From NCBI GenBank assembly GCA_965202585.1, contig OZ241829.1:18042001-18106000 (forward strand): a DNA stretch of 64,000 nucleotides. Reading direction: 5' to 3'. The DNA comes from Thalia democratica. Lineage: Eukaryota. A program made the position numbers and the translations under genes. Positions within the stretch are counted from its first letter, which is position 1. The number at the start of each line of letters is the position of its first letter. Positions 1-64,000 of this stretch are shown in pieces. Below the pieces are notes generated by a model. The model was not told the origin of the DNA. It searched no databases and saw only the letters and a program-made list of their open reading frames with translations.

Positions 1-784
1 GTTATAATTGTACTTTTATTAAACTTTTTTATACTTTGTTTTTCGTTCATACTAAAACTTATTCTAAATTTCTTTCTTTCTTTTTATTTTTGAAAACTAC
101 GAAATAGTTATAAGTTTTAGTTCAGTTAAAAAGTTTATTAAAAAGTTAGTGTGACTTATTTAAGGAATGTTTATATTTATTCAGTGTTACTTTCTTTAGA
201 ATAATATGTTTTAAATATAATTTTACTTTAGATTGATGTACAACTTAAAGATTTAAATATTTGCAAACTCTCGGTTATAAGAGTTTTTATTTTTGAAATG
301 TCTTGTTTTTACAGAAAAATAAACTTGAATATTTCGATAGAAAAATAAGTATTTACATTTTAGAACAAAATTTAGTATTTTAGGAACTGCATTACTATTT
401 AAAAATTTTATAATGACAAAAATTTGACTATTTATCTAGGAATAAAGTATTTATTAAAAAGCAGATTAAAGACATCTTAACTTTACTGCCACCTAAAAAA
501 TAAGTTTATTATAAATAATAGGTATAAAAATGTGCTTACTTTTTAAAGTTAAGAGTTTTGAAGATTTACATACAACAGCTTCATTAATTGTTATTTATAT
601 AAATGAATAATTTAAAGAGAAAAATTAACCTTTCTAAGGGCTACTTTATTACTTGTTTCTGTACTTATGACTTTAAAAGCAATAATATTTTATTTAGTTT
701 TCAAAAGAAATATTTTAAAGAGTGCCTCAATAACTTTTGTAAATATTTATTTAAAATTATCAAACTCTTTCAAGATTTACTGTT

Positions 785-2830
785 TACTGATTGAATTTTG
801 TTAAAAATTGTTTAAAAATTATTGAAGTTAAAAGTGAATTTATTACGTTTGACGGTTTTGAATTTATATGCTTTGATTTAATTCTCAGCGGATTAAAGTT
901 AATATTTCTATGCATTTATATCTCTCCAAATCTTTCTAAATCTATAAAAATTGTATCAAACATAATTGACCTAATTAAACATTTCACACCAAAAAATGTT
1001 TCTTTCTATATTATTGATGACTTTAATTTTTCTAATATTTATTGGAGTATTCCAAGCTCAACATTTAATGAATGTAAAAAATTTTAATAAGTTTTGTTCA
1101 GAAAGTTATTTAACTTAAATTATTGATTCATCTACATATTAAGACGGTGGTGTTCTAGATTTAGTGCTTAGTAGTTGCATGGGGTTAAATAGAATTAAAT
1201 TTAATTCAGTGGATTCACCATTTACTAAAACTAATGACCATTTCCTATTATCTTTTGACATTAATGTTAATAAGAGCATGAACTCAGCTACTGTGACATT
1301 TTACCCATCTTTTTCCAGAGCGGATTTAAAGTGTATTAACGAATGTTTGTCAAATATAGATTGAAAATTTACTTATAATAAATTAGAAAATTTACAGAGG
1401 TTTTTATGATAAATCTCTTAACATTATTGATCTTACAATGTTTGTACCCTTGAAGAACAAAGATAAAATAAGAAAAATATATCCTTCTAACTTAAAAAAG
1501 CTACTAAAAGAAAAGCAAAAGCTATACAAAAAATGCAAGTTAGATCAGCAGATTACTAAAAATACAAGCTAGTTTCAAAAGCATTCGAAAAAGCTGTAAA
1601 AAATTTCGACATACAACATGAAAAAGCTTTTGTCAAACTACAAATTCAAAAAAAATTTTACTCTCTTGTAAAATCAAAGCCAAATCTATCACCTTCATTT
1701 ACTCTTATACTTAATGAAAATATTTTACCATTTTTTTTCTGACTTTGATAAAGCCACTTGTTTTAAAAAATCATTCAAAACAATATTTAGTAAACATTAT
1801 GAAGTTGAACATTTTAAACTTATGGATAAAATTTGTCCTGAAATGCAGATCTGTTTTATTAGAAAATAGTTGAAATCGAAATAGTTGAGTTTGTAAATCA
1901 TTTAAAAGATAAATTAATTAGAACAGCAGAAAATATACCTTCATATTTTTTGAAATGAACTTTTTGCTCTTTCATTTTTCCAATCTCGTTAACTTTTAAT
2001 TGCGCTTTACCTATATCTTTTACACTAAGGCAATGGAAAATATCTTAGATTAACCAATATACAAAAAAAGAAACAGAATTAAACTCATTAAACTAGAGAC
2101 CAATTTCACTAACTAGTAGCTTTTGCAGATCTTTTAAACATATAATTTCATTAAAAATACTTAATTATATATTTTTAAATAATCTTGTTTCTCCGAAACA
2201 ATTTGGTTTTCTTCCTAAACGAACTTTATTTCAGATAAGTTAAAATAAAACTATTACATTAACTATATGTACTGTACTGCATCAATTTTATTTTTTCAAA
2301 TTTTAAAAAGCTTTATATCTACGGATTTAAAAATTCTTAAAAAATTGTACTTAGTTTACATCCGTCCTAAGATCGAATACAACACACCCTTTTGGTCTCC
2401 ATGTTCTATAAAATATATCAACCAACTAGAATTTTTTCAAAGAAAATTTAGAAGATTAATACTTAATCGGTGCAACATTTCACATACATCTTATATAGAT
2501 AGACTAACAGAGCTTTTTATAAAAACTTTAGAGTACAGAAGACATGAATTTGATCTTATTACTTTTTTTAAATTGTTTAACAATGAAGCTACTATTGATT
2601 TTCAAACTTTCTTTAAACCTTACAAAAATAACTACTTGCTAAGAGGTAATAATAGAAAATATACATGAAATATCATTTCAACAATGTTGGTTACCAAAAT
2701 TTTTTTTTCTCGTTCGGTAAAGTTTTGGAACGAATTTTCAAATGAACTAGTATTGTGCAAAAATCTTGAACATTTTCGATTAAATTTAAAAACATTTAAT
2801 TTAAATAAAATATTTACCAGCAAAATTTTT
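785..2830 (+). mobile_element. CR1/L2-type non-LTR retrotransposon ORF2 remnant (frameshifted, RT core deleted)
   Basis: Fragmented ORFs give endonuclease C-terminal motifs (LCIYISPN, IIDDFNFSNIYW, GGVLDLV, TNDHFLLSF, SRADLKCINECL). An RT N-terminal part follows at ~2090-2225 (RPISLTSSFCR, KQFGFLPKR). Then comes the typical CR1 C-terminus (YLVYIRPKIEYNTPFWSP, LEFFQRKF, TLEYRRHEFDL). No YADD core lies between them. The element interrupts a flank that is continuous in the paralog at ~20090. Confidence 0.8.
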
Positions 2831-4307
2831 AAGTAGTTAGTTTTGTTCATTAAATAACCATTGATTTGGTGTGTGGTATGTAGTTATTAGTAGTTTGATT
2901 TTTAAACAACACCTTCCCCTTATAGACCTTAAGTACTTTTTAATTTTGATTTTTGACCGGTCTATTGTTAATGTGCTAGGTGTTTTAGATTCTAAAATTA
3001 TTAGATTCTTAGTTGATTCGTAAGCTAGATTTGTGAATTGTTGCTGCCTCATATTTGAAGTGATTATGACTTATCTGCTGTGGTGAAATGATGAATGGCG
3101 AATAGTTGTTGAGATCAATGTTCTGCAAGATGAAGATTTCTGTCTAAAGTTTAAAATAAATGCCGTTTTGAAAATTCTTGATTGATGATGAGTGGTTTTC
3201 AAGATGGTTCCTAGAATTTCGAGCCAGGTTCTAAAGAACTTATACAAGAGATGCTTGTTTCAAAGATTTGTTGTTTTGGAATTTATAATTGGAGATTGGT
3301 GACTTTGGAATCTTTAAATATTTTGGTTGTGAACGTTTTAGTTTTTTCAGTTTGTGCCTTGTATGGTTTTCTGTTTGTTTTAACACTGTAGTCTGTTTTA
3401 TTTTTTGTTAGTGTCTTTCAGTTTAAGTGGCTTAGATTTTAATACCTAGGTCCTTCGTTTGAAAATAAACTTCAATATTAATAAAAATAATTAAATATTT
3501 AGTTAACATGTTCAAAATCTTTCAAAATAACATGAATTAGTTTTTTAGATACCTTATTAAAAATAATTAATTAAAACAAGTTATTCTTTATTTTAAGAAA
3601 ACTATAGATATAAAATTAAATAACGTTTGGTTTACGACATTTGTGTGGAAAATCTTTAAAAATATTTAATTGTAATATTATTTGTTAAATTAATTGTAAT
3701 AAATGTTAGTAATAAAATTAAATTACGAGCTTACGATTTCTCGAACATTTTCTACTATCATTTTAATTAAACACTAAACATTTTTCTAACAACCTCCTAT
3801 ATAAGTTTAACAAAATAATTAATATATTGCAAAAAGTTTAATCAGGCAGGTTAATATCTATTGAGCAATCTTAATTGATAAAATATAAAATAACATAAAA
3901 AATCTATTTCAACTAAAATTATTTTTAATACTAAACTTTTCTCTTGTAGTCTTTAACAAAGAACAACTTGCAGTATGATCAAAACCTAAACATTAAAACT
4001 TTTAGGAATTTGCATAGGATAAACTATCTTGCCTTGAACATGGTCTATTTCTTAAAGTACTATTAGGATAAATAATAACGTCACTGATACAAATAAACAA
4101 ACAATCGCAAACAAACAAGTATTAGAAAAGAAAGTAGTCAGCTAAACAAACATTCTTTTAAGTTTAAACATTTAAAAAATAAAGTTTATAAATAGCGAGA
4201 TAACAGTTCTTTTATTATCTTTTATTCACTAGTCACCAATTTCTGTTAAAAAATGGTGTGTTATAATATATATCTCACAAGTTAAGCATATTTTAAAAGC
4301 AATGATG

Positions 4308-5420
4308 CTATCAAATCACAGTAGATTACAACAACACAACTATCACACCAAATTAGACCGCGATGTTACAACTATCACATCACAGTAGTTTAAAATAATA
4401 AAACTGGCACATTATAGTAGATCGTAACAATACAACTATCACATCACAGTGTATCGCAATAATACAACTGTCACATCACAGTAGATTGCAACAGCACAAC
4501 TATAACATCACAGTAGATTCCAACAATGCTAATAACACATCACAGTAGTTCTCAACAACACAACTATCACACCAAATTAGACCGCAATGTTACAACTATC
4601 ACATCACAGTAGTTTGGAACTTTAAAACTAGCACATTATAGTAGATCGCTGGGATACAAACATGTAGGTAAAAATGATAAGAAAAAGCTTTCCGACGGAC
4701 GGTTACTTTAAATCGGCCAAGACATCTAGGAAAAACATTCATGTAACAGTAAAACAACTCAAAAAAGTACAAAGTCTTTTGAGGAATTAAGTCAAAAAGA
4801 TGGTTTTCTTAAATAATTTAACAACAGAGATTTGATAATTGTAGTTCAATAGTGTTACTGACATTAGTCTGAAATAGTTGTAGGCTTTAACTTGGTTTAT
4901 GCGTAAATTTAAATAAAATTTAAATTTTGAGTTATGATTATTTAGTGTAACAACGAACCACTCATTACATTTAATGTTTCGTTTTATTTCAGAAGATTTA
5001 AAGTTAAAGAATTTCAATGTTTTGTTAAAATGTAAAGTTAAAATGTAAAGTTAAAGAATTTGAATTTCAATGTTGATTTCGTGGACGAAGAGATTGTGAA
5101 TAGTAGTCACAATTGTGAATGGACGGCCACGAAGAGGTTGGGAATGGGATTTTTTTGAGGTTTGACTAAATATCTTCAACCATAAAAAGATATTCTTTGA
5201 ATGATTCAGCTCATTCGGATCAACATCATTATAGTTGTACAGATGCGATCTACTGTGATGTGCTAGTTGTAGTGTTGCAATCTACTGTGATGTGATAGTT
5301 GTATCGTTGCGACCTACTGTGATGTGAAATTAGTATCGTTGCGATCTACTGTGATTTGATAGTTGTACCGTTGTGACCTAATGTGATGGAAAAGTTTTAT
5401 CATTGCGATCTAGTGTGATC
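4308..5420. mobile_element. Foldback-like non-autonomous element, copy A (inverted 32-bp repeat arrays flanking a spacer)
   Basis: Array of cacatcacagtagattgcaacaatacaactat at ~4308-4650 and its reverse complement at ~5222-5420. The spacer begins gatacaaac...ttccgacgg...aagacat as in copies C and E. Confidence 0.6.
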
Positions 5421-6461
5421 TTATACTTTATAATGAAAACAAACTATAAATGAGTGAGTTTTTTGATTAAGTTTATAAAAGTTCGGTCTGTTGTTTGTTT
5501 ATAGTGTATTTCATTTGATCATAAATTATATTATAAATGATTAACTTTGCTAGAGATTAAGAACAGATGAGAAATAAAACAAAACATTTTTTTATAAATC
5601 TTTTTTATAAAAATCGGAGCAGTCTTTAACAATATAAGAATTTTAATGATTTAAGTTGTATAAATATACTATTTTAATTCACCTAGTTTAGTTTCTTTAG
5701 CTATTATAGTTATGAAATTATTATACTTACATTTAATGTTTATACTGAATTTATATTTTTAAGAAAATCTAATTAACATATTCAAACTCTTTCAAGGTTT
5801 ACTGAATTAATTTTTATATTATTTTAAAAATTCACGATTGGTTTATAATAGTTAACCTGCTCGATTAAACTTTTTGCAATGTTTAATTTTATAGTGTAGC
5901 TTGTTGGAAAAATGTCTAACGTTCAAGTAAAATGTTAGTAGCAAAAGTTTGAAAATACGTAAGCTCTAGGATATACACAAATATCGTAAACCAAATTATA
6001 ACTATTTATCGATTGATAATTTTCTTTGAATTAAGTTACTTTAAAAAAGTATTCTTATTAAGGTAACTTAAAAAAATGTATTAAGTAAATCTTGAAAGAG
6101 TTTTAAAATGTAAAATAAATTTTTAAAAGAGTATATATTAAGTATGAATATTAGTACAAGTATAATAAGTTCATAAGTGTTTTAGCTAAAGAAATTTAAA
6201 AAGGTGAATTAAAAGAGAATAAATATACAATTAAATTTGTTAAAAGTTTTTAACTGTTAAAGACTGCTCCTATTATTATAAATAATCTTATAAATAAAAT
6301 TGTTCACCTTATTACTCATATAATCTTAATCTCTAGCAAAGTTAAACACTATAATCAAACTTACGCAGAGATAAAATACACTATAAACAAACAACGGACC
6401 GAAATTTTATAAACTTAATCAAAATTACTCGTTTATATTTTCTTTGAATTATAAAGTTTAA

Positions 6462-7550
6462 GATCACATTAGATCGCAAAACTATTCCATCACAATAGGT
6501 CACAACGGTACAAGATAAACTCACAGTAGATCGCAACGATATTACTATCACATCACAGTAGATCGCTATGATACAACTATTGCATCACATTTAATTGCAA
6601 TAATACAACTCTCAAGTCACAGTAGATTGCAACGATACAATTATCACATTACAGTAGATCACAACGATACAACTATCACATCACAGGGTTTTAAAGTGTA
6701 AATTAATCTTTTAAGCAGTTCTATAAAAGACAAACATTGATTTAAACTTATTAAATGTTTTATCCACACAATACTAAAACTTAAAATAATTTATTTTTTG
6801 TACAAAAGGAAAAATCTAACAGTTATATTATAATCATTAAATATAGAAAATAAAACTTTTTTATTTATTAGTGTTTATTAATATTACTTAAAATTATCAA
6901 AAATCGAGTTTTATAATAGAAAATACTAAATTTTCTTTACGTAGTATCGAACATATTCTAAATTAAACTATATAATATAACTTAAAGTTAAAAAATTTTC
7001 TAATATACGCTAAATTCAGTCTTTTGTCTACAACTACTTATGGATGTTCTTAGTAACAATATTGAGCTACAATTATCGAATCTTTGTTGTTAAATTATTT
7101 AAGAAAGCCATATGACTCAACTTTCAAAAGACTCAGTAAGAGTATTTAAATAACTGTTTTTACTAAAAGTATTGGCCAATTTAAAGTTTTTTTTTAATAA
7201 TTTTTATCTACGTGTTTGTATCGTAGCGATCTACTATGATGTTATAGTTTTATTGTTTTAATCTATTGTGATGTAATAGTTGTAACGTTGCAATCTACTG
7301 TAATGTGATAGTTGTGTTGTTGATATTTGTTGTGATGTGATAGTTGACGTGTTGTAATCAACTGTGATGTGTTATTTATGTTGTTGAGATCTACTGTGAT
7401 GTGATAGTTGAAACATTGCAGTTTACTGTGATGTGATAGTTGTGTTGTTGAGATCTACTGTGATGTGATAGTTGAAACATTGCGGTTTACTGTGATGCTA
7501 TAGTTGTGTTGTTGAGATCTACTGTGATGTGATGGTTGCATCGTTGTTTT
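6462..7550. mobile_element. Foldback-like element, copy B (spacer inverted relative to A)
   Basis: 32-bp array at ~6462-6686 and reverse array at ~7222-7550. The spacer is the reverse complement of that in A/C/E. Flank 6320-6460 is an inverted copy of 5420-5570. Confidence 0.6.
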
Positions 7551-7679
7551 GAATAATACTAATTGGTGACATACATATTATATTAGATAAATTCATAAAC
7601 AGTATTTGAGGACTGGTGATTATAAGGTAATAAAATAACTGCTTCCTTGTAATTTTATCAATTTTAATTTTATAAAAAT

Positions 7680-8165
7680 GTTTGTTTATTTAACTATCTT
7701 TTCTATTAGATTAGTAAATTCATTGATTACTTTTTCTATCATAAGCCATACAATTGTTAACAGATACTTTGTTTCACCAACAACAACAATTAACTTATGC
7801 ATGAATCTACAAACACAAATTCTTGACCGCTCTTCTAACATTGAAGGCAAAACTTTCCAACTCTTACTGGGTTCAAGTATGTATTTAAATGAAGACCTTT
7901 ATTCACTATCTCCGAGTTCATACAAGTTTTAGCCACTAATATTTAAATTTTAATCACTGTTAGTTTTTGGTAGAGAACAAACATGTTTGTTACTTGCTGA
8001 ATTTTTAAACTGAAAGGAGGATCTAAAATTTTAATGGTTCCATCTATGCTAACAACTAAACTGATGTCTTCTTGAGGACAATACCTTGCTTGATACAAAA
8101 CCGGTAACTTACGAGTTAACTGTTTGCCACACTTCATACTGAGTTGACTGTCCGACTTCATTAAA
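7680..8165 (-). pseudogene. Kelch-domain gene copy K1 (frameshifted, 3'-truncated)
   Basis: MKSDSQLSMKCGKQL...LYQARYCPQEDISLVVS, then after a frameshift KVLPSMLEERSRICVCRFMHKLIVVG. Matches the other copies. Confidence 0.7.
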
Positions 8166-9871
8166 ATACTTTTAAAACAAATAGAATCATAAGTAACCTG
8201 TTTTGTGGTAAAAACATAGAAACTATGACTAGTTAATTATAGATTTAAAAAATTAAAAATGAAAGTTTTGTTTTAAGTTTACTATGAATTTTGTTATAAA
8301 GTTCACAGAACTAATTTAACAGAATATTTTTCAAACAATATAATTACCAAAAACTTTTGAGCTTTGTTTAATACTGCTACTTAAGTTTAAAAAAAAAGTA
8401 AAGTTTGTAACATTAATGATTTTTTCTTAAAGTTTTCAAATAATTAAACTTTTTAATAAATAATGATTAAATAACTAAAATTGAGAAACAACAAATAAGA
8501 TTACTTATAGCAAACACGTTAAATTCTTAATCATAAACCGTTTTACTAGTCCTTGTATTTAGTGGTCAGTGGTTCAATAATATATTTTTAATATTCTAAG
8601 CAATCAAAACTTAATAACATTTATTGCAATTTATTACAAATTTTAATTTATCTACCACAAAAATCTTAGCAAGCAACATTTATACTATCTAATTGTATAT
8701 TTTAAGTAAAATTCTCAAAACAAAATGTTGCATTAGCTTACAATACAAGTAAACATGAAATAGTAAGATTTACTTACTATAAAACTAGTTATAAGTCATG
8801 AACTAGATATCATTGATAGCCCTTATCTTAGAGCTTTTAAAGGTAAGTTCTTATTAGGTTTTAATTTGTGAATAAATATAACTTTATAAACATAATGAGA
8901 AAAAAATTTCAAGTTTTAAATTACATAATGGTTTCAATGATTCACCTCAACATAAGCGTAAATTTATTTTACTTACAAAGTTTCGTTAACGTAATGATAT
9001 AGTGTGGATAGATGATAAATTTAATCGTATATTGTATACTTCTACAAATAAGAAAGTATTACTTAAGTTTATATCTTATACTATAACGAAAAAAAAAACA
9101 CAATATTGTATTACAAGGAGAAATAAAGTTTGATTTTTCAAATATCTAAATACTAAAAATTAAAAACAAAACTTAAAGTTCTAATTTAGCCTGTTCAGTT
9201 TATAAGTACATTTATAAAACTTATGTGTGTATCGTGTTTAAAGTCTTAAGTATAGTTTAGTGTAACCTAAATTTTTGTTCAAGTAAAATACTCGTTAAAC
9301 AAAAGGTCAAAAATATTTAAAACAATTAAATATATCAAACAAAATTAATATGTTTTGTTCTACGACTATAGATCAACAACGAATTTCTTTACAACATATT
9401 TTTTAACCTACTCTCAACCAAGTGTAAAGATTAATCATTAAGCATTGACAACTTGTACTTTAAATTGATATTATCAGGATATATTTTAACTTATACTTAA
9501 AATTTAACTTTCAAATCAAGTGTCTAATAAATGTTTGTGCAATCGGGCTGCATTAGTGGTTTTGAATGAAACACAGTAAGAAAACTTAAGCTGTTTTTTT
9601 TTTAATTTAAATTTAACTTGTAGATTAATTTTTTTTTAAGCTTTATTAATAAAAAAAAAAATAAAAACAATTTGTTTTTAGTCTACCGTAGAAAAGCTCA
9701 ATATTTTGAAAATATAACTAAACTTTTCTAAACTTTTTTCTTAACATGTTTTAAACTGAGTTATTGTTGTATGTAGATCATAAAATCATCTAAAAATAGT
9801 ATAAATAAAATTTTATATGTTTTGGTTTTAAGAAAACAAATAAAGATATCTCAACTACTAAGAAAGAAATA

Positions 9872-9950
9872 ATGGATTTATTCTTTCAAGACCTTAGTTT
9901 ACAAACTAAGTTTCGGTCAAAGACCTCGTCAGTGGTTAAATAAATCTAAG
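9872..9950 (-). ncRNA. Hammerhead-ribozyme-like motif (type I topology, degenerate stem I), probably from a Penelope-like terminal repeat
   Basis: Minus strand reads CTGACGA-GGTC-ttt-GACC-GAAA-CTTAGTTT-gt-AAACTAAG-GTC. This gives the core CUGANGA/GAAA, a 4-bp stem II, an 8-bp stem III with one extra G, and a GUC triplet at 9890-9892. Confidence 0.45.
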
Positions 9951-10423
9951 AAGATATGTATGTATCAGGACTGTAACATATCTCTTTAGATTTATTTTAG
10001 CATTGACGTGGTCTAACTAAAACTTAGTTTGTAAAATGACTGCTTAAAAAAATACATTCATAAATGAAATTTTGTTATAAACTAACACTTAAAAACAAAA
10101 TGTTTTTCAAAACCTTATGTATATATATATATCTGTTTTATACTAAACTTTTTACAAAAAAAAAAAGTATTGTAGATTTTTTTAAAGCTTATATAATTTT
10201 TGGTTTTAAATAAGTAGCAATTATAAGTTCTATATATGTTCAAAAATTGAAAGTACCTGATAAAAACTATAGGAATATTGTCCATTTTTTAGTGTTAACT
10301 TTTAGAACAAATTAAGACAATTCTGAAAAAAAAAAATATACTTCAACCATTTATAGTAATTTAAAGTTTAGGTAAATCTATTGGTTTGTATAATTATATA
10401 ATGTTATAAAAAATATAGTTCAC

Positions 10424-11880
10424 ATGATCACAGTAGACCGCAATAATACAACTATCACATCATATAAAACCGCAATGTTAAAACATTCATATCTCAGTAG
10501 ATTGCAACAATACAACCATCACATCACAACAGACTGCAACCATACAACTATCACATTACTGTAAATCGCAACAATGCAACTATCACATCACAGTAGACAG
10601 TAATATTACAACTGTCACATAACAGTAGATTGCAACAATAAAACTATCACATTACACTCCAAGATGTTGTTGTTTAAAAGGAAAAAAAAAATCTAAACTT
10701 TAATGAAAAAACTGCTAGAACTACTATCTGTCTTTTTTCACACAATTAAGCTTAATCAGTGAAGTTAATAAATCGTTATTAAATAATATCCTGGAACTAA
10801 AACAAACCTAATAAAATACTGTTTTTTTTCCAAAAAGTCTATTAAAATTTAGTTTATTTTAGCGGGTCAAAATTATTTGCTCGAGAACCACATTTACATG
10901 TTCGCGGGCCGCAGTTTTTATTTTTGCAGGCCGCATTCTATTAAAATAAAAACATGCTGGCGGGCCGCAAATTTACACTTTCAGGGCCGCAGCTGGCTCT
11001 CATACCGCAGTTTGCCGAATCCTGCATTAGACCGTAACACTACAGCTATCACATCACAATAGATCGCAACAATATAACTATTATACCACAGTAGATTGCA
11101 ATGATACAATTGAATAGATAAAAAAATGTTGAAAATGATGCTTAGAATGGTGGCTTTCCGTCGGTTGCTTTAAATCAGACAAGACATTTGGGTAAAAAAG
11201 ACATTTATGTAAATGTATGACAACAATGAAAAAAACAAAGCCTTTTAAAGTGTTAAGTCAAATGTTGATTTTTTAAATAATTAAACTACAGAGTAAGATA
11301 ATTATAGCTACATAGTATTACGACCAATAGTTATAAACAATTGTAGACTAATAGTTGGTCTGTGCGTAACTTTGAGAAATTTTTAAGTTTTAGGTTATGA
11401 TTATACCTATAGTTTTTTAATGTTCAATACAACATGAAAAAAATTAGTTTTTTTAGATCAATTTGGAATTAGAACTAATTAATATCAATTAGAATAAAAG
11501 TTTTTATGTTATTCATTTGTCAAATACTAATACAACTGTTAAATTTTCTTGTTGTAGTAAATTAAATTTACTTTAATTTTTATTTTTGACATAAATAGAA
11601 CATTTGCTGAATTCTAAATCAATGCTCGTCTTTTATATAATTGCGTCAAACTTTAGTTTACACTTTCAAACACCCGTGATGTAAAAGTAGTACAATTGTG
11701 ATCTACTTTGATGTAATAGTTGTAAGGTTGCGGTTTACTGTGATGTGATAGTTGTATTGTTGTGACCTACTGTAACGTGATAGTTGTATTATTTGCGATC
11801 TACTGTGATGCGATAGTTGTATTGTTGCGTTCTACTGTGATCTGATAGTTGTAATGTTGTGATCTACTGTGATGTGAAGG
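10424..11880. mobile_element. Foldback-like element, copy C (left array interrupted by an insertion)
   Basis: 32-bp units at ~10424-10650 and ~11026-11105, spacer ~11105-11677, reverse array ~11677-11880. Confidence 0.55.
10860..11024. mobile_element. hAT-type MITE terminal fragment
   Basis: GC-rich island with repeated gcgggccgca motifs, ending ...ccgcagtttgccgaatcctg. This resembles the common hAT-MITE terminus CAGGGGTCGGCAAACTGCGGC. The opposite TIR and TSD were not identified. Confidence 0.5.
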
Positions 11881-12419
11881 ATGTTTTGTTGAGGTCATAA
11901 TTTGAAACTTTTGAAACTTACAAAAGATATTCTTGATTTTACGATAACAAAATTAAAGTTAGTATTCATGTTGGTATTCTATAAACTTAAATTTTTAATT
12001 GACCGTCTTGTTTTACAACCAAGATATTTATAAAAACTAGATAATTAATTGTTTTATAATCATTAGTGAAGTTGTTAATTTCATAGGCTACATTTAACTG
12101 TTAGAATAGAAGGTTATTTTCTTTTTAACATTTTTTTATTAGAAAACAATCGTCGACATATGTCATACTTTTAGTGTAAGGGTACTTGGTTATAAATTTT
12201 GGTATAATATTGATTTCAACAGATCCATTTAGGATATAAGCTAAAGTCTGACCTAAAGGAGGTCCCATAGCAACTCCGCCGGTTTGAAAAAATTATTATA
12301 ATTATTGTCATATGTTATTTATAATTAAACAAACTCAGAAAATTAAAACTTATTAGTTCAAACCAGAAAATATTTTAGACAGTTTAAATTAAAAAAATTA
12401 TATAAATTTTAAAACTTCA

Positions 12420-13170
12420 ATGTTTGAAAATCTTTGCAAAACTAAAATAATCAAGCATTCCGGGTCGCGGATATCTTTAGAAGTCCAAGATTTTTCTTTT
12501 ACGTCATAACAAAAAGCTGAAGTTCTTCTTATTTTTTTATTAAGTAAAAATTTTTCATTTTACTGCTTGTAACAAATAAATATTGTCACCAACAGTAATC
12601 ACATCAACTTTAGGCAAATACAAGTAAATGTTTTCTATTTTAGGAATGCTATTAACAGATGTAAATTAATTTGAAATACTATCATATACCTCACAAGCAT
12701 TTCAATTTAGCAATCACAAACATTTTGTTTTTTGTACTCAAATTGCTGTGGGCAGAGTTTTCCTTTAACATATCAGGAAGTTGTGTCCATTTATTTCATG
12801 AAAAAATAAGCTTCAACGGATTTTACAATACCGCCAGAAAGACTTGTAATTTTCCAACCACCAGTTACATCAGTTTTACCTTGAAAAGCTGTACAAAATG
12901 ATTTTTAACGAATATTATATATTATTTTATGACAATTAAAGCTATATATGTCCATTAATTACATTTGCTATATTTATCAGTACAATTTGTATCCACCAAT
13001 TAAAAATATCTTCTGCATTAACTACAAACACAAATTTTTGACCGCTCATCTAACAATGAAGGCAATACATTCAAGCTTTTACTAGTTCCAGACAAATTTA
13101 CAAATGAACTATATTGCTGTCAAGTACATACAAATTAGAACAATTAACGACTAATTTTTATTCACATTAA
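12420..13170 (-). pseudogene. Kelch-domain gene copy K2 (5'-truncated, multiple stops)
   Basis: Minus strand gives SLNVLPSLLDERSKICVCS* and later kelch segments (gtggttggaaaattac, catgaaaataaatggacacaacttcctgatatg). Near copy of K6. Confidence 0.7.
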
Positions 13171-13289
13171 ATTTAAGTTTATTAAAGGAAAACTAATTCA
13201 AAATAGAAAACTTACTAGTTTAAAACTAACAAAACTTCAAAGTTGTCATAAAAAAGGTTAAAAAAAAACTTTTTTTTCAAACTTCAATA

Positions 13290-14240
13290 ATTAAACATCT
13301 TCCCAAAACTAAAATCATCAAAACGTTTAGCGTTGCAGTTGACTTCAGAAGTATTAGGACCTAGATTCTTGTTATTTAAGCAAGTTATAATTCTTTCCAT
13401 TAACTTTATAACTTCAAACACATGTATTTTATAATCACCAAAAATCGTACTAGTGTTTGGCGAATAATCGGAATTTTCTTTATATGTAATTATATTATCC
13501 TGATTGAAAAGTTATTTGAAATACTATTAAAAATTTCACCATTATTGCTAAAGTATCTAGCAACCACAAACATTTTGATTCCTATGCTTACAGAGCAATG
13601 GCTACACCTTTCTTGTATTACATCAGGAACTTGTCTACTTTTATTTTCATGAAAGTAATACGCTTCAACAGACATCAAAAGTACATGTACAAATACCTAT
13701 ATGTTTATCTATCAAACCAAGAGTAACGCCAATTTTCCCTTAAAAACAATACAGGAAGTATATTATCTATTTATATTCAATAAAACTATGTAATTCCACT
13801 CTTTACTTTAGCAATCGTAAGTCATACAAGAGTTAATGGACTTTATTTTTTACGTCCGTTAAGTACTATTATCTTTTGTATTAAAACACAAATACAAGTT
13901 TTCGATTGTTCATCCAATAACCAATGCAAAACATTCAAACTTTTGCTCAATTCAGAGAGCTTTACAAATGAAGAAATTTTCTCTTAATCTGCAAATAGAT
14001 GAAAGTTTGATACACTAACGACTAATTTTTGACCACGTCTGATTTTCTGTAAAGAAAAAACAGATATTCTACTTGTTAAATATTTAAGACGGATAGGGTG
14101 TTCTGAAGGTTTCGTAATTCCATTATTACAAACAACTATACTGATGTCTTCTCGACCACAGTACCTTAATTGATACAAATTAGAAAGCTTAAAAGATTAA
14201 TTGTTTTCTATACTGTATGAAATGACTGTACGACTTAGTT
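13290..14240 (-). pseudogene. Kelch-domain gene copy K3
   Basis: ORF fragments MYQLRYCGREDISIVVCNNG... and SVEAYYFHENKSRQVPDVIQERCSHCSVSIGIKMFVVARYFSNNGEIFNS, separated by stops and frameshifts. Confidence 0.75.
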
Positions 14241-14483
14241 CAAAAAACAAATATAATCAAGATTCACAAGTTTCATGAAAACATGAAGGTATTGATAATT
14301 AATGATGGTATTTTAAAACTTAAAAAATCTTACTGATCTGTTTTGTTTACTAAAATTCATTGTGTTATTAAACTAACTACTTTAACTTCAAAAGAAACTT
14401 ATAAAATAAATATTAATATGTTTTTTACTATACGCATTTATTTACACAGTTAAAACAAACTTTAAACAAAATGACCTTAAATA

Positions 14484-14844
14484 CATGACAATTCAAATTC
14501 GGACGACTCAATTTCTAACATTAAAAATTCTTAAAAAACATTTTCAAAAGACTATATCTCAATATTTAATTTCGAAAAATAAAAAAAAATACATGTGTAG
14601 ATCTAAATAATATCTACGAAAAACTTTTTTATATTTTACAAAAACTAAATATTCTTCAAGATTTTTTAAAATTACTAAAATTAACTATGTTTTCAACTGA
14701 ACTTAGTCATATCTAAACTATCTAAATTTTGCATAAATCAAGACATAGATCTTTTTATATTGGACAAGTATACATTATTTTTTTTAGTTGTAATTTTTTC
14801 TATCATTTTTTAAAAATTTGAATTGTCAAGTTTGAATAGTCGTG
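14484..14844. mobile_element. Possible MITE with ~30-bp imperfect TIRs
   Basis: catgacaattcaaattcggacgactcaattt versus the reverse complement of the right end, cacgactattcaaacttgacaattcaaatt. No TSD seen. Confidence 0.3.
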
Positions 14845-15439
14845 CAACTCTTACACAGTTTTCTATTGAAGTTATTAAAAGTTTGTAACGTTGTTTGTTA
14901 TATAAAATTTAGGTGTAAAAACAAATCATATTACTTATCAAAAACAGGAGCAGTTTGTTTTGCTTAAACCGTTTCGTTACTTTTTATTATTAATCGTTAT
15001 TTTATAAACGGAGATGTTTTTAGTTTTTCTAGTATTTCAAGTTTAATAACTTCACTACCAAATTTATTTAAATATTAATCGACAACTTTGACAATATTTA
15101 TTTTACAATAAACTAAGAGCTTTAATGTAGTAATATCAATATTTTTAAGTTAGTAGCTCATTTCAACTTATAATTTTAACAAAGCTCCTTATATAAGGTA
15201 TTGTCAGCTTGATTGATATTACACTGTACGCTCATTCAATTAGTTTTAATAAGGGAGTACTTAAAGAAAACCGCCTTAAATGTAAAATAAATACAATTAT
15301 TTATTATAAGTAAAACAAGTTTATTTCAAATAAAAAAACACAAGAAAAAACCAAGTTATACATATCAAACAAATAGATTTAATTAAACAGTAATGTTCGT
15401 AAACAATTCAACTAAAAAGGTCTATTAATTTTTTTATTT

Positions 15440-15990
15440 AAACATTTTCGCGAAACAAAATTTATCAACACACTCAGGGTTGCGGTTGTTTCCGGAAATC
15501 CATGATTTTTCTATTACGTCATAACAAATAGAAAAAAGTCTACTTTTTTCCATAGGGTCTGAAAAGTCTTTCTTTACTGCTTGAAACACATGTATTTTAT
15601 AACCAACGGTATACACAACAACTTTTCGCGAATAATAGTCAATGTTTTCTATATGTGGGTTTATTTTCAATATTGCAAAGTTATATGAAAAACTATCAAA
15701 AATTTCACAATAATTGTTAAAAATCTAGCTATCACAAACATTTTTTTTCCTATGCTTACAATGCCATGACCATTTCTTTCTTTTAACATATCAGGAAGTT
15801 GTGCCCACTTATTTTCATAAAAGCAATATGCTTCAACAGATTTTAAAAAGTCAGCGGAAAATACACCAGTACCCAAACGTTTCTTTACAAACAACTATAC
15901 TGATGTCTTCTTGGGCACAATACCTTGTTTCATACAAAACAGACAACTTAACACCTTGCATTGTTTTAAAGCTAATACTAAATTGACTGT
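15440..15990 (-). pseudogene. Kelch-domain gene copy K4 (large internal deletion)
   Basis: The QARYCAQEDISIVVCK start joins almost directly (~15870) to LKSVEAYCFYENKWAQLPDMLKERNGHGIVSIGKKMFVIAR. The middle repeats seen in other copies are missing. Confidence 0.7.
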
Positions 15991-16849
15991 TTGACTTCAT
16001 TCAAATTTTTTTAATTAAACAGATTCAAAAACAACCTCTATCATGAAAATAAAATCGAAGCTAATGACTGAATAGTTTAAAAAATTTAAAAAAATTTATT
16101 ATTTAGTTGCTTAGTTTTTATTTAGTTTTTAAAAATTTAAAACTGAACATTATGTTAATAAACCGTGATATAAAATTGTTTTAATGTTATCCACAGTCAA
16201 AAAAACTTTTTATGTATAAATAAAAAATGCTGCTTAGTTTTTTAGTTAAGTTTTAAATAAATGTTGAACAGCGTTTTTTTTTTTTCTTCAAAAATTAATT
16301 TAATATTTCTTAAGTAAATGCTAAATGACAGAATCTAAAATTTAATTGCAAATCCTAATCATAAATACGAATACGTTTTATTGTTATGTATTTGTAAATA
16401 GTTTTTACTATTAATTGTTATTTTATAAACTCGTACATTTTATTCTTTCTAGAAACTAAATTTTAATAACTTCTATACATATTTTATTTTAACTTTATCA
16501 AAAACTACTAACAAAAAACATTTATAAAACTAATTTGGTCACTTTTGGAATCAGGGAGAAAATTTTGCAAGATTTAAATTTTTTTTTCTTTTTTTTTCAA
16601 CTGAGTAATCACTCGATTTTCAGCCCATTACTGCTCGTGTACTTTAAATAATTTTTTTTCAAACAATTTATAATTTCTTTAGTTTGAACATGCATTAGAA
16701 AAACTTCAAAGCGTAAAAAAATAAAAAATAAATGTTAATAAATAAAACTTTAACATAGAAAAATTAAATTTAGTTTTTTTTAAATTAATGTGCAGTGTTT
16801 TCTTACTACAAAACATTACTCCTCATACCAAAATGTAAACTTTTTAGTT

Positions 16850-17560
16850 TAATAAGATATAAGTTAAAGTTAACCTTTTAAAATATTTTTGAATTTAGTA
16901 AAAGTTGGAATGCTTCGGTTTAATGTTGGATAACAGTCGAGATTTTGTGTTTGTAGGTTCATGCAGAAAATAATTGTAATAAATGAAGTATAAAAAAATG
17001 CTAACTTATATGTGTGGCTTATGATATTAAAAATAATAAGTGTACTTACATAGTTTCAACAAATAAAAATAGAGAAAAATCGTCTTGTGCAATTTTTCGT
17101 GGCAAAATTGTTATAACTGGTGGTTTGATAAATGGAGTTCTAGGTAATTGTGCATAATCCACCGACCGTTTAAAATCTGTTGAAACATATAGCTTTCATG
17201 AAAATAAATAGACATATCTTTCTGATATGTTAAGGGAAAAGCTGGTAATAGCACTGTAAGCATGGGATACAAAATTTTTGTGATTGCTAGATGTTTTAGC
17301 ACTAGTTGTGAAGTATTTGATAGTGTTTCCAATAAGTTTACATCTCTAAATGACACTCCGTATATAGAAAACAATGACTGTTATTCGTCAAAAGTTGATG
17401 CTATTACTGTCGGTTATAAAATTTATGTGTTTAAAAAAGTTTTACACATTAAAGGAAAAAGAAAAACTTCAACTTTTAATTATGACGTAAATAACAATGT
17501 TTTATCTCTGCAGACAAGACTGAACATATTGATGATCTAGTTGCGCAAGGATGTTTAAAC
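16850..17560 (+). pseudogene. Kelch-domain gene copy K5
   Basis: cagtcgagattttgtgtttgtaggttcatgcagaaaata, aaatcgtcttgtgcaatttttcgtggcaaaattgttataactggtgg (SSCAIFRGKIVITGG) and ORF MGYKIFVIARCFSTSCEVFDSVSNKF. Frameshifted. Confidence 0.75.
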
Positions 17561-18211
17561 ATCGAAATAATTAATATTTATTAGATTTTTTTTTGTTAAG
17601 TAGCTTTTTGCACATGACTTCTTGTACGAAATGTTATATTAGTTTTGAATGTTAAAGTTTCCATTTGAGATCTTTTAATTAAAATAAAGTTGCCTTACTC
17701 ATGTTTTACTCATATTTATAATAATGGTTTCTTATAAAATAAAACTATAATAAGAACTTATATTTGAAGTCTAGTTATGTAATTAAAAAATTAAGTTTGG
17801 TACAGAATTGAAATTTTGTCTTCATAATACTTTGTATTAGTTTGGTTTGATGGACGGGTAAGTGACAAAAAACATCAAAGTGTTATACTAAGTACAAGTC
17901 ATTAAAAATTTAACGCTTTATACCAAGTGTTTCATTTTGTATAAACTATCTAAAATTACTAAATGGTTGATGACCTAAAGGACACAACATCGTTTTGTCC
18001 TTTAGATATGCTTATAATACCTTTTAGTTCTTTTTTTGTATTAGGTTTCTAACTACCACAGTTTCTGACTTAAGATGTCAATTTTAAGTATTTTATTTAG
18101 AAGAATATACTATACTTAAAAATTGAACTTTTATATATTATTTGTTTAATTTTTTGGTAAACTTACATTCTTGTTTCCTTAACATATCACTTAGTTAAAG
18201 TTTAAGATCCC

Positions 18212-19218
18212 ATCACATTAGTTCACAACAGTACAACTATCAAATAACAGTAGATCGCAACAATACAACTAAAATACCAAAGTAGACCCCAACACTACAA
18301 CTATCACATCACAGTAGATTGCAACAATACAACTAGCACATCACAGTAGACCGCAACGATACAACTATCACATCACAGTAGATTGCAACAACACAACTAT
18401 CACATCACAGTTGATTGCAACAACACAACTATCACATCACAGTAGATTGCAACAATACAACTAGCACATCACAGTAGACCGCAACGATACAACTATCACA
18501 TCACAGCTGTTTAAAAGTATAAAGTAATTCTTGATGCAGCTCCATAAAAACGAGCAGCAATTTAAAACTTGTTAAATGTTGTTCCCCGCTCAAAAATAAA
18601 ATTTTAAATAATTTTTGTTTAGTGTAAAAAGAAAAATCCAACAGCTATATTAGTATTTGAAAAATATAGAATATAAAACCTTCAATGTTAATTTTTGTCA
18701 TTTAATACTATTTGAAATTATAAACAATTAATTTTTTTTTCACGTTGTATTGAACATATTACAAATTACACTATATAATCATGACTTAAAACTAAATAAT
18801 TTTCTAATGTATGCTTAAACCAACTTTTAGTGTACAACTATTTGTGACTGTTGTCCGTAACCCTTTTGAGGTACAAATATCAAATCCCTGTTGTTAAATT
18901 ATTAAACAAAGCCATATTTTTGACTCAACTCTTTAAAACATTCAGTATTTTTTACAGTTGTCTGACGTTTACATAAAAATTTTTCTTAATGTCTTGGTTG
19001 ATTTGAAGTAACCATCGAAAAGCTTTTTCTAATAATTTTTATCTTCGTGTTTGTATCGTAGCGATCTAGTGTGATGTGATAGTTGTATTATTGTAATCTA
19101 CTGTGATGTGATAGTTGTGTTGTTGCAATCAACTGTGATGTGATAGTTGTGTTGTAGCAATCAACTGTGATGTGATAGTTGTATTACTGCAATCTACTGT
19201 GATGCGATAGTTGTAACA
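18212..19218. mobile_element. Foldback-like element, copy D
   Basis: 32-bp units (period measured 18305, 18337, 18369) at ~18212-18506, a ~550-bp spacer, and a reverse array at ~19058-19218. Confidence 0.65.
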
Positions 19219-20831
19219 TTGTGTGTAACTTGTATACATTTCGACCGGTATTGTAATAATGCTTGAACATAACAGAAACTTAAAGGATTTTGTGTTGCAT
19301 TAAGATTAATTTTAATTGATCTTAATTTTAATAAACTGGTATTATAACTCATTTGTATATATAAACACGGAAACACGGACTATAAATCCGTTTCTGTCAA
19401 AAAATTAAAAGCTATTTTTATTTATCTTTATTATACGTTGTTATTTCTTTAAAATTTAATTGATATTTAATTATTTCTTATAAATTTAATAAAATTAAGA
19501 GACATTTATAAGTTTTAACTTAGCTAAAAAAATTATAAAAAAGTAAGTGCGACATACTCAAGGTATATTTAGTATTTATTAAATGTTACTTTTTTAGAAT
19601 ACAATGTTTTAAATAGAATGCTTTGTTTTTACAGAAATACAAACTTAATCATTTTAAAACAAAAAAAACATACTCTTAATACAATATGTTTTATTTTGGA
19701 AACTGCATTGATATTTGATAATTATATAACAAAAAAAAACGTAACTAATTCTTTTAGATTAAAGTATTTGTTTAAAAGCATTTAAAAACATTTAAACTTT
19801 GCTGTCACTTTAAAATGAATTTATAAAAAAACAGATATAAAACAGTACTTACTTTTTAAAATTTACAATTTTGAAGATTTACATACAACAGCTTCATTAA
19901 GCCTGAGTTGTTTTATATAAATGATAACTTTAAAAATAAAAATAGCCTTTCATAGGACTACTTTATTACTTTTTTTTTGTAATTATTACCTTTAAAGCAA
20001 GAATGTTATAATTAGATTTTGAAAGGAATATTTTAAAGAATGCCTCAATGAATATTTATAAATATTTGATAAACATGTTCAGACTCTTTTAAGATTTACT
20101 GAATTATTTTTTTTAGATTACTTTATTAAAATGCTTATTTAAAGTAAGTAATTCTTTATTCAATGAAAAATATAATTAGAAAATAATACAAAATTTGATT
20201 TACGACAACTGTGAACTATATGTTATAAAATACTTAGTTGTAATACTATTTAAGTGTTATTAATAAAATGAAATTACGAGCTTTCGTCTTCTCGATTATT
20301 TAACTACTTACATTTACTTGAATACCAGAAATTTTTCTAACAACCTCATATATAATATGTAACAATATAACTAATTTACTGCAAAAAGATTCAATCAAAC
20401 AGGTTAATTAATATTGAGCAATGTAATTTTTTTATTTAATATAAGATAACATAAAAAAATTATTTAACTAAATTTAATTTCAATACTTAACTTTTTTCAT
20501 GTAGTGTTAAACAAATAACAACTCGCTGTATGATCAGAACCTAAAAATTAGAACTGTTAGAAATTTTCATAGGCTAAACTTCTTTGCCTTGACCATGGTC
20601 TATTTCTTAAAGTACTATTAGGATAAATAATAACGTCACTGATACTAATAAAACAACAGTCACAAACAAGCAATTATTATTAAGAAAGTTATTAATTAAA
20701 CAAACATTTTGTTTAATTTTAACATTTAAAAAATGAAGTTAATAAATAACAAAGAAATAGCTTCTTTATTATCTTTAAATCACTAGTCACCAATTTCTGT
20801 TTAAAAATTTATGTGTTATAAGTTATATTCT

Positions 20832-21790
20832 ATAAGCAATAACGAAACTATAACATCACAGTAGATCTTAACAATACAACTATCACATCACAGTAGATCG
20901 CAACGATGCAACTATCACATCACAGTAGTCCGCAAGGTTACAACTATCACAACACAGTAGATTGAAACAATACAACTTTCACATCACAGTAGATTACATC
21001 AATACAACTATCACATCACATTAGAACACATAGATAAAACACGTAGATAAAAGTTATTAGAAAAAGAATTCCTACAGCTAATTAAAATCGACCAAGACAT
21101 TTAAGAAAAACATTTATGTAAACGTAAGACAACTATTAAAAGAACTGAATCTTATGAATAATTAAGTCAAGAATATGGATCTCTTAAATAATTTAATAAC
21201 AGGGATTTTATTATTATAGCTCAATAGTGTTACGGACAACAGTCATAAGTAGTTTTAGACTAAAAGTTTGTTTATGCATAAATTTTTAAAATGTTTTACT
21301 ACTAAATTATGATTATATAGTTTAATTTGTAATATGTTCAATACTAGCAGAAGTAATATTCGACTTTTATAATAATTATAAATAAAATTAATTAACAATA
21401 ACTTATATTGGGTACTATTTATATTTGTCGAATACTAATATAACTGTTAAGTTTTTTATTTTGCTCTAAAACCAATTTATTTCAATTTTCATTTTTTGTT
21501 ATGGAAAAATATTTCCTAACTTCTTACTAAATCAATGCTCGTCTTTTATAGAATTGCGTCAAAGGTTAGTTCACTTTAAAACACCTGTGATGTGATAGTT
21601 GTAGTATTGCGATCTACTGTGATTGGTTAGTTGTATATATTGCGAAATACTGTGATGTGATATTTGTATCGATCTGATCTACCTCAATGTTAAAGTTATA
21701 TTGTTGTGATCTACTGTGATGTGATGGCTGTAGTGTTTCAATCTGCTGTAAAGTATAATTTGTATCGTTGCGATGTACTGTGATCTTGTA
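20832..21790. mobile_element. Foldback-like element, copy E
   Basis: Array ~20832-21022, spacer in the A/C orientation, reverse array ~21586-21790. Flanks are paralogous to those of copy A (~3600-4250 and 5420-5600). Confidence 0.65.
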
Positions 21791-22394
21791 CTTAATAAAT
21801 GAAACAAAATTAAACGAGTAAAATTTACAATAAAGTTTATAAAATGTTGTAACGTTGTTAGTTTATCCTGGTTTTTTATCTATATATAAATTAAGTCTTA
21901 GTTGTTAAACTTTGCTAGAGATTTATAAAAGTTTAGTAATAAGCTAAACAACTAAAAATTACTAATAAAAATAGATGCTGTCTTTAACTATTTAACATTT
22001 TTAATAATTTTCCTTATAAAATGTTACTTTTTTTGACATATTTTAATTTATTCAGCAATTATTTCTTGAATTTTTATACAGATTTTACGCAAACTACATA
22101 TACTTTAAAGTCAAAATGCTCAATTTAATTTTTTTTTAAGCTAAATGTCTATGATACTATCAAGTTTTAAAAAACTGGACTAAAGGCTCGCTCGGTTAGT
22201 TTTAAACAAATCATTTGTGAATAAAACCATCTTAAATTTACAACAATTCGATAATAAAAAAATATGTTTATAATTAAACAAACTCAGAATAAAAGTTTAT
22301 TTGCTCAAACCAAACAAATACTTTAAACGAGCAATCATGAACAAAAACCAGTTTAAGTTAAATATATATATCAATTTCAAAACTTCGATGTTTG

Positions 22395-23130
22395 AAAATA
22401 TTTGCTCAACTAAAACAATCAACGCATTCCGGGTCGCAGATATCTTTAAAATTCTTAGATTTTTCTTTTACGTCATAACCAAAAGTTGAAGTTCTTCTTA
22501 TTTTTTTATTGAGTAAAATTTTTTGTTATACTGCTTTTAACAAATAAATATTGTAACCAACAGTAATCACATCAACTATAGGCAAATAAAAGTAATTTTT
22601 TTCTATTTTTGGAATTCTATTAATAGATGTAAAAGTGTTTGAAATACTATCAAATACCTCACAAGCATTTTAATCTAGCAATCACTAACATTTTGTTTCC
22701 TGTACTTACAGTGCTGTGGGCAGAGTTTTCATTTATTATATTAGAAAGTTGTGTCCATCTATTTTCATGGAAGCAATATGCTTCATCAGATTTCAAAATA
22801 CCAGAAGACATGTAATTATCCAACCACAAGGTAGATCAGTTTTACCTTGAAATACGGTACAAAATGATTCTTCTCTGTACTAATTCATTAAAGCTATATA
22901 TGTCTAATCATTACATTTGCTATAATAATCCATACAATTTGTATCCAGAAAATAAAATATTTTTTGCATAACTACAAACACAAATATTTGACCGCTCATC
23001 TAACAATAAAGGCAATACATTAAAGCTGTTACTAGATCAAGAAAACTTTACAAATGAACTATTTTGCTGTCATTCTCAAAGTACATAAAAGTAGAACCAC
23101 TAACGACTAATTTTGATTCACATTAAATTT
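22395..23130 (-). pseudogene. Kelch-domain gene copy K6 (duplicate of K2)
   Basis: Colinear with 12420-13170. Contains gatgagcggtcaaatatttgtgtttgtagttatgc and tttgaaatctgatgaagcatattgc. No long ORF. Confidence 0.7.
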
Positions 23131-23244
23131 AAGTTTATTAAAGGAAACTAATTCAAAATAGAAAACTTACTAGTTTAAAACTAATAAAATTTCAGTTGTC
23201 ATAAAAAATAATTAAAAAAAAAAACTTTTTATTCAAACTTCAAT

Positions 23245-24200
23245 AATTAATCATCTTCGCACAACTAAAATAATTAAAACGTTCAGCGTTGCAGTTGACT
23301 TCAGAAGTCAAGAATTCTTGTTGTTTAAACAAGTTATACCTCATTCCATTAACTTTATAACTTTAAACACATGTATTTCATAACCACCAAATATGGTACT
23401 AGCGTTTGGCGAATAATCGGAATTTTCTTTACATGTAATTATATTATCCTGATTGAAAAGTTATTTCAAATACTATCAAAAACTTCACAATTATTGCTAA
23501 AGTATCTAGCAACTACAAACATTTTGTTTCCTATGCTTACAGAGCAATGGCCACATTTTTCTTGTATTACATCAAGAGTTGTTTACTTTTAATTTCATGA
23601 AAGCAATACGCTTCAACAGACATCAAAAGTACATGTACAAATACCTATACGTTTATCTATCCAACCAAGAGTAACGCCAATTTTGAATTGAAAAACTATA
23701 CAAGAAATATATTCTCTATTTATGTTCACTGAAACTATGTAATTCTACTCTTTACTTAAGCAACCGTAAGTCATACAAGAGTTAAGATTTTATTTTTTAC
23801 GTCCGTTAAGTACTATTATCCTTTGTATTAAAACACAAATACAAGTTTTAGATTGTTCATCCAATAACCAATGCAAAACATTCAAACTTTTGCTTAATTC
23901 AGAGAGATTTACAAATGAAGAAATTTTCTCTTATTCTGCAAATAGATGAAAGTCTCATACACCAATGACTAATTTTTGACCACGTCTGGTTTTCGGTAAA
24001 GAAAAAACAGATATTCTACTTGCTAAATATTTCAGACGGATAGGGTGTTCTAAAGGTTTCGTAATTCCATCTTTTCAAACATTTACTCTGATGTCTTCTC
24101 GACCACAGTTCCTTACTTGATACAAATTAGAAAACTTACCATTTAATTGTTTGCTATACTGTATGAAATGACTGTACGACTTGGTTCAAAAACAAATATA
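23245..24200 (-). pseudogene. Kelch-domain gene copy K7 (duplicate of K3)
   Basis: Colinear with 13290-14240, with disabling changes. Confidence 0.7.
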
Positions 24201-25949
24201 ATCAAGATTCACCAGTTTCATGAAAACATGAAGCTATTGATAATTATTAATGGTCTTAATACTTACTAATCTGTTTTGTTTACTAAAATTCATTGTGTTA
24301 TTAAACTAACTACTTTAACTTCAAAAGAAACTTATGATCAAATGTAAATATACTTTCTACTATACGCATTTAATTACGCAGTTTAAACAAACTTTTAACG
24401 AAAAGACCTTCTTAAATACACGACATATTTTGTTATGAACGTTACAAAATAGTTGTATCAGTACAATTTTTAAAGAAAAACTAAAAAAAAAAAATTAAAC
24501 AAATTGTGCTTCTTAAGCTTTAAAAAAAGATTATAAAAGTTCGTGTTAAATCATAATAAAATCAGAGTTTTTAAAAATAAAATCTAAACTACAAATTTAA
24601 GAAACAAGAAAACAAAATTACTAGATTAAACACTCTAAGCTCATACTAAGTTAACCGTTTAACCAGATTTGACATTAAATTTTATAACGATATTTCATTT
24701 TCTTTTTTAAAGTAAACATTTGTTTACTAATATTTTTGTTATTTACTACAAGCAATCTGAAAATGATAATTATTATACCGACCGTCTTTGATTAATTTCA
24801 AAAATTTTAGCAAACAGTATTTCTATAACTACATGCATCTTTTGAATTTAATAATTAACATTAATGTTATAACACAAAAACACTAGTAAAATTAATATTC
24901 AATTAATAAAAAAATAGTTACAAGTCACGCATTAAATCCCCTTGATAAATCTTAAGTTAAAATTTTATATGCTCTTCATCTGTAAGTAAATCTAAATTAT
25001 TAAAAACAAAAAAAATTATAACACAACGGTTTTAATAGTTCATTGAAATGTTAAATCAACTTTTAAAAAGTTTAAGTAAGAAAGCAGTTCACATTAATAA
25101 TTTATTAATGTGAACACGCTCTTTTGCTTTTTATATTTCGTTTTTATTTATTTTTTTTGTGGTATAGCATTGTAGTATAGTGAGATTATAAAATAAGGCG
25201 ACTTGCGAAAAAAAAAAGGTATTTTTAACAAACATTTTACAAAGTTTCACAAAGTTTAAAATATGATGATAAAGAGATGTGTCGTTTGTAAATTGAAAAC
25301 GAGTTCTTTTAAAAACATTAATCAAGTTCAAATATAAAAACTATGTTTTTTGTTTAACTAAACGAATAAATATATATAAAACAAATTACATCAGAACAAT
25401 CTTAATCAACAAGTGACTATATACTCATTGTGATTAAGAGCTTTCAAAACAAATTATATCCCCATTAAAATTTAACTTTTGCTATAAATATGTTAATCCT
25501 GACGAAATTGTTTATCTAAATTAATTACTTCTATAAGTTTTTTTCTAATTAAAGCAAAAAATTTGTGTAGTTTGTATTTTTTAGATTTACTAAGTTTTAA
25601 ATATACTTTAAAGGATAAATTTAATACAGTTTACAATCATACTCTACCAAAGATTTTTCAATTTTGTTTCAATTTAAATTAAGTAACATATTTCTAAATT
25701 TAGATAAAAATTAAAACGTTTGTTTGAGAATATAGTTTTTAATAGGAAACACCGTACGTTAGTTATGTTAAATCTAGAACTAGATACATCTAAATAAAAT
25801 ACTCTTGTTAACTAAGACAAAACTTTAAGAGAGTAAAAATACAAAGAATTTTTAGAGTTAAAAAAAAAACGCTTCTGATGCATGTCAAACTTTAAAAAAA
25901 AATCATGAATCTAAAATCAAAAAATATTAAAGGTAAAGGACACGGACAG

Positions 25950-26215
25950 CAATGGACTCGAAACCGAATGATTGAAGAAACAGAAGAAAACAGAAGTCCT
26001 TAAAAATTCCTGAACCCAAAAACTGACAGGAAAAGCTAAAAAAATCTCTTAATTTAGATACCAATGTAGCTGTAAAGACAAGCGACCCATAGTATCTTTC
26101 TCTGAGAAAATTAATAAGATTCTTGAGAAAGTATCGGGATTGACCAAAGATGAAATAAAAGTTGAGTTTGTAGAGATTTCAAGTTTTTATAAGCAGTTTT
26201 GTGATTACGGTGTCT
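25950..26215 (+). pseudogene. Degenerate coding segment, unidentified family, copy 1
   Basis: Frame-corrected reading ...NVAVKTSDP..SEKINKILEKVSGLTKDEIKVEF resembles the minus-strand copies at ~26690-28300 and ~43480-43900. Confidence 0.4.
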
Positions 26216-26689
26216 AATGTACATTACTATTAGTGGTAGTTATTTTTGTGAACGCAATTTATTTTCAATGTGTTTTTTATTTTATATAAATTTATTAAGG
26301 AACTTGTTTTCCTAAGATGATTTTTATATGAAAAAATTCGAGTAATTTTTTATATAAAGTACTTTTATTTTAAAATGTTTATATCAAGCACAAATGGAAC
26401 GCCATGGTAAATAAATCGTGTTTGCTTGGATGAAATATTAAAGTTGATTTATAACAAAAACTAAATTAACTAATTAATAAAAGTGTTATATGTAGCCTTT
26501 CAATAAATGTTTTAAAGACAAATATTAAAAAATTATCAAAATAAACAAAAAGAGACAACACTTTTTTGTCTATAATGCAAAAGCGTTGCTTTTTTGCTAA
26601 ACAATTTAAATATACTTTTTAACCTATGGTTTAGTTAGATAGACTTTAAACTTACACTAAAATTATTTTGAATTTTGAATTAGTTTTTA

Positions 26690-28300
26690 TTTCATCGTCG
26701 GATCTATTCTTTGATGTAACTTCAAAGCCTTCCATTAACTTGGAGGTGACTGCAAAGTCTGTATTAACATGTATATCGTCAGTCTTTCTTGATTTTTTCA
26801 AGAGATTCTTAAATCTTCTTAGAAAGAAAAACTATGAGGATCAATAAAGTTGCCTTTCTTCGAAGCTTTATCGTTGTTGGACACATATGCAAAATCTTAT
26901 TTTGTCTTGTGTCCAAATTTTGATACTTTTAAGAAATTAATGTTTTTAACTTGATATTATATTTTTCTTTAATAAAACAACAAATAAATATAGTAAAACT
27001 AATTCCCGAAAAAAAAATATTTTTCACAAACAAAATAAGTACTAGTTAAAATAACTTTTGTTTTTATTTCTTGATTGAACTGGAAATTGCTTGTTTATTG
27101 GTGTGGCTAAGGGAAAATGAGAGAATTAAATGAGAGATCAAGTGATCTACATTCCAAAGTCCAGGATAATGAGAGAATCAAATGAGAGATCGCGTGATTT
27201 ACGGAAATTCTAAAAAAAGAATCGGAAAACTATAAATACGCCCAATCAGAGCGTGAAGCAGGTCATTTTTACCTCGAAACAAACACGAAGCGACACTCTG
27301 CTGCTCGCAATTTTGAGCGTTAGCAACCATCTTGGAAAAGCTGGATGACATTCGAGAAAACCTTCTTATTAAACATTTCGACGGGGCGAACAACTCGATT
27401 TGAGATGTTAACGTGCTATACTCATAAGCCTACGCATACTGTAGCAGACAACTTCTTTGGATCAATTTGATTACTGAATTCCACGATTGAGTCTTCAGCG
27501 TTCAAAGAAACAAAATTAAACATTCATCTTATCGAGCAAGCCTACACAGACTGTGGTGTCAACCTTAGCTACACTTCTACGAACAAGTTGTTTTCGTACT
27601 TTTAATTAATTCTGTCGTAATACTTATACATATTTATATTATCGTATCTACTTACTATTGTACTTGTAATGTAATATTTTTACATATTTTCATCATCGTG
27701 CCTATTTAATATTGTATTTTATCGCCACGCTCCGATTACGGAAAGGTACCGAAAGAAGACCAAGCAAACGTTCATCAAGATTCTGTACACGAGACGGACC
27801 AACGTCGAGTGCCAGAAACTGAGCGACCGGAGACCAGTGACACGTCAAGGAGGGAATCAAGAGCACGTTTCTCTTCTAATTATTAACTTTAAGTGTTTAG
27901 ACTTATTGAGAGCTGTCATTGCGTTTATTTGTACATAATAAAATAACACTACTTATTTTTATTATATTTAGTTATAAAAATTATATAGTTATGTCCTTAA
28001 AACCCCTAAAAAAAGCATCAGTCTTAAAAGTGCCACACACACGTTCGCGCACCGAAATGAGTTGTTCCGAGACTACTGCTAACCTGGAATCTGATGAGAT
28101 TGTCGAGCCTGAGACCGAGGCAATTTCGAAGGAAATCAGTGAGGCTCCTAGTGCGGGTAACAATATCGTTATTTGTTTTAAAGAAAATTTTTTGCTTTAC
28201 GGTCACTTTTGGTCACTTTTGGAATCAGGGAGAAAATTTTGCAAGATTTTAATTTTTTTCTCTTTTTTTTTCAACTGAGTAATCACTCGATTTTCAGCCC
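26690..28300 (-). pseudogene. Degenerate coding segment, unidentified family, copy 2 (split by the 26874-28163 insert)
   Basis: Minus strand reads ...PDSKSDQKVTVKQK.. | KASKKGNFIDPHSFLSKKI*ESLEKI..TDDIHVNTDFAVTSKLMEGFEVTSKNRSDDEIKT. DNA is colinear with 43650-43900. Confidence 0.45.
26874..28163. mobile_element. Solo-LTR-like insertion (1290 bp)
   Basis: Termini TTGTT...AACAA, flanked by TATCG on both sides (26869-26873 and 28164-28168). Absent from the paralogous site near 43808. GC-richer than the host, with a TATAAATA box (~27229) and an internal short direct repeat (gagaattaaatgagagatc x2). Confidence 0.6.
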
Positions 28301-28519
28301 ATTACTGCTCGTGTACTTTAAATAACTTTTTTTTCAAACAATTTATAATTTCTTTAGTTTGAACATGCATTAGAAAAACTTCAAAGCCTAAAAAAATAAT
28401 CAATAAATTTTAATAAATAAAACTTTAACATAGATAAATTAAATTTAGTTTTTTTTAAATTAATGTGCAGTGTTTTCTTACTACAAAACATTACTCCTCA
28501 TACCAAAATGTAAACTTTT

Positions 28520-29235
28520 TAGTTTAATAAGATATAAGTTAAAGTTAACCCTTTAAATATTTCTGAATTTAGTAAAAGTTGGAATGTTTCGGTTTAATGT
28601 TGGATAACAGTCGAGATTTTGTGTTTGTAGTTTCATGCAGAAGATAATTGTAATAAATGTAAGTATAAAAAAATGCTAACTTATATGTGTGGCTGATGAA
28701 TTTGAAAAAAAGAGTGGACTTACACAGCTTCAACGAATAAAAATAGAGAAAAATCGTCTTGTGCGATTTTTCGTGGCAAAATTGTTATAACTGGTGGTTT
28801 GATTAATGAAGTTCTAGGTAGTCGTGCATATTCCACCGACCGTTTAAAATCTGTTGAAACATATAGCTTTCATGAAAATAAATGGACACTTCTTCCTGAT
28901 ATGTTAAAAGAAAAGCTGGTCATAGCACTGTAAGCATGGGAAACAAAATGTTTGTGATTGCTAGATGTTTTAGCACTAGTTGTGAAGTATTTGATAGTGT
29001 TTCCAATAAGTTTACATCTCTAAATGACATTCCGCATATAGAAAACAATGACTATTATTCGTCTAAAGTTGATGGTATCACTGTCGGTTATAAAATTTAT
29101 GTGTTTAAAAAAGTTTTACACATTAAGCGAAAAAGAAAAACTTCAACTTTTAATTATGACGTAAAAGAAAATCTTTGATCTCTGCAGACAACACTGAATA
29201 AATTGATGATCGTAGTTGCGCAAAGATGTTTAAAC
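28520..29235 (+). pseudogene. Kelch-domain gene copy K8 (duplicate of K5)
   Basis: ORF MGNKMFVIARCFSTSCEVFDSVSNKFTSLNDIPHIENNDYYSSKVDGITVGYKIYVF. Upstream repeats are frameshifted. Confidence 0.75.
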
Positions 29236-29883
29236 ATTGAAATAATTAATAGTTATTAGATTTCTTTTGTTAAGTAGCTTTTTGCACATGACTTCTTGTA
29301 CAAAATTTTGTATTAGTTTTGATTGTTAAAGTTTCCATTTGAGGTCTTTTACTTAAAATAAAGTTGCCTTACTCATGTTTTACTCATATTTCAATAATGG
29401 TTTCTTATAAAGTAAAACTATAATACGAACTTATATTTGAAGTTTAATTATGTAATTCAAAAATTAAGTTTTGTACAGCATTGAAACTTTTGTCTTCATA
29501 ATACTTTGTATTAATTTGGTTTGATGGGCGGATAAGTGATAAAAAACATCAAAGTGTTATACTAAGTACAAGTTATTAAAATTTAACGCTTTATACCAAG
29601 TGTTTCATTTTGTTTAAACTATCTAAAATTACCAAATGGTTGATGACCTACAGGACACAACATCGTTTTGTCCTATAGATATGTTTATAATACCTTTTAC
29701 TTCTTTTTATTTTATTAGGTTTCTTACTACCACAGTTTTTGACTTAAGGTGTCAATTTTAGGTATTTATTTAGAAGAATAGACTATGCTTAAAATAGAAC
29801 TTTTATATAACATTTGTTTAATTTTTTAGGTAAACTTACATTTTTGTTTCCTTAACATATCACTTACTTAAAGTTTAAGATCC

Positions 29884-30892
29884 CATCACATTAGTTCACA
29901 ACAGTACAACTATCAAATCACAATAGATCAAAACAATACAACTAAAATACCAAAGTAGACCCCAACACTACAACTATCACATCACAGTAGATTGCAACAA
30001 TACAACTAGCACATCACAGTAGACTGCAACAATACAACTATCAAATCACAGTAGATCGCAACAATACAACTAAAATACCAAAGTAGACCCCAACACTACA
30101 ACTATCACATCACAGTAGACCGCAACGATACAACTATCACATCACAGTTGATTGCAACGATACAACTATCACATCACAGTAGACAGCAACGATACAACTG
30201 TCACATCATATTAGATTGCAACAATACAACTATCACATCACAGTAGATTGCAACAATACAACTAGCACATCACAGTAGACTGCAACGATACAACTATCAC
30301 ATCAAAGCTGTTTAAAAGTATAATGTAACTCTTGACGCAGCTCCATAAAAAACGAGCATTAATTTAGAACTTATTAAATGATTTCCCTGCTCAAAATGAA
30401 AATTTGAAATAGATTTTATTTAGTGTAAAAATAAAAATCTAACAGCTATATTAGTATTTGACAAACATAGAATATAAAACCTTTAATATTAATTTTTGTC
30501 AATTAATACTATTTGAAATTATAAACAATTATTTTTTTTTCACGTTGTATTGAACATTTTACAAATTACACTATATAATCATGACTTAAAACTAAAAAAA
30601 TTTCTAATGTATGCTTAAACCAAATTTTAGTGTACAACTATTTGTGACTGTTGTCCGTAACACTATTGAGCTACAAATATCAAATCCCTGTTGTTAAATT
30701 ATTCAAAAAAGCCATATTTTTGACTAAACTCTCTAAAAATTCAGTATTTTTTACAGTTGTCTTACGTTTACATAAATGTTTTTCTAAATGTCTTGGTTGA
30801 TTTGAAGTAACCGTCGGATAGCTTTTTTTAATAATTTTTATCTACGTGTTTGTATCGTAGCGATCTACTGTGATGTGATAGTTGTAACATTG
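29884..30892. mobile_element. Foldback-like element, copy F (duplicate of D; left array longer, right array reduced)
   Basis: About 13 units at ~29884-30306, the same spacer as D, and only 1-2 reverse units at ~30860-30892. Confidence 0.65.
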
Positions 30893-32400
30893 TACGTAAC
30901 TTGTATATATTTCGACCGATATTGTAACAATGCTTGAACATAACAGAAACTTAAAGTATGTTAAAGTTTTTTGATAAAAACTTTAATTTAATTCAAGTTT
31001 TATTTAAGTTAACAAAAAGATTTTTTGCTCAGTTAAAAAAAAAGCTCATTGATTTTGTAAATATACTTAAACTAACGGTTTTAGTTTTCACTGATGATGT
31101 ATTTAACTTAGTTACTGTTTTGTGTTGCATTAAGATTAATTTTAATTGATCTTAATTTTAATAAACTGGTAGTATAACTCACTTGTATATATAAACACGG
31201 AAACACGGACTATAAATCCGTTTCTGTGATAAAATTGAAAGCTAGTTTTATTTATCTTTATTATACGTTTGTAATTTCTTTAAAATTTAATTGATATTTA
31301 ATTATTTCTTATAAATTTCATAAAAATAACAGACAGTTATAAGTTTTAATTCAGCTAAAAAAATTATAAAAAAGTAAGTGCGTCATACTCAAGGTATATT
31401 TCGTATTTATTTAATGTTACTTTTTTAGAATACAATGTTTTAAATAGAATGTATTGTTTTTACAGAAATACAAACTTAATCATTTTAAAACAAAAAAAAC
31501 ATACTCTTAATACAATATGTTTTATTTTGGAAACTGCATTGATATTTGATAATTATATAACAAAAAAAAACGTAACTAATTCTTTTAGATTAAAGTATTT
31601 GTTTAAAAGAATTTAAAAACATTTAAACATTTACTGTCACTTTAAAATGAGTTTATAAAAAAACAGATATAAAACAGTACTTACTTTTTAAAATTTACAA
31701 TTTTGAAAATTTATATACAACAGCTTCATTAAGCCAGAGTTGTTTTATAAAAATGATAAATTTTAATATTGAAGTAGCCTTTCATAGGACTACTTTATTA
31801 CTTGTTTTTTGTTATTATTACCTTAAAAGCAAGAATGTTATAATTAGATTTTAAAAAGAATATTTTAAAGAGTTTCATAAATTTTTATAAATATTTGATA
31901 AACATGTTCAAACTCTTTCAAGATTTACTGAATTAATTATTTTAGATTATTTTAATAAAATGCTTATTTAAAGTAAGTAATTCTATATTCAATGAAAACT
32001 ATAAATAGAAAATAATATAAAATTTAGTTTACGACAACTGTGTACTATATGTTATAAAATACTTAGTTGTAATACTATTTAAGTGTTATTAATAAAATGA
32101 AATTACGAGCTTTCGTCTTCTCGATGGTTTAACTATTTAGATTTACTTGAATACCAGAAATTTTTCTAATAACCTCATATATAAAATGTAACAAAATAAC
32201 TAATGTACTGCAAAAAGATTCAATCAAACAGGTTAATTAATATTGAGCAATATATTTTTTTTATATAATATAAGATAACATAAAAAAATTTATTTAACTA
32301 AATTTAATTTCAAGACTCAACTTTTTTCTTATAGTCTTAAACAAATAACAACTTGCTGTATGATCAGAACCTAAAAATTAGAACTTTTAAAATTTTGCAT

Positions 32401-32935
32401 CTTTTAAATAATTTAATAACAGGGATTTTATAATTATAGCTCAATAGTGTTACGGACAACAGTCATAAGTAGTTTTAGACTAAAAGTTGGTTTAGGCATA
32501 AATTTTAAAAATGTTTTACTTTTAAGTTATGATTATTTAGTTTAATTTGTAACAATACTAGCAGAATTAATTTTCGACTTTTTTGATAATTTTAAATGAA
32601 ATTAATTACACTAACTTATATCAAAGTACTATTTTTATTTGTCGAATAATAATATAACTGTTAGATTTTTTATTTTGCTTTAAAACCAATTTATTTCAAT
32701 CTTTATTTTTTTGAAATAGAAAAATATTTGCTAAGTTCTTACTAAATCAATGCTCGTCTTTTATAGAATTGCGTCAAAGATTAGTTCACATTAAAACAAC
32801 TGTGATGTGATATTTGTCTCGTTACCTGAATGTTATAGTTATATTGTTGTGATCTACTGTCATGTGGATGGCTGTAGTGTTTCAATCTGATGTAATGTAT
32901 AATTTTTATCGTTCCGATGTACTGTGATCTTGTAC
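32401..32935. mobile_element. Foldback-like element, copy G (partial; left array deleted)
   Basis: Spacer and reverse array colinear with 21180-21790. The left part was lost in the deletion at ~32400. Confidence 0.55.
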
Positions 32936-33544
32936 TTTGTTAATGAAACAAACTTAAAATGAGCAAAACTTACAATAAAGTTTATAAAATGTTGTAACGT
33001 TGTTAATTTATCCTATTTTTTAATTTATATATAAATTAAGTCTTAGTTGTTAAACTTTGCTAGAGATTTAAAAAAAGTTTAGTAATAAGCTAAACAACTA
33101 AAAATTACTAATAAAAGTAGATACTGTCTTTAACTATTTAACATTTTTATTAATTTCACTTATAAAATGTTACTTTTTATGACATATTTTAATTTCTTCA
33201 GCGATTATTTTATGAATTTTTATACAGATTTTACTCAACCTACAGATACTTCAAAGTGAACAAGCTCAATTTATTTTTTTTTTAGGCTCAATGTCTAAGA
33301 TACTGTCAAGTTTTAAAAAACTAAATTATACGCTCGCTCGATTAGTTTTAAACAAATCATTTGTGTATAAAACCATCTTAAGTTTACAACAATTCAATGA
33401 TAAATGTAATATGTTTATAATTAAACAAACTCAGAAAAAAAAAATTATTTGTTCAAACCAAACAAGTACTTTAAACGAGCAGTCATATACAAAAACCAGT
33501 TTAAGTTAAAAAATTATATCAATTTTGAACTTCAATTTTTAAAT

Positions 33545-34495
33545 ATCTTTGAGCAACTAAAATAATCAAAACATTCACGGTCGCAGATATCTTTAAAATT
33601 CAAATATTTTTTCTTTACGTTACAACAAAAAGTTGAAGTTCTTCATATTTTTTAATGAGTAAAATATTTTGATTTGCTGCTTGAAACACATAAACTTTGT
33701 AACCGTCAGTAATCACATCAACTTTTTACAAATAAAAGAAAATGCTTTCTATTTTTGGAATGATGTTTATAGATGTAAATGAATTTGAAATACTATTCAA
33801 TACCTCACAATTACTGAAAAACAATCTAGCTTTCACAAACATTTTATTTTCTATGCTTGCAGTGCCATGACCAGATCTTTCTTGTAACATATTAGGGAGT
33901 TGTGTCCATTTATTTTTATGAAAGCAATATGCTTCAACAGATTTTAAAATACCACCAGAACGACAAGTAGTTACTCAACCACCAGTTACAACAAGTTTGC
34001 CTTGAAAAACTGTACAAGATGAGTTTTCACCGTTCTCAGACATTGAATTTATATAAGTCCATTTATAAATTTTGGTATAATACGTCACACAAAATTTAAT
34101 AGATACATGATTTCTTTACCACGAATTACAAATATCTTCTGCATAAAACTACAAACACTTAACGTTGACCGCTCATCTAAAAATTGAGGTGAAACATTCA
34201 AGCTTTAAACGGATTCAGAAAATTTAATAAATAAAGTCTTTTGCTTATACTTACTAAATAGATGCAAGTTTGAGCCACCAACAACTAATTTTGATTTACG
34301 ATTAGTTTTCGGTAAAGAACAAACGGGTTTGCTACTTTTAAAATTTGTCAAATTTAAAGGAAGTTTTAGCAATTTAATGATTCTATCTTTGCTAACAACT
34401 ATATTGATGTCTTTTTGAGCGCAATACCTTGCTTGATACAAATTAGTAACTGAAGATTTAACTGTTTGATATACTATTTAACTGTCTGATTTCAT
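33545..34495 (-). pseudogene. Kelch-domain gene copy K9 (near full length, in-frame stops)
   Basis: MKSDS*...LYQARYCAQKDINIVVSKDRIIK...KLVVGGSNLHLFSKYKQKTLFIKFSESV*SLNV...DERSTLSVCSFMQKIFVIRG, followed by further kelch segments to ~33600. Confidence 0.75.
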
Positions 34496-35869
34496 TAAAT
34501 TTTTTTGATACAAATAGACTGAAAAAAAACTTGTTATTTAATAATTAACAACTTACTTATTGAATTTAAAGAAATTATATTCTATTAATAAAGAATTTTA
34601 ACACTTTTCATTATTTTACTCATTTTAAAAAGTTGTATTAATAGTACACACACTTTATTAAAACTATACATGGTTAAAACGATGGTGCTGGTTAAACTTC
34701 AAAAAATTTAAAAAAGTTTGTAACCTTGTTGTCTTACTTTAAAATACAACAAACTAGTTAAACGTATATTTTAAACAAAATATAAATCACCAAACTTAAA
34801 GAACAGGCAGATAACTAAAAGCAAACAATTTAAGCTAATATTAAGTTAACCGTTTCACTGGTTTCATTATTTTATTATATAATGATGATGCGTTTTATAT
34901 TTAATTACCAAAAAAGTAGTTATAAGTCACGAAATGAATCTCATTCAAAACTTCTAAATTAAAACTTATAAAATATAACTTTAGTATGCTATTCATTTGT
35001 AAGTAAACCTGGCTTAGAAAAAATCATTTAGATTTTGTTGAGCTACTAAACGGTTTTAATAATTCACTGCTATAAAAGCGTTTAAGGTTAAAACCTCAAA
35101 TAAAGCATATCCTTTTAGCAAAGAGTTTAATTGAAAAAGAAGTTGGTGTTATGTATTTATACAGTGTGAGCAAATATATATTTAATTTTTTGTAAATTAA
35201 TTTGGTGTTATAAGTACTTTCAAAGGACAAAATTGTGTTTTGTCTTAAATAGGTCATCCAACCACTTAATCGTTTTAAATATTAAACAAAGTACAAAAGT
35301 ACAAAATAAAAAATACTTAGTTTTCATCATTAAAGTTTTAAAATTCAAAATTAGTATAAACGTGAATCTCGTGAATTTTTGACACTTATGCATCAAATTA
35401 ATACTAACTATTTCTAAGAAAAAAGTTCTAACGCTATACAGAATTAAAATTAATAATGCTACAAAATTTCTGGAAAAGTATGTTAAAATTTGTTTAAACT
35501 AACTTCTTCTATGAACTTGAAACCTTTAATTGAAAGTTTCACAAAATGTTTTGAAGAAAAACTATTAGTTAGGAAGTAAGGCACTTGTTTTCGGAGTGAG
35601 CGTAAATTTTGCAATTATGTTTTTTAATTTGTATAATGTTTCCAAAAATAATGATAAACACTGTGTATAGTAGCAATATGTAACAATTTTACAAGTGTTT
35701 TTTTAATGGTAAAAACTTTTAGTGTTATTTATTTTGGTCCCGAATTCATGTTTTAGTGAGAATCGGAAAACTTAACAAACGAAAAATTTTCCACATAATT
35801 ACCAAATAGATACAATTAAGAGCCACTAGTTAAGAGCCGACTAACTTTGAATCAATATTAGTTTCAAGT

Positions 35870-36050
35870 AAAGAACAAACAAAATTGCTACTTCTAATTT
35901 TCTCAAACTGAAAGGAGGTTCTAACATTATAATAATTCCATATTTACTAACAGTTATACTAATGTCTTTTTTGGCACAATACCTTGCTTGATACAAAACA
36001 GAAAATTGACCACTTAACTGTTTTTCACACTTCATACTGAATAGATTCTA
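35870..36050 (-). pseudogene. Kelch-family copy K10 (5' fragment only)
   Basis: MKCEKQLSGQFSVLYQARYCAKKDISITVSKYGIIIMLEPPFSL matches the start of K1/K3/K9. Confidence 0.6.
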
Positions 36051-36263
36051 CAACACTAAAGTATCTATGAATTAAACAAAAATAAAAGTAACCTTTATTA
36101 TAAAACATAAAAAGTATTTATACTGAGTATATATAATCAAGAAAATTCTAGAACTTTTAAGAAATTTAATGAAATTTTACTTATTTTTCATTTTTAATAA
36201 CAAAGTTGAAATCCAACTTCTACAGCAATTAAACTTTATCAATTTCAAAATAGTCTTTATATA

Positions 36264-37210
36264 CAACATTTCTGCATAATATTAATATAAAACTATATAA
36301 TAAAGCTACCTAGCTAACAAGTTTAAATTTCTTTTTCTTTATTTGTTGGAAAATTCTTAGTGCTCTCTCATAAAAACTTAAGCTTTACATCGAACAGAAA
36401 TACACTTACTTTACGTTGTCATGTTTAAGTTTAAATAATTTTAACAGGATATCAAGTTGCACTTGATTACTGTTTAGATTTGGTTGGAAGTTTTGAGCTA
36501 AAATTTCATTCAAGCGGTTAAGAAAAAGCTCGCAAGGTCAAGTTTTATACTGATGCAAGTTTGATACAGTTAAAAAATAAAAATAAATAAACTGCAGACC
36601 AGAAATTACTGTTATAATGTTGCATAAATTAAGAACGCTGCTATATAAATCAGCCACAGAAAGCAGTTGGGGGATTCTAGCTACAGATGAAGAATAGACA
36701 TTTATATTGTTTTCTTGTGTTTTATAAAGTGTTTTTTAATTAGTGTTATTTCTATAAGTATTTCTTATTTACATTCTAAGTAATGTGTTTTATACATTCT
36801 TAAAGTATATTCTTGCCAGATTAAATCTTGTTTAAAAGTTTTGACCACATTTAAATTGTTTTCTAAATTTGATGTTCTTTATATATTTGTTAGTGTTTTT
36901 ATGTTTTTTATATAAAATATGTTAATTTATGTCATGCCTAAATTTTAATAGAATAGCCCTAAGTGTTATTGAATATAAGCATTTATTAGAAGTTAAGTTT
37001 ATGATCTAAAGGTACCTACATCTATATGTTACACAAAAAATCTAAACATACAACATCTCTGCATAATATTAGTATAAATCTATATAACAAAGCTATCTAG
37101 CTAAAAAGTTTAAATTTAATTTTCATTATTTTTTTATAACATCTTAATGCTCTCTTAAAAAAAATTAAGCTAAACAATGAACAGAAATACACTAACTTTA
37201 TGTTGTTATG
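36264..37210. repeat. ~155-bp diverged direct repeat (36264-36422 and 37051-37210)
   Basis: caacat(t/c)tctgcataatatta(a/g)tataaa...gaacagaaatacact(t/a)acttt occurs in both. Confidence 0.6.
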
Positions 37211-39609
37211 TCAAGAAAACTATAAAGTTTGACAAATATATGCCTAGCACAAGAATGCATAATGTTTAGTTTAAAAATTGTTAAACGTTATACAAGAAAC
37301 AGTTGAAAAAGAATGTTCGTATTGTTTATTGTTTTTGTTCAACTATAATTTATAATACACAATTACACATAATAAAAACTGTTATTTTATCAAAATTATA
37401 CGTACTTTCCTATTTCTAGGTGAACACTATATTTAATGTTTGTATTAGTTAATAATTGAAAAAAAAATTGTTTAAGGGTAGAAGTTTGCTACTAACCTAG
37501 TTAAAATAATCATAAACTTTTTATTAGAAACGACGCATTTATAGTTTAAAACTACCATTATATTTATTATTAGTTTATTTTATGTTTAAAACTTATTGAA
37601 AAACCTTTCTTAATTCGTTCTGTAGACTAAAATGTTTGTTCTTTATCATTATTATTATATTTAAATCATTATTCCTTATAACTAAAATCAATTATTGATT
37701 TTATTTTAGCTTACCTGTTTATACTTTATTCAATAATTCAATGTTTGAAGAAAAAAAAGGGAAGGGTAGTATAGTAAGTGTACTCTGTCAAGCAAAAAAT
37801 AATTATAAAAAATTATAAAAAATCAATTATGGACTTCATTTTTAGGTAAAGAAATATATTTCTTTTAAGCTAAATTCAAGTTTAAGTTTAGTTTTGTTAC
37901 AAGTGAGTACTACTCATTGAGTATTAAACTTTATCAAACTATAAAAACTCTTCTTAAATGTAAATATTAACATGCTGAAATAATATACGTATTAAAAAAA
38001 TGCAATGATTGAAAATACAAGCTTTTTTAAGGGCGATCAAAGTATTTAAAATATTATTTTGACTAAAAATACCTCTTGAAAAATCATGATTTTACTCAAC
38101 ATTATTAATTGATACGAAAAAACAATAAAATGCTAAGTTTACAAAAATATCTAGGTAACCTATGTTTTAAAGTTTATGTATAAAATATTTCTATCATTTC
38201 GAATGAATTACTTGTAATTGACTCTGTTAGTCAGAAGTAACAGTAGTTGGTAATCTAATATCACTATATAACGAAGTATAAGATATTATTACGATTTATT
38301 GTCTTGTAGGTTGTCTAATAACTTATTATTTTGTACAAAATCAGAAACTTAATTCTCAATGTCAATGTTTTAACAATTTAAAATTAGTATAAAAGTCATT
38401 ACTATGCACTCTTGACACTTATGCATCAAATAAATCAATAAAAAGTATTACAAAAACAAAAGTTCTAATATTATTCAAAATTATAAATTAAAGTGTTCAA
38501 AAGCATTAATAAAAAGTTTTTAGAATTTATTGAAGTAAAAAACTTGATCTATGAAATTAAAAATACTTAGATGTTTTGTATTACGACTCTTAATAAGATA
38601 GTAATGCACATGATTTTGAAACAAACATAGAGTTTACAATTTGCTTTACGATAAATTTACAGAATATATTAAAAATAGTATATTATTATAATAATATATT
38701 AGTATACCAAGCACGAATTGAACTATACTAAACATGTAGTGTTAAAGTTGCAGTAGATAAACATAGAAATTACTGTTTATTGATACATTTTAAAATAAAA
38801 GAATTTATGTTCAAAAATGTAACAAAAGCTGTCGTAAGCAACAAACATTTAATTACCATAATGAGGTTATTAAGTTTTTTTGATATGTTTAGCATTATAA
38901 AACAAACTATAAATACATATCACGATAATTTTAGATTCTAAATGCGTAATTTCTTGTAAACGGGTTATAAGCATTTTTACTTTTACTAAGACAGTAGGAA
39001 AAATCTACACTAAAATGAACTAATTATATTAGTAATCAACTAATAGAAACGTTAATTTAGTGTGTATCTAGGGACAGCAGGGTACATATATTTATTATAA
39101 AATAACAGTTTGTATTAATTGTTATTATATATAACATATTTTAGTTAAAAAAAAACAAAACTTTCATTTTCAACCGTTTCTTGTTAAACGTTTAATAATC
39201 TTCATAATAAACTATAAGAATTCTGGTGCTGAGAAAAAGTTTATTAACGTTTTATAGTTGGCCTCTTGACATAAGAATATAAACTAAAATAACTTGTGTT
39301 TATCGTTTGTAATAAGTTTTTATAAGAGAGCACTAAATTCTTTCAACCGTTGTTAAAAATTTTGAATATAATTGTTTTTTGCTCGATAATTTTGTATTAT
39401 CATTGTTTCGTGTATAAAATTAGTGTTAAAAAGAAATGTTGGACGAAAATATTTTATTTATATTTTCTTTTGTAAAGTTATTATGGAAGTTATTGAATTA
39501 TAAATCCCAAAATTAGTTAGTTAATAAATAAATAACCAATAAAACTAATGAAGCAATTAAACTTATTTGTACTTGTAGTATTTTTCTTAATTATGTTTTT
39601 CGTATTTAA

Positions 39610-40400
39610 TTTTAAGCTAAGTCATTTAGTAACAAGTTTTTTTCTTGTCGTTAATGGTACTGATTTGTATCTTTTTGATAAGTGTGAGCAAAATACTTCA
39701 TTTCTAAAGTTTTCTGAATCTATTAAAAGCTTGAATTTTTTGCCTTCATTGTTAAATGAGCGGTCAAGATTTAATGTTTGTAGTTTCAGGCAGAAGATAT
39801 TTGTAATTAGCGGAGTTAAAAACAACGGGTCTGTAAACTGTTGTATGGTTCATGTTGGCTAAAGTAAGGAGTTGAATCAAATAGCTTTTATAAATGAAAA
39901 GAGAGAGGATACTTCTTCTACAATTTTTCAAGGTAAAATTGTTATCACTGGAAGTTAGACTGAAAGTCGTGCATTTTTTGGCGGGTTTTTAAAATCTGTT
40001 AAATCAAATTGTTCTCATGAAAGAAAATGGGCACTACTCCATAATATGATACAAGCAAGATGTGGTCATTGCACTGTAAGCGTAAGAAATAAAATATTGG
40101 TAATTGCTAAACTATTTAGCAATAGTTGTGAAGTATTTGATATAATTTTAAATAGTTTATATAAATGAAAAAAATCCATATATAGAAAACATTGACTACT
40201 TTTCGCTAAAAATTGGTGCGATTATTGTTGAATATCAATTTTTAAGCTTCAAGCAGTAAAACATAAATCTTTAGACGTTAAGCAAAAAAAGTAGGATTTC
40301 ATCATTTTATTATGACGTAAAAGAAAAATCAGGAACTTCTGATGGTTTTTGTAACCCTGAATACTTCGATTTCTTAAGTTGTGCAAAGATGTATAAACAT
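39610..40400 (+). pseudogene. Kelch-domain gene copy K11
   Basis: DLYLFDKCEQNTSFLKFSESIKSLNFLPSLLNERSRFNVCSFRQKIFVISG, then stops. Downstream flank (~41350-41700) is paralogous to that of K5/K8. Confidence 0.75.
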
Positions 40401-43400
40401 TGAAATAATTCATAATTAGTAGATTTTCTTAATTAAACTGTATTTTGCAAAGGACTACTCGTTTGAAGTTTTGTTTTGCATGAATTGATAAGTTTTCTGA
40501 TTTTTTTACTTCTAATAAATTAAATTAACTAATATTTATTTTTGAATTAAAATTTTCGCATATAAATCAAGTTTATTGAAACATAATCTAAAACAAAACT
40601 TTATGTTTCAAAACATGTATATTTAAAATTAACAAATAATATTTACATTAAAAATGTTATGATTTATACAATTAAAACGATGAAAGTTAAAATCAAAAAA
40701 AATATATATAAATTTAAAATATCCACTTAATAAACCTGTTTTGTTTATTTTGGCCAGACATTTTAATACCATTATGTTAAATACAGAATTTTATTAATGT
40801 ATCAAATATAGCTTAAATATTTGTGAAATATTATAAAATGTGATGAAATAAATAGTTTTATTAAATCTTTCAAAAACATCAGTAAGTGGTAAATAAAATC
40901 GGTTGTTTATAGTTTTTAACTAAAGAAACTAATCAAGCGTGGTTAGTAATTGACACTTAGGAGGAACTATAACAACTGTTAAGTTATTTATTATAAGTAA
41001 ATATAAATATATACAACCTAAGCATTTTTTGTCTAATATACCATAAAAAAATTAACCTTTTGATTTTATATGTTTTTTTAATATACTTTTAATTTATACC
41101 TAATTTATTTTACAATTAAGTGCTGTATATCAAACTATATACATATTTCGTAAACCAACTATCTTATTTTCTATTTATACTATCTAAATCAAACAAGTGT
41201 TTCAATTTCATAGATAGTAAAAGCCTCTTTAAGTAAATTTTAATTTTTTTCTAAACGATTGAATTAGAAATTAAATTTAAAAATAATTAACTAAAATATA
41301 AAAAAAAAAATTATTACAATGTAATCTTCGTTTTCATAATTTTTCTATTATCACTTTTTTTGATAGGTAAGTGTCAAAAAATCATTGCAGTCATTTGTAT
41401 GCTAATTTTAAATTGTTACTCTAACGAAAGGAACAATAGTATTTTTGTTCTGTTATAAATATTTAAAATTACTAATTGGTTAGATGACCTATATAGACAC
41501 TTCATCACTAAAGTTACTTGATATTTATAGTAACTTTTACTTCTTTATTTAGTCTTATCAAGATTACCAACTACTATACTTTCTTAATTACAAAGTAAAT
41601 TTCAAATAATTCATTTGCGAAAATACAATTATACTAAAGAAACATGACATTTCTTTTAATCTTTGATAAACTTACCAATTCGTTTGTTTTGTAATTATAA
41701 CTTAATAAAATTTAGTAAAAATTGATGGCTTAGTAATGCATTATTAGTCAGAACAATTTTCGAAACACTTAATCATCCTTAATACTTCTTTTTTTAATCA
41801 TATTGGTTTATTATATATAATTCCAGCTTGTTTATTTTCACGCACAAAAATGATTTTTATGGCTTGTTAAAACTTAGTTCATAAATTAAAATTAAGGTTT
41901 TGACTCGTATTTAGCTTTTGTAACCTAGTCAGTTATAATTGATCTCTTTTTATTTGTCTAGCAGATAGAACTTAACAAACTATTTCATCGTTTTTTTCTT
42001 AAAACTTTAAAGCAAAGTTCCCAACTTGTTTTGAAAAGGCTATCTTTAAAATAATATACTTTTTAAGGCGAGAACTTTGATTGCAACTTTTAAAGCAAAA
42101 AGTACGTAACACTTTTTAGCAAAAATTATATTTCAATTGCTTATTTGAAGTTTTTTGTTTTTTTCAAACTTCAAAGTTTGACATTTCTATTTTAGTTTTT
42201 GTTATGATGTAAAATAAGAAATTTAATTTCTGGAGAAAACTGCAATCCTGAATATGACTTTAGGTTTTAAAATTTTTATACATTGAAAATGAAATATAAA
42301 TTTTTCAAAGTTAACTTGTTTTTTACTCATGATTGCTTTTTTGATTTGATTTATTAAGATTTCTGACTTTTTAAACTCAAACAATCAAAGTTTTCTAATA
42401 TTTAGATCTGAATTCTTTTTTTATAAATAAGTTTTTATATCAATATGACGTAAATGCATACTTTTTACTTAAATATAAAACATAATTTAATTAAAATTAA
42501 CATTGCTTATTAAAAAATGACTTTTGATGAGAATAAAATAAAAATTCAAATAATATGTTTAAGTTACTAAACACATATGTTGTTCAAAACAACTAATAAC
42601 AAAAACAGTTCTTCTGTTAAGAAAACCTTAATTATGTACCAATAATTAATACACCAAGCAAAGTAAAATGTAGGAAATTATATGCCTAAAAAATTAACTA
42701 GTATGAAAAATTAAAGTTTAGCACTAGGAATTTGGCTAACTTACGATATAATCATGTTGTATCTTGATATGAAATTTATACAATTATTGTTTTAATTGAC
42801 ACTAAATAATCATTAGATAATTTTTTTTTAATTATAAAAACGATATGAAATATTCTTAATATAAATAAGTTATATATAACATCATATTAGTTTAAGAGAT
42901 TGAAATTGATTTAATCGACTAATGAACAAAGTATTTTGTTTATTATTACGTATATAGAAACAAATATTAAGTAAGACGAATTATATCATACTATTATAAA
43001 GACTATATTTTTATAACAAATTTGTATGCTTCTGCAATGTACAACTAAGTTATCACAAACTTTAACAGCTGAGGTTTATAACAAAAAGCTACATTATAGT
43101 ATTGATTTTTTTATTTTAAACTATGAAACAAATTGTTTAAAAGCCTTTTTAATTCAGTAAAATTTGTTTTATTTAATTGAATGATAAATATATGATTTTC
43201 TTTTTTACGGCAAACACTTAAACTTAAATTTACAAATTTGTACTTTTATAATTTTATATTTTCAAATCAATTTTTCAACAGAAATTGAGTTTAAAACATG
43301 TTCAAAAAATATTAATTCATTTATTAACTTAATAATAAACTTAATTATAATATTAACTTTTCAAATATATTTCTAAACTTGTCAGACATTTATATGACAG

Positions 43401-43479
43401 ATTTTAGACCAAGAACATATTTAAAGCTAAAATACTATTGATAAAAAAAAAAAATGGAGTTTAAATCCTTAAATTTGTA

Positions 43480-43914
43480 CTTGGTTGCTACTCTCAGCGT
43501 TGACAAGTTATCGGATGCCTTTGCAATCTAAGATTCCCATTACTTCTTATTTCATCCATTAAGGTAGCACGTTTACATAATTTCATTCAATAGTTCCAAG
43601 GGTGCATTGTTTTACTTTTGAAAAAGTTTTAATTTCATCATTGGATCTAACCTTTGATGTATCTCAAAGCCTTCCTCATATTTAGACTGCAAGTTTAGAA
43701 TTGACACGTAAAATATCAGTATTTCCGGATATTTTCTCAAGAGACTCATTGATATTTTAGGAGGAAGAAACTATGAGGATCAACAAAGTCGCTTGTCTTC
43801 ACCGGTTTATCGGTTTGTTTTGCTTTACGGTCACTTTTGGAATCAAAAAATTGCAAGACTTTAATTTTTACTCTACTCCTTTAACTGAATAACCACTCGG
43901 TTTCAAGCTCATAG
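43480..43914 (-). pseudogene. Degenerate coding segment, unidentified family, copy 3 (continues after 62582)
   Basis: DSKSDRKAKQTDKPVKTSDFVDPHSF..NINESLEKISGNTDILRVNSKLAV..DTSKVRSNDEIKTF, with stops and frameshifts. Confidence 0.45.
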
Positions 43915-44555
43915 TATAACCACTGACCGATGGCTCGGTCGTAGTTAGGTTAGGTAATTGCTTATTATTGCTTTTCGCCTTAGTTTGCGACCGCGTCATG
44001 CGTTTTATGTCGTCCATCGATAAGCGTTTGGACGACATGAAATCTTAGTTAAAATATATATATATAATATTATAAAAAAACGTTCTAATGGAACGATCAA
44101 TAACTTTAATGTATTGAGCTTATTTATAATCTAGTTTCTAGAAAACAACTTTAAGTGAATGGTGAATTTATATACATTTAAAAACAAAACACGACAATGT
44201 GATAAAGTAACGTGATGAAGTTCTACCACAACTGACTCGAGGTTTTCTTAAGCTTAGTGACTGTACGCTGGTTACAATTTACAAAACTCAAGCAATTCTA
44301 CTATCCTTTGCAGAGCTTCTATTCCCTTTGCCCAATCCGTCAACAACACCCGCACAACAACCCAAACATCCTTTTAACACACTAAGAAAAACTTATTTAT
44401 TTTTTTACTCTCTTCTCTACTTACTACGTCACGCACAAGTCTTTCTGTAATTTTCCACTTAAAACTTTGACTCCTTTGATGTAATTTCCACTTAACTTAT
44501 CTTTGACTCCTTCATTGTACTTCTCGAAACAAGTAGTAAACTACTACTTGTTATA
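43915..44555 (-). repeat. 3' LTR (641 bp)
   Basis: Identical to 61938-62578 apart from 4 substitutions seen by eye. Ends are TATAAC and GTTATA. Preceded on the element strand by the PPT. Confidence 0.95.
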
Positions 44556-44569
44556 CTACCCTTCCTACC
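44556..44569 (-). promoter_or_regulatory. Polypurine tract (PPT)
   Basis: GGTAGGAAGGGTAG immediately 5' of the 3' LTR on the element strand. Confidence 0.85.
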
Positions 44570-45395
44570 TTACTTAATTGATTTGTTTTTATCTTCTGAG
44601 TGCTAAAATATTTGAAGTTATTTTCTCGTTCTAGCTTTTGAAACAAGTAGAAGCTACTACTTGTTATACTACCCTTCCCTAACTTCGTTTTTTTTTCTTT
44701 AATAATCTAAATGAGCACTTGTAGTTTGTATTTACTTTTGCTAGGCTAAAACCTCTACCCAACTTCAGACACTGCACCCAAAAAAACCTCACTACAGTCG
44801 TTAGTAGAACTAAGAAAAAGTTAAATTACGAAATTAATTTTTTACAGGAAACTGTAAAACTTTACCTTAAAACATGAATCGTTCGAGACTCAAAATATGA
44901 GAAAATAAACACGAAAAAATTATGCTAGTATTTAAATTTACTGGAAGTCTCTATCACTTCTTAATCTAAGTTTGAACAATGTTAATTTGGTTAAGCATGA
45001 CAAAAAAAAAGCATTTTCATTGAAATAAAAATAAAATTCTTTAATAAAACAATAGTTTTCAGATTAATAGTTATTTTTAAATACTAAGAAAAACATTTTT
45101 TTTGTAGAAATACACTAATATAGTTTTTTTAAAACGATTAAAAAAAAAAAATTAATTATAAGATGTTAGCAATTACACACAATTTTTAAAACAGAAAAAA
45201 AAAATTAATTAATACCTAAGCTACAATTTGTCTTGTAAGTTCACGTACACAGCTTCTCGTTGATAGGAACCTTCCGTTGCTGGAAAAGGAAATCTCTCGG
45301 ACAAGGGGTTCGTTCTTCTGGGGAAAACTCGTAAAACCTTGGTGGAAAAGTGCTAGGGACTTAAAATTTAGCTTGATTGAGAGGAAAACAGAGTG

Positions 45396-46508
45396 CTACA
45401 TCGAACTCGGTTTGTCTTGTCCGAAAAACTCTGGTGTATTTAAATTTGTCTCATTTACACAAGGGAACCAATGCGACAAATGATCTTCGTTTTTAAACGT
45501 TTCTTCTATTTCCGGAAAAGTTTTAGCTTCTTTAGAAACCGATTTCAAGGCCGTTCCCACCTGAAGGCAGTTCGAGATTCCATGCGACTGTTCCATAATC
45601 TCGGCTGTCCCATCTCTTTCATCTCCACTTTTCCAAATCTTTGATAATAACCCTCCGTCATTTGCTACTTTCTCTTTTTCTTTTTTTATAGATGACTTCT
45701 GTTTTTTATTCAATTTTTTACTGTCTGTCTCAATCTCTTCCTTTCCTGTGTCTCTATATTTCATCTTGATTATTGGTTTATCCTCGGACGTAGTTCTTTT
45801 CACGACATTGATATCAACGTCTCCACATTGAATAGAAAACAGGTGGTGTGTATTTGTTTTTGCAATTTTCACTCTCTCATGTTCTGGCGTAGATTGTCCT
45901 GAGTTTAGTTTTCTCTCGAGTCCATCTTGAATGGTCAAGCAACTCATTTTTTCATCTTCTATATTTTTCAGTTTGAGCTCTTTAACTTGTTGTTTCCATT
46001 TGACTATTTCTTTACTATGTTTTTCTTCATGCTCTTTGTTTGCCTGTTTGAGTTCCTTTAACTCTTTCAAGAGATATGTTATTCTTAGTTTTTTAGTTCT
46101 TAGTTTTTCTTGGACGTTTTCCTTTTTTCTCTTTTGCTTATTTAATCTTACTTGTAATACTTCAATGGTATTGTTGGCATTAAGTATTTTGTCACAAAGC
46201 TCAGTCCCTTCCTTTCTTAAATTTATTCCGTCCTGCCTTAAGTCATTTATAACTTCACTTTTTTTTCTAAGTTCGGCTTTTAACCTTTCTACTTCAGTTC
46301 CCAAAAATTCCATTGCCCCTTTCACGCTAGAATCATTAAATGATTGTACAGCTTTCTTTATGAGTTCTTCTTGTAAAAGTTCCACTAACTCCTTTTCTTG
46401 GAGAGTTTCTTTCCCTTCATGTGTAACGTTTGAAAGATTTTTCTCATCCTCAATTACTATAACTTTTGTTGCATCCTTTTCTTTAATAACCTCTTTTTGT
46501 TTGACCAT
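45396..46508 (-). CDS. Element accessory ORF370, Lys/Glu-rich coiled-coil protein of unknown function
   Basis: 370-aa intact ORF in GC-richer DNA. Long heptad-like region (EVERLKAELRKKSEVINDLRQDGINLRKEGTELCDKILNANNTIEVLQVRL). No recognised catalytic motif. Confidence 0.75.
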   Translation of the reverse strand: MVKQKEVIKEKDATKVIVIEDEKNLSNVTHEGKETLQEKELVELLQEELIKKAVQSFNDSSVKGAMEFLGTEVERLKAELRKKSEVINDLRQDGINLRKEGTELCDKILNANNTIEVLQVRLNKQKRKKENVQEKLRTKKLRITYLLKELKELKQANKEHEEKHSKEIVKWKQQVKELKLKNIEDEKMSCLTIQDGLERKLNSGQSTPEHERVKIAKTNTHHLFSIQCGDVDINVVKRTTSEDKPIIKMKYRDTGKEEIETDSKKLNKKQKSSIKKEKEKVANDGGLLSKIWKSGDERDGTAEIMEQSHGISNCLQVGTALKSVSKEAKTFPEIEETFKNEDHLSHWFPCVNETNLNTPEFFGQDKPSSM

Positions 46509-47296
46509 TTTCTTGACATTTTTTGGTCGTAGGCAAGGTGAGACTCTTTAGAATTTTTAACAAAACTTCCCACATCTTCGAGGTTGTTAGATCTTTCCTT
46601 TGCAACTTCCATTTCACTTAAAGTGTGCTTTTTTAGCTTAGTTGATGATTCATTTTCCACTCCTTCAGATATCTCCGTCTCTTGCATTTGAACTTTGCTA
46701 TTTTCTTTTCGTTTTTTGTTAGTTGTCTGGGCTGCCTCTTCGCTAGTTGGCGTTCGTGCTCTTTTCGTTGGCATAGTAACCTGCTTCCCACTATTTCCTT
46801 TTTGTATGTTATTTGTCGAGGAAAATGTCCTATCTCCTGATTGCGTTTCTACTTTTCTTGATCTCGTAGCGCTGATGTTTATTTTCATATTACTCTCCTG
46901 AATATTTTTTGATGTTGTCCATGACCCTTCATTAGATTGCCATCGTCTTGATGGCATTGTATTCCTACTCACATTCCTAGTTGGTTCGTATCTTGATTTG
47001 TTGAGTCTCATATCTTCTTCTCTTCTTGGCTGGTTATTTCTTAATGAATAGTTTGATCGTCTATAATATGTGGACCTGGAAGGTGGCGTTCTTCTATCGT
47101 CCCAGCGATAATAATTATTTGTTCGACTTATAATTCTTCTGTTTTCCGTTCTACTGTCATATCTCCTATCTTCAGAATCGTATTTGTCTCTTCTGTGATC
47201 ACAATTTTTGTTTCCATCGATTTCTGTTAAACTATCAGTTTCGCTTGCCAACAAAGACACAGCGTCTTCGGATTTGTTCGTGCTGCTACAACTCAT
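46457..47296 (-). CDS. Element accessory ORF279, Arg/Ser/Asn-rich basic, likely disordered protein of unknown function
   Basis: 279-aa ORF rich in RR, RY and SR dipeptides. Overlaps ORF370 by 52 nt in the -1 frame. Preceded by a splice-acceptor-like ttattcttcttaacag. Confidence 0.7.
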   Translation of the reverse strand: MSCSSTNKSEDAVSLLASETDSLTEIDGNKNCDHRRDKYDSEDRRYDSRTENRRIISRTNNYYRWDDRRTPPSRSTYYRRSNYSLRNNQPRREEDMRLNKSRYEPTRNVSRNTMPSRRWQSNEGSWTTSKNIQESNMKINISATRSRKVETQSGDRTFSSTNNIQKGNSGKQVTMPTKRARTPTSEEAAQTTNKKRKENSKVQMQETEISEGVENESSTKLKKHTLSEMEVAKERSNNLEDVGSFVKNSKESHLAYDQKMSRKWSNKKRLLKKRMQQKL

Positions 47297-47490
47297 TGTT
47301 AATTAAACAAAATGCTGTTAAGAAGAATAATTGTTATCCAAACGTTATTATATATATATTTTATTTATATATTTATTTTTTTAATATTTTTATATATTTT
47401 AACCAACTCATGTTTTATTTTTTTATTTTTGGATAAATATTATTTTCAGTAAATTTTATAAGTTCATATTACTTACTTTACTCTATTGTT

Positions 47491-47694
47491 TCAATGCATT
47501 CTCAATTTAAGTCTACTGTGGCTCTGTTTTTTTTTTTTTTTTTTTTTTTTTTTGAAAGTTATGTGATGAAGAAATAATGTGATTAATATTATAATAATTA
47601 TCCCTGACCTTGTTGCTAATGAAGGAAAAAGAAAAAACAAAAAAAATAATAAAATCAATATATACATGATTAGTAACGGCCACCTATTTCTCAT
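47491..47694 (-). CDS. Small hydrophobic ORF67 overlapping the env stop (AUGA)
   Basis: The ATG at 47694-47692 overlaps the env TGA at 47693-47691. Two hydrophobic stretches, then K9 encoded by an A27 tract. The sequence is low complexity, so the ORF may be fortuitous. Confidence 0.35.
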   Translation of the reverse strand: MRNRWPLLIMYILILLFFLFFLFPSLATRSGIIIIILITLFLHHITFKKKKKKKKKQSHSRLKLRMH

Positions 47695-49406
47695 TTTTTA
47701 TCCCCCTCATTTGGTTTTTTTCCACATTTCTCCCTTAGTGTTTGAATAATAACAACAACAATCAAGATTGTTGCTATAATTGTATAAATATGTCCTAAAA
47801 GTTCTAAGATATTCTTAATTTTCTTCCAAATCGAATATTTAATTTTTTCCAGCATGGCCCTCACATTGTTGTAGTCCATAGTATGCGTTTCTGCCAGTAA
47901 TTCTTCTATGTTGATTCCATCACTTATATATTCTTCCTTGGTAATTAACAACAAGTTCTTGAGTTGTTGCTGTGTAACATCTTCTTCAGACCAAGAAACT
48001 TCTTGTAAGTCTTCATTTAGGTTTTCCTCTAATATGTCGAAACTTTTTTCCTCTAGTTCAACATTTTTTATTGTAATCTTTTTCAGTGCTGGTATTTGAT
48101 CGATTAAGGTATTGTTTTTATATATTATCAAGCTGTTATTGAAACTAAATGTCTTTCGTTTAGTAGGTGTAACTGTAGAGCTAATTTTTTCCGTAAGAAA
48201 TCTTCCTTGGCGTAGTGATGTAAGCTTTGCTTCCGTGCCAGTATAGGCCACAAATAGTGGCCTATCTGACACATGACCTTTATAATATAAATTAGGCTGC
48301 AAAACTGCTTGGACTTTTGAGCACCTCAGTTCTTTTAAAATCCCTCCTGCGAATATAGCCTGTACCTCTCTTTCGAGAAGATAAGACAAGACTTGAGATG
48401 GATTTAGAATTTGACTTCCCATAAGGGCTACTATATTTGCCCGTGCCATTTCACAGGTAACTAATTTAAAATAGTTCCTAAAATTTTCGCTGTTCAAAAA
48501 CGATCCATGTGCAATAGATGTCATTGTGGCTTGAATATTTCGTAGTGATGCTGGTATATTATCATCTGCAGTTCCAATTGGCTCAATGTTGCTTTCCTCA
48601 GGAATTTCCAGCACATGATTGGTCATTGTACAAAAAAATCTCGATTTTTTCTTTTGTTTTAGGCAGGCTAATGATTTTGGTGAGCATTTCATCAAGTTAG
48701 ATACAATTAAGTTTGTTTCGTCTAGTTCGAATAAGTTTCCTTTTGAAGTTTTATGAATTGTTAGAGTTTTATTTTCACTCCTCGGTATAGTTTCACAGGT
48801 TTTTTCTCTAGGTTCTACATAATTGATTCTCCAGTTTCCTGCTGTACAAGTTTTGAATTTTCTACTGCAAAACAATTTGCCAAACGATATGTGATGTAGT
48901 TCTTCTGTTACCACATTTTTTGTAATTGTCAGATAGTTTAATTCAACATTTTTTACTTCTATTAGGTTTCCAAACCATCCATATTCCGGTTCCAAAATGT
49001 TTTTCGTAGTCATGGATCCATCCGCGTTTGGTAAGAGTCTCTCAACCGATGTGAAGTGTCTTTGTTCCCACAATTCACACTCCCTCTTTGTTACTAACTG
49101 GTGTTCCGTTCTTACTAAGTTGCAGACATTACTCCCGAAAAGGTAATGTATGCAGTTATAAGTATCTTTTGTCATTCTACAAGCTTTTGCCCCTAAGTTA
49201 TACATTTGATTAAAAGGTTTAAAAACCCTTACTGGGTATATTTTAGTAGTGTTTCCTTTGTTTATGCACTTCCCAGGGGGTATAATTTTGAACTGTTGTA
49301 TTACCTCATTCTTGCAAAGGTCTATATATACCTTCCTTGTTATATCTGAATAGACCATAGCTAAGCAAAGTGTTGTTATCCATAATGTTTTCATGACCAG
49401 CTTCAT
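47691..49406 (-). CDS. env: Envelope glycoprotein, class III fusogen-like (rhabdovirus G / herpes gB-type features)
   Basis: Signal peptide (KTLWITTLCLAMVYS) and a Cys-rich ectodomain with N-glycosylation sequons. Two fusion-loop-like segments (CRMTKDTYNCIHYLFGS and EPEYGWFG). gB-like core NPSQVLSYLLEREVQAIFAGGILKELRCSKV. C-terminal TM (IYTIIATILIVVVII) and a short basic tail. Confidence 0.8.
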   Translation of the reverse strand: MKLVMKTLWITTLCLAMVYSDITRKVYIDLCKNEVIQQFKIIPPGKCINKGNTTKIYPVRVFKPFNQMYNLGAKACRMTKDTYNCIHYLFGSNVCNLVRTEHQLVTKRECELWEQRHFTSVERLLPNADGSMTTKNILEPEYGWFGNLIEVKNVELNYLTITKNVVTEELHHISFGKLFCSRKFKTCTAGNWRINYVEPREKTCETIPRSENKTLTIHKTSKGNLFELDETNLIVSNLMKCSPKSLACLKQKKKSRFFCTMTNHVLEIPEESNIEPIGTADDNIPASLRNIQATMTSIAHGSFLNSENFRNYFKLVTCEMARANIVALMGSQILNPSQVLSYLLEREVQAIFAGGILKELRCSKVQAVLQPNLYYKGHVSDRPLFVAYTGTEAKLTSLRQGRFLTEKISSTVTPTKRKTFSFNNSLIIYKNNTLIDQIPALKKITIKNVELEEKSFDILEENLNEDLQEVSWSEEDVTQQQLKNLLLITKEEYISDGINIEELLAETHTMDYNNVRAMLEKIKYSIWKKIKNILELLGHIYTIIATILIVVVIIQTLREKCGKKPNEGDKK

Positions 49407-49492
49407 TATACTAACTACCTTCCAGCTTAAATTTTCTTATTTATAACCAAAACGAAAACGAGAGAGGTGGAAAGAAAAAAATAGTTCGCCAA

Positions 49493-49525
<33 letters not shown>

Positions 49526-49803
49526 TTTATTTCTTTATTTCTTTTTTTTTTTTTTTTTTTTTATTTATTTATTTTTTTTTTTTTTTGCCCAATCATCTTA
49601 GTATTGAGAGCGGAAAAATAACAATATCAAAAATAAAATTAATAATAAGCAAGTAAGTTTAATTTCCACATTAATTATTCTTCATATGATACACGGTAAT
49701 TTTGTTTGACAATTTCAAGTGGTCGAGTTTATAGTGATATTAGTTATGGAATTTCTTAAAAAGAATCATATACCTGATATATATACAAAATTAATACGAT
49801 GGC

Positions 49804-50127
49804 TTAATTGGTCTCTCCCACCATTTCAAAATACGGTTGGTTATAAATGATGAAATACCTTAATTTCATCTCCAAATTGAATAGTGAAATATCTTGAAAA
49901 CTTATCATGTGAGTAATTCCTACAAAACCTATTGCGTACGAGCATTTCTCACTTACTTCGTTTTCAAAAAGGAAATTAAAATGGGTGCAGAAATTTTTTA
50001 TCTTATTACTGTTTGAGCATTCATATAAATGAAAATTTTTATGTAAGAATTCTTTAAAGTTCTCATTCGAATTTATATAATTATAGAAGTCCTCTCCATA
50101 TACGGGGTTAATCATAAGTAAGATCAT
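49804..50127 (-). CDS. Element accessory ORF107, unknown function
   Basis: 107-aa open frame in very AT-rich DNA, directly upstream of the poly(A) block preceding env. Aromatic-rich with three Cys. Confidence 0.4.
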   Translation of the reverse strand: MILLMINPVYGEDFYNYINSNENFKEFLHKNFHLYECSNSNKIKNFCTHFNFLFENEVSEKCSYAIGFVGITHMISFQDISLFNLEMKLRYFIIYNQPYFEMVGETN

Positions 50128-50863
50128 TACAATTTTATCTAAAATAGTTATAATTTTTAGGGTGATTACTAATCAATATGCCTACAAAAAATTTTACTTT
50201 GCTAAATTAGCTCAATTAAATTGAAGATGTAAAAATAAAATAAAAAATTAGTGAGGGATGGAATAAAAATATGGCTAAAAAAAATACAAAACAAAACATT
50301 TTCTGAGGTAAAACTACTTAATTAATTCAGTAATTCATAAAAAACTATAAACTGTTTCGTAATTATAAACATAGACAATCATATTTAAACATACATTTTT
50401 ATTATTAATTATATCTGCTTATTTGCTATTTAAATCTAAAAAAATAACAGATATTATGATATTGAAATTCAATGTTATTTAAAGTTAAGTAATTAGAAAA
50501 ATTACATAAAAAAACAAAAAACTTATAACAAAACCTAAATATTGTTTTTTTCAATTTTGTAATAAACTCAATGTCCGTTTTTCCATGACCCTTTCAACTT
50601 CGTCGTTTTTTTTTCTGACAGATGTCTCGTGGAATTGTCGAGCAAAAAGGTATCTTCTTGACTTCATCATGGACGTTTGAATTTAAAAGCAAAGTTTCTT
50701 TCGTAGAAACATCATCATAAAAAATATTTCATTTGGAGTATCTTCTTTCCAAATATTTTCGAGCAGTTTAGCTCGGAATGTTTTCATAGTTCAATAATCT
50801 TTATAAAATAATAAATATTTTTGTTTCTATTTAAGAAGTTTAATTAAGTTCTATTTAGGTGAG

Positions 50864-51326
50864 TTCCATGTCAACTTATTCGTCCCCACATATCTTCCAT
50901 ATCAACTTATTCGTCTCCACACATATTCCATATTAACTTATTCGTCTCCACACATCCTCCATATCAACTCATTCGTCTCCACACATCTTCCATATCAACT
51001 TATTCGTCCCCACACATCTTCCATATCAACTTATTCGTCCCCACACATATTCCATTTCAACTCATTCGTCTCCACACATCTTCCATATCAACTTATTCGT
51101 CCCCACACATCTTCCATATCAACTTATTCGTCTCCACACATTTTCCATATCAACTCATTCGTCTCCACACATCTTCCATATCAACCTATTCGTCCCCACA
51201 CATCTTCCATATCAACTTATTCGTCTCCACACATATTCCATATCAACTTATTCGTCTCCACACATCTTCCATATCAACTTATTCGTCCCCACACATCTTC
51301 CATATCAACTTATTCGGTTCCACACA
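50864..51326. repeat. 31-bp tandem repeat, ~15 copies, inside the LTR element
   Basis: Unit ttccatatcaacttattcgtc(c/t)ccacacatc with exact 31-bp period from 50864 to 51298 plus a partial last copy. Confidence 0.95.
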
Positions 51327-54300
51327 ACGACTATCTTTCAGTTAATATTACTGGAGCTGTTTACCCTTCCAAACTTTAAAAAAATTTTACCTCACATAAA
51401 ATGATAAATATTTCTGAGTTCAGCCAACGAAGTTCGTATAAAATATTGACAAATTGATAAGTTTCATTATGTAGTGTCACGGGAATAGAATTGCGTCCTC
51501 CAGACTACTAACTTTTAGTTTTTTATTTGTTTAAAATTTATTTATTAAATGTTTTTTTTTTTTTTTTTTTTTTTTTTGACAACAAGTCTGCTGCTGATTA
51601 ATGCCTGATATTGAAATAATACTACCAAAAAGTATGATATTACCTGATTACTTTTGAAAAACTGTACACACAATTGCTTGTTATAAATCGTTAAGTTTGT
51701 ATTTGAAAATAAGAATTTTCAAAGTAAAGAATTCAAAATAATCTAGTTTTTAAAATTTAATGCTACTAAATTATTTGGTAAATCACTACTTTTAAAACAC
51801 TTCCATATGTTTTATTAGTCAATAATTAATAATTTTTAGAGCCTTAGCACTTGGAGTTAAAATATTTTTTTAATAATTAAAGTTATATAAGACTGAATGA
51901 AGATTACAATTTTAAACTATTTATTGTTCATTAGTCGAATATTTGCAATGTTTTAGAATAAGTTCACTTAAAAATTTAATTTATAAATTGATATAGTAAC
52001 AAAGAGATAGAGTAACTCGGATGTTAATATACTGTTATAATATTTCATGTTTGACATAATGTCATGATTTGACAACTTTAAAACACTTGATTTGTGGTTA
52101 TTCTACTGGCTTAAAAAAAACTATATTTATATTATTTTTATGATATACAATGCACTAAGATTAATATAATTAAATGAATACTGAAATTCACTGTTAACAT
52201 GCCATGCGAGGTTGCTTACGAGTTAAGTAGTTAAACTAGCAATTTAAAAAGGACCAGAACTTTGCGCTTTTTTAAAAAACCAAAATTTCTTCATCATAAA
52301 TGAATAACATCAACAATATATATATACAAGAAAAAAAAATAAGATAAATTAATATGAAAACTACAACAGTCAGACTATACATATAGTAACTATAAATCAT
52401 AATATATTTCTAAGCATGACATAATGAGAATAAACTTAATAAGTAATTTGTAGTTTAAGACAATGAAAGTTCTACATCGATGCTCAAACCCATAAAATGC
52501 CTTATGCATAATATCAACATTACTGTTACCTAAACAAATCACAACCGCTTGTGAAGCTATAATCAAAAGTTTATATACCTATTTTTTATACACTTTTTAA
52601 GCAAACATTAGTGGAATTTTTTAGGCATTAAGTAAGATTGTTAAAAAATAGATAAAGCTACTCATACTTTATATTTTTTTATAATTCATTTTAATAAACT
52701 TAATTAATAAGTTATTAAAGCAAAATATTTATTATATTATTTAGATAATTTAATGAATATAATTAAATGATAACAGTTTTTTAATCTAAATTCACAGAAA
52801 TATGTTTGATAGTTATTGTATCATTATAGCAATCAATAGTTAAATATTAAATGTATTAATTAACTTTTTACTGAATTATTATTATAACTTTATCAATAGA
52901 TATAAATCACTTTAAGTAATCAAAATAGCTTTAAACCTACAGAGAAAACTAATTATTAAACTAGAAGTTTGCCGTACAATGTGACGTAATATATCAACAA
53001 ATTGAGTTAAGTATTTCTTTTCAAATTATGTTACAAGAGACTAAAAAGACAATTAGTTAATAAAATTAAGTGTTTTGGTAAGAAAAACTTCATAGTACTT
53101 TTAGGTTCTGTTTTGTTATCGATTTTAAAGTCAAACGCCATACTAAATAAATTAAAGCCAGATGTTATGAAAATTTTTCAATTGTTATTTACTCCTAACG
53201 TTTTAGATTTTATCGATAAGAAAATAAAATCAAACTGAAATTTAAATTGATAAGAAAGTTTAACTTTTACGACAGTAACTATAAAAAATTATCAGATGCT
53301 TGTAAAACGAAAATAGCAAGTTTTATTTTGTTATTGTTTGAAAAATTTATTTTTAACAATTTTTGTTACAAAATCTGTCAATCATTACTCCTATTTGTTT
53401 ATGATTAAAGTACATTTTTACTGCTGTAACTTTATCTTAAGAAAATTCGATTTTTTATACGACGGGAATTTTATCACAAACAGGTGCGGTTAAATAATTT
53501 AAACTCCTTCCGTTGTGTTAACAATCTTTAAAACATTGTTAAAAAAGATTTAAAGTTAGGCTATAAGATTGTATCGTAATAATTTAAAGTTTGAAAATAA
53601 ATATTCTTAAAGTTATTAAGTATTGTGTAGTTATTATACACAAATTGTAATTAGAATATACTAAAACATTCTAAACTTCTTATATTCTTAATGAAAATCA
53701 CACTAACAAAAATAATAGCGACATAATTATACACATGACATAGTTAAATAGTTAAATGTAAACAACAAAACTCTTTTATTTTTTTTATTAAATAATATTT
53801 GCAACTTTTTTATGCTTTTTTTTTATCTTTTAATTTTATATTTTTCTTATTTATTCTTTATTTTACCAACTAAACATATGAAAATAAAATAACTTAAAAT
53901 TTAGTATATTGAGTAACAAAAAAACATTTAAATGTTTTGATTATTTTGAACAAAATGAATCTAATAAATATTAATTTGCACTTAAGCAAAACCGAAGTTA
54001 CCTAACTATAATTATGTCAAAATTATATAAAAAATCATTTTATAAATATTATCACTGTTCTGTTTAATTATTATCATCTTTAATATCTCGTATCAATATT
54101 TTATAGTTACGGTGTTAAACATAACAACACATCAAAAAAAATCGAAAAAAAAAAAAATTTCTAGTTTAAAGAATCGAAGTTTATATTGATAACAATAATT
54201 ATTAAGTGAAGTCATAACTGTTAATATTATTCGTAAAGTAATTTGTTTTAAAACGCAGGATAACGTTAGATGTGTCTTAATGTGTTTCTAATAATGTTCC

Positions 54301-54753
54301 TCTATTTTTTCAAATGAAAGTACTCAATTTTAATTAACCCACATACTACAATAACATATAAGCTTCAAACTTTGGATTATAAATTATAATTTAAGCAATC
54401 ATATATTTGTTTAATAATATAAAATTTTAACATCTCTACTTATTGTTTATTTAATTATTATACCAAGTAGTAATAATAAAAAAATATAAAAAAAATTATC
54501 TAAATAATGAAAAAATAAAATAGTTACTAACAGTTTAATTGATTTCTTCCGAATGAGCTGAATTATGTAGAAACAAGATTTCTTCAAAACTGGTCTAAAA
54601 TTTATTCCTATTCGTCTGCATCGTGACCTTCCTTTCATATTCCCTCACGCGCAGAATCAATAAGTATCCTAGATTTTGTCCTGCTTCCTGTCGATCGCTT
54701 AAATTTTCCTAAATATTTCATAATCAACTATTTAACACTATTTCCCGCTAAGT

Positions 54754-55240
54754 CTACTGTGGCTCTGCATAATTTTTAGTTTCCATGTTCTAACTTAGGT
54801 CCAACGATAAGAAAAAGTAATGTATTTGACCTCTCCCAATTTCTAGAATATATTTTCTAAAAATAGTGTTAAGCTCTGCTGTGGCTCTGCATAATTTTTA
54901 GTTTCCATGTTCACTTAGGTCCAACGATAAGAAAAGTAATGTATTTGACCTCTCCCAATTTCTAGAATAGATTTTCTAAAAATAGTGTTAAGCTCTGCTG
55001 TGGCTCTGCATAATTTTTAGTTTCCATGTTCACTTAGGTCCAACGATAAGAAAAGTAATGTATTTGACCTCTCCCAATTTCTTAGAATAGATTTTCTAAA
55101 AATAGTGTTAAGCTCTGCTGTCCATTTTCTATACTTCATAAAGCTTCATATGGCCAACAAACAAATACATAAAAATGTTTATCCACCAAAATTTTGTTTT
55201 CCATGTTCTCCTTTTAGGCCCAACGATAAGAAAGGATAAA
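54754..55240. repeat. ~120-bp tandem repeat, 3 copies plus partials, inside the LTR element
   Basis: Units start at 54754, 54876, 54995 and 55115 (partial): ct(a/g)ctgtggctctgcataatttttagtttccatg...aaatagtgttaagct. A diverged partial copy lies at ~55192-55240. Confidence 0.95.
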
Positions 55241-56921
55241 AGTTAATATAAAAGTAAAAACTACTGCCTTTTTGAAGTATGAAATTGACGTGTTGTAAAA
55301 CAACGCGTACTTTATTAATTGATTATTATTCGCAACTCAAGAATTTAAATTATGGTACTATAATTTATCATAGATTAAAACATTTTTAAAATCATTAATA
55401 ATTAAGTTAACATAAGTAGTGAGATTTCCTTACAAATATGTAATAATATAAAAAAAAATAATATAATAATATTTAACTCTTTACTATTATAATACATATT
55501 TAACAAAACACAAAAAATCTCAGTATGCTACATATAATTCTAATGCAACTAAAAAAAATTTGAAGTCTGAGCTTTCCTTTCAGTTGATTTTTTTTTTATA
55601 AATGTTTCTTGAAAAGCAGATATATATGATCACAACAAAAGAAAAAAATCTTAAATATCTTCTATCAAAATTGTAACTACTTGATAAAAATTTAATTATC
55701 TTCAGTTTCTTGTTCAATTGAATTCCCCTGACTCCTATACTTGAAATAATTCAATTTTGAATAAGTTGAAAAGTTTAACTTAAAAAAGCACTCAAGTTTC
55801 CTTAGCTTCTTAAATGATCCAAGTGCTGGCAAAATAAATTTATGCCACAACTTTTTAAATATTTTAATTTAAAAAGTTTTGTGTAAACATATTCATTAAT
55901 CTAACAATTTCTAATTTTAAGTATCGCGTTTTTTTTTTTAATTTTATTATATTTTATTTATCTAAATAGTTACAAATATTAATCAATTATTCGCCGACAA
56001 GCTAAAAATTTATACTAAATAATATCAGCTGGGAATATTATTACAAAATAAAACAAAATAAAAACATTTATTTTTCAAAATCCTACAAAAAATTTAAAAA
56101 ATTTGTTTCACTAATTATATTCCCATGTTAATTAAATGTCACAATTTCGAATACAAATCCTTTGTGTATAACGTCGCATATTAAAAAATTAAAATATTCG
56201 TTTGCACTTATTAACAAAATTTATTTAAAAACAAATTTTTATTCAAAAGCTAATTTTTATTCTCATGCTTTACTAATTTCTATTGACAAAAAGTTTCATA
56301 TTATATTACAAAGTTGTTAAATGAAAGCTATAGCATCTTATGCATTTATATAATATGTTAAATAAAATCTGAAACAATATTTATTTACTCATGCCCATCG
56401 ATACTTTATACTCGTAACATCGATACAAGATTTATAAATACTGTTAATACATAATATAATACATTATTCTAAAATTAATAGTTTATAATATTAATTATTC
56501 AAAAATTTTTTTTATAAGTTTTATGATTTTTGGAAATTTTTATTAATTTTTATTATTTTTTTATATTTTTTATTTTTATTTTATTTTTATTTTATTTTTA
56601 TTGAAATTTTTTTTTGTTATTATATTATGGACAAAATAAAAAAAATTAATTACATGCAATAAGATGAAAAAGTAACACAACAAGTTGATTACCATCGCTT
56701 GTTTAAGCTTAAACAGGCCTTACTAAATTAACACAAAAAAAAATCTTAATAAATAAGTATTTCGCACCCAATTGCTTATTGTAACGAATCACACAGCTAT
56801 GCTTTAATATTAAAACTATTTTTATATATCATGCTAACTAAAACAATATTGTACGAATAAAATATTTTGAACATGTCAATCTGATTAATGTTAATTCCTA
56901 CTCTCAATTCAAAACTTACTT

Positions 56922-59900
56922 TTAATCGGATTCATCGTATGTGGTAGTGTCTATATCTGCGTAGTTTAGTTCAATATTTCTTTCCCTCAAATTGTATGCA
57001 GCCGTAGGTCCCAATTTGTTACCCTCCGCGTCGAGCTCCTCACGAGGGAAATACCCTTTTACGTTTCTTAATGAGACTTTTATTGGTTTACCATTTTTTT
57101 CTATGATCATGGAGTGATCGGAATAGGAAAGTACTGGGTACGGGCCGTGATATTGTGCACTCAGATGTGATTTATTCTTTTTTCTAATCCACACTTTCTC
57201 ACAGTCAAAAAGACCAGGCTCATAATAAGTATGCTTTTCTGTGTAGCATTTATGTTTTATATATGCATTCGACATCGTATGAAGGAAGAAATTTGTTTCA
57301 TAAGTGTCAATCTCCTTATGGTTGTTGCTGACCTTGTTGAAAAATATCCTACCACTTATATTTGTGCACGTTCCTAATGCTAATTGCGACGGAGTAAACA
57401 GATTCCCTTCAATAAACGAGTTGTTAATGGATGTAGTTATCAGAGGTAAGAGCATAGACCATTTTTCTTTATCGACTAACGTTCTTAATGCAACATTAAT
57501 ACTTCTGTGTTGTCTTTCAACAAAACCATTACTTTCTGGACTATTAGGTGGTACGTATCGATGGTCTATACCTAATTGTTGGAATACTTCCTTGAGAAGG
57601 CTATTAGTAAACTCACATCCATTGTCTGTGACAATAACTTGTGGTACTCCAAAAATCCCGCACCACGATTGTATCAGCGCATTTTTTACTGTCTGAGCTT
57701 TCTTATTAGGTAAAGGTGTAGTAACCAAAAATCCGGTACCTCTGTCTTTGATAGTCATAATATACTTGTTATCATCTGAAATTACATTCATTGGACCAAT
57801 AAGATCCACATGAATAAATTGGAAACGTTCTGTATTCTTTGGATACAGACCTATTTTAGGTCTATTGTGTCTAAAAGTTTTAGTAGCTTGGCACTCGGCA
57901 CAGCTCTTACACCAATATTTTATGTCAGTCTTCAAAGTTGGCCACCAGTAATCCTTTGCAGTCGCTATTATAGATCTTTCTACTCCCAAATGTAGATATC
58001 CGTGAGCTAATTCAAATGCTGTCAAACGTATTATCGAGGGTAAGATTATACGTTGGTTATCTCCTTCTTGGATTACTGCTAAGTCCTCCGATCCCACATA
58101 TTTTATTTCCTTTTTTAATTCTTTGGCTTTCTTTAATAATAAAGGTTCGTTTTTTTGAAGTTGGGCTATTTCTAATTTATTTAATGATGCCGCTGTTATT
58201 AACTCTTCTTCATTTTCAGTCAGATCATCATCTGTGTCAGAACAGTTCAAATCTGTGTTTGAGTTATGAACATAGTCTGGATCATTATCTTGTAGGGCTA
58301 TGTGCATGGATGTGCTATGAGGTGGTCTGCTTAATATATCGGCTACTATGTTATCGGCACCAGCTATATGTTTTATAAAAGGGTTAAACTCCTTGATTGC
58401 CGCGATGTAACGTTGTTCCATTGGTGACTGATCTTTAATTGGATTTGTGATTGCTTTTTCTACTGACTGACTGTCGGTCCTAATAATAAGTTCACGACCA
58501 ATTATCCTACTTTGAAAATGTTTCAAACTTAAATACAGAGCCCTTAGTTCTTTATAAAAAGTAGATCTATATCTCTTAAGGCTAGGAAGTTTTTTTGAAA
58601 AGAACGCAAGAGGCCTTTTATTTCCATCTATTCCTTCCTGCTCAAACACCGCCCCCACATCAGTTTCGTATGCGTCTGAGTATAATATTAATGGCTTATT
58701 GTGATCTTCATACGCTAAGGTTGCTGCCTTTGCCAACACCTTCAATGTATCCTTATATGCATTAATTTGGAATTGATTTAGTTTTAGTGGTTTTTTGTTA
58801 GTAGCTTTGGGTCCTCCAGACAATTCGTTAAGTGGTGCTGTGATTTCAGATAATCTTGGAATGTGATGGTAATAATAATTGACTAAACCGATGAATCTTT
58901 TTAGTTCCTTTCTATTTGTTGGCCTCGGTAAATTAATAATTGCTTCTACTTTGCTATCCATGACACCTATACCATCGGCTCCAATTGAATGTCCTAAAAA
59001 ATCTACTTTTGGTTCTGCTATTATACACTTCTTAGCGTTTAAATACAGTCCACTATCTTGTAATGTTTGAAGCACCTTTCTAAGATGCAATTTGTGATCT
59101 TTTTTAGTTTCACTAAAAACAAGTATGTCATCTAGATAAACATAAACAAAACCTGTGCAAGGAGTCAAAATATCTTCCATCATCATCTGAAAACGCATCG
59201 GCGCATTCATGAGGCCAAATGTTGTGCGATGAGGGATAAACACACCATGATGAGCAATTATAGCAGCATATTTTTGAGAGTTTGGGTGAATTGGAAGACT
59301 GTAGTACGCTTCTTTTAAGTCAAGACAGGAAAAAATTTTTGACCCATTTGGAATAAACTCAGGAAGCTCATCAATGCGAGGCAATGGGTATGAGATTGGG
59401 TTTGTGTGGGCATTTAAGGTTGTATAATCTATGCAGATTCTTATATTTCCATCTTTTTTTGGTACCATCGTAATTGGTGATACATATCTTGCTTCTTGTC
59501 CTCTTGACATTGCCCCTCTTATTATTAAATCGTTAAAATTTTCCTCAACTATTTTACGTCTCATTCCGTTGCATTTACGTGCTTTAATCATTCTTGGTAC
59601 TAGATTTTTTACTTTTATCTCCAGTGAATGTCCATGTTTAACTGGTTTATTGTAATCTGGTTCCATTGTAAGTTCTTTGAATTCCTCAAGTATGCTTTTT
59701 ATATTGTTTTTGTCATCCGATTTCTCTTGGTAACTAGTTATTTTGAGTTTGTTACATGGTCCCTCAGCAGCTGTGGTTAATTCCCCAGCTGTATATAGTC
59801 TGGCTTTACGATTTAAATTGTATTCAAGAATTTCGGAAGTGTGGGGTGAAATAATTAGTTTGTTAGCTTTGAGTATATCTAATCCAATAATTCCATAGTC

Positions 59901-60512
59901 CCCCGATTCCTTGGTAACCCAAAATGTGGCTTTTTTTAAAAGCATATTTCCAATGCTGAGGTCCACATCTACACTTCCTATTGGATAAATGGTTGAGTTT
60001 CCCAAACCCTTTATTGTTTTACTTTTTGGCTGGAAATGTTGATTTATTCCATTAGTTAACATTTTCGGTAAGATAGACACTTCACTACCTGAATCGATCA
60101 ATAACAAGACTCCCGATTTTTTTTCCAGTGCGAATAGGAGGTTTTTAGGAAGATTTTTTATATCGGTTGTTTCTGTTTTATTTTCTAAAACTGAGCATTG
60201 TTTAACCGGAACATTACTTTTGTCCAAAACCAATTCGTTTATCTTTTTCAAAATATTTTCTAGATTGTTGTTTATTTGATCTGTATTTCCCGAACATGTA
60301 GGCATTGTACTTTCATGAATATTATTCTCTTTCGTTCCTTTCATGCTTACAGTTAATGAGCTCTTTTGATTTACAAAACTATTTTCTGTGTTATCCACAG
60401 GTATTGCTTTGTAACTGCAGTTTTTATTATCTTCGTCGTATAACTTAGTTTCCTTGTCCTTTGTTAAGTCTGTTTGCAACGTTGCAACTTTTCTGTTGTT
60501 GGTGATTCGCAA
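56922..60512 (-). CDS. pol: Pol polyprotein: aspartic protease, reverse transcriptase, RNase H, integrase (Ty3/gypsy order)
   Basis: PR LIDSGSEVSIL. RT CIDYTTLN, LDLKEAYY, FGLMNAP, YLDDILV. RH SDAYETDVGAV, ELRAL, RTDSQS. IN HGYLH..CKSC, VDLIGP, TDNGCEF, NGFVERQH, GPY. Open for 1196 codons. The frame starts at TTG, and the first ATG is codon 57. Confidence 0.97.
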   Translation of the reverse strand: MRITNNRKVATLQTDLTKDKETKLYDEDNKNCSYKAIPVDNTENSFVNQKSSLTVSMKGTKENNIHESTMPTCSGNTDQINNNLENILKKINELVLDKSNVPVKQCSVLENKTETTDIKNLPKNLLFALEKKSGVLLLIDSGSEVSILPKMLTNGINQHFQPKSKTIKGLGNSTIYPIGSVDVDLSIGNMLLKKATFWVTKESGDYGIIGLDILKANKLIISPHTSEILEYNLNRKARLYTAGELTTAAEGPCNKLKITSYQEKSDDKNNIKSILEEFKELTMEPDYNKPVKHGHSLEIKVKNLVPRMIKARKCNGMRRKIVEENFNDLIIRGAMSRGQEARYVSPITMVPKKDGNIRICIDYTTLNAHTNPISYPLPRIDELPEFIPNGSKIFSCLDLKEAYYSLPIHPNSQKYAAIIAHHGVFIPHRTTFGLMNAPMRFQMMMEDILTPCTGFVYVYLDDILVFSETKKDHKLHLRKVLQTLQDSGLYLNAKKCIIAEPKVDFLGHSIGADGIGVMDSKVEAIINLPRPTNRKELKRFIGLVNYYYHHIPRLSEITAPLNELSGGPKATNKKPLKLNQFQINAYKDTLKVLAKAATLAYEDHNKPLILYSDAYETDVGAVFEQEGIDGNKRPLAFFSKKLPSLKRYRSTFYKELRALYLSLKHFQSRIIGRELIIRTDSQSVEKAITNPIKDQSPMEQRYIAAIKEFNPFIKHIAGADNIVADILSRPPHSTSMHIALQDNDPDYVHNSNTDLNCSDTDDDLTENEEELITAASLNKLEIAQLQKNEPLLLKKAKELKKEIKYVGSEDLAVIQEGDNQRIILPSIIRLTAFELAHGYLHLGVERSIIATAKDYWWPTLKTDIKYWCKSCAECQATKTFRHNRPKIGLYPKNTERFQFIHVDLIGPMNVISDDNKYIMTIKDRGTGFLVTTPLPNKKAQTVKNALIQSWCGIFGVPQVIVTDNGCEFTNSLLKEVFQQLGIDHRYVPPNSPESNGFVERQHRSINVALRTLVDKEKWSMLLPLITTSINNSFIEGNLFTPSQLALGTCTNISGRIFFNKVSNNHKEIDTYETNFFLHTMSNAYIKHKCYTEKHTYYEPGLFDCEKVWIRKKNKSHLSAQYHGPYPVLSYSDHSMIIEKNGKPIKVSLRNVKGYFPREELDAEGNKLGPTAAYNLRERNIELNYADIDTTTYDESD

Positions 60513-61731
60513 TTAGATGATTCATCTTACAATCTTTTCTATTGCAAGAGTAAGCCTCCTTTCCGTATCGCCAATGTTGATAGCATAAGTCACCCTGGTT
60601 TGTAAACGGATTTGGTTTTGCACTAGTTTGTTGATAGTTCCAATTATTATTATTGTTTTTATTGTGTGAGTAAAAGTCTGGAATTTGATGATTTCGATAC
60701 GGTCTAAAATTTCCGTTGTTGTTATTGTTGTAATTAAAATTATTGTTTGTATGTCCGATATTTCGATTGTTATACCTTCTAGGATTTGTACTATAAATTT
60801 GATTAGTTCGTGGCGTTCTATCATAATTTACCGGATTGGAAGGTATTTTTTCCTCTTGACAATTCCAAATACCTTGTGTCCTTCTCTTGAAGATATCATA
60901 GTTTTCATTAAAGTTTTCTCTGATTTTTGTTTTCAATGAAAGTGGACTTAAGTAGTAGCAGAAAAATTTTATGCGGTCAACTTTGCTGCTTTCTGCGAAT
61001 TTAGTTGCATCTGCGAGGAATACACCAAACGGGGTAGAAGCATCATATTGTGGTACCTTACTGAGAATTTCGCTCAGAGAGTCGTCCCTATTAACACAAA
61101 AATCACAAAATGATTCGAAGTTTCGATGTTCCCTGTCCACTAATCTATAAAAATTCGAAACATCCTCAGTTGGCCATTTTTCGATAAGTATGTTATACTT
61201 CACGTAATCATCACGTATGTTAAGTCGATGAAATTCTTCCTGGAAATACCCCAATACATCTCTAGGATTTTTTACTTTCTCTATTCTGTTGATTTTTTTT
61301 ATTAATCTGTCCATTTCCATATATTTTCCATATACTGTATGGTTTGAGTTAATATTATCAAAATTTCTATTATAAATATTTTGGTTCTGCATATAATCTT
61401 CGTCGCAAAAGTTGTTTTTATTTGCATACATGTTATTACTGATGTGATGCGTCATGTTATCATCTGTATGTATAAAGTTTTGACTTGTGATCAGATTTTC
61501 CAGTTTATTATTATTTTCACAAATTTTCTCCCTTATTCTACGAATTTCTTCTTCCGCCTGTTGTCTTCTAAGGTTTTCTTCGCTTATCTTAAGTAATTTA
61601 TTCATTTCTTCTATTTGTATTTCATAGTCTGTTTTCTTAATAATGTTTAAATTATCCTGGGTCGAAATGTTATTCTGTTGAAAAAAATTTTTTTGATCAT
61701 TTTCTAACTTCGTCGAAGGTATTTTATCCAT
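60445..61731 (-). CDS. gag: Gag with C-terminal CHCC zinc-finger motif
   Basis: 428 aa upstream of pol. Asn-rich linker, then CYQHWRYGKEAYSCNRKDC (C-x2-H-x9-C-x4-C), ending QGN*, as in CsRn1-group elements. Confidence 0.9.
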   Translation of the reverse strand: MDKIPSTKLENDQKNFFQQNNISTQDNLNIIKKTDYEIQIEEMNKLLKISEENLRRQQAEEEIRRIREKICENNNKLENLITSQNFIHTDDNMTHHISNNMYANKNNFCDEDYMQNQNIYNRNFDNINSNHTVYGKYMEMDRLIKKINRIEKVKNPRDVLGYFQEEFHRLNIRDDYVKYNILIEKWPTEDVSNFYRLVDREHRNFESFCDFCVNRDDSLSEILSKVPQYDASTPFGVFLADATKFAESSKVDRIKFFCYYLSPLSLKTKIRENFNENYDIFKRRTQGIWNCQEEKIPSNPVNYDRTPRTNQIYSTNPRRYNNRNIGHTNNNFNYNNNNNGNFRPYRNHQIPDFYSHNKNNNNNWNYQQTSAKPNPFTNQGDLCYQHWRYGKEAYSCNRKDCKMNHLIANHQQQKSCNVANRLNKGQGN

Positions 61732-61806
61732 TTCTGTTTTTTTATTTGCCTGTATAATTCGATCATTAAATAAAGTTCTAGCTTCGTCATAAGTTGGTGT
61801 ATTGAC

Positions 61807-62061
61807 CTAAAAAGTTAATCCTTCTGTATCAGTTTTTTTACCTTCTTCGCCCTGATTTTCAACATTTCTATCATTCGGTCCGCTATTCGCTGTTTCATCG
61901 AAAGGTGGTACATCTGTGCTTGTAGGGAGGACGCCATTATAACCACTGATCGATGGCTCGGTCGTAGTTAGGTTAGGTAATTGCTTATTATTGCTTTTCG
62001 CCTTAGTTTGCGACTGCGTCATGCGTTTTATGTCGTCCATCGATAAGCGTTTGGACGACAT
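61807..62061 (-). CDS. Upstream ORF84 starting in the 5' LTR, in frame with gag
   Basis: ATG at 62061 inside the LTR. Runs across the LTR end and PBS. Ends at a single TAG followed by 25 sense codons and the gag ATG in the same frame. Confidence 0.5.
   Translation of the reverse strand: MSSKRLSMDDIKRMTQSQTKAKSNNKQLPNLTTTEPSISGYNGVLPTSTDVPPFDETANSGPNDRNVENQGEEGKKTDTEGLTF
61920..61936 (-). promoter_or_regulatory. Primer-binding site (PBS)
   Basis: TGGCGTCCTCCCTACA begins 1 nt after the 5' LTR end. TGG is complementary to a tRNA 3' CCA. The priming tRNA was not identified. Confidence 0.65.
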
Positions 62062-62578
62062 GAAATCTTAGTTAAAATATATAAACATAATATTATAAAA
62101 AAACGTTCTAATGGAACGATCAATAACTTTAATGTATTGAGCTTATTTATAATCTAGTTTCTAGAAAACAACTTTAAGTGAATGGTGAATTTATATACAT
62201 TTAAAAACAAAACACGACAATGTGATAAAGTAACGTGATGAAGTTCTACCACAACTGACTCGAGGTTTTCTTAAGCTTAGTGACTGTACGCTGGTTACAA
62301 TTTACAAAACTCAAGCAATTCTACTATCCTTTGCAGAGCTTCTATTCCCTTTGCCCAATCCGTCAACAACACCCGCACAACAACCCAAACATCCTTTTAA
62401 CACACTAAGAAAAACTTATTTATTTTTTTACTCTCTTCTCTACTTACTACGTCACGCACAAGTCTTTCTGTAATTTTCCACTTAAAACTTTGACTCCTTT
62501 GATGTAATTTCCACTTAACTTATCTTTGACTCCTTCATTGTACTTCTCGAAACAAGTAGTAAACTACTACTTGTTATA
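61938..62578 (-). repeat. 5' LTR (641 bp)
   Basis: Direct repeat of 43915-44555 at a constant offset of 18023. Followed by the PBS on the element strand. Flanked by ATAG. Confidence 0.95.
62189..62198 (-). promoter_or_regulatory. Candidate LTR TATA box
   Basis: GTATATAAAT on the element strand, ~130 nt upstream of the ORF84 ATG. Weak evidence in AT-rich DNA. Confidence 0.3.
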
Positions 62579-64000
62579 ATAGCTGCTCATGTCTTTTATA
62601 ATAAACTTTTGAGTTTTATTAATAACTTTTTTTAGTTTTGACAACGCTTCAGAAATACTACGAGGCTTTTAAAAAAATAGCAACGTTTTTCTAATTTTTT
62701 TTTTCGAACTTAAGTGTCGTCAAAGTTAACAGAATTTTTTTTTTAGATTTATGAAATTCTCGCTTTATAAAACTAGTGTACAGTTTTACCATATAAACAT
62801 TGCTTTTCATACCAGTTTAGTTTTTTTTTTAATTAAATAAGAAATATGTTACTTAATTTAAATTTAAACAAAATTTACAAATCTTTAGTAAAATACAGTT
62901 GTAAACTGTATTCAGTTTTATACTATTAAGTATATTAAAGCTTATTAACTTCAAAAACAGTTTAAACAGTTGTTTCCCTTTGATTATGAAAAATCAGTCA
63001 TGTATTTAAAGAGACATTTTTTATCAGAATTAATAGTTTAATCACATAATTGAAATTTATATAAACACATAATTACTTATGATACATGTTTTTTAAGATG
63101 TTAATCATAATGAGTATGCATTTACTTGTTGATTTCAAATGTTTTAATTTATTAGTTTTTGAATTTTTTTGACCTTTTGAATAAAATAGAATACAGTGTT
63201 TTAAAGTTATAACTTATTAAACATTAATATTTTGCAGAAATACAGAAAATAAATGTTTCAATTTACAAGAAACACATCTCTTTATCATCAAATTTTAAAT
63301 TTTATGAAACTATGTATGAAAATTATTTATTTGAAAATACTATTATGCTAGTCGTCTTATTTTGTCATCTTATTATACTTGGATGGTCTGCCTTAAACCA
63401 CTAAATAAAAACGAAATAAGATTTAAAAAGAATTATATAGCACATCTAATCAGCACCAACTTCATGGTTGAATTAGCTAAAGAGTAAAAGTGATATACGA
63501 GATTTAAATGTTAAACGCTTATATTGCATTGAACTATTGAAACCGTTGTCTAACTTAAACAAACCAAATTATTTTATCTAACATCTTTTAACTTTAATTG
63601 AGTTACACTTTACTACAAATGGAAAGCATATCAAGGTTTAGTTTAAGAATTTTTAACTAGATTAAAACTTTGACTAATAAGTTTTTCTTTGTTATTTATA
63701 GTTTAAAGTTTATTTATTTAGTTTTGTTACACACTTAAAACGGTTTAAGAAACAAAAATCAAGTAGCTTACAGTATTTTTTGTTTTAATTAGTTTCATTA
63801 TTATAAAATAATACAAACCTTGTATTAATTATTTTATTTGTATGACACATTTAATCGCCAAAATATTGTTTGATATTTTAAAAATAGACAAAAAACATCT
63901 TTAGCAAGACTATTTTTGTTCAGATTTCAAAGAGAAATTAATATATGTGTAAGTAAACGACAAAAAATTTAAACTGATATAAACTTATTATTTTTCCAAT

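Follow-up and report, generated by a model that had tools for sequence, protein, structure and literature searches.

An orphan gene behind a gB-type env in long Ty3/gypsy elements of Thalia democratica

Extra genes in env-carrying LTR elements

The gB-type env is widespread in gypsy elements, as documented in the accessible part of a survey by Chary and Hayashi (PMC13524379), and the HSV/gB-type ancient errantiviruses described there consist of gag-pol and, after it, an env of class III gB type, between LTRs and in near-identical copies. The filters given in that part of the survey admit a pol-env gap of up to 1 kb or an env within 5 kb of pol, and LTRs up to 14 kb apart, and neither "accessory" nor "downstream of env" occurs in its main text. 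Env or other third ORFs are also found in invertebrate gypsy elements such as Oikopleura Tor, whose env is expressed from spliced or internally promoted subgenomic mRNAs (PMC4402516), and those of bdelloids, whose ORF3s are enzymes or env-like (PMC5408684); the accessible sections of both papers describe no ORF behind env. The plant elements Retand, Grande (gene23) and PvRetro13 (an SMC-like ORF) carry family-wide ORFs of undetermined role in the stretch separating pol from the 3' LTR, some of them nuclear or coiled-coil, together with long spacers that contain tandem arrays; as far as the excerpted accounts go, these ORFs are antisense and sit in elements without a viral fusogen (PMC7264820, PMC11963269). 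CERV of Cer1, as presented in the available text, is an orphan, fast-diverging nuclear protein encoded by the last ORF before the 3' LTR, with a coiled-coil part and a candidate NLS; it is made from a spliced mRNA and needed for export of the genomic RNA, a task for which HIV Rev is the counterpart solution (PMC10309623). Extra ORFs in LTR elements are already known; the case here, an orphan post-env gene behind a gB-type env, is one that we did not recognise in print in a literature search that covered few subscription papers.

The window analysed here, 64,000 nt of Thalia democratica DNA, contains an LTR element of ~18.7 kb at 43,915-62,578, which lies, with all of its features, on the minus strand. 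It belongs with Ty3/gypsy by its pol order (PR-RT-RH-IN) and by its LTR pair, target duplication, polypurine tract (PPT) and primer-binding site (PBS). The 641-bp 3' LTR (43,915-44,555) is preceded by the PPT (44,556-44,575); the element has a 4-bp target duplication, ATAG, and its LTRs have the ends TA...TA, not TG...CA. The 5' LTR (61,938-62,578) is 99.4% identical to the 3' LTR (637 of 641 bases) and is followed by a PBS-like TGG site. One sibling insertion spans 22.6 kb and has identical 794-bp LTRs, so the family has recently been active. gag-pol (56,922-62,061) is broken in the window; in a sibling it is one ORF of 1715 aa that starts within the 5' LTR. Wherever both could be located, the gag ATG of each family falls within the 5' LTR, such that the ORF traverses the PBS; the overlap in the window is 61,938-62,061. 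Elsewhere in the window (4,000-36,000), segments recur at a spacing of 10-12 kb, accompanied by numerous tandem arrays of 32 bp that run in either orientation. The DNA also occurs in marine metagenomes.

Between pol and env lies a non-coding spacer of ~6.7 kb (50,173-56,921) with tandem arrays of 31 bp (15 copies) and 119 bp (three copies), and the copy numbers of both arrays vary among insertions (10 and 29 copies of the 31-bp unit in L038). A small conserved ORF just 5' of env (49,804-50,127; 107 aa from its ATG, 122 from stop to stop), a candidate second accessory gene, is 80-98% identical across family copies, has a mildly hydrophobic N-terminus and finds no match in Pfam; the same slot in the sister family introduced below holds an unrelated ORF of 130-240 aa. 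The env itself (47,691-49,406) is a separate ORF of 571 aa with a signal peptide and a C-terminal TM helix as membrane anchor. Its structural model (mean pLDDT 61) matches HSV gB in Foldseek with an E of 1.4e-15 at a TM of about 0.3, and also matches glycoproteins of chu-, rhabdo- and nyami-like viruses, which together place it by prediction among class III, gB-like fusogens.

Relative to the HSV/gB-type errantiviruses in the accessible part of the survey, the window family has additional ORFs flanking env on either side; its pol and env lie 7.5 kb apart, and 18 kb separate its LTRs (PMC13524379). These values exceed the gap and length limits quoted above, which would likely miss the family; accounts of env-carrying gypsy elements give them simple gag-pol-env genomes, and size filters of this sort would likely drop long ones.

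A single frame behind env

The first-pass annotation had placed two ORFs downstream of env and before the PPT, of 279 aa (46,457-47,296) and 370 aa (45,396-46,508), and had read them as two genes for a pair of proteins. The ORFs are there, overlapping by 52 nt in different frames between env and the PPT and 3' LTR; the pair is not. With the 370-aa ORF as query we find 85 matches in the genome, and took the 19 best sibling loci, a sample of top matches that is biased toward intact copies. In 10 of these 19 a single ORF of 662-734 aa, mostly 692, spans both window ORFs, and the frame is continuous across the position of the window junction in 18 of 19 (16 by frame pattern and two more by ORFs of 528 aa), the remaining locus being truncated. 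The ATG of the 370-aa ORF corresponds to an internal residue, Met294, of the ~690-aa sibling ORF, such that it represents the C-terminal part of a longer protein, and the 279-aa ORF is the disordered N-terminal part of the same protein extended by ~35 off-frame residues. We refer to the whole gene, 45,396-47,296 in the window, as ORF4.

Alignment to 18 siblings (the truncated locus, L008, was omitted) reveals one frame break, near 46,520, that sets the window apart from all 18, and in the window an in-frame deletion near 46,714 of a block of ~30 codons that 17 of the 18 retain. Public sequencing runs cover the frame break in four of eight cases, two of which (X1 and X4) are one sample, and all contig depth at that position is of the sibling state. 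In ENA, independently deposited proteins (630, 650 and 663 aa) are likewise whole, the last of these at 85% identity, and indels common to open ORF4 copies preserve the frame. Besides the 30-codon deletion, the window copy carries a stop in gag (61,807-61,809) and an 8-nt frameshift near 60,478. The frame break sits in a mononucleotide run, where an assembly error may be the sole cause of the split, but the other lesions of the copy are not of that kind.

These comparisons argue strongly that both ORFs are halves of one accessory gene of about 690 codons, separated by a frameshift private to the window copy, and we put the probability of one real accessory gene at about 0.9. The two overlapping ORFs that the window does display would be accounted for if they encoded distinct proteins or were linked by programmed frameshifting, but the split is private to a copy that has further lesions in gag-pol, and we regard this reading as highly improbable. 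A single copy of a repeat had thus yielded a false two-gene reading, which is a caution for annotation from one locus.

Conservation, selection and origin of ORF4

ORF4 is kept across its family. Of 19 family loci, 11 have it open, versus 10 of 19 for env with the same script, which missed some env copies otherwise seen open. The first-pass annotation had proposed conservation in related elements as a check, and its outcome here favours the gene: the family with the closest env (49%), hereafter the sister family, has an ORF of 393-428 aa in the same post-env slot in four of four full-length matches, and sister-type relatives at 56% and 37% identity retain the same motifs. Direct sequence comparison of the two families' ORFs gives a BLASTP E of 0.075 and an hhalign probability of 0.45%, and the cross-family HMM score is matched by 4-19 of 300 shuffles uncorrected and by 70-260 of 300 with composition correction. 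The best-aligned stretch is an acidic N-terminal motif, D-x-V/I/L-S-L/I...S-D/E...SL (47,228-47,269 in the window), not significant by itself at that hhalign probability. The shared slot, the shared architecture, a few colinear motifs and the sister relationship of the envs suggest that the two ORFs may be homologous. One sister-family copy (L023/L024) also carries a fragment of LTR that separates pol from env, and beyond its 3' LTR a pol copy in inverted orientation; a second copy lacks the additional LTR, and we rejected a three-LTR structure as a general trait of the sister family.

More distant env families, of which one or two copies each were read, are without the gene: six representatives have only ORFs of 24-84 aa in the 0.6-1.4 kb between env and LTR, and two further families have no ORF of 150 aa after env. 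The families with ORF4 are long (18.7 and 22.6 kb in the window family, about 16 kb by summation in the sister family), and the others measure about 10-11 kb, also summed; these shorter env-carrying relatives are multi-copy despite having no ORF4. Short families that lack post-env genes and long families that have them occur side by side in this genome, a natural comparison for the need of accessory regulators.

In the sister family the post-env ORF is under clear purifying selection, with dN/dS from 0.36 (0.24-0.55) to 0.49 (0.33-0.75) and values of 1.3-1.7 in the off-frames. Amino-acid constraint on ORF4 in the window family is weak: dN/dS is 0.50-0.72 by NG86, compared with 0.05-0.28 for env, and rises to 0.83-0.96 after transition correction, with intervals that mostly reach 1. 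These corrected values, not distinguishable from 1, would suit a passenger origin, in which host or viral DNA was captured and then drifted almost neutrally in the window family; the many length changes and the resemblance of the env to glycoproteins of negative-strand RNA viruses would fit the same origin. An example would be a phosphoprotein-like gene taken along with the class III glycoprotein. We consider this unlikely, given the selection in the sister family and the frame-keeping indels noted above, and given that the chance of remaining stop-free under the observed substitutions is 0.015 in the window family (92 random substitutions) and 0.001 in the sister family, as computed for pairs picked among open copies.

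A donor for such a passenger is also absent from the sources searched. No homolog outside these elements is found in Pfam, PDB sequences, a set of 5.8 billion proteins or the Atlas (nothing at or above 0.9), in searches some of which scored only about 8000 candidates each, and of which the one against 1.84 billion representative proteins used the profile of the sister family rather than that of the window family. Scans of metagenome contigs with the env alignment and with the sister ORF4 alignment return no relative. No Pfam family scores above its cut-off, including the TRP28/transposase-28 and SMC profiles, which agrees with the earlier statement that no zinc knuckle or enzyme motif can be recognised. 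Within the genome, the weakest matches to ORF4 are all broken and six of eight adjoin LTR-related DNA, and we therefore see no host donor gene; the captured host gene that the first-pass annotation had named as a possible refutation did not emerge. ORF4 is best described as an orphan accessory gene behind env, with selection evident in the sister family and a function that we infer below.

Old, decayed ORF4 and LTR remnants adjoin a single repeated host-like gene at its copies on C5, C8 and C523 (loci L049, L051, L052, L053, L055 and L056). At another locus, L095, a gag remnant (3-575) is separated by 7 kb from an ORF4-like frame (7,851-8,807), and the intervening DNA matches neither pol nor env.

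Predicted protein, putative splice signals and possible functions

The ORF4 protein is predicted to be basic and to consist of a disordered segment, a helix of 140 aa and a second disordered segment. In an AlphaFold2 model of a natural open sibling copy, pLDDT is below 50 at residues 1-331 and 494-663, and a single helix occupies residues 354-495, with pLDDT 82-94 over 361-470 and a heptad pattern. The corresponding stretch of the window (45,903-46,328) would encode one continuous helix of ~140 residues, probably a coiled coil; a helix dimer prediction scores 0.29 against a mark of 0.32, which is evidence neither way. The N-terminal segment at residues 51-150 (46,847-47,146), basic and disordered by composition and model, contains 21 Arg and 14 Ser as counted on the sibling copy. 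The Arg/Ser-rich and coiled-coil features noted earlier are thus both real, the latter as a prediction, but they belong to one chain rather than to two proteins, and with nine RS/SR dipeptides in 692 aa the former is not an RS domain of the splicing-factor type. An Arg cluster near residue 53 (seven Arg in 20 residues) is reached by 7-8 of 500 shuffles; its sister-type equivalent is not significant (55-500 of 500). The pI ranges from 9.1 to 9.9, no segment is hydrophobic (KD19 at most 0.6), and six of six proteins scanned have one or more K-K/R-x-K/R motifs, such motifs being common in Lys-rich proteins. Two export-signal-like patterns are kept in four of four sister-type proteins, but within the coiled coil, and such patterns are not enriched in ORF4 of the window family.

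A block resembling a splice acceptor (branch point, pyrimidine tract, ACAG; 47,315-47,338), recognised from sequence, precedes the ORF4 ATG by 18 nt in 12 of 12 family copies. It is retained where the upstream DNA has diverged (seven of seven). A similar block is found 35 nt before the ATG in four of four sister-family copies. This conservation suggests a spliced ORF4 mRNA. Contigs from the RNA runs X19, X20 and X22 (seven, five and two, respectively) all lie outside the acceptor site; those of X19 cover parts of ORF4 at a depth of 4-11, which does not demonstrate transcription, and gaps in such coverage are no evidence against it. A scan for RNA folds finds three of 118 windows at z < -3 and no outstanding structure resembling a Rev response element.

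An element of 18-22 kb with splice signals must still export its unspliced RNA, and our preferred, still tentative, reading is that the ORF4 protein regulates the element's own RNA in the manner of Rev or of Cer1 CERV. The mRNA would be spliced at the conserved acceptor, the protein would enter the nucleus through its basic motifs, self-associate through the helix and bind RNA through the Arg-rich segment, and it would thereby help to export or protect the 18-22 kb unspliced genomic RNA, which contains these putative splice signals as well as the long spacer. In favour of an RNA regulator we count the acceptor-like block in both families, the basic pI, the length of the two ORF4 families and the CERV precedent; against it we count the dN/dS of the window family, the sister Arg cluster, the export-signal-like patterns, the RNA fold scan, the sequence comparisons between the two families' ORFs and the short multi-copy relatives. 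ORF4 resembles CERV in being an orphan, fast-diverging last ORF before the 3' LTR with a coiled-coil part and candidate NLS, and spliced mRNA, shown for CERV in the accessible text, is probable for ORF4; CERV takes the place of env, has exons in common with gag and contains M and G domains that are folded (PMC10309623). ORF4, by comparison, comes after an env that is intact, starts at an ATG of its own and by prediction contains no globular domain; the likeness would be one of mode, and we claim no homology. On a broader and more doubtful view, these would be complex invertebrate errantiviruses, an env lineage that acquired accessory genes flanking env on either side, lengthened to 16-22 kb and came to encode a spliced, orphan, Rev-like protein, a further independent invention beside those of vertebrate retroviruses and Cer1.

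A basic protein of nuclear type might instead bind the DNA of the element, for example its spacer arrays, and act as a transcription factor or counter host silencing, for which plant VANC is a precedent and which resembles the role proposed for the extra ORFs of Retand and Grande. Fast evolution would suit such a conflict with the host, and tandem arrays are present in non-coding parts of both ORF4 families; Retand elements, too, combine extra ORFs with arrays in the part of the account available (PMC11963269). No folded DNA-binding domain is predicted in ORF4, short tandem repeats (2-2.5 copies) are also found in three families without it, and dN/dS in frame never exceeds 1, and we rate anti-silencing as improbable, on a par with the passenger origin.

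Slightly less probable still is a matrix- or tegument-like structural adaptor, a coiled-coil protein that would join Gag particles to the env tail or to the membrane. The long helix would suit this role, as would the fact that ORF4 tracks the env lineage: env trees pair the two ORF4 families at 0.96, and at 0.999 with ENA relatives added, the integrase tree pairs them weakly (0.78) and the RT tree does not, in trees comprising elements of this genome and those ENA relatives. The ORF4 protein, on the other hand, has no TM segment or signal and carries basic NLS-like motifs, and it is absent from related families whose env is of this type and has a similarly short tail. Because the gene is missing from these env-carrying families, particle assembly has less in its favour than the other functions suggested in the first-pass annotation, and regulation of the element's RNA remains the reading that we prefer.

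In one further multi-copy family, a short 266-aa ORF resembles the N-terminal part of env and has no TM anchor (L101, 3,258-4,070; L102, 5,916-6,728). Nine matches have a 270-aa frame, and the ORF may represent a piece of env that is secreted, in an element that is non-autonomous.
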